Virus record (IMG/VR): IMGVR_UViG_3300031965_000107
Location: 1 to 32,806 of that record
From: a virus
Taxonomy: Duplodnaviria > Caudoviricetes
Direction: 5' to 3' (one strand)
Length of the DNA: 32,806 nt
Shown here piece after piece: positions 1 to 32,806 of the stretch. Numbering within the stretch: the first letter of the stretch is position 1; every line of letters starts with the position of its first letter. Position numbers and translations under genes: made by a program. Under the pieces are notes generated by a model. That model saw nothing but the letters and a program-made list of their open reading frames with translations, was not told the DNA's origin and ran no database searches.

Positions 1-1
1 G

Positions 2-1546
2 GCCATCACGCGCATCCACGACGTGGAGGGCTCGCTGACGCTGACCTCGATCGGTGGCGGTGCGGGCGGCGCGGCCAACAGTGAGATTGTGATCCAAGCC
101 GCGCAGTCGGCCGGACGCAAGCAGTCGAACGCGGCCGATCACGGGTTTTGGTTGACGGTCGGATCTCAGAACGTGTCGGCGGCTGGCGTCCATGTGGGGG
201 TCTGGGTCAACCATATTCACTACGGCGTGTTGACGCAGCTGCGGGTGCGGTTGGGGTCGGCCATTGGCTCGGCGACGGCGGGAAACTGGGACGGGCACAA
301 CTTTCCGCTCGCGCAGTACCCGGCGCTTGGGGGCTGGGTGCGGCATTGGATCGACGTGGCGCGTACGCCGGACTTCCAAGGCGATTCTGGTGGGCTCGTC
401 AAGACGGCCTTGATCGGCGTTGCAGTGGTCGCATGGCTCCCGGCGGTGAGCGGCAACGCGCCCAACATCATCATGGACGCGTCGGACTTCACGACGACTG
501 GGCTATTGCTGACCGGGACGGCGGGCGTCTGGCAGGATTTCATCACCGCCGACGAGGGCACCGGGGGGAATAAGTACGGCGTGGTTGTGACGACCGCTGG
601 GGTCATCTTCGTCCTCGCGCGATTGATCCTCGGGTCGGCCTCGTCGCTTGCGTTCGCCGACAGCGGCTTCGTGATCGTGTTCCCGCAGCAGGCGACGGTG
701 GCGGCCAACTTCATGGGCCTCACGGTCGACCTTCAACACGCTTCTACGGCGATCACCTGGGCGAACGGCGTTGTCAAATCGGCCGGGACGGTCCAAGGCG
801 ATCTGGTGGTGACGGGGAACGCCGGTAGCCTGGCCGTGGAGAGCACGACGCTCTCCGCCTTGCGGGTGGTGACGCTCACGGCGGGCGCGACATTGACGGA
901 GTGTCTCGTCGCTGGGTGCGGGCTGATCACCGCTGGCGGCGGCGCACTCCTCGATTGTTCGGTGATCGACGCCACAGGTACAGCAGCGTTGCTGTGGGAC
1001 ACCGCTACTGACCCGAACGGAAAGCTCGACGGCACGGCGTTCACATCGGGAGGGAGCGGACACGCGATCCAGTTCGGGCCAAACACCCCCGGCGATCCAA
1101 CTGAAATCAGCCTCTCGGGCGTGACCTTCTCGGGCTACGGGGCCGCTGATACGACCGATGCGGCGATCTATAACAACAGCGGCAAGCACCTGATCATCAA
1201 CATCATCGGCGGCGGGACTACACCCACGGTACTTAATGGATCTGGAGCTTCCACGACGATTGTGTCTGGGCAGACGGCCGTCACGTTCACCGGCATGAAG
1301 GACAATACCGAGGTGCGCGTCTACGACGCCGGGACGGGCGAGGAAATCGCCGGCATCGAGGACGCGACCGACGGGAGCCCGGGCAACCGATCGTTCACCT
1401 GGAGCGATGCCGCCAGCAACGTCGTGGACTACGTGATTCACAACGTCGACTATGAGTCCATTCGCGTCGAGGGCTACGTCGTGCCAGCATCCGATGCCTC
1501 GATTCCGATCCAGCAGCGGCTGGATCGCAACTACGAGAACACGTGA
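2..1546 (+). CDS. Gly/Ala/Thr-rich hypothetical protein, probably virion-associated and beta-rich (5' end at window edge)
   Basis: Frame is open from base 2 (AITRIHDVEGS...); base 1 could be the G of an ATG. Composition is typical of beta-helix/beta-sandwich phage accessory proteins. TGATG overlap with the next gene. Confidence 0.75.
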   Translation, partial: AITRIHDVEGSLTLTSIGGGAGGAANSEIVIQAAQSAGRKQSNAADHGFWLTVGSQNVSAAGVHVGVWVNHIHYGVLTQLRVRLGSAIGSATAGNWDGHNFPLAQYPALGGWVRHWIDVARTPDFQGDSGGLVKTALIGVAVVAWLPAVSGNAPNIIMDASDFTTTGLLLTGTAGVWQDFITADEGTGGNKYGVVVTTAGVIFVLARLILGSASSLAFADSGFVIVFPQQATVAANFMGLTVDLQHASTAITWANGVVKSAGTVQGDLVVTGNAGSLAVESTTLSALRVVTLTAGATLTECLVAGCGLITAGGGALLDCSVIDATGTAALLWDTATDPNGKLDGTAFTSGGSGHAIQFGPNTPGDPTEISLSGVTFSGYGAADTTDAAIYNNSGKHLIINIIGGGTTPTVLNGSGASTTIVSGQTAVTFTGMKDNTEVRVYDAGTGEEIAGIEDATDGSPGNRSFTWSDAASNVVDYVIHNVDYESIRVEGYVVPASDASIPIQQRLDRNYENT

Positions 1547-2163
1547 TGCCGACCTTTGACGGGAGCAACCTGTTGATCGTGCTTGATGCAAGCATTGCGG
1601 AGGTCGACGCAAAGGCGGATCTCTACTCGGCATGGAAGGCATGGCTGAAGGTCGGGGCGAACGCCAAGTACTCGCTGGCGTTCGACACGGTGGGCGGTGA
1701 TTCGACGACCGCGGCCGGCGCGGTGTCGCCGTTCTTCTTCTTGCGCAATGACCTCGGCTGGCGCATCCGTCCGGCTGAAGAAGATGCGAACGTGACAATC
1801 GTCGGCAACCTGTACGGCCGCGACCCAGCACTACCAGTATTCGTGCCGACTTCGGGCGCCTACACGGTCTTAATCGCCGTCGACCGTGATGCGTCATCGG
1901 TCGTCGAGACGGTGACGTCGGGAAGCGGCGTGACTGAGCAGGACAAAATTGACATTGCGAATTTGACCTGGGCAGAAGTCATCGATGGAGCCTACACGAG
2001 CGAACAGCTGATGCGCGTGCTCGCAGCCGCAATGGCAGGGAAATTATCAGGCTCTCCTGGTCCAACGATTACGATCCGGGACATTTCTGACACCAAAGAT
2101 CGGATTGTGGCAACTGTCGATGAGGAGTCGAATCGGACGGAGATAGTGCTGGATGTGACCTAG
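1546..2163 (+). CDS. Hypothetical phage protein
   Basis: ATG overlaps the upstream TGA; globular-looking 205 aa protein; next gene starts 1 nt after the stop. Confidence 0.8.
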   Translation: MPTFDGSNLLIVLDASIAEVDAKADLYSAWKAWLKVGANAKYSLAFDTVGGDSTTAAGAVSPFFFLRNDLGWRIRPAEEDANVTIVGNLYGRDPALPVFVPTSGAYTVLIAVDRDASSVVETVTSGSGVTEQDKIDIANLTWAEVIDGAYTSEQLMRVLAAAMAGKLSGSPGPTITIRDISDTKDRIVATVDEESNRTEIVLDVT

Positions 2164-2164
2164 C

Positions 2165-2644
2165 ATGGCGACTTTCTATACGCCCTATTACTACAACGAC
2201 TCTTACTTCTGGTATCTGACTGGTTCAGCGCCAGGGTCACTGTCCCCGTCTATTTCCGCATCCGCAAGCCTCTCGCCCTCGCTTTCGGCGAGCACGTCAC
2301 TCTCGCCCTCGCTTTCGGCGAGCACGTCACTCTCGCCTTCGCTTTCAGCGAGCGTGTCGCTCTCGCCTTCGCTTTCGTGGAGCGCGTCACTCTCGCCATC
2401 CGCCTCGCCCTCACCTGCCGCTCCGGCTGAAGTCATCACCTACGGCAATCAATGGGGCAGCCGCGGCACGGCGACCTCGTGGCAGCCTTTGCGCCAACTA
2501 AGCGGCAGTCCTTCCGTGAGCGCGTCTCTGTCGCCAAGCGCCTCGCCGAGTGCCTCACCGAGCCCTTCATTTCCGCCGCTCGATCGACTGTCGATCGGGC
2601 GGGATGATGACGACATCTTCGTGCTGTTCTTGGAGGCCGCATGA
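2165..2644 (+). CDS. Small Ser-rich repeat protein with aromatic N-terminus and acidic/hydrophobic C-terminus
   Basis: N-terminus MATFYTPYYYNDSYFWY, (Ser-X)30 at 2237-2416, (Ser-X)12 at 2501-2572, C-terminus DDDDIFVLFLEAA. ATGA overlap with the downstream glycosyltransferase. Confidence 0.8.
   Translation: MATFYTPYYYNDSYFWYLTGSAPGSLSPSISASASLSPSLSASTSLSPSLSASTSLSPSLSASVSLSPSLSWSASLSPSASPSPAAPAEVITYGNQWGSRGTATSWQPLRQLSGSPSVSASLSPSASPSASPSPSFPPLDRLSIGRDDDDIFVLFLEAA
2271..2400 (+). repeat. 30-bp tandem repeat, about 4.3 copies (encodes the 10-aa unit SLSPSLSAST)
   Basis: tctcgccctcgctttcggcgagcacgtcac at 2271-2300 and an identical copy at 2301-2330; diverged copies at 2331-2360 and 2361-2390. 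Confidence 0.95.
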
Positions 2645-3624
2645 GTCTGAAACTGTCGATTATCATTCCGGCGCGCAACGAACGCTTCCTGCAGCCGACC
2701 ATTGATAGCCTGCTCGCCGGTGCGACTGGCGACATTGAGATCCTCGCCTGCCTCGATGGGTATTGGCCCGATCCGCCGCTCCGCGACGATCCACGCGTCC
2801 GCGTGCTGCACTGGAGCGAACCCCGGGGGATGCGACCGTCGGAGAACACGGCGATCGCCGTCGCCACGGGCGACGTTCTCATGAAGCTCGACGCCCACTG
2901 TCTCGTCGCGCCCGGCTACGACGAGGTGCTGACCGCGGCGTGCGAGCCCGGCACGCTCGTCGTGCCGACGCGGCACAGCATCGATCCCGAACGCTGGCGG
3001 ACGAGCGCCGAGCCGGCGACCGGAGTCGAGCGGGGCGGCGCGGTGAAGTGGCGGCACTGGAACTACCACATCCTGACGTTTCCCTACCTGCCCAGCATGT
3101 ACGGCTCGGGACTGCACGCCGTGACGTTCCCGTGGGATCAGAACAAGGTCATCAACGAGGAGCGACAGGCCGTCCTAGTTGACGATCTCATGTCCTGCCA
3201 GGGCTCATGCTGGGTGCAACGCAAGGCCGACTTCGAGCGCCTGGGTTCGCTCGATCACGAGAACTACGGCTTCTATGGCGAAGCGATCGAAATCTGCAAC
3301 CGCGTTTGGATGACCGGGGGCAGGTGCGTGATCGCCAAGGGCACCTGGTACGCCCACCTCCACAAGGGGCGGGACGAAGGTCGCGGCTTCTACCTCAGCT
3401 TGCGAAAGAAGCGCGCCTCCGAAGCCTACGGAACGGAATTCTGGCTGAACAATCGTTGGCCTGGTGCGACGCGCACCTTTGAGTCGCTCGTCGAGCAGTT
3501 CTGGCCGCTCATCAGCCTGATGAAGGATCCGCGATATGCCTGGCCGGACACGTGGCGAGATTTTGATCGACATCGAGTCGCATTTGAGACTCGGCATCCA
3601 GACGAGATCCCGGCACATACCTAA
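2641..3624 (+). CDS. GT-A fold glycosyltransferase (GT2-like, with polypeptide GalNAc-transferase/GT27-like motifs)
   Basis: SIIIPARNE, KLDAHC (DxH, 2890-2901), GSCWVQRKADFERLGSLD, YGEAIEICNRVWMTGG, WYAHLHK. Confidence 0.9.
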   Translation: MSLKLSIIIPARNERFLQPTIDSLLAGATGDIEILACLDGYWPDPPLRDDPRVRVLHWSEPRGMRPSENTAIAVATGDVLMKLDAHCLVAPGYDEVLTAACEPGTLVVPTRHSIDPERWRTSAEPATGVERGGAVKWRHWNYHILTFPYLPSMYGSGLHAVTFPWDQNKVINEERQAVLVDDLMSCQGSCWVQRKADFERLGSLDHENYGFYGEAIEICNRVWMTGGRCVIAKGTWYAHLHKGRDEGRGFYLSLRKKRASEAYGTEFWLNNRWPGATRTFESLVEQFWPLISLMKDPRYAWPDTWRDFDRHRVAFETRHPDEIPAHT

Positions 3625-4178
3625 TCGTATCGAGGAGTTCTCATAATGCCCCGCGTTGGGATAATGCGTGCGCCAAGTGTTCGCCGAATCCCGGCTGCAT
3701 ATAGGCGCTTGCATTCGTTACATCTCCGGCTGCCGTCTGCGCGATTAGGTGCGGGTGGAAGCGTATGACCGCTTGGGCATGTGCGAGGCTTGGCCAATGC
3801 CGCTGCGCGGGCGATGTTCTCCTGTTGTGTAACGAGCTTCAGATGCGAGGGGTTGCAGCAGCGCCGGTTATTACAAGCCGCGTGGTCGAGCTGTGGGACC
3901 GTGTGCGCGAGACCGCTTGGCAGAGGTTCCACCAGCCATGCGTACAGGAGTCTGTGCAGATATATTTCTCGCCCCTTGAAACTGATCCTACCGTAACCGT
4001 TCTTTGCGGCACCGCTGGCGTTCCAGCAGTTTGTGGCCGAATCGATCTTGATTTTCGCGAAGATTCGCGAGATGTTTTTGATCGAGATGTGATGGATGGC
4101 GAGATACTGCGACTCAGCCACGTGCGCTGCCTCCGAATCAGTTGCGTTGTGGTTAGGGCCGCGGCTGTGCTCCGACAC
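3621..4178 (-). CDS. HNH homing endonuclease (HNH_3-like) with C-terminal Cys/His Zn-binding motif
   Basis: CWN..GYGRI..HRLLY..LDHAACNNRRCCNPSHL..VTQQEN, then CPSGH..RRCNECKR. Visibly lower GC than flanks; start codon uncertain. Confidence 0.85.
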   Translation of the reverse strand: MSEHSRGPNHNATDSEAAHVAESQYLAIHHISIKNISRIFAKIKIDSATNCWNASGAAKNGYGRISFKGREIYLHRLLYAWLVEPLPSGLAHTVPQLDHAACNNRRCCNPSHLKLVTQQENIARAAALAKPRTCPSGHTLPPAPNRADGSRRCNECKRLYAAGIRRTLGARIIPTRGIMRTPRYD

Positions 4179-4207
4179 TACCGCAGCCTTATCTATGGTA
4201 CCACATT

Positions 4208-4876
4208 ATGCCTGACCCGTTGACCTACGTTGCGACTAAGTATGCCCTGGATCTACATCGGCGCTCGCCGATCGAGATTCAGAACATTGGCCGCGACGAC
4301 CTCGCGCAGCTCTTCGTCGAGTTGGGCTTCCACGTGGGCGTCGAGGTCGGCGTCGAGCGCGGCCTGTACTCGGAGGTACTCTGCCGCGCGGGCCTGGAAC
4401 TGACGTGCGTCGATGGTTGGCGGGCCTACCGCGGGTACCGCGATCACGTGGACCAGGGGAAACTTGACGGGTTCTACGAGGAGGCGTATGCGCGACTCCG
4501 TCCATTCGGTGCCCGGATCATGCGGAAGTTCTCGCTCGAAGCCGTGCAGGACTTCGCGGACGGCTCGCTCGATTTCGTTTACCTGGACGGGAATCACGAT
4601 CTCCCGAACGTGATCAACGACATCCACGCTTGGGGTCGGAAGGTCCGCGTCGGGGGCATTCTGGCCGGGCATGACTACGTGCGCTATCATTGGCCGAACC
4701 AGATTCACGTCGTGCAAGCCGTCAACGCTTACACCGAGGCGTACGAGATCCATCCGTGGTTTCTCGCCGGGACCAAGGCGAAGGTACTAGGCGAGACGCG
4801 CGACACGGCGCGGTCCTGGTTCTGGGTGAAGCCGGCGCCGCGCACGAAGACGTACCGGGGCATCGTCAAACAGTGA
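4208..4876 (+). CDS. Class I SAM-dependent methyltransferase (Methyltransf_24-like; probable sugar O-methyltransferase)
   Basis: Motif I VEVGVERG; DGSLDFVYLDGNH; KVRVGGILAGHDY. Confidence 0.9.
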   Translation: MPDPLTYVATKYALDLHRRSPIEIQNIGRDDLAQLFVELGFHVGVEVGVERGLYSEVLCRAGLELTCVDGWRAYRGYRDHVDQGKLDGFYEEAYARLRPFGARIMRKFSLEAVQDFADGSLDFVYLDGNHDLPNVINDIHAWGRKVRVGGILAGHDYVRYHWPNQIHVVQAVNAYTEAYEIHPWFLAGTKAKVLGETRDTARSWFWVKPAPRTKTYRGIVKQ

Positions 4877-4884
4877 GGGATGCG

Positions 4885-5091
4885 ATGAAGATTAGAGACA
4901 CAGTCGAAGACATCAAGTGCGTCGGACGGCGTCGAATCGCAGTGAGCCTTTCAGATGAGCCAGCCGGACTCGTGCTGGTCATCGATCTGGATCGCACGAC
5001 TGGGCGGACCAACCTCGCCAACCTCGTGCTCGAGAAGCGCGAGGCGAAGAAGCTCGCGGCGACGATCAATCGGACGATCAAGCTCGTGTAG
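4885..5091 (+). CDS. Small hypothetical protein (68 aa)
   Basis: GAGGGA SD-like sequence precedes ATG 4885; fills the gap between neighbouring genes. Confidence 0.6.
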   Translation: MKIRDTVEDIKCVGRRRIAVSLSDEPAGLVLVIDLDRTTGRTNLANLVLEKREAKKLAATINRTIKLV

Positions 5092-5101
5092 GGGCCTTTC
5101 C

Positions 5102-5368
5102 ATGAGAGTCGACGCATGCGGTCGGTCCTACTACGAGGTGCCGGTCTTTCCAACCGGCCGCCTGAAAACCGCATTCGAAACGCTTGACGCGCAGGAGTGT
5201 TGCGAATGCCTAGCGTTGATTCATCACGGCACGGACCGGTACTTTCAGCGCAATGAGTCGACGGATGGTCTTGAAACTAGGGTGGCTGGCGTTCTGATGG
5301 CACTGACCTACGACGCGGTCTGTGGTCCGTGCGGCGATCGATTCCTGAATGAGACGGCAACGCGATGA
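5102..5368 (+). CDS. Small putative Zn-binding protein (88 aa)
   Basis: CCEC and CGPC pairs; ATGA overlap with the next gene. Confidence 0.55.
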   Translation: MRVDACGRSYYEVPVFPTGRLKTAFETLDAQECCECLALIHHGTDRYFQRNESTDGLETRVAGVLMALTYDAVCGPCGDRFLNETATR

Positions 5369-6045
5369 AGATCGCTGTCATTTCTGCCAACCTCGGGCGC
5401 TACGACCCAGACGTGCCGTGGGTGCCGCAGATCGTGCCCGCCGGCGTGACGGTCGAGGTGCATCGGCTGACCGACGCGACCTTCCCGCCGCGGCCGAAGG
5501 CGATGACCTCGGCGCTCCAGTGCGGGATCCCGAAGTGGTTCGGGGCAGACCTATTCCCAGGCGCAGATGTGTACCTCTGGGTGGACGCTTCGTGCGCGCT
5601 CCTGAATTCGCATGCAGTGACCCTGCTGCTTGAGCGGCTCGGAACGTCTAACCTCCTAGTGTTTCGGCATCCAGATCGCGCGACGATCGGCGAGGAGTAC
5701 GAGTTCCTCAAGACGCGCCTAGCACGACCTGGCGAGCGGTACCTGACCACGCGTTATGCCGGCGAATGGTTGGACGCCCAGTACGAGCACATCTGCGCTA
5801 GACACGCGTCCTTCGTCGACTATCAGCTCTTTGCGACGACCGCATTTATGTACCGGCCTGACCCGAGTGTGTTGGCGGTATTTAAAGAAACCTGGTTCGG
5901 GAAGACTCGATGGCACCTGCATGATCAATTGTTCTTCGCCTATGCCCTCGCGAAGAGCGATTGCAATTTCCGCGTGCTGCAGGAGAAATATACGGATTGT
6001 CCGTACCTTACATTCGTGCGGAACCGACATCGAAAGAGCGCATGA
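5365..6045 (+). CDS. Putative glycosyltransferase, DUF616/TOD1-MUCI70-like
   Basis: ISANLGRYD, YLWVDAS, FRHPDR..GEE, HDQLFF match my recollection of DUF616-type motifs (GxYD, WxD, HPxR, DQL). Confidence 0.7.
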   Translation: MKIAVISANLGRYDPDVPWVPQIVPAGVTVEVHRLTDATFPPRPKAMTSALQCGIPKWFGADLFPGADVYLWVDASCALLNSHAVTLLLERLGTSNLLVFRHPDRATIGEEYEFLKTRLARPGERYLTTRYAGEWLDAQYEHICARHASFVDYQLFATTAFMYRPDPSVLAVFKETWFGKTRWHLHDQLFFAYALAKSDCNFRVLQEKYTDCPYLTFVRNRHRKSA

Positions 6046-6695
6046 TGTTTATCTACGTTGTGACGAACACGGTCAACGGTAAGCAGTACGTTGGACAGAC
6101 GACTGTACCGATTCAAAAACGCTGGCAGCGTCACTGCGCTGCCGCGCGCGGCGCAAGGCCCGATTGTCGCGTCTTTCACGCGGCCATCAGGAAATACGGG
6201 CCAACATCGTTTTTGATCGAAACGATACTGCTCAAAAACGGAGCATCACAGACCGATCTTGACGCGCGCGAGCGCGAGACGATCATCGCCCTCGGGACGA
6301 TTGCGCCAAATGGTTACAACTTAAAGGAGGGCGGGTTGGGCGGAGCCCTCCATGCCGATACAAAGGCTAAACTCAGTGCATCGCTTCGAGGGCGCAGATT
6401 CAGTGCTGGACACCGCGCCAAGATCAGCGCCGCCCTAAAGGGTCGAACGTTTTCGAGTGAGACCTTGGCGCGGATGAGCAACGGCCAGCGCGGGCGGAAG
6501 CATTCACCTGAGACACTGCATCGCTTAAGTGAATCGCACCGTGGAATTATATCGCCAAATAAAGGGAAGTCACCATCCGCCGAGACGCGGCTGAAATTGA
6601 GCCTCGCTGGTATTGGGCGAATCGTCTCGGAGGCCACAAGAACCAAATTGAGCGCCGCGACGAGAAACCACTATGCGGCGAAGAACGCATCATGA
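6042..6695 (+). CDS. GIY-YIG homing endonuclease with NUMOD3 repeats
   Basis: FIYVVTN..KQYVGQT..KRWQRH..E..GYNL; C-terminal repeats such as HADTKAKLS, HSPETLHRLSESHRG, SAETRLKLS. ATGA overlaps at both ends; lower GC. Confidence 0.92.
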   Translation: MMFIYVVTNTVNGKQYVGQTTVPIQKRWQRHCAAARGARPDCRVFHAAIRKYGPTSFLIETILLKNGASQTDLDARERETIIALGTIAPNGYNLKEGGLGGALHADTKAKLSASLRGRRFSAGHRAKISAALKGRTFSSETLARMSNGQRGRKHSPETLHRLSESHRGIISPNKGKSPSAETRLKLSLAGIGRIVSEATRTKLSAATRNHYAAKNAS

Positions 6696-7411
6696 CCGAC
6701 CTGAATTGCCTGTACTACACCGCGAATCGCGTGCCGGCAGGTTTTGCCGCGACGATTCGCCGACACCTTCGCGAGGCCGCGGTTACTCAGGCGGGCCTGC
6801 CGCTCCAGATCATTGCTGTCTCGCAACAGCCACTGCCCTTCGACGATGACTTCAGTGACGTGAACATCTGTGTCGGTGAAACCGGCGCGTCGATCTACAA
6901 CTGCTACCGCCAGATCCTCATCGGGGCACAGGCGGCCATGACACCGTTCGTAGCCTGCGTAGAAGATGACACGCTTTATAACGATCAGCACTTCACGCAC
7001 CGGCCCACAACGGATGACGTCTTCACCTACAACCGGAACCGCTGGGTGCTCTGCGCCGATGGCACGTTCTACTACCGCGAACGGACACAGATGGCGATGT
7101 GCATCGCTCCGCGCGCGCTGCTCATCGAGACGCTTGAGGAGCGCTTTCGGAAGTGGCCCGAGCCGATCACGGACGAGGTCGCAAAAGCTGCCGGTTGGGG
7201 CGAGCCTGGACGGTATGAGCGCAACATGGGCTTGACGCCGCGCCGGCGCGAGTACTTCAGCACCGACCAGCCCTGCGTGACCGTGAACCACCGACACGGG
7301 CTGATGGGCGTGCGGAAGGTCCAGCCGACCGACACGGTCGTCCGCACGCTCGAACCGTGGGGCGACGGCGCCGCGCTGTGGAAGCGGCTGTTTGCGGACG
7401 AGGGCACCTGA
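6692..7411 (+). CDS. Putative GT-A glycosyltransferase (paralog of the C-terminal domain of 8853-10745)
   Basis: LYYT, YRQILIG, VACVEDDTLY..HF, DVFTYNRNRW, EPG, QP.V.VNH, PWG all have counterparts in the C-terminal half of 8853-10745. EDD sits at the DxD position. Confidence 0.65.
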   Translation: MTDLNCLYYTANRVPAGFAATIRRHLREAAVTQAGLPLQIIAVSQQPLPFDDDFSDVNICVGETGASIYNCYRQILIGAQAAMTPFVACVEDDTLYNDQHFTHRPTTDDVFTYNRNRWVLCADGTFYYRERTQMAMCIAPRALLIETLEERFRKWPEPITDEVAKAAGWGEPGRYERNMGLTPRRREYFSTDQPCVTVNHRHGLMGVRKVQPTDTVVRTLEPWGDGAALWKRLFADEGT

Positions 7412-7412
7412 G

Positions 7413-8420
7413 ATGCCGTCCTTCGATTACCTCATCGTCGGGGCCGGCTTCGCCGGCGCGGTCTGCGCCGAACGGCTCGCGGCCGCGGGTCGCCAGGTGC
7501 TTGTCATCGACCGGCGCGCCTATGTCGGCGGGAACGCGCATGATGAGTTCAACGACGCAGGGATCCTCTGCGGAAAGCACGGCGCCCACGTGTTTCACAC
7601 GAACTCGAGGCGAGTGTTGGACTACCTCTCTCAGTTTACGGAGTGGCGATCCTACGAGCATCGTGTCCTGTCCTCGGTGAACGGGCAACTCTTGCCAGTG
7701 CCGATCAATCAGACGACGCTCGAAGCCTTTGGAGGGGATCTGGTCGCCGCAGAGAAGGCTATGATTGAGCCCTACACGCGGAAGCAATGGGGCGAGTACG
7801 CCGACCAGTTGTCCCCGATCGTGTTGGCGCGGATTAAGACACGGGAGACCAGGGACGATCGGTACTTTACGGACACCTATCAGGCGATGCCACTGCACGG
7901 GTACACGCGGCTGTTCGAGCGGATCCTCGATCACCCGAACATCACGGTCCAAATCGAGACGCCGTACGAGGCGCTCGCGGCCAAGGGTCATACCTACGGG
8001 GCCATCATTTGGTCGGGCCCGATTGACGCCTTCTTCAACCACTGCCTGGGTGCGCTACCGTATCGCTCCGCTACGTTCATCTTCGCGACATTCGACCACG
8101 GCCCGTACCAGGCTGTCGGCGTCGTGAATCATCCGAGCGAGCGGGTACCCTTCACGCGGTCCATTGAGTTCAAGCATATCACGGGCCAGGTGCATCGCGA
8201 CACGACGGTTGCGCACGAATATCCGACCGCTGAGGGTGAGCCCTTCTGGCCCATTCCGACGGCGGCCAACCTGGAACGGTATCGGCAGTACCAGGCCCTC
8301 GCGCGTGAGCGGCGCGATGTGTATTTCGTCGGACGGCTCGGCACCTACAAGTACATCGACATGGACATCGCGGTGGCGCAAGCTCTCGCACTGACGCGCA
8401 GGCTAGTTGGAGGTCAATGA
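7413..8420 (+). CDS. glf: UDP-galactopyranose mutase
   Basis: IVGAGFAG FAD motif, GGN, GAHVFHT, YTRKQWG, RYFTDTYQAMP, GRLGTYKYIDMD. Confidence 0.95.
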   Translation: MPSFDYLIVGAGFAGAVCAERLAAAGRQVLVIDRRAYVGGNAHDEFNDAGILCGKHGAHVFHTNSRRVLDYLSQFTEWRSYEHRVLSSVNGQLLPVPINQTTLEAFGGDLVAAEKAMIEPYTRKQWGEYADQLSPIVLARIKTRETRDDRYFTDTYQAMPLHGYTRLFERILDHPNITVQIETPYEALAAKGHTYGAIIWSGPIDAFFNHCLGALPYRSATFIFATFDHGPYQAVGVVNHPSERVPFTRSIEFKHITGQVHRDTTVAHEYPTAEGEPFWPIPTAANLERYRQYQALARERRDVYFVGRLGTYKYIDMDIAVAQALALTRRLVGGQ

Positions 8421-8842
8421 TGGGCATGTTCTTCAAAGGAAAATGCGCGCAATGCTGGGAGCCGATTGACGATTGCCGGTGCGGCGACAGGTTGCCTGTA
8501 CACGGCACGGGAAACTTCGGATCCGTCATCAATTACGAGAGGGGGACACCATTGGAACGCGCTGATACACCGCTCGACACTGGTGAATTCCGCGGACCGA
8601 CGGCCAGCCCGGCGCGGGTCAGGCCTGCCGTCGGATCGACTGACGCGCACGGCTTTCCGCTGGCCATTCAGGACGTAATGAACGGCGCGCGGATCTCGCG
8701 CGTAGCTTGGGAGGACGACCAGATCCAGGTCTTTTTGCTGGATGGCCTGCTCCGAATTCGCAAGGCCGAGGGGACGGTCCATCCGTTGATCGTCTCGGAC
8801 GGTGACCTCTACGCGACCGACTGGTTCGTCGTTCGGGGGTAG
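8417..8842 (+). CDS. Protein with N-terminal Cys cluster and C-terminal DUF2829/Tad2-like domain
   Basis: C-terminus FPLAIQDVMNGARISRVAW...PLIVSDGDLYATDWFVV fits the DUF2829 pattern F..A...l..G..v.R..W...S..D..A.DW.vv. N-terminus CAQC..CRC..H. Confidence 0.65.
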   Translation: MMGMFFKGKCAQCWEPIDDCRCGDRLPVHGTGNFGSVINYERGTPLERADTPLDTGEFRGPTASPARVRPAVGSTDAHGFPLAIQDVMNGARISRVAWEDDQIQVFLLDGLLRIRKAEGTVHPLIVSDGDLYATDWFVVRG

Positions 8843-8852
8843 GTGAAGCCAG

Positions 8853-10745
8853 ATGCCTGATCTCTCCGTGCTGATCCCTGCACGCAACGAGGTCTTCCTC
8901 GCGCAGACGATTGCCGATGTCGTCGCCAATCTGCGCGGGGATACGGAGGTCATCGCCGTCTGCGATGGCGGCTGGCCGGATCCGCCGATCGCGGACCATC
9001 CGCGGGTGCAGCTCATCTACCTGCCGACGCCGATCGGGCAGCGTGCGGCGACCAACCTGGCTGCCCGGGCGAGCGCCGCGCGGTACGTCATGAAGCTCGA
9101 CGCGCACTGCGCGCTGGCTGAGGGGTTCGATGTCGAGCTCGTGCGCGCCGGCGACGAACTCGGGCCGGACGTGACGCAGATTCCGGCGATGATTAACCTC
9201 CACGCCTTCAACTGGCGGTGCCGAGCGTGCGGGCGCGAGACCTACCAGGGGCCGCGACCCGAGCGATGCGCGGCGGATGTGGCCCACGATCGCGAGCTCG
9301 CCGTCATGCCGCCAGCCTGCGGCGAGGCGCAAGGCTTCGACCAAGTCCTGGTCTGGCAGCCCCGACGCCGGCGCGCACAGGGGAACGGGTCAGCGGGCGC
9401 GGGCGGGTTCGCGCGGACGGAGTTCTGGCGGTTCGACCAGGAGCTGAAGTTCGCCTACAAAGGCCCCGTCATTCGGGGACAGGAGCAGGCCGAGATTGCC
9501 GACGTGATGAGCAGCGTCGGGGCCTGTTTCGTGATGCGCCGTGATCGGTTTCTCGAGCTCGGCGGGCTCGATGAGGATCATGGGAGCTGGGGCGCCTTCG
9601 GCACAGAGATCGCCTGCAAGTCGTGGCTCAGCGGCGGACGGCAGGTCGTGAACAAGCGCACCTGGTTCGCGCACATGTTTCGCACGAACGGCGCCTTTTC
9701 GTTTCCCTACGCCATACGTGGGGCCGATCAGGACTACGCACGCCGGTACAGCCAGAACATGTGGTACGGCAACCTCTGGCCTGGTCAGACTAGACCTCTG
9801 AGCTGGCTACTCGACCATTTCTGGCCCATCCGGGGCTGGGCCGATGTCAAGGGCGCGGAGCGGCTGGCGTTCGTGCGTGCGCGCGGCGCCGCGTTTCGGG
9901 CATCCGTCGCACCATCGCCGGCGTCGATCCTGGTGCCACGCGCCGAGCGTCCGGTCGCACCGGCGGTGCCGACGAAATCACTCGTCTACTACAGCGACCT
10001 TCGACTCGATCCGACGATCGCGCGGGCCGTCCAGGCGCAGCTTCGGCGAGCCGCGCCGGGTCTGCCGATCGCCGTCGTGACGCTGCAGCCGACCGACTTT
10101 CGCGGCGATGTCAACCTTGTGCTTGACTTGGAGCGCGGCTACCTTGCGATGTTCCGGCAGATCCTCGCTGGGCTTGAAGCCCTCGACACCGATGTCGCGT
10201 TTCTGGTCGAACATGACATCCTGTATCACCCCTCGCACTTCGCCTTCGTCCCGCCGCGGCGCGACGTGTTCTACTACAACCGGCATACCTGGAAAGTCGA
10301 CGCCGAGACCGGTCGGGCCCTGCACTACCGCTGTGACCAGACGTCCGGCCTATGCGCTGACCGGGCGTTGCTCGTGGAACACTACCGGCGCCGGGTCAAG
10401 GTGATCGAAGCCGAGGGCTATCATCGGAACTTCGGCTTCGAGCCGGGGACGAACCGCTGGTCCCGCGCGCTTGACCCGCACGGGGCCGATCACTGGTTCT
10501 CGCCCCAGCCGAACATCGACATCCGCCACGGGCGCAACCTGACGCCGTCGCGCTGGCGACAGGACCAGTTTCGGAACCGCCGGACCTGTCAGGGCTGGAC
10601 CGAATCCGACGAGGTGCCCGGCTGGGGCCGGACGCGCGGGCGATTCGCCGAGCTGCTCGCGACCATCCTCGAGACGCCGGCAGCGCAGGGATCTATCGAC
10701 GATGTCGCATCGCACGGTCAGGAAGAGGAGCCATCTCATGTCTGA
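8853..10745 (+). CDS. Two-domain glycosyltransferase: N-terminal GT27-like GT-A domain plus C-terminal second GT-A-like domain
   Basis: SVLIPARNE, KLDAHC (9099-9110), GACFVMRRDRFLELGGLD, WGAFGTEIACKSWLSGG, FAHMFR; Pro/Ala linker; second domain with VEHDILY. AGGTGA SD. Confidence 0.9.
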   Translation: MPDLSVLIPARNEVFLAQTIADVVANLRGDTEVIAVCDGGWPDPPIADHPRVQLIYLPTPIGQRAATNLAARASAARYVMKLDAHCALAEGFDVELVRAGDELGPDVTQIPAMINLHAFNWRCRACGRETYQGPRPERCAADVAHDRELAVMPPACGEAQGFDQVLVWQPRRRRAQGNGSAGAGGFARTEFWRFDQELKFAYKGPVIRGQEQAEIADVMSSVGACFVMRRDRFLELGGLDEDHGSWGAFGTEIACKSWLSGGRQVVNKRTWFAHMFRTNGAFSFPYAIRGADQDYARRYSQNMWYGNLWPGQTRPLSWLLDHFWPIRGWADVKGAERLAFVRARGAAFRASVAPSPASILVPRAERPVAPAVPTKSLVYYSDLRLDPTIARAVQAQLRRAAPGLPIAVVTLQPTDFRGDVNLVLDLERGYLAMFRQILAGLEALDTDVAFLVEHDILYHPSHFAFVPPRRDVFYYNRHTWKVDAETGRALHYRCDQTSGLCADRALLVEHYRRRVKVIEAEGYHRNFGFEPGTNRWSRALDPHGADHWFSPQPNIDIRHGRNLTPSRWRQDQFRNRRTCQGWTESDEVPGWGRTRGRFAELLATILETPAAQGSIDDVASHGQEEEPSHV

Positions 10746-11856
10746 ACTCCATCGCGTCACACGCTTCGTACGCAGCCATCTCTGGGCGATCCTGCCGGAG
10801 AAGATGGACGCCATCTGCGAACTGCTCGATCTCCGCGCGCAGGGTGTCACGTTCACGGCCGAGGAAATCCAGGCAAGACTCGGTGCCGTGCAGCCGCGCG
10901 AGCCCCAGCGGGTTGAGACCGTCGCCGTGATCCCCCTCCAGGGGATTCTCGCCAAGAAGATGAACATGATGACCCGGATGAGCGGCGGGACGTCGCTCGA
11001 ACAGTTCATCGCGCAGGTGCGCGCCGCCGTCGACGACGAGAGCGTGCGGGCCATCGTCATCGAGGGCGACACGCCCGGCGGCACCGTCGAAGGCTGCATC
11101 GAAGCCGCGACGGCCCTCTACGGGCTGCGGGGAAAAAAGCCGATCGTGGCGGTCGCCGATCCGCTGCTCGCTTCGGCGGGCTATTGGATGACCAGCCAGG
11201 CCGACGAGATCGTGGCGTGCCCGAGCGCCTCGGTGGGGAGCCTCGGCGTGTTCACCATGCACAACGATTTTTCGGCCATGAACGAGCGAGTGGGCGTCAA
11301 GCCGACCTACATCTTCAACGGCGCCTACAAAGTGGAGGGCAACCCAGACGAACCACTGTCGGACGAGGCCCGGGCGTTCATGCAGGCCCGCGTCGACGAG
11401 CGCGGCGAGGACTTCATCAAGGCGGTCGCGCGCGGCCGTGGCATCTCGGCGGCGAAGGTCCGGTCGGACTTTGGCCAGGGCCGAGTCTTCTTCGCCAAGC
11501 AGGCACTTGAGGCTGGGATGATCGACCGCATCGGCACGCTGGAGGAGACGATCGCCCGCTACGTGGGCCGGCGCGGGGGCGTCGTCGTGACGCGGATGGA
11601 AAGCGCGGCGGAATCGCCTGAGTTGGTTGCGGCGACGGTGGCGGCTGGGACCAGCCCGGACCAGGACGCAGTCGACCCGGCGGCCGACGCCGAGACGGCA
11701 GTCGTGGCCGCGACTACCGAAGATCCGGAGCCCGAGCCAGAGGCGGACGACGGAGCGGACCCAAAATCGCGGGCCGCGCTCGATGCGCAGCAGGCGGCGG
11801 AAGCCGAGACGGACGAAGCCGCGATCCTCGCGGCGCTGGCGGAGTCGGCGGACTGA
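10738..11856 (+). CDS. S49-family (SppA/lambda gpC-like) prohead protease with acidic C-terminal extension
   Basis: DTPGGTV, ASAGYW, VGSLGV, GAYK, GRVF..QA...GMIDRIG. GAGGAG SD; start overlaps the GT gene end by 8 nt. Confidence 0.92.
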   Translation: MSELHRVTRFVRSHLWAILPEKMDAICELLDLRAQGVTFTAEEIQARLGAVQPREPQRVETVAVIPLQGILAKKMNMMTRMSGGTSLEQFIAQVRAAVDDESVRAIVIEGDTPGGTVEGCIEAATALYGLRGKKPIVAVADPLLASAGYWMTSQADEIVACPSASVGSLGVFTMHNDFSAMNERVGVKPTYIFNGAYKVEGNPDEPLSDEARAFMQARVDERGEDFIKAVARGRGISAAKVRSDFGQGRVFFAKQALEAGMIDRIGTLEETIARYVGRRGGVVVTRMESAAESPELVAATVAAGTSPDQDAVDPAADAETAVVAATTEDPEPEPEADDGADPKSRAALDAQQAAEAETDEAAILAALAESAD

Positions 11857-11873
11857 TCGAGACGAGACGAGTA

Positions 11874-12083
11874 ATGGCGAAGAGGACACGCCGGGGTCGC
11901 GGCCGGCCGCCGCTCGCGGCGCACGAGCCGTCGACCCCGGTGTGCGTCCGCGTGCCTCACAGTGTGTACGACACTTTGTACCACCAGGCGATCAAGCGCC
12001 AGATTTCCGTCTCGGAACTGATTCGACGGAGCATCGAGGGGCAAGCGCATCGGCCACTGCCGTCGCCCAACGGCACGCCCTGA
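11874..12083 (+). CDS. Ribbon-helix-helix DNA-binding protein with basic GRPP N-terminus
   Basis: RRGRGRPP then VCVRVPHSVYDTLYHQAIKRQISVSELIRRSIE (beta strand-helix-helix pattern). Confidence 0.75.
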   Translation: MAKRTRRGRGRPPLAAHEPSTPVCVRVPHSVYDTLYHQAIKRQISVSELIRRSIEGQAHRPLPSPNGTP

Positions 12084-12108
12084 AACCGCATGAACCGATG
12101 GAGAAGCG

Positions 12109-12306
12109 ATGAATACACAAGCAAAAAACCGAAGGGTTCACTGCCCGACATGTCGCGGGTTCGACTCATTCGGGACCTGCCCGATTTGCGACGGCCGCGG
12201 TTTTGCGACAACCGGCAAGATTCGAGACCACCGACGGGCAGGTCTGCTCAAAGAACTGGCGATATTGGAACAGAAGTTGAAAGCGATCCGGAATGAGCTT
12301 CGGTGA
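12109..12306 (+). CDS. Small Zn-finger protein (CxxCxG repeats) with coiled-coil tail
   Basis: CPTCRG..CPICDGRG; GGAGA SD upstream. Confidence 0.65.
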   Translation: MNTQAKNRRVHCPTCRGFDSFGTCPICDGRGFATTGKIRDHRRAGLLKELAILEQKLKAIRNELR

Positions 12307-12330
12307 TTTTTGTAATTTAAAATCGCCTTT
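12302..12330 (+). terminator. AT-rich inverted repeat: weak terminator or operator
   Basis: ggtgatttt (12302-12310) and aaaatcgcc (12319-12327), one G-U pair, followed by TTT. AT-rich patch in GC-rich DNA. Confidence 0.4.
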
Positions 12331-12530
12331 CTCGCCCGCTCTCTCCATACTCATCTCTGACACACGGCCGTTCGTGCAACCCGTCCCGTAGGACGCGCGC
12401 GCACGGACGGCGCGACAGCTCACGACCTCCGTCGAGCGTCAGCGGCTGTCCTGGGACCCACCACATCGGTGGGCAGGGCATCCCTGGCGCTTTTCGCGTG
12501 TACGGAGGGCGACAGCCCGAGGAGCGGAAG

Positions 12531-13913
12531 ATGGATCTCAAGGCAATCAGGCAGCGTCACGCGGACCTCAAGGCCGATTTGTTCCGCCTGACCAAGGCGC
12601 GAGCGGACCTCGGCGTCAAGGCCGTCGCCGAGAAGCGGAGCCTGACCGACGAGGAACGCACCGCGTTCACGGAGTTCGGTCCGAAGATCGAGGCCACCCA
12701 GGCGTCACTGGCCGAGGCGGCCAGCCTCCTCGAGGCGGCCGAAGCGGCCAACGAAGCCGAGCGGCAGACCCAGATCACCGGCATCGACCCGGATGCCGAG
12801 GCGGCGGGTCGGGCCGCGGCCGCCGCGGGTGTCACCCGCCGCGTCCAGGTGACCGATCGCGCCCTGGAGCAGCCGGGCCTCTGGGGTCGACAGCTCCAAG
12901 CGATCCGGAACTTCGCCATCAACGGCGGCGCAGCGCACACACCCGCCGAGGACATGGTCGTGCTGCGGCCGCTGATGGCTGCGGCGACGGGCCTGAACAC
13001 GGACGTGCCGTCCGAGGGCGGATTCCTGGTCCCCCAGGCGCGCGCGAGCACCGTGCTGCAGCGTGCCTACCAGATCGGCGAGATTCTCCGGCGGCTCACG
13101 CCCATGCCGATCGGGCCGGGCTTCAACGGCGTGAAGATGCCGGCGATCGACGAGACGAGCCGGGCGGACAGCTCCCGCTATGGCGGCATCGTCTCAGGCT
13201 GGCTCGGCCAGGGCAACACCCTGACGAGCGGCAAGCCCAAGTTCCGCGAGATCGACCTGAAGCTCCGGAAGGTCGGCGCGTTCGTCTACGCGACCGACGA
13301 GCTTCTGATTGACGCCGTCGCGCTCGAGGCGTGGATCAACCGGTACCTCCCGCTCGAGCTGCAGTTTCGGATCGAGGATGCGGTCATCAACGGCGTGGGC
13401 AGCAACCAGCCGCTCGGCATCCTCAACTCGCCGGCCCTGATCACCGTGACCCGCGCGACCGCGAGCAAGGTCACCGCCGACGACATGCGCGGCATGATCA
13501 ATCGCCTGTGGGCGCCGCTCCGCGGGCGCGCGGTGTTCCTGGTCGACCAGTCAGTCGAGCCGGAGCTCGATGTGCTGTCGTTCGCGATCGGGACGGCGGG
13601 TGTCCTCGACCCGAGCTACAAGCCGGCTGGCGACGGGCGGCCCTACGCGACCTACAAGAACATCCCGATCATCCCGGTGGAGTACTGCGCGGCGCTTGGG
13701 ACGACGGGCGACATCATCCTCGTGGCCTTCGATGAGTACCTGTTCATCGACAAGGGCGGCGTGGATCAGGCGGTGTCGCTGCATGTCGCCTTCTTGACCG
13801 ACGAAGCGGTCTACCGGTTCATCGCCCGGGTCGACGGACAGGCGACCTGGAACGCGGCGCTGACGCCCAAGTCGGGCGGCTCGACGCTCTCGTGCATCGT
13901 GGTCCTGAGCTAG
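12531..13913 (+). CDS. Major capsid protein, HK97 fold with N-terminal coiled-coil delta-like domain
   Basis: GGFLVP, TDELLID, AVINGVGSNQPLGILN, YRFIARVDG; helical N-terminus; GAGGAG SD. Confidence 0.95.
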   Translation: MDLKAIRQRHADLKADLFRLTKARADLGVKAVAEKRSLTDEERTAFTEFGPKIEATQASLAEAASLLEAAEAANEAERQTQITGIDPDAEAAGRAAAAAGVTRRVQVTDRALEQPGLWGRQLQAIRNFAINGGAAHTPAEDMVVLRPLMAAATGLNTDVPSEGGFLVPQARASTVLQRAYQIGEILRRLTPMPIGPGFNGVKMPAIDETSRADSSRYGGIVSGWLGQGNTLTSGKPKFREIDLKLRKVGAFVYATDELLIDAVALEAWINRYLPLELQFRIEDAVINGVGSNQPLGILNSPALITVTRATASKVTADDMRGMINRLWAPLRGRAVFLVDQSVEPELDVLSFAIGTAGVLDPSYKPAGDGRPYATYKNIPIIPVEYCAALGTTGDIILVAFDEYLFIDKGGVDQAVSLHVAFLTDEAVYRFIARVDGQATWNAALTPKSGGSTLSCIVVLS

Positions 13914-13952
13914 GAGGGCCGACGCGCCCGCCCGTAGGGGAGAACGACGATC

Positions 13953-14423
13953 ATGCGCATCAGCGAACAGTACAGCAGCGTGCCCCTCATCGAGCCGGCG
14001 GACTACGGCTCGGCGGGGATCGATTCCGACAGCGTGAACATGGGGCGTCTGCACGCCCTGGGCGCGCTGCTCACCTTCGGCGCCATCACCGGGGATTCGA
14101 TTCTGAAGGTCTACAGCGGCGCAACGGCCGCCGCGAAGACGACGGCGCTCGCGTTCAAGTACCGGCTCGGCGCCGCGGACTTCAAGGTCGCCCTGGCCGA
14201 TCAGTTCGGGGCGTGGACGTCGGTGGCCTCGACCGGCCTGACGCTCACGGCGGCGACCTTCGCCAACCGCCAGGTCGCGGTCGAGGTCGACGCGGACCAG
14301 ATGACCGACGGCGAAGAGTGGCTGACGTTCGAACTCGACTCGACGGCGACCACACTCTTCGTCGCCGGGATCGGCGTCGGCTCGCCGCGCTACCCGGGGA
14401 ACCTGATCCCGACCGTGATCTAG
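13953..14423 (+). CDS. Putative head accessory/decoration protein
   Basis: Directly follows the capsid gene, GGGGAG SD, beta-rich 156 aa; function inferred from position only. Confidence 0.6.
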   Translation: MRISEQYSSVPLIEPADYGSAGIDSDSVNMGRLHALGALLTFGAITGDSILKVYSGATAAAKTTALAFKYRLGAADFKVALADQFGAWTSVASTGLTLTAATFANRQVAVEVDADQMTDGEEWLTFELDSTATTLFVAGIGVGSPRYPGNLIPTVI

Positions 14424-14643
14424 GCGCCTCGTAATGCGGCTTCGCACGACCGCCGGCCGGTATGCCGGGGAGATTCGGGACTACGGCTTTGGTGCCGGCC
14501 GCGCCGCCCTCCGCGTGGGGACCGCCGAACCGGTGGAGGCCCTCGCTACCACCCGTCCGGCCCCCAAGCTGCGGGCAGCGCACAAGCCATCGACGCGTCG
14601 GAAGGGCTGAGACGCGCCCCGTGGGCGCGGGGGAGTCAGGGAC

Positions 14644-15060
14644 ATGACACAGCAGGCAGTTCGCACGGCGATGACCATGGGCGTGCGCACGCGATTCACC
14701 ATCGCGCAGGTGAACGCCGGGGCGACCCTCGTGGCGGCCGTGAAGGGCATGGCCCATCGGATCGTCGATCTCACGATGATCGCCATCGGTGGCGCCGCCG
14801 AGACGGCGACGTCGGTTGACATCATCGGCACGCGGAGTGCCGCGACGGTCCGCCCGTTCGTCGTCGCGGTCGCCGCGCTGACGCAAAGCGCGGTCGTCAA
14901 GCCGAACTCGGCGAACGTGACGGTCCTCGCCGACGGCGCCTCGTACACGGCCTTGGACGAAAACACGGCCATCACCATCGGCACGCAATCGGGAGGCAGC
15001 GACCTCGCGACCGCCACGCATATCGACGTCATCCTGAGTTACGCGGCTGAAGAGGCGTAA
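14644..15060 (+). CDS. Putative head accessory protein
   Basis: Ala/Thr/Val-rich 138 aa with GGAG SD, in the head module. Confidence 0.6.
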   Translation: MTQQAVRTAMTMGVRTRFTIAQVNAGATLVAAVKGMAHRIVDLTMIAIGGAAETATSVDIIGTRSAATVRPFVVAVAALTQSAVVKPNSANVTVLADGASYTALDENTAITIGTQSGGSDLATATHIDVILSYAAEEA

Positions 15061-15063
15061 TCG

Positions 15064-16089
15064 ATGGCTGGGACGATCGTCCAATCGGCCGTCCTCGTTG
15101 GCGTCGTCCGCAGGCTGACGTTTGCCTGCACGGCCGACGCGGCCGATGGCTCCTTCCCCAGCACCGAGATCACGACGAAGTTCGAGGGGTCGCTGCTCAA
15201 ACTGGTGACCAACCCGGGCGCGTCGGCGTCGACGTCGCCCTCAGCCTCGATCTCCCCCTCGGTGTCCGCATCCGCGTCCGTGTCGCCGTCGAGCAGCCGG
15301 TCGCCCTCGGTGTCCGCGTCCGCGAGCCGGTCGCCGTCCGTGTCGCCCTCGGCCTCCGTCTCGCCGTCCGCCTCAGTCTCCCCGAGCTCGAGCCGGAGTC
15401 CGAGCAAGTCGATTTCGCCGTCGGCGTCGACAAGCCCGTCCGTGTCGAGTTCCGCGTCCGTGAGCCCGAGCACGTCGCTGTCGCCGTCCGCCAGTTTGAG
15501 CCCGAGCGTCAGCGCGTCGGTGTCGGCCTCCGCATCGGTGAGCCCGTCGTCGTCATACAGCCCGAGCGCGTCGATCAGCCCATCCGTCTCGGCATCGGAG
15601 TCGGTGAGCCCCAGCGCGTCGGTGAGCCCGAGCGTCTCGGCGTCGGCTTCGATCTCGCCCTCGGTGAGCGCGTCGGCGTCGATCTCCCCGTCGGTGTCCG
15701 CCTCAGTCAGCGCCTCGGCCTCGGTCTCGCCGAGCGCGTCGGTGAGCCCCAGCGCCTCAGTGAGCCCGAGCGTCTCGGCGTCGGCGTCCGTCTCGCCGTC
15801 GGTCAGCGCCTCGGCCTCGGTCTCGCCGAGCGCGTCAGTGAGCCCGACCGAGGGGGCGCCGACGGACAACTACGACATTCGCATCCTCGATCAACGTGGC
15901 ATCGATGTGCTCCAGGGGGTCGGAGCCAACCGGGATCAGACGGTGTCAGAAGAGGCCGCCATCGTCTACAGCGGGACGAGTCTCCACCCGCGGGTCGATT
16001 ACACCGACACGCTAACGCTCGAACTCACGAACAACGTGGTCGCCAGTGCGGTCATGGTGATCGACCTGTACTACTCGACCGGCGGGTGA
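15064..16089 (+). CDS. Putative virion protein with internal 208-aa (Ser-X)104 tract
   Basis: Globular-looking 53-aa N-part and 80-aa C-part flank a strict Ser-alternating tract; lies between the capsid and connector genes. Confidence 0.85.
15223..15846 (+). repeat. (Ser-X)104 low-complexity coding repeat (units SPSASV / [10 protein letters not shown])
   Basis: Every second residue is Ser for 208 aa, using mixed TCN and AGY codons. Confidence 0.97.
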
Positions 16090-16101
16090 CGGGGATGTGT
16101 G

Positions 16102-17061
16102 ATGAGCCTGACCCTGATCACCGCCCCGACGCTTGAGCCCATCACGATCGCGGAACTGCGCCGGCATCTCCAGCTCAATGACACGGCGGGTGAGCCCGCG
16201 CCCACCGCGCCCACTGTCGCCCTCCCCAGCACACCCGTCGCCGGCGACTGCGATGCCGGGGCCTGGCGCGTCGGCTTCACGTTCGTCACGGCCGACGGCG
16301 AGACGGAGATCGGCCCACTTTCGGCCGTCGTGACCGTGGCCGACCCGGCCGTCAACGGCCAAATCAGCGTTACCGCCATCGCCATCGGCGGGTCGGCGGT
16401 CACGTCGCGGAAGGCGTATGCCCTTGCGCCAGGGGAGAGCGTGGCGCAGTATGCCGCCACGATCGCCAACAACACGGCGACGACCCTCACGATCAACATC
16501 GCCGCGTCCGCCCTCGGCGTGGACGCCCCCTCGGTCAACACGACGCTCGACCCGGAGCTGAGCCAGCTCATCACGGCGGCCCGGGAGCGGTGCGAGTTGG
16601 CGACCCGCCGGGCGCTCCTCACGCAGACCTGGGATCTCGTCCTCGACATGTGGCCGGGTGAGACCTGGATCGAGTTGCCCCTGCCGCCGCTCCAGAGCGT
16701 GACCACGCTCAAGTACCGCGACACGGGCGGGACGCTCCAGACCTGGGCGGCGACGAACTACGTCGTCGAGGCACCCTCGGGCTCGCGCGCCCAGCCCGGA
16801 CGCCTCTCACTGGCCTACGCCGTGGTCTGGCCCGCGCTCTACGGGCAGGCCGGAGACGTGACGGTGCGCTTCGTCTGCGGCTACGGGGCCGCGGCGTCGA
16901 GCGTTCCGGCCATCCTCAAGCGCGCCATGCTCGTGGACGCTGGGGCGCACTACGCCCACCGCGAGGAGATCAGCGTGGGCCCCACGGTCACCACGATCCC
17001 CCTCGTGCATCGGACATATTGGAGCTATCAGGCCCGTCTGGCGCAGCGGAGGGCCGCATGA
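16102..17061 (+). CDS. Head-tail connector (gp6/phiE125 gp8-like) with inserted beta domain
   Basis: EPITIAELRRHL...LITAARERCELATRRALLTQTW...VRFVCGYG...VPAILKRAML..HYAHRE; about 120-aa insert at 16183-16545. Confidence 0.88.
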   Translation: MSLTLITAPTLEPITIAELRRHLQLNDTAGEPAPTAPTVALPSTPVAGDCDAGAWRVGFTFVTADGETEIGPLSAVVTVADPAVNGQISVTAIAIGGSAVTSRKAYALAPGESVAQYAATIANNTATTLTINIAASALGVDAPSVNTTLDPELSQLITAARERCELATRRALLTQTWDLVLDMWPGETWIELPLPPLQSVTTLKYRDTGGTLQTWAATNYVVEAPSGSRAQPGRLSLAYAVVWPALYGQAGDVTVRFVCGYGAAASSVPAILKRAMLVDAGAHYAHREEISVGPTVTTIPLVHRTYWSYQARLAQRRAA

Positions 17062-17624
17062 GCAGCCGCCCGCGCCGCGAGCGCCTCGTCATTCTGACGC
17101 GCACCCCGGCCGATCTCGCGGTCTCGACACTCACGCGCAGCGGCGCCGTGGCGACGGTCACGACGACGGCGCCGCACAACTACGCCACGGGCGACTACAT
17201 CACCGTCGCCGGAGCCACGCCCACGGCCTACAACGGGACCGTCAAGATCACAGCCACAGGTGATCAGACCTTCACGTACGCGATCGCGGATAGCCCGTCG
17301 ACGCCGGCGACCGGCACGATCACCGTGACTTATGTCTCGGACGCGCAGGGCGGCCGCAAGGACAGCTGGCGGACCATCGATACGATCGCCGCCGAGCAGG
17401 TGGAGATCCGTGGCACCGAGCGGCTGCAGCTCCAGGCGGTCTCGGCCCAGGTGGACTACCGGTTTCGCGCCCGGGTGCGGGCGGATCTGACGCCCAAGAT
17501 GCGGATCCTCTGGACGCCGACCTGGCCCTCGAGCGCGGCGCGCAAGACGCTCGAAATTCAGGCCGTACGAGCCGAGGGCGACGGCCGGCTCTGGATGCTG
17601 CTCGATGCCGGAGAGGCGGCCTGA
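17058..17624 (+). CDS. Head closure / head-tail joining protein (SPP1 gp16-like) with inserted beta domain
   Basis: RERLVI...SDAQGG...W...GTERL...YRFRAR.RADLTPKMRI; insert at about 17115-17333; ATGA overlap. Confidence 0.82.
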   Translation: MSSRPRRERLVILTRTPADLAVSTLTRSGAVATVTTTAPHNYATGDYITVAGATPTAYNGTVKITATGDQTFTYAIADSPSTPATGTITVTYVSDAQGGRKDSWRTIDTIAAEQVEIRGTERLQLQAVSAQVDYRFRARVRADLTPKMRILWTPTWPSSAARKTLEIQAVRAEGDGRLWMLLDAGEAA

Positions 17625-18043
17625 TGCCCGACTCGGCTGCGAGCCCGGTCGCCGAAGCGATCTACGCGCTCTTTCAGGACGCGACGCTCCAGGCGGCCAC
17701 TCCGGGAGGCTGGCACGACGACGTGCCGCAGGCCGCAACACTCCCGGTGGGCTGGATCGAGATCGTCGACGAACGGGACGTGCGCGGGTTCGGAACGGGC
17801 GGCCTGCCCGAGGTGGAGATCCGGACCCATGTGTGGTCCCAGTTCGGCGGGATGGCGGAGGCCCAGACGGCGAATAGGCTCGCCATCAGCCTCCTGAAAG
17901 ACGCCGCGCTGACCGTGACGGGGTATGCGATGTGCGGCCACGTGTTCTACCGCGACACTGTGACGCTGCCGGACGAGCTCCTGGGCGGCGTCAAGGTCCA
18001 CGAGATCGTGTCGCGGTTCACGCTCTTCGTGGAGGAGTCATGA
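17624..18043 (+). CDS. Tail terminator/completion protein (DUF3168-like)
   Basis: AIYALF..WHDDVPQ...P...IRTHVWS...H.vSRF pattern, size and position. Confidence 0.78.
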   Translation: MPDSAASPVAEAIYALFQDATLQAATPGGWHDDVPQAATLPVGWIEIVDERDVRGFGTGGLPEVEIRTHVWSQFGGMAEAQTANRLAISLLKDAALTVTGYAMCGHVFYRDTVTLPDELLGGVKVHEIVSRFTLFVEES

Positions 18044-18044
18044 G

Positions 18045-18242
18045 ATGAGTCCGTACGCCCCGTTCAATCCCTTGCCGCTGGTCGATCCCACTGGTCGGCC
18101 GGCGCGCCCCTCCGCAGTGCCCGGTCCGTGTCCCCAGTGTGGCGCGGCGCTCAGCCTGCGCGTGGCCTCCTCGGGCTTCGGGGTGCCGCATCCCGTGTGC
18201 GGGCGGTGCGGCTACGAATGGCCCGACGAGCGGATGGAGTAA
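18045..18242 (+). CDS. Small Zn-ribbon protein
   Basis: CPQCG...CGRCGYEW; GGAGGAG upstream. Confidence 0.65.
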   Translation: MSPYAPFNPLPLVDPTGRPARPSAVPGPCPQCGAALSLRVASSGFGVPHPVCGRCGYEWPDERME

Positions 18243-18245
18243 GCG

Positions 18246-19334
18246 ATGGCCGGCAAATACGGATCGCCGAGTGTTCTCATACTCGTGGACGGCTACAACC
18301 TGCTCGCCGCGAAGCTTCAGAACTTGACCTGGAAGCACGAGGCGCTCCAGGAGAAGAGCGATGGGCTGGGCGACGAGTGGGCAGAGCACCGCCCGACGGG
18401 GATGTCTCGCGTCACGCTGACCCAGGAGGGCGCCTTTTTCGACACGACCGCCGACGCCATCCATGACGCCATGTCCGCGAGCGTGCCGGGCTCTCCGCAG
18501 GCGACGGCGCGCATCATCTGTCTGGGCTTCGCCGGACAGGTGATCGGGAATGCGTTCATGGGGCTCCAGGCGGCGTTCTCCGTGGCCTACGACGTGCTCG
18601 GGCAGCTCGGCGCGCTGACGAAGGCGAATGTTCAGTACCTCATCTCCGGCCAGGTCGATCACGGCGTCATCCTGCATCCACTCGCAGCGCACGACTACGA
18701 CTGGACGGGGGACACGGTCGATGACACCGCCGCCTCGAGCGATGGCGGCGTCGGGTATCTCCAGATGACGGCCGGGTTCGGGAGCTTCACCGGCGTCATC
18801 CAGCACAGCACGGACGGGAACAACTGGGACACGCTCCTGACCTTCGACGCGATCTCCGCGCCGGGGGCGACGCGGAAGACCGTCTCGGGCTCGGTGCGCC
18901 AGTATTTGCGATTCAATGGCACGGTCTGGGGCGACGTCTCGCCGAGCGCGTCGGTCAGTCCGTCCGCGTCCGTGTCGCCGTCGAGCTCCGTTTCGCCGTC
19001 GGCGTCGACGAGCCCGTCGGTCTCCAGTTCCGCGTCCGTGAGCCCGAGCGCCTCCGTCTCGCCCTCCGCGAGCCTGAGCCCGAGCATCAGTGCGTCCGTC
19101 TCGGCGTCCGCGTCCGTCAGTCCGAGCAGCTCGCTGAGCCCGAGCGCCTCCGTAAGCCCCAGCGCGTCGGTGAGCCCGAGCGTGTCAGCGTCCGCGTCCG
19201 TGTCGCCGAGCAGTTCCCTGTCGCCCTCGGCGAGTCTCTCGCCGTCGGTGTCGGCGTCGACGTCGGCCTCGCCCTCGGCGGAAGCGGGCGTGGCGGGGGA
19301 GGCGACAGTGTTCTGCGGCTTCGCGAGGAGTTGA
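18246..19334 (+). CDS. Tail-tube-like protein with extra C-terminal domain carrying a (Ser-X)57 tract
   Basis: N-terminal ~140 aa is similar to 19557-19982 (MAGKYGS, GDEWAEHRPTGM, YDVLGQLGALT); extra beta domain follows; Ser tract precedes a final hydrophobic strand. Confidence 0.8.
   Translation: MAGKYGSPSVLILVDGYNLLAAKLQNLTWKHEALQEKSDGLGDEWAEHRPTGMSRVTLTQEGAFFDTTADAIHDAMSASVPGSPQATARIICLGFAGQVIGNAFMGLQAAFSVAYDVLGQLGALTKANVQYLISGQVDHGVILHPLAAHDYDWTGDTVDDTAASSDGGVGYLQMTAGFGSFTGVIQHSTDGNNWDTLLTFDAISAPGATRKTVSGSVRQYLRFNGTVWGDVSPSASVSPSASVSPSSSVSPSASTSPSVSSSASVSPSASVSPSASLSPSISASVSASASVSPSSSLSPSASVSPSASVSPSVSASASVSPSSSLSPSASLSPSVSASTSASPSAEAGVAGEATVFCGFARS
18939..19280 (+). repeat. (Ser-X)57 low-complexity coding repeat
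   Basis: Strict Ser alternation for 114 aa. Confidence 0.97.
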
Positions 19335-19336
19335 TC

Positions 19337-19567
19337 GTGACGCCCGACGAGGTGGCGCGTGCGTACGGGGCGGCCGCCGAGACCGCTCGGCGCGCGCGGT
19401 CGACGTGGGAGACGACCACGGATCTCCCGGACAAGGACGCGGCCGGCGTCGTCATGCGCCAGGCCACGGCGCTCGAACGGTCGCTCGAAAGTTGGATCGC
19501 CAAGCGCGCGCTTCGTGCGGCGCTGGCACACGGCGCACACGTAGGAGGAGGATCCGATGGCCGGTAA
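19337..19567 (+). CDS. Small helical hypothetical protein
   Basis: GAGGAG SD 6 nt before GTG 19337; fills the gap between the tail-tube paralogs. Confidence 0.5.
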   Translation: MTPDEVARAYGAAAETARRARSTWETTTDLPDKDAAGVVMRQATALERSLESWIAKRALRAALAHGAHVGGGSDGR

Positions 19568-19982
19568 GTACGGGTCGCAGTCAATCACCGTCACGCTCGA
19601 GGATGCCCCGGGCGGGACCGCGCGCACCATCACCCAGTTCATCCTGACGATGGGCGGCATCAAGATCACCGCCCTGACGCAGCCGTCGCACGCCTTCGGG
19701 GACTCCTGGGAGGAGCACACCCCGACGGGGATGAAACAGGGCGATCCGATCACCCTGACGGGCTACTGGGACACGACGTTGACCACGGGGCCACACGTCG
19801 TCTTCCTCTCACCCGATGACGGGCCACAGGACGACGGGCGCGAGCTGGTGGTCGTCTTCGGGGACTCGAAGACGATGACGATGGATACGCGACTCATCAG
19901 CTACGCCGTGCTCGGGAAGAATGGCGCGCTGACCGAGTTCGAAGCGGTCCTGCAGCCGACGGGCGCGATGACCTGGAGCTAG
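19557..19982 (+). CDS. Major tail tube protein
   Basis: 141 aa beta-rich protein, very strong SD (AGGAGGAGG), immediately upstream of the tail chaperones; FGDSWEE..PTG..ITLTGYWD pattern. Confidence 0.8.
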   Translation: MAGKYGSQSITVTLEDAPGGTARTITQFILTMGGIKITALTQPSHAFGDSWEEHTPTGMKQGDPITLTGYWDTTLTTGPHVVFLSPDDGPQDDGRELVVVFGDSKTMTMDTRLISYAVLGKNGALTEFEAVLQPTGAMTWS

Positions 19983-20092
19983 ACCACCACCCCGCCGTGG
20001 CGTCCCGGAAGGACGCCCAGCGGGAAACGCCGCGGCCGGATCGGGCATGTTTATCCGATCCCGCCGTCGCCTTTCCACCAAGGAGGCATGGG

Positions 20093-20578
20093 ATGTCCGT
20101 CTTCACCTCACTCGTCGTCGAGACCATCCCTGTTCCGGGCGATCCGGAGCAGACCGTCACGATTCGCAAGCTGGCGCCGAAGCATCTCCAGGCGGCGGCG
20201 ACGGCGGGCCAGCGCGCGGCCCTGCTGGAGTTCGTCGAACTGAAGCGCCTGGGCGCGACGGACATCATCAAGGAGGTCCAGGCGCTCACGGCGGACACGG
20301 CGGCGCTCGCTGCGGCTCGCACAGCCGATCCGCTGCTCCTCTACGACCGGACCGTCCTCCTCCAGAAGGGGATCATCGGCTGGAGCTACGACCGATCGCA
20401 CGATGACCCCGAGGCGCTGGAGGATCTGGACGACGACACCAGCGAAGCGATCGCGCGCGCCATCCTGAAGTTGACCAAGCCGTCGCTCTTCGCCGCAGCC
20501 GAGGCCGGCGCGACCGACTCCGACGCCGTGGCGGCCGCGACGACGGCGGCAGAGGAGGCGGCACAAAAAAACGGCTGA
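20093..20578 (+). CDS. Tail assembly chaperone (gpG-like)
   Basis: AGGAGG SD before ATG 20093; VTIRKL, IIGWS motifs; ends in a slippery site. Confidence 0.85.
   Translation: MSVFTSLVVETIPVPGDPEQTVTIRKLAPKHLQAAATAGQRAALLEFVELKRLGATDIIKEVQALTADTAALAAARTADPLLLYDRTVLLQKGIIGWSYDRSHDDPEALEDLDDDTSEAIARAILKLTKPSLFAAAEAGATDSDAVAAATTAAEEAAQKNG
20566..20572 (+). other. Programmed -1 ribosomal frameshift site A AAA AAC
   Basis: X XXY YYZ heptamer in the correct phase just before the stop; the -1 frame stays open to 20898. Confidence 0.88.
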
Positions 20579-20898
20579 CGGCGCTGTATCGCTTTCTCAA
20601 TGGCGAGGACGGCGCCTCGATGCCTCAGACGTGGTGGGTGTCCCGGCTGAGTGAGGAGTTCCACTGCTGCCCCTCAGCCGCCCTCAGAGAGTGGCAGCAA
20701 GCCCCGGAGGGCCTGCTCGAGGAGATCATCGAGATGCGCGCGTTCGCGGCGGCCAAGCACATCGTGGACAGCGCCCAGCGCCGGCAGGACATCCCGCGGA
20801 CGCCCATGTGCCAGCTTGTGCAGCGGATCGAATTCGAGCTCGTGCAAGCCCAGGTGGACGCCGACCAGGCGGCGCGGCAGGATCGCGATGGCCGATAA
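20572..20898 (+). CDS. Tail assembly chaperone gpT-like segment (expressed as G-T fusion)
   Basis: -1 frame reads RLTALYRFLNGEDGASMPQTWWVSRLSEEFHCCPS...; no obvious SD of its own. Confidence 0.8.
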   Translation, partial: RLTALYRFLNGEDGASMPQTWWVSRLSEEFHCCPSAALREWQQAPEGLLEEIIEMRAFAAAKHIVDSAQRRQDIPRTPMCQLVQRIEFELVQAQVDADQAARQDRDGR

Positions 20899-21301
20899 GC
20901 TGACGATCGATGTCGATATTGGTGCGCTGCTCCAAGCACTCACCGCCTTGGGCCCGGCGGCGGAGCTGGTCTGTCGGAGCGCGTCACGCGAGACCGCCAG
21001 CCGCATCCAGCGCGGGGCGCAGGATCGGGCCCGCTGGGGCGCCACGGGCAAGACCCGCGAGGCCATCACGATCGACGAGGGGCCCGAGCCGCTCGGCGGC
21101 TGGCGTGTCTACGTCGGGCCGACCGTCGACGAGAAAGGCCACCATCGGCCCGCCAATCTTCCGAGGTGGCTAGAGTTCGGCACCAGGAAGATGGTGCCCC
21201 GCCCATTCCTCTTCGCAGCCGCGCGCCTCGAAGACGGTCCGCACCTCGAGCGGATCAGTCGGGCCATTCAGCAGGCCATTGATGGGCAGGGGTTGGGCTG
21301 A
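20888..21301 (+). CDS. HK97 gp10-like neck/tail protein
   Basis: TGKTREAI and WLEFGTRKMVPRPFLFAA motifs. Confidence 0.85.
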   Translation: MADKLTIDVDIGALLQALTALGPAAELVCRSASRETASRIQRGAQDRARWGATGKTREAITIDEGPEPLGGWRVYVGPTVDEKGHHRPANLPRWLEFGTRKMVPRPFLFAAARLEDGPHLERISRAIQQAIDGQGLG

Positions 21302-24300
21302 TGGCGGCCAATCCTCAACTGGTCGTGCGCATTGCCGCCAGTCTCGGCGAGCTGAAAAAGAACCTCGCCGAGGGCAAGAACCAGATCGAGACGACGACGG
21401 CGTCGATGACGAAGCTCGCCGCCAGCTTCAAGGGCGACAAGCTCGTCCAGCAGGCGCACAACGTCACCGCGGCGGTCGCTCAGATCGGCGGTGCCTCAAA
21501 GCTGACCGGGGCTGAGCAGGACCGGGTCAATCGCGTCGTGCAGGCGGCGCTGGAGAAATATGCCGCCCTCGGGAAGGAGGCCCCTGCGGCGCTCCGCCAG
21601 TTGGCGGCCGACACGAAACGGGTCGAAGCGCCCACGCAAAGCCTGTCCACCAGCTTCAAGACCCTCGTCGCGAGCTGGGTCACCGCCCAGTTGACCCTGG
21701 TCGCCTTGCAACGCGTCTGGCGCACGCTCACGGCATTTATTGGGAGTTCCGTGCAGGCCTTCGCCGAGCAAGAGCGCGCCACGAAAACGATGGTGACGGC
21801 GCTCGAGGCCCAGGGCACGGCGACCCCACGCACGATCAAGCAATACAAGGATCTCGCCGCGCAGTTCCAGCGCACGACCACCTACGGTGACGAGCTGACG
21901 CTCCAGATGCAGGCCATGCTCGTGCAGGTCGGCAATGTCATGCCGAGCCAGATGAAGGGTGCCCTCGCGGCCTCGATGGATCTGGCCGCCGGCCTTGGCG
22001 TGGATCTGAGGGCGGCGACGCTTCTCGTCGGCAAGGCGTTCGCCGGGGAGACGGGGTCGCTGACGCGCTACGGCATCGTGATCGACAAGACGAAACTCAA
22101 GACGGAGGGCGCCGCGGCGGTGCTGGCGGCCATCAACGAGCGGTTTGGGGGTCAGGCTCAGGCCCAGGCCGAGACGTACGCGGGCCAGATCACCCAGATG
22201 GCTAATGCGTGGGGAGACTTCAAGGAGGCCGTCGGCGAGGCTCTGACTCAGGATCCCATTCTTCAGGCCGCGCTTCGCGGAGCGAAGGCTGTCATTGTCG
22301 ATCTCGGTACTCAAGATCTACCGCAGCTCTCGTTGTCGATGCGCATCGCGAATGCGCTGCAGTTCGGGGCCTTCCCGATCACGAGCAAACTCGCGGAGGC
22401 ATTGGCGCACGCGGCAGACTCGTCCAATAAGGCGGCGACGGCGCATCGGCGCCATGACATCGTTCTTGGGCCGCTGAAGAACCACATCAAAGAACTGACG
22501 GAGGACCAGAAGAAAGCCATCAAAGCCGCGACGGATCTTGCTAATAGTCTCGGGCCGCTCAAGCTCGCCGGCGAGGTCGCGAAACTGACGACGGCGTTGC
22601 AGATCCTCCGGACACGCGGCGATCTGTCGGCGGAGACGCTCGCGAACATCGGCGACGCGGCCGCCGTGGCCTTCGACAAGGGTGCCACACTCACTCCCGA
22701 ACTGGTCGCCTTGGCGCTCGCCTCTGACAAACTTGGGTTTAGCCTCTCGAAGATCACGAAGCCCGGGCTCGATGCACTGCCGGGCGCGCTCGAGCTGGCG
22801 ACCGCGGCGACGCTCGATTTCTATTTCCAGCAGCAGGCGCTCAGCGCGCAGCTCCAACAGACGACCGATGATGAGCTTGCCAGCTTCGTCACACAGTTAT
22901 TGAAGGTTGGCGAGAGCTACGACATTGTCGGCCTGCACGCTAAGGAATTCGCCAAGAAGCAGGCGCCCGATGTCTCGGCCTCGCTCGACCGCATGTCGGC
23001 CGGCTTTGCGCAGCTCGCGCAGATCGGCGGCGGCGCGCTCAAGGGCATCACGGGCTTCGCCGCCCAGCTCACGAGCACGATCAAGCAGGCCGTCGATGGC
23101 GCGAAGAGCGCCGTTGCCGGATGGAGACAAGCTGGGGAAGGCGGGGCGAAGAACTTCATCGCTGGCCTGGCTGGGATGGTTCCTGGGGTCGGATCGATCG
23201 TGGGCGCCGTCGCAAGCCTCTTCGGTGGGCTTTTCAGTAAGAGCGAAGGCCGCAAGCAACTCGAGGCGGCGAACGCCGAAATCGCGAAGCTCAAGGAGCA
23301 GGTGGTCGTCCTCTACGGCTCAACCGCCCAGGCGGAGCAGATCGCCGCGCGCCTCGGGATCAACTTCCAAGCCATCTGGAGCAACCAAAACCAAGCCGGC
23401 CTCGCCTACGTGAAAGAGCAGGTCGACGCGCTCGCGAAGGCGTTGGCCGAACAATCGCAGGCGGCCGTGGATCTCGGCGCGACCATGACGCAGCGCCTTG
23501 GCGCCGACGGGAGCGCCGCGATCCAGTCGATGCTCGACAAGTTGGCCTCGCTCGGTGGCCTGTCGGCTGAAGTGCAGGCCGAGCTGCTCGCCATGGCCGG
23601 GCCCGACTTCAAGGCGATGGAGGAGGCGGCCGCTCGCTATGGCCTCGCCCAGGATGCGCTCGGGAACGGCTACTGGCAAGCGAAGCTCGACACGCAATTC
23701 CTCCAGGTCGTCAAGGACTTTGAGCTGCTGACCAATGCCGGCGCTAACGCCGGGGCCGTCATCAACGCGATGGGGCCGCAGGTTGCGACCCTGGTCGGGC
23801 AGGCCATCCGATACGGCACCGAGTTGCCGGCCGGGATGCGGCCCATCATCGACTCGATGCAGCAGGCCGGGCTGCTCGTCGATGCGAGTGGCAAGCAGTT
23901 CGACGCCTCGAAGATCAAGGGTCTGACCTACGCCGAAACCATCACGCAGGGGATCGATCGCGTGGTGGACAAGCTCCAGGAATTGATCGACGCGCTCACG
24001 AAGGGCGTCGTCGGCGGATTCAATAACGTGATCGACGCGGCAGATCGATTCGGTCGCACACGGATCAAGATTCCCGTGGACTTCGAGTTCAACGAGCCTA
24101 GCAACAGTAGTGGCAGCAGCAGCTCAGAGAGCTACGCGGGAGGGTCGGGTGGATTCCGAGACTTCGGTGTCGGCACGGCGGCGGTCCTGCACGGTATCGA
24201 GCGTGTTCAGACGCCCGCTCAGGCGCGCGCTGAGATGCGCCCGATTTCGATGGCCGACCTGGTGGCCGCGCTGCGGCAGGTCGGCAGCAGGGGCGGCACG

Positions 24301-24444
24301 GTTCAGTTCAACGTGACCACATTGACGAATGGCGGCGACGCGGTTCGGCAGTTGGTGCATAAGGAAATCGGCCCGTTGTTTCTCGAATACCTGAACGGTA
24401 ACAAAAGCGGTTCACTCACCGAACTCAAGAGAATGTTGGGGTAA
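21301..24444 (+). CDS. Tape measure protein
   Basis: 1047 aa Ala/Leu-rich helical protein; LVVRIAA N-terminus; C-terminal AVLHGIERV motif; position after the chaperones. Confidence 0.93.
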   Translation: MAANPQLVVRIAASLGELKKNLAEGKNQIETTTASMTKLAASFKGDKLVQQAHNVTAAVAQIGGASKLTGAEQDRVNRVVQAALEKYAALGKEAPAALRQLAADTKRVEAPTQSLSTSFKTLVASWVTAQLTLVALQRVWRTLTAFIGSSVQAFAEQERATKTMVTALEAQGTATPRTIKQYKDLAAQFQRTTTYGDELTLQMQAMLVQVGNVMPSQMKGALAASMDLAAGLGVDLRAATLLVGKAFAGETGSLTRYGIVIDKTKLKTEGAAAVLAAINERFGGQAQAQAETYAGQITQMANAWGDFKEAVGEALTQDPILQAALRGAKAVIVDLGTQDLPQLSLSMRIANALQFGAFPITSKLAEALAHAADSSNKAATAHRRHDIVLGPLKNHIKELTEDQKKAIKAATDLANSLGPLKLAGEVAKLTTALQILRTRGDLSAETLANIGDAAAVAFDKGATLTPELVALALASDKLGFSLSKITKPGLDALPGALELATAATLDFYFQQQALSAQLQQTTDDELASFVTQLLKVGESYDIVGLHAKEFAKKQAPDVSASLDRMSAGFAQLAQIGGGALKGITGFAAQLTSTIKQAVDGAKSAVAGWRQAGEGGAKNFIAGLAGMVPGVGSIVGAVASLFGGLFSKSEGRKQLEAANAEIAKLKEQVVVLYGSTAQAEQIAARLGINFQAIWSNQNQAGLAYVKEQVDALAKALAEQSQAAVDLGATMTQRLGADGSAAIQSMLDKLASLGGLSAEVQAELLAMAGPDFKAMEEAAARYGLAQDALGNGYWQAKLDTQFLQVVKDFELLTNAGANAGAVINAMGPQVATLVGQAIRYGTELPAGMRPIIDSMQQAGLLVDASGKQFDASKIKGLTYAETITQGIDRVVDKLQELIDALTKGVVGGFNNVIDAADRFGRTRIKIPVDFEFNEPSNSSGSSSSESYAGGSGGFRDFGVGTAAVLHGIERVQTPAQARAEMRPISMADLVAALRQVGSRGGTVQFNVTTLTNGGDAVRQLVHKEIGPLFLEYLNGNKSGSLTELKRMLG

Positions 24445-25259
24445 TGGCGAATCTGATCTATGCGCTCCCAACGGACAATCTCTCGCCGGTGGCGACCGGT
24501 GGCGGGGTTGATTGGGCCGTCAACACGGGGACGGTGGACTCAGAATACCCGGCGGCGAATCTCGGCGATTTAAACCCGGCCAAGCCGGCGAAGCTAACCA
24601 CGACCACGGGGTCATGGGTGCGGGACCTGGGCTCGGCCCAGCAGGTCGACTGGTTATTTGTGCCGATGCACAACTTGACCGCGGCGTTGTCCGGAGTGAA
24701 GATCCAGGGCAACGCGACCGACAGCTGGGGCGCGCCGTCGATCGACCAGGCGCTCGTCGTCCCGGCCTACATGGAGGACGGTTTCCCCTACGGATTCTGG
24801 TTTGATCTCACCGGCATCGGGACGCGGACGTTCCGATACTGGCGATTTTTGGTCGGGACCGCGAATGGCGCGGCCGTGGCCATAGGCGAAGTCTGGCTGG
24901 TCGCCACGAAGCGATCGCTTGTGCATAACATTTACTGGGGGCTGGACGAGGGCGACGAGCACGGTGTCGTTGAGCACCGCACGCCATATGGCGTGGTTTC
25001 GCTCTTCGACCTGGCGACGAAGACTCGGTCCATCGATGGCGAAACTTCGACCTCTGACGTCGGGCTGGCTGCGCTCAAGACGTGGCACCGCGCGTGCGCC
25101 GGGCGCGCCAAACCGACCGCAATCGTTCTGGACCCGGCGATCAATGATGCGATGATGGTCCGCTGGGCTAACGTGCAGCTCAAGTTCCGGCGCCGATTCC
25201 CCAACTTCAACGATGTGAAGTTGAACTTCGAGGAGATGTCGAGGGGATTGGTGCTCTGA
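24444..25259 (+). CDS. Minor tail protein (distal-tail-like position)
   Basis: Immediately follows the tape measure gene (TAATG overlap); beta-rich, with RYWRF..IGEVWL. Confidence 0.7.
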   Translation: MANLIYALPTDNLSPVATGGGVDWAVNTGTVDSEYPAANLGDLNPAKPAKLTTTTGSWVRDLGSAQQVDWLFVPMHNLTAALSGVKIQGNATDSWGAPSIDQALVVPAYMEDGFPYGFWFDLTGIGTRTFRYWRFLVGTANGAAVAIGEVWLVATKRSLVHNIYWGLDEGDEHGVVEHRTPYGVVSLFDLATKTRSIDGETSTSDVGLAALKTWHRACAGRAKPTAIVLDPAINDAMMVRWANVQLKFRRRFPNFNDVKLNFEEMSRGLVL

Positions 25260-28200
25260 TGGCGCGAATACAAATGGGATCGGGCGGGCCATCAACGGGC
25301 TATCCGCGGTTGACCTTTGCTGGGAACTGTGATGCCGAGATCAACGGCGGAGTGACGTCGAAAGTCTCGCTTGGCCGGCTCCGCGGCGGGATGGCCGCCT
25401 CGATCTCCAAGATGGATAGCGGAGACTCGGCTGTTTACTCATGGACCCTCTCGCCGTTCACGGACACGATCTATCTCCGCTGCTACGTTCGTGTCCGCGG
25501 CGAGTATCCGTCCGCCGGCGGTTCGACGTTCCTCGGCGTCAAGAACAGTATTGAGGGCAGCGACGCCGGGTGCTTCTACATCGAGTCGGACGGCACGATT
25601 TACGGCATCAGTCAAGGCAACGCCGGATCGAGCACGGAAATGGGCCACACGACGGCTGGTCTCACCTTGGGCCAGTGGCATCGAGTCAACATCCAGGTCA
25701 ACATGGATTCGCGCGTGGCGCTGACCATTGACGGCGCCGCCTACCCGGCCGACGATACGGATGGCCCGACAGGGTTCGTGGCAACGAGCGGCGGGCGGCT
25801 CTCCGGCGTCACGACCGGCTTCGGGTACGCGACGGCGACCGTGTCGCAGCTTGGCATCCACAAAGTCGCTGGCACGTTTCACCCGATGAACGGCGGGCAG
25901 ATCGACATCACCGATCTTGTAGTCGACGGCGCTTCAGACCCCGACGCCGGCGCGGTGTCACTCTTGCACATCAGCGGCCAGGGCACCTACGCAGAGTGGA
26001 CCGACGGGGCGGCGTGGGAGCGCGTTATCAGGGCACAGCCAGAGGTCGACGGGACAGCGGCGCCGACTGCGCTGCTCAACACGATCCTCGACGCGAAAAC
26101 CTCGTTCACGGTCGAGCCGTTCACGAACCGCATGCCCGCCGGCGCGACCATCAAGTCGATCCGTGTGTGCGCCCGCGGTGGTATGCCGCGCGCCGACTGG
26201 AAGTGGTTGCTGCGCAAGAGTGCCGCGGACACGGAGAGCCCCTTGCAGGCGGCGCAAGGGACAAACGCCCAATGGAAGGGTATTAGTGGGCTGACGAACG
26301 GGTGGGATCCGGACATCGCGCTGACGCCGGCCGACTCGATCGAAATTGGCTTGATTGACGGTCCATCTGGGGCGGGCACCGCCACGCTTACCATCATGTG
26401 TCTCGTCGTGGACTGGGAGGGCGCGGACCCGACCTATTCGTCGGAGAACGAGGACATCGAGATCGCAACCGGGACCTATGTCGGCAACGCAACCCAGCAG
26501 GATGTATCGGTCGGCTTCAAGGCGACGTTTCTCGTCGTCAAGCCCATCTCGGCCAACAACCGCGGTGCCATCTGGCACCGTGGCATGGGCGAGGACGGCG
26601 AGTGGTCGATGCACGGGCAGAACAACGGGGCCAACGTGGCCTGCTTTCAGCGGGTCTACGCCACCGGGTTCACCGTTAAAGGTGCGTCCGGGTCCAACCC
26701 GGGCATCAACGACAGCGGCGTGACCTATGGGTGGATCGCCGTGAAGGACAACGCGCAACGCATGATCGCGACCACGTCGCGCTGTATCAACCCCGGTGCC
26801 AATGCCCTCGACGATTACGACTGGGACCTGCCCGACTCAGGCTTCATCCCCGAGGCGGCGATCCTCTCTGGGCAGCGCGTCATCACGTCTGGGAGCAATC
26901 GCATCGTCTATCGCGGTCCCGACCATGCTGGCGATAGTTCCACGGCGCTCGACACGGTTAACGCTGCCGCGGCGGATTATATTCAGTCGATGGGCACCGG
27001 CACCATCCAGCTCGGGAGCGGGTCCGTTGGCAATCTGTCGCCTGACGATCGGCACGCGCTCGCCGTGTTCCGCACGACCGAGTTCACGCAAGAGACGCTG
27101 CTCGTGATGGGCCGCTACACCGGCGACGGCTCCGGGAGCCGCGTCATCCCGTTCACGGTGATCGCAGACCCGGCCCTGCTCATTGTCGTTCCGACGAACA
27201 CCGCGGCCCGTGTGTATCGCTTCTACAATGATGGGCAGGGTACGACGAGCCGGTACTGGAACTCTTCGTCGAGTGACACGACCAGCATCACAGCTTTCGC
27301 CACGCCGAACGAGTTCACGGTCGATTCGGCGCTAAACGCTAATGCTGTTGACTACGACTTCATCGTGTTCGGCTCCGGCACCGATCTTGCCGTGCTCTCG
27401 GAGATCGCCGTGCCGCGCGAGGGCTTCATCGGCTTGACGTGGGTTGAGTTCTTCGACGCGACCGACGCGGTCCACGTCTGGGGCAAGGTCGTGCTTCCGG
27501 ATCCGGACAACTACTATCACGGGTTTAAGGATGACCGCATCGAGAAGTGGGGTTCGATACGCCGGGGTCTGTCAGACCGCCTTGGTCATTACGACAGTGC
27601 CACATTCTCATGGACAGCCAACGATAAGGATCGCGCGATCCGCGCACTGCTCGCTCATCCCGAGACGAAGTTCTTCCCCGGCGCGCCCGTGACCGTGCGG
27701 ATGATCGACGACCCGAGCCGCCGCCAGCTCTTGACGCCGAGGACGATGTTTAAAGGCGTGGTGGATGGCTACAAGCCGCTAGCCGACCTGTTCTTCGACT
27801 TCAGGGCCATTGACCCGATTTCGAAGCGGTTTTCGCTCCAGGACGGCCTCACGCTCCCCCAGCAGCGCGTTGACCTGGCGGACTTTCCGCAGGCCGACGA
27901 CAAGCTGCTCCACCAGTCCGCCGGGACGGACAGTACCATCGGAGCGGTCGGCAGGGGCGTGCCGATCATCTACGGCGAAATGAGCGATGAGGATCTCGTT
28001 ACGTTCGTCATCCCGATCGCCCGACCCGACGTAGACTCGGACCCCGACTTCAAGCAGCCGGCCCAACACGCTAACGACATCTCCGGTGCGGGCACGCTTG
28101 ACGGCTGGATCCTCGGCTACGTGCTTCCCTACGACAGCGGCACGAACACGCTGGGCCGCATCATCGCGCTGTCCGCCGGGACCTTCGACAACGACCGCGC

Positions 28201-29761
28201 CGTGTCATTCCGATGGGAGACGGGGCACGCGCGGACCACGGCCTATTGGCTGTTCGCTGCGGACGCGGGCGACTTTAACCCGTTCGGCTCGAAGGGCTCG
28301 GCCACGTTCGTACGGCGCAAGATTCACAATCTCGTGGAGGACCATCCGGGCACCGACCGCCCGTTCCAGGAGATATTTACCGGTCCGGCCGATGGCGACG
28401 ACTGGATCGATATCTCACTCGGCACGACGACCGTGATCGAGGATCGCGGCAAGGGCCAAGTCAAACCCATTTACGTCGGTGACTACACGATCGGCGGTGT
28501 CGTCTACAAGGGCGCGCTCATCTGTGGGCACGCCGTCAAGCGCTTGGTGGCGGGCTACATGAATGACAAGCGCGTGGATCTCTCGACGGACACGGATTGG
28601 CTGACGCCGAATCGCGCGGCGGCCTGGGCCGCGGCTGGCTTTACGACGTCATACACGGACATCAATGGCCGACGCTACACGATCGTCTACTTGACAGGGA
28701 CACCCGGGGAGATCCTTGCCGGGACGGTCGCGCCGGCCGCCGGCTCACCTGGAATCATGTTCAACGTCGATGGTGTCGAGGATGTGGGGGATGGGACCGG
28801 CGCGCTCATCACTGACGGGTTAGATCAATACAAACATTTCATGAAGAACTTCGTGTTGGCGTCTTACCAAGGCGGCGACTGGCCGGCGGCTGCGCCGGTT
28901 TTCGACGACGATGCGGAGCTGGCGATGATCGATGAGGCCAGCTTCGACGCGGCGAAGATGACGGCCACGACCCGCCTCTCCGGCGGCTACCCAGGCGCCT
29001 GGATCATCGGCGCGAATGGCGAGCGCCGGGTCGTGCGCGACGTGCTCGCGAGGCTCAATACATCCTTCGACGTGGACTGTTATTTCAACCGGAAGACTCA
29101 GTTTGCGGTCTCGATGGAAGCAGAGAACATCGCGTCAATCAACGATGCGACGATTCTCGACGATACGCTTGATATTTTCGCCCGGACATTTTCAGTGGAG
29201 GACCGCCTGAACGAACATTACAACGTGATGCCGTTCTTCTATGCGCACGACTACTCCGCGCACGCGCCGGACGGTTGGTCCTCGAAGGGCGAGTACTCGG
29301 ACGCCTCGTCCATTGAAAATTATCGTCAGACGAAGCGGTCGCCGGATATTTTCCTCTGGTGTGTCCGGGACCAGGCCGTTGCCGAGGACGTGGCACAGCG
29401 TCGGCTGCGGCGGACGAAGAACCCGCCGCGCTATGTGAGGTGGACGGTCGGTCTCCAGGGGCTGAATCACGAGATCGGCGACATCGTTAGGCTCACGCAC
29501 CACGAGGGCGTGGGTGCGGCCGGCTGGTCGACCAACCCGGTCCGCATCACGAGGCATGAGGTCGATCCCGACGAGTATACGGTCACCATCGAGGGCTACG
29601 ATTTATCGCTACTCTTTACGACGGCCTTCATCCTTGGCGACCGTGACGTGCTCCCGAACCTGTGGACCGCCGCGAGCGTGCTCCAGAGGCAATATGGCTA
29701 CTTGGCTGACCGCGCGACCGGGCTGTTCTCTGATGACGCAAACGGGAAGAGGTTGATCTAA
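25259..29761 (+). CDS. Large multidomain tail tip/hub protein with N-terminal putative binding domains
   Basis: 1500 aa; C-terminal half has VPIIYG and HEIGDIVRLTH hub-like motifs; N-terminal half has lectin-like beta segments and about three repeats of a YxGxG..GF/P..N domain. Confidence 0.75.
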   Translation: MARIQMGSGGPSTGYPRLTFAGNCDAEINGGVTSKVSLGRLRGGMAASISKMDSGDSAVYSWTLSPFTDTIYLRCYVRVRGEYPSAGGSTFLGVKNSIEGSDAGCFYIESDGTIYGISQGNAGSSTEMGHTTAGLTLGQWHRVNIQVNMDSRVALTIDGAAYPADDTDGPTGFVATSGGRLSGVTTGFGYATATVSQLGIHKVAGTFHPMNGGQIDITDLVVDGASDPDAGAVSLLHISGQGTYAEWTDGAAWERVIRAQPEVDGTAAPTALLNTILDAKTSFTVEPFTNRMPAGATIKSIRVCARGGMPRADWKWLLRKSAADTESPLQAAQGTNAQWKGISGLTNGWDPDIALTPADSIEIGLIDGPSGAGTATLTIMCLVVDWEGADPTYSSENEDIEIATGTYVGNATQQDVSVGFKATFLVVKPISANNRGAIWHRGMGEDGEWSMHGQNNGANVACFQRVYATGFTVKGASGSNPGINDSGVTYGWIAVKDNAQRMIATTSRCINPGANALDDYDWDLPDSGFIPEAAILSGQRVITSGSNRIVYRGPDHAGDSSTALDTVNAAAADYIQSMGTGTIQLGSGSVGNLSPDDRHALAVFRTTEFTQETLLVMGRYTGDGSGSRVIPFTVIADPALLIVVPTNTAARVYRFYNDGQGTTSRYWNSSSSDTTSITAFATPNEFTVDSALNANAVDYDFIVFGSGTDLAVLSEIAVPREGFIGLTWVEFFDATDAVHVWGKVVLPDPDNYYHGFKDDRIEKWGSIRRGLSDRLGHYDSATFSWTANDKDRAIRALLAHPETKFFPGAPVTVRMIDDPSRRQLLTPRTMFKGVVDGYKPLADLFFDFRAIDPISKRFSLQDGLTLPQQRVDLADFPQADDKLLHQSAGTDSTIGAVGRGVPIIYGEMSDEDLVTFVIPIARPDVDSDPDFKQPAQHANDISGAGTLDGWILGYVLPYDSGTNTLGRIIALSAGTFDNDRAVSFRWETGHARTTAYWLFAADAGDFNPFGSKGSATFVRRKIHNLVEDHPGTDRPFQEIFTGPADGDDWIDISLGTTTVIEDRGKGQVKPIYVGDYTIGGVVYKGALICGHAVKRLVAGYMNDKRVDLSTDTDWLTPNRAAAWAAAGFTTSYTDINGRRYTIVYLTGTPGEILAGTVAPAAGSPGIMFNVDGVEDVGDGTGALITDGLDQYKHFMKNFVLASYQGGDWPAAAPVFDDDAELAMIDEASFDAAKMTATTRLSGGYPGAWIIGANGERRVVRDVLARLNTSFDVDCYFNRKTQFAVSMEAENIASINDATILDDTLDIFARTFSVEDRLNEHYNVMPFFYAHDYSAHAPDGWSSKGEYSDASSIENYRQTKRSPDIFLWCVRDQAVAEDVAQRRLRRTKNPPRYVRWTVGLQGLNHEIGDIVRLTHHEGVGAAGWSTNPVRITRHEVDPDEYTVTIEGYDLSLLFTTAFILGDRDVLPNLWTAASVLQRQYGYLADRATGLFSDDANGKRLI

Positions 29762-29762
29762 C

Positions 29763-30239
29763 ATGGCCTGGACTGCTCTCGCAACCTTCCTCCTCGATGA
29801 GGTGTTCGGCTACCAGGACGCGAACGAGATCAAGGACAACATTATCGCGCTCGCGAGCGGCCGCATTGGCCGGAGCCTCGGCGGCAGCCGGCAGGTTTCG
29901 GTTCCGATTGTCGCTTCGGCCCAGGATGCGATCGACTATATCGACGTGGAGATAGACGGAACGCTACTCGCGGGCCTGACCGTGCGCGCGCGCGTCGAGG
30001 TCCGTACGGCCGACGCCGGCACGGGTGTGACGCCAAAGATCCGGAACATCACTGACTCGGTCGACGCGGTCACTGGCGTGTCGTCGACTTCTATCACTTG
30101 GGGCGGCGCGGATAGCTATCAGACCCTGACGTTTACGCCGGTGACGGGCATCAAGAAATACCGGCTGATGCTGACGCCGGCGAACACAACCAACCCGGTC
30201 TTCGGGATCGGGGAGATTGAAATTTTCGCTATCGCGTAA
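29763..30239 (+). CDS. Putative minor tail protein
   Basis: MAWT... start, NEIKDNI helix then beta domain; position. Confidence 0.65.
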   Translation: MAWTALATFLLDEVFGYQDANEIKDNIIALASGRIGRSLGGSRQVSVPIVASAQDAIDYIDVEIDGTLLAGLTVRARVEVRTADAGTGVTPKIRNITDSVDAVTGVSSTSITWGGADSYQTLTFTPVTGIKKYRLMLTPANTTNPVFGIGEIEIFAIA

Positions 30240-30257
30240 AACTCAGAGAGAGGCAGA

Positions 30258-31433
30258 ATGAAAGCCATGAAGACGAAGGCGCTGAAAACCGCGGTGCTGG
30301 CACTGGTGCTGCTGGCTGGGGTCAGCGGCACCGCGCGGGCGCAGCGGGCGAACTACGACAGCCTGCTGCTCACGGGCGGACCGTGTCTGGTGCGCAGCGA
30401 CGCGGCAGGCAGTCCGGAAGGCCGCCTGGTCGGCAATCCCTGCGACGTCTTCATCCGCAGCGACGGCGGCGCCGGCACGACCGTCTATCGCAAGGAATCC
30501 GGGGTTGCGACGAACACGGGCTGGGTCGCGATCCCGACGATCCCTGTGCCCGCCACGCAGGGCGGCACGGGCCAGACCGTCTATGCCATCGGCGATCTGC
30601 TGTACGCCGACACGACGACGTCGCTGGCCAAGCTGGCCGGCGTGGCCGCCGGGAGCTACGTGCGCTCGGCTGGCGTGGGGGTCGCGCCGGTGTGGAGCAC
30701 GCTGGTCCTGCCGAACGCGGCGACGGCCAACCAAATTGCCTACGCGAGCGCGACCGACACGGTTGGCTTCACGGCAACGCTACCCACCGGGGTGCAGGAC
30801 AACATCACCAGGCTCGGCACGATCACCTCCGGCATCTGGAACGCGGGGGCGGTGACGAGTAGCGGTGCGATCAGCGGAACAACAGGGACATTCAGCCTGT
30901 CTTCGGCTGGTGGCAACATTGTGTCGATCACCAACACAAACGCTGGAGCTGGATATTCTCAGCTCACAATGGGTTCGCGCGGTGGCGTTGATTTTTACTT
31001 TACCGCGGAAGACGGGATTGTTGACCTGGAGGCTGCGTTAGCGGGTGGCTTGGGCTTAAGGGCGACACACGCCTCCGGCGCGATCCGCTTCTACACGGGC
31101 GGGACGACGAAGAATGTCGAGTTCGAAGCCGACGGTGATGCCTGGTTTATCGCCGACGTGTCGGCTCTGTCGTTCACGGATCGTACACCGTACCCGGTGG
31201 ACCTGGCGACAGCTCGTGCAGCCGTGCTGACGATGCGCCGGCTACCTGACGAAGCCTATCAACCGCTCGACCTAGCGATGCAACTTGATCACGCGACTTT
31301 GCATCCGTCGATTCGGTCAAAGAATGGAATGCGTGATCTGTCGGCTACCGTTTCGTCTCTGATTTGGGTCGCACAAGACTACGACGCGCGGATCGCCGCG
31401 CTAGAAGCCGCCACGAAGGAGAACCGACGATGA
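30258..31433 (+). CDS. Tail fibre-like protein with N-terminal signal-peptide-like segment and possible C-terminal chaperone-like domain
   Basis: GSPEG..RSDGGAGTTVYRKESG..NTGW and QGGTGQT..GDLLYA fibre motifs; C-terminal coiled coil DARIAALEA. Confidence 0.65.
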   Translation: MKAMKTKALKTAVLALVLLAGVSGTARAQRANYDSLLLTGGPCLVRSDAAGSPEGRLVGNPCDVFIRSDGGAGTTVYRKESGVATNTGWVAIPTIPVPATQGGTGQTVYAIGDLLYADTTTSLAKLAGVAAGSYVRSAGVGVAPVWSTLVLPNAATANQIAYASATDTVGFTATLPTGVQDNITRLGTITSGIWNAGAVTSSGAISGTTGTFSLSSAGGNIVSITNTNAGAGYSQLTMGSRGGVDFYFTAEDGIVDLEAALAGGLGLRATHASGAIRFYTGGTTKNVEFEADGDAWFIADVSALSFTDRTPYPVDLATARAAVLTMRRLPDEAYQPLDLAMQLDHATLHPSIRSKNGMRDLSATVSSLIWVAQDYDARIAALEAATKENRR

Positions 31434-32158
31434 GGAAATTGACCGTTTGCTCTGTGCTGGCCGTGCTCGTCCTGCTCGGCTCTCCCGACATTGGCGACGT
31501 GCCGCGCATCGGCAACTGCCGGACGATGCCGAATCAGGCGGCGTGCATGACCGCCAGCGACGACATGCCAACCGCCGACGATCCCATCCGTTTCTATCGC
31601 GGGTCAACCACACCTCTGTTGATTCTTCGACCGGACGGCACCGTGGAGATCCCGCCGACGACAGACCGCGTTCGCTGGACCGGTTGGCCACCGACGACGC
31701 TCCGAGCGCGATTGTGGCCGGATGGGTCCGTTCACGCGCAGGAGAAGGTTACGCTCGCCGGCTTCAGCACGCAGAACTTCAGCGCCGGCGGGACGGGCGA
31801 GCTGGCCCTCGGCGACGCGCAGGAAAAGATCACGCTCGCCGTGCCGGTGTTTACCTCGGCCGGCGCGACGGACTTCCGCGTCTGGGATCTCTACGTGCGC
31901 CGCACGCATCCCGACCGCGAGGCGGAGGTACGGGCTACGTTCCGCGAGGTAGACGGGTCGGGCTTCGTGCCCGGCGGCCGGTCGCTCGAATGCCGCTATG
32001 GGGGTGACGTGGCCGAAACGTTGGTCATCGGGCTGAACAAGGCCAACCTCACCACGAAGTCGCTGGAGCGCCGCGTCACGGAGCGGTGTCAGGTGGACGG
32101 GAAGCTGGGAGCCGGGACGATCTCCGGCGTCCCGCAGGAGGAGGAACCCATCCCATGA
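31430..32158 (+). CDS. Hypothetical protein with N-terminal hydrophobic/signal segment
   Basis: AAGGAG SD, ATGA overlap; MRKLTVCSVLAVLVLLG. Confidence 0.7.
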   Translation: MRKLTVCSVLAVLVLLGSPDIGDVPRIGNCRTMPNQAACMTASDDMPTADDPIRFYRGSTTPLLILRPDGTVEIPPTTDRVRWTGWPPTTLRARLWPDGSVHAQEKVTLAGFSTQNFSAGGTGELALGDAQEKITLAVPVFTSAGATDFRVWDLYVRRTHPDREAEVRATFREVDGSGFVPGGRSLECRYGGDVAETLVIGLNKANLTTKSLERRVTERCQVDGKLGAGTISGVPQEEEPIP

Positions 32159-32634
32159 CCCGACTGCGATTCGCGCTCCCGGCTCTACTCCTGCTGACCA
32201 TGACCCTGGTCGCGCAGGAAAAGCCGCTCACCGTTTCTGATGGCAGCCTAGCGCGTATCTCGCAGGCCGAATGGAACGACTTCCGCTTCGCGGCAGACGT
32301 ACCCGACACCCTACGCGTCTGCACCGACGACGCGATGACGGTCTGCCTCACCCTCGGCGAGATCCGCGCGCTAGCCCACGTCGCCAGCGAGCTCGGCCTG
32401 GCCGACCAGCAGCGCCGCGACGTCCTGAGCTACCAGTCGGTGTACGTCTCGACCCTGGGCGAGCTGGACCAGTGCCGTGGGCAGCTCGGCCCGCTCAGAA
32501 TGCAAGCGAACGCACGGGCCATCGAAGAGCAGGTCGCGGCCTGGATCGCGGACCTGGAGCGGCGGAATCCAGGCTGGATCTACGACCGGCAGACCGGGGC
32601 GCTCGTGCCCAAAGGCGATCCGAAGGAGGAATGA
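32155..32634 (+). CDS. Hypothetical exported/membrane-anchored protein with coiled coil (possibly spanin-like)
   Basis: GGAGGAGG SD; MTRLRFALPALLLLTMTLVAQ; helical C-terminal half. Confidence 0.65.
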   Translation: MTRLRFALPALLLLTMTLVAQEKPLTVSDGSLARISQAEWNDFRFAADVPDTLRVCTDDAMTVCLTLGEIRALAHVASELGLADQQRRDVLSYQSVYVSTLGELDQCRGQLGPLRMQANARAIEEQVAAWIADLERRNPGWIYDRQTGALVPKGDPKEE

Positions 32635-32768
32635 TGTCTTTGTTAAATGCGCTGGCGTGCGTTGATGGCGCCGCGTCGAGGCGTATGCGGATCGAGGCCT
32701 ATCTCGACCTCGTGCTTCGCGTCGGCATCGGCGTCTCTGTGCTGGTCGCCGCATGGCTCGCGCGATGA
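32631..32768 (+). CDS. Small single-TM membrane protein (45 aa)
   Basis: AAGGAGG SD, ATGA overlap; LVLRVGIGVSVLVAAWL. Confidence 0.55.
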   Translation: MMSLLNALACVDGAASRRMRIEAYLDLVLRVGIGVSVLVAAWLAR

Positions 32769-32806
32769 CGTGGGAAGCGGCCAGCTCCATCGCCGTCTGG
32801 ATCGCG
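32765..32806 (+). CDS. 5' end of a hydrophobic ORF running off the window
   Basis: ATGA overlap; MTWEAASSIAVWIA. Confidence 0.45.
   Translation, partial: MTWEAASSIAVWIA

Follow-up and report, generated by a model that had tools for sequence, protein, structure and literature searches.

GALNT-like glycosyltransferases beside serine-repeat proteins in a tailed-phage structural module: a likely O-glycosylation cassette

Two genes of an uncultured siphophage encode glycosyltransferases that resemble the polypeptide GalNAc-transferases (GALNTs, family GT27), which in animals begin the glycans of mucins, and three others encode proteins with (Ser-X)n tracts, which raises the question of whether the enzymes modify these tracts. 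The whole stretch of DNA analysed, hereafter the window (32,806 nt; IMGVR_UViG_3300031965_000107, Caudoviricetes), is a structural module on a 53.9-kb contig; 30 window ORFs were scanned. The relevant features are:

2165..2644, plus strand: 159-aa candidate acceptor, with 30 alternating Ser in a row at about 2237-2416 (tract)
2641..3624, plus strand: GT-A, type-A GALNT-like glycosyltransferase, 327 aa, predicted soluble, no lectin (motifs, profiles, model)
4208..4876, plus strand: SAM methyltransferase (PF13578), likely glycan O-methylation
5365..6045, plus strand: TOD1/MUCI70-like putative glycosyltransferase, 226 aa (PF04765, weak, E 0.0066, below cut-off)
6692..7411, plus strand: free-standing protein paralogous to the GT-B C-domain (29% identity, E 2e-21)
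7392..8420, plus strand: UDP-galactopyranose mutase (PF03275, E 3.7e-67), which would supply UDP-Galf
8853..10745, plus strand: full GT-B gene, 630 aa, two-domain protein
8853..9908, plus strand: GT-B N-domain, type-B GALNT-like transferase, candidate initiating enzyme (motifs, profiles, model)
9966..10745, plus strand: GT-B C-domain, second GT-A-type fold with EHD motif, likely chain extension (model; paralogue of 6692-7411)
10702-11856, plus strand: S49 prohead protease (context gene)
12498-13913, plus strand: HK97-type major capsid protein (context gene)
15064..16089, plus strand: 341-aa candidate acceptor, encoded between the capsid gene and a head-tail adaptor gene; its tract (about 15223-15852) has 105 alternating Ser/Thr
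18246..19334, plus strand: major-tail-protein-like candidate acceptor (PHROG 9522, E 8.9e-15); close to its C-terminus, a tract (about 18939-19280) has 57 alternating Ser

The stop of the 159-aa tract gene overlaps the start of GT-A. Parts of the cassette recur in relatives: the SAM methyltransferase is kept in L001, L002, and L085, and the mutase in L001 and L002, where the portal gene lies directly upstream of the cassette. The MUCI70-like protein had no sequence match in the PDB, and neither it nor the GT-B C-domain was assignable to a CAZy family.

The preliminary description had likened both enzymes to GT27, and its motifs are all in place: LDAHC, QGSCW, FERLGSLD, FYGEAIEI, EICNRVWMTGG, and AHLHK in GT-A, and LDAHC, GACF, FLELGGLD, WGAFGTEI, EIACKSWLSGG, and AHMFR in GT-B. 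GALNTs ranked first for both enzymes in phmmer searches against the PDB (best E 1.1e-6 for GT-A and 1.1e-4 for GT-B), and the family profiles matched GALNTs at E 3e-11 and 4e-12, respectively; the Bacteroides GT2 3bcv came third in the GT-A profile search, over the N-terminal 90 positions only. Among the Foldseek matches listed for the AlphaFold models (pLDDT 94.7 for GT-A and 92.6 for GT-B), all of those for GT-A (ranks 1-48) were ppGalNAc-T entries, as were those for GT-B until a chondroitin polymerase at rank 47. VIA-align gave GT-A a Z of 25.8 with 8v9q (rmsd 3.7, 284 aligned) and 24.3 with 8uhv, compared to 18.3 for the next structure, and GT-B 26.1 (rmsd 2.6, 264 aligned) and 24.0, compared to 19.0. 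The preliminary description had set the structural test of whether the best matches would be ordinary polysaccharide GT2s; these were rejected as the best match, reaching only Z 18-19 in VIA-align versus about 24-26 for polypeptide GalNAc-transferases with both models, although Pfam places both enzymes in PF00535. As the preliminary description had stated, there is no ricin lectin: Pfam gives only PF00535, the catalytic domain of GT-A is predicted to span its whole length, and GT-B is predicted to end in another domain of GT-A-type fold. An N-terminal type II anchor or stem is likewise absent, the first fold strand beginning at residue 4-5 in both models. On these models, both enzymes are GT27-like and not canonical GT27, having no lectin and no anchor.

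The Ser/Pro-rich peptide acceptor proposed earlier agrees with enzyme-tract co-occurrence in both directions, the counts being raw (records not dereplicated, kinship ignored). At least 12 alternating Ser/Thr were found in 69 of 80 GT-anchored viral loci, compared to 0/19 capsid-matched and 0/23 weak-GT2 loci; a stricter motif count placed a tract in 66/80, all on the same strand and 35 within 100 bp. Conversely, the enzyme was present in 54 of 110 tract-anchored records and in 17 of the 23 that were at least 90% complete. Types A and B occurred together in 65/80 loci, two B never. No tract lay within the fetched flank in 11/80 GT loci (several flanks were short or cut), and in G131, the genes that come after type B are fibre-like and have no Ser tract. 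The enzymes were absent from 6/23 near-complete tract-bearing viral records, three of which (G035, G090, and G121) had no PF00535 match either, so tracts can occur without a phage-encoded glycosyltransferase. The type-B family (A2) had no strong match in G065, G098, G047, G108, or G121. PF04451, tried for NCLDV typing of the large enzyme-less tract-bearing records, matched neither these nor the controls.

Within the window, Pro stands at -1, +1, or +3 of 20/30, 80/105, and 47/57 tract serines, and the pooled tracts hold 8447 Ser versus 43 Thr. The non-repeat parts of tract proteins matched PHROG families named tail or virion structural in 6/77 cases and mostly matched nothing; one candidate acceptor is a tail-tube homologue, and for the other two of the three we infer a virion location. 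Because the enzymes travel with proteins having Ser at every second residue, the phage likely sugar-coats those proteins, and we consider it highly probable that the serine tracts are glycosylated by the phage cassette. The enzymes belong to a large family, with 411 representatives (50% identity, E at most 1e-30) and 497 viral loci, yet neither enzyme had a match at E 0.01 among the cultured phages of INPHARED; virions coated with glycans may therefore be widespread in nature.

The same module was found on Patescibacteria chromosomes, ahead of giant serine-repeat genes, in 16 of 251 genomes sampled from the Woesebacteria class. In this sample, an all-Ser repeat match was present in 10/16 enzyme-positive versus 2/235 enzyme-negative genomes, and type B was followed by a tract in 11/14 cases. 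An initial reading of the bacterial loci as type A only, with no tracts, was an artefact of a 10-kb flank and was overturned. The bacterial module is followed by tatA-tatA-tatC, with tatC after it in five loci, and 0/12 bacterial tract proteins carried a twin-arginine signal. In a tree that took in no eukaryotic and no GT60 sequences, the two paralogues formed two clades (types A and B), and the bacterial copies nested among viral ones, with one clade beside the Tat translocase.

The two types differ in what they keep of the GALNT active site, the side-chain roles being carried over at about 20% identity. The metal site described earlier, DxH plus a distal His, corresponds to D84-x-H86 and H239 (T2 H359) in GT-A and to D83-x-H85 and H274 in the GT-B N-domain; it is invariant in 116/116 aligned type-A and 105/105 type-B homologues, and in 186/186 of an independent locus set covering both types. 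Type B keeps equivalents of the GALNT peptide pocket (F280/W282/F361 in T2, known from excerpts of PMC4432651 and PMC6994419 as a Pro-x-Pro pocket), of W331, and of R362, namely F200/Y202/F276, W246, and R277. The three pocket aromatics were each found in 105/105 aligned homologues, and in the independent set, F200 was kept in 71/76, Y202 in 76/76, F276 in 75/76, W246 in 76/76, and R277 in 76/76. HMM alignments pair Y202 with the Trp that corresponds to W282 in T1 and T3; the equivalence holds in two of the three families aligned, because the T2 alignment puts Y202 on Y284, not W282. The GT-B N-domain also carries a Cys4 insert (C123/C126/C139/C156). Type A lacks the equivalents of W331 (Phe in GT-A), F361 (His), and mostly R362, and in the independent set, the F200 column is Gly in 93/110 and the F276 column His in 89/110.

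The Glu of WGGE, noted as kept in the first paralogue and lost in the second, follows this division family-wide: E334 (E214 in GT-A) has its equivalent in 116/116 type-A homologues and none in type B, and the N335 site is A/P/F in type A and G in type B. The complete donor loop WGGEN (W331, E334, N335) is therefore found in neither paralogue, type B keeping W only and type A E only, so the HexNAc donor suggested in the preliminary description is unsupported; the first sugar need not be GalNAc, and UDP-GalNAc is a doubtful donor. Nor did its view that both enzymes initiate find support, because the aromatic pocket, W331, and R362 are retained in type B alone. Its suggestion that donors or steps differ between the two agrees with these results.

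Type B keeps the pocket, W331, and R362, whereas type A keeps E334 without the pocket, and type B is therefore probably the initiator. Taking the GALNT-like pair together with the (Ser-X)n proteins of the structural module, we think it likely that the phage O-glycosylates the tracts in the cytoplasm of the infected host, with GT-B predicted to add the first sugar. Regarding catalysis and the order of steps, we infer the following. The predicted ligands of D83/H85/H274 in the GT-B N-domain are Mn2+ and an NDP-sugar, and F200/Y202/F276 are predicted to grip the Pro of the S-P-S-A-S-V repeat, as GalNAc-T2 does with F280/W282/F361; transfer would be retaining, as in GT27/GT60. The chain would likely be extended and capped by GT-A, the two C-domain-type enzymes, the MUCI70-like enzyme, the mutase (Galf), and the methyltransferase. 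Head and tail proteins would thus bear stiff bottle-brush stalks, with adhesion, stability, or shielding as the probable purpose.

An unlikely alternative is that both paralogues initiate on peptide with different donors or sites, GT-A for example adding HexNAc or hexose to other serines. GT-A and GT-B are equally GALNT-like in predicted fold, E334 is invariant in the GT-A family, the GT-A gene adjoins a tract gene in the window, as it frequently does in relatives, and published accounts indicate that Toxoplasma T3 and human T7/T10 use peptides with a different pocket. Pairwise alignment of GT-A with T4 offers a partial pocket, F163/W165 (F in 67/116, W in 54/116). However, type A lacks the residues listed above, and its one to three variable copies per locus, versus a single B, are as expected of elongating enzymes.

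We find it very unlikely that the serines are primed by another enzyme (the C-domain family, the MUCI70-like enzyme, or a host enzyme), with the GALNT-like pair only extending: the C-domain family is present in 64/80 GT-anchored viral loci, some tract-bearing phages encode no GALNT-like enzyme, and GT-B lacks E334/N335, but the invariant pocket aromatics of type B are hard to explain with a glycan acceptor. Slightly more improbable still, in our judgement, is that the enzymes mask receptors by acting on polysaccharide of the host surface or on some other carbohydrate, the tracts being unglycosylated, merely linked spacers. PF00535 membership and cellular homologues among nucleotide-sugar genes typical of surface-glycan loci would fit it, whereas the gap of about 6-7 Z units to GT2, the two-way co-occurrence in phages and bacteria, the position of the cassette inside a late structural operon, and the lack of a flippase or polymerase in the window oppose it. 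Phage GT-A-fold enzymes glycosylate modified bases, and the best PHROG family of the methyltransferase is labelled 'DNA methyltransferase', but hypermodification of phage DNA can be virtually dismissed given a cassette among virion genes, the type-B peptide pocket, the link to tracts, and no base-modification genes in the window, itself part of the genome.

If initiation by type B is true, it would add a third route for initiating dense O-glycosylation in bacteria or phages, next to GtfA/B of serine-rich repeat proteins (SRRPs) and the Che8-type enzymes, and the GALNT peptide-recognition pocket would exist outside eukaryotes, making the origin of mucin-type glycosylation testable. Being small and soluble, with a simple repeat as the candidate substrate, the enzymes lend themselves to assays and could become tools for mucin mimics. 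More tentatively, the GT27 lineage may include type B as a genuine polypeptide O-glycosyltransferase that is soluble and lectin-free. Type B would then be the nearest relative of mucin-initiating enzymes outside eukaryotes and would define a prokaryotic/viral mucin-type pathway for (Ser-X)n proteins that moves between phages and Patescibacteria.

Compared with known systems, the closest solved fold is GT27 (GalNAc-T1 8v9q/1xhb, T2 2ffu/4d0t, T3 6s24, Toxoplasma T3 8uhv). Both phage enzymes share its DxH plus distal His, type B alone shares W331, R362, and the F280/W282/F361 pocket, and Pro-rich hydroxy-amino-acid substrates lie nearby. Identity to GT27 is about 15-22%. In contrast to GT27, the phage enzymes lack a transmembrane anchor, a stem, and a ricin lectin, the WGGEN motif is split over two paralogues, type B carries the Cys4 insert and is fused to a second GT domain, and the candidate acceptors are >99% Ser at alternate positions. 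GT60 (Skp1/polypeptide alpha-GlcNAc-transferases) shares DxH and Ser/Thr-type polypeptide glycosylation with GT27 and occurs in prokaryotes and protists, according to excerpts of PMC7185993. The phage enzymes show weak structural matches to phage proteins labelled 'Glycosyltransferase, GlcNAc', but PF11397 (GT60) matched few of them, all weakly: 4/116 in type A (best E 8e-4) and 1/21 in type B (E 0.038). No GT60 entry was among the matches listed in the PDB fold searches, although a relation to that family may still hold.

Mycobacteriophages Che8 (gp108-110) and Corndog (gp38) encode glycosyltransferases that glycosylate capsid and tail tube (Freeman et al. 2023, as cited in PMC12363180 and PMC13445384). 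The window phage, known here from genes alone, likewise encodes its own, but profile comparison found no kinship with Che8 gp108-110: gp110 lacks DxH and matched the profile of neither family (prob 0.1-0.2%, with sensitivity lowered by the single-sequence side), and the likeness of gp108 is confined to the generic N-terminal GT2 part. A limited literature search found no earlier description of such a phage enzyme-tract system. SRRP systems (Fap1, GspB, PsrP; GtfA/GtfB, accessory Sec) combine alternating-Ser tracts with co-located priming and extending glycosyltransferases in the cytoplasm (excerpts of PMC6973325), and alternating-serine candidate acceptors likewise lie beside the phage genes. 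No GtfA/GtfB-type primer was found in the window, and PF00534 exceeded its cut-off in 0/5 complete relatives (controls 14/14); SecA2/SecY2, a long signal peptide, and an LPXTG anchor were absent from the 30 window ORFs scanned. Unlike SRRPs, the phage tracts are Pro-rich and their proteins belong to a structural module, and the bacterial version has the Tat genes downstream instead of secA2/Y2. By this analogy, the phage cassette functionally resembles SRRP glycosylation, with a different primer.

The pairing of GALNT-like enzymes, which resemble the eukaryotic polypeptide GalNAc-transferases of family GT27, with alternating-serine tracts, (Ser-X)n, is a real feature. The window sequence, a virus record in its own right and part of a 53.9-kb contig, comes from an uncultured siphophage and constitutes its structural module, encoding an S49 protease, an HK97-type capsid, proteins for adaptor, head closure, and tail completion, a tail tube, a tape measure, and tail proteins; it also contains a sugar cassette.

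2165-2644, serine-tract protein
2641-10745, sugar cassette: GT-A, methyltransferase, MUCI70-like glycosyltransferase (weak match), 239-aa glycosyltransferase, UDP-galactopyranose mutase, and GT-B
2641-3624 (+), GT-A, GALNT-like, 327 aa
3621-4178 (-), HNH gene
5961-6695 (+), GIY-YIG/NUMOD3 gene
8417-8842, Tad2-like gene (PF11195, E 6e-4, below cut-off)
8853-10745 (+), GT-B, GALNT-like N-domain plus second glycosyltransferase domain, 630 aa
15064-16089, serine-tract protein
18246-19334, serine-tract protein, tail-tube-like
19557-19982, tail-tube-like gene

The two closest relatives have the cassette downstream of the portal gene, with its gene order unchanged. The HNH and GIY-YIG/NUMOD3 genes are homing endonucleases that interrupt the window cassette, and none was seen at the corresponding places in one relative (L001). 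The Tad2-like gene lies between the mutase and GT-B, and a similar ORF occupies the equivalent position in the other relative (L002).

The motifs quoted in the preliminary description were all found in the window sequence, and its proposal of a GALNT rather than a GT2 fold holds. GALNTs are the best PDB sequence matches of both enzymes and the best fold matches of both confident models (VIA-align; Z 25.8 and 24.3 for GT-A, 26.1 and 24.0 for GT-B), with the next GT2 at 18.3 and 19.0, respectively, a lead of 6-7 Z units. The DxH motif and the distal His are invariant among aligned homologues; according to PMC7185993, DxH is restricted to the GT27 and GT60 clade. The window enzymes may be affiliated with GT60. 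In both proteins, the fold's first strand lies at the N-terminus, so neither has an anchor. GT-B indeed has no lectin domain, as had been described, since its C-terminal domain adopts a second GT-A-type fold that shares 29% identity with the 239-aa cassette gene. Residues 123-156 of GT-B (window 9219-9320) form a zinc-ribbon-like insert with four near-invariant Cys, found in type B only.

Unbroken alternating-serine tracts occur in three window proteins, with 30, 105, and 57 units, and Pro stands at -1, +1, or +3 of 147 of the 192 pooled tract sites. One tract shares its reading frame with a match to a major tail protein, another tract protein is encoded between the capsid and adaptor genes, and the gene of the third overlaps the start of GT-A. 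Only 6 of 77 non-repeat segments of tract proteins match PHROGs named as tail or virion structural, so their virion location is drawn mostly from gene position. The two adjacent tail-tube-like genes share identical first seven residues, with the serine tract in the former only.

A tract of 12 or more units is present in 69 of the best 80 viral loci (of 497 anchored on the enzymes), as compared to 0/19 control loci built around distant capsid relatives and 0/23 control loci of weak GT2 matches, these controls covering 259 and 376 kb, respectively, versus 1228 kb for the enzyme loci. A twentieth capsid locus (G001), kept apart as a close relative, has both enzymes and tract. In reverse, the repeat pattern retrieved 131 loci (112 at one per contig), and enzymes were present in 54 of the 110 records examined and in 17 of the 23 at least 90% complete; the forward and reverse sets overlap and include near-identical phages, and the counts ignore kinship. 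The six near-complete tract-bearing records that lack the enzymes count against the enzyme–tract reading. In three of the six (G035, G090, and G121), all small viral records with serine tracts and neither a GT2 nor a GALNT-like gene, PF00535 had no match; G121 (locus L199), a small phage whose tract is typical, might use a host enzyme.

When 186 domains, taken from the window, the 80 viral loci, and bacterial loci, are placed in one tree, type A (110) separates from type B (76). Both types occur together in 65 of the 80 viral loci and type A alone in 15, while two type-B copies occur in none. In GalNAc-T2 numbering, type B keeps equivalents of W331 and R362 (76/76 each), F361 (75/76), and F280 (71/76), has an aromatic residue, Tyr, at the W282 site (76/76), and carries Q, M, F, or V at the E334 site. 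In type A, the E334 site is E (103/110) or D (7/110), the F361 site His (89/110), the W331 site mostly Phe, and the R362 site mostly Lys. Aligned with T1 or T3, Y202 of GT-B corresponds to W282; aligned with T2, it is displaced by two. According to PMC4432651, PMC6994419, and bioRxiv 2020.06.25.171371, the Pro-x-Pro pocket consists of F280, W282, and F361, and activity is almost lost in F361A and W282A. We infer that type B would recognise the peptide and initiate, and that type A would act at a later or different step.

The GalNAc ring is bound by E334 and N335. Neither type has equivalents of both, and they therefore point to no particular donor. PMC4432651 itself places E334 only in the sugar-nucleotide site.

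At least seven full-length matches were found in genome contigs. A Ca. Woesebacteria genome (G130) has its A and B genes in the company of methyltransferase and nucleotide-sugar genes; proteins of 2092 and 1428 aa with up to 320 alternating residues come next, and then tatC, rho, and radA, which indicate a chromosome. Among 251 genomes of its class, Microgenomatia, 16 match the enzyme family, and all-Ser repeats, scored by eye, match in 10 of these 16 versus 2 of the 235 others (Fisher p 2e-12, uncorrected). A full B domain is present in 14 genomes; a tract lies downstream in 11 of them, and the remaining three end within about 2 kb. In the tree, whose sampling was anchored on the phage and whose root was set between A and B, the bacterial B copies (15 + 1 + 1) appear nested among viral B.

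tatC follows the tract in five loci, L280 (11200-12633), L282, L286, L287, and L297, with two tatA-like ORFs in between in four and one in the fifth, by eye. A twin-arginine motif was found in none of 12 bacterial tract proteins. By analogy with accessory Sec, the tatA-like ORFs and tatC after the giant tract gene could possibly constitute a dedicated export route. The giant tract proteins share a C-terminal motif of ~40 aa, W-N-x-x-G-R-P ... G-F-N ... L-E-x-W-x-G (L280, L282, L286, L287, L289, and L297), also present as a small stand-alone ORF after tract genes, a possible anchor or export tag. The C-terminal region of one Woesebacteria type-B enzyme (L279, 13807-17349; 1181 aa) harbours an intein (PF14890). 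Locus L083 of a 1.1-Mb genome (G131) is labelled Gammaproteobacteria, yet has the gene order of Woesebacteria locus L085, and is probably mislabelled or mis-binned.

The listings and abstracts covered in the literature, mainly of openly available papers, gave no account of GALNT-like enzymes paired with serine tracts in phages or Patescibacteria, and INPHARED phages gave no match to the window enzymes. GT2 clusters of Bacillota and Actinomycetota are among the feature neighbours (Atlas). GT27 features include the metal triad and a lectin domain according to PMC11074326; the window enzymes lack three GT27 features, the lectin, the anchor, and a complete WGGEN, and we therefore name them "GT27-like". 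Che8 gp110 showed no detectable similarity to the window enzymes, and no GtfA/B-type enzyme, the SRRP primer, was found at cut-off in five complete relatives. Mycobacteriophage virion glycosylation is a parallel (PMC12363180, PMC13445384, PMC10877033), and the phage system would work as SRRP glycosylation does (PMC6973325).
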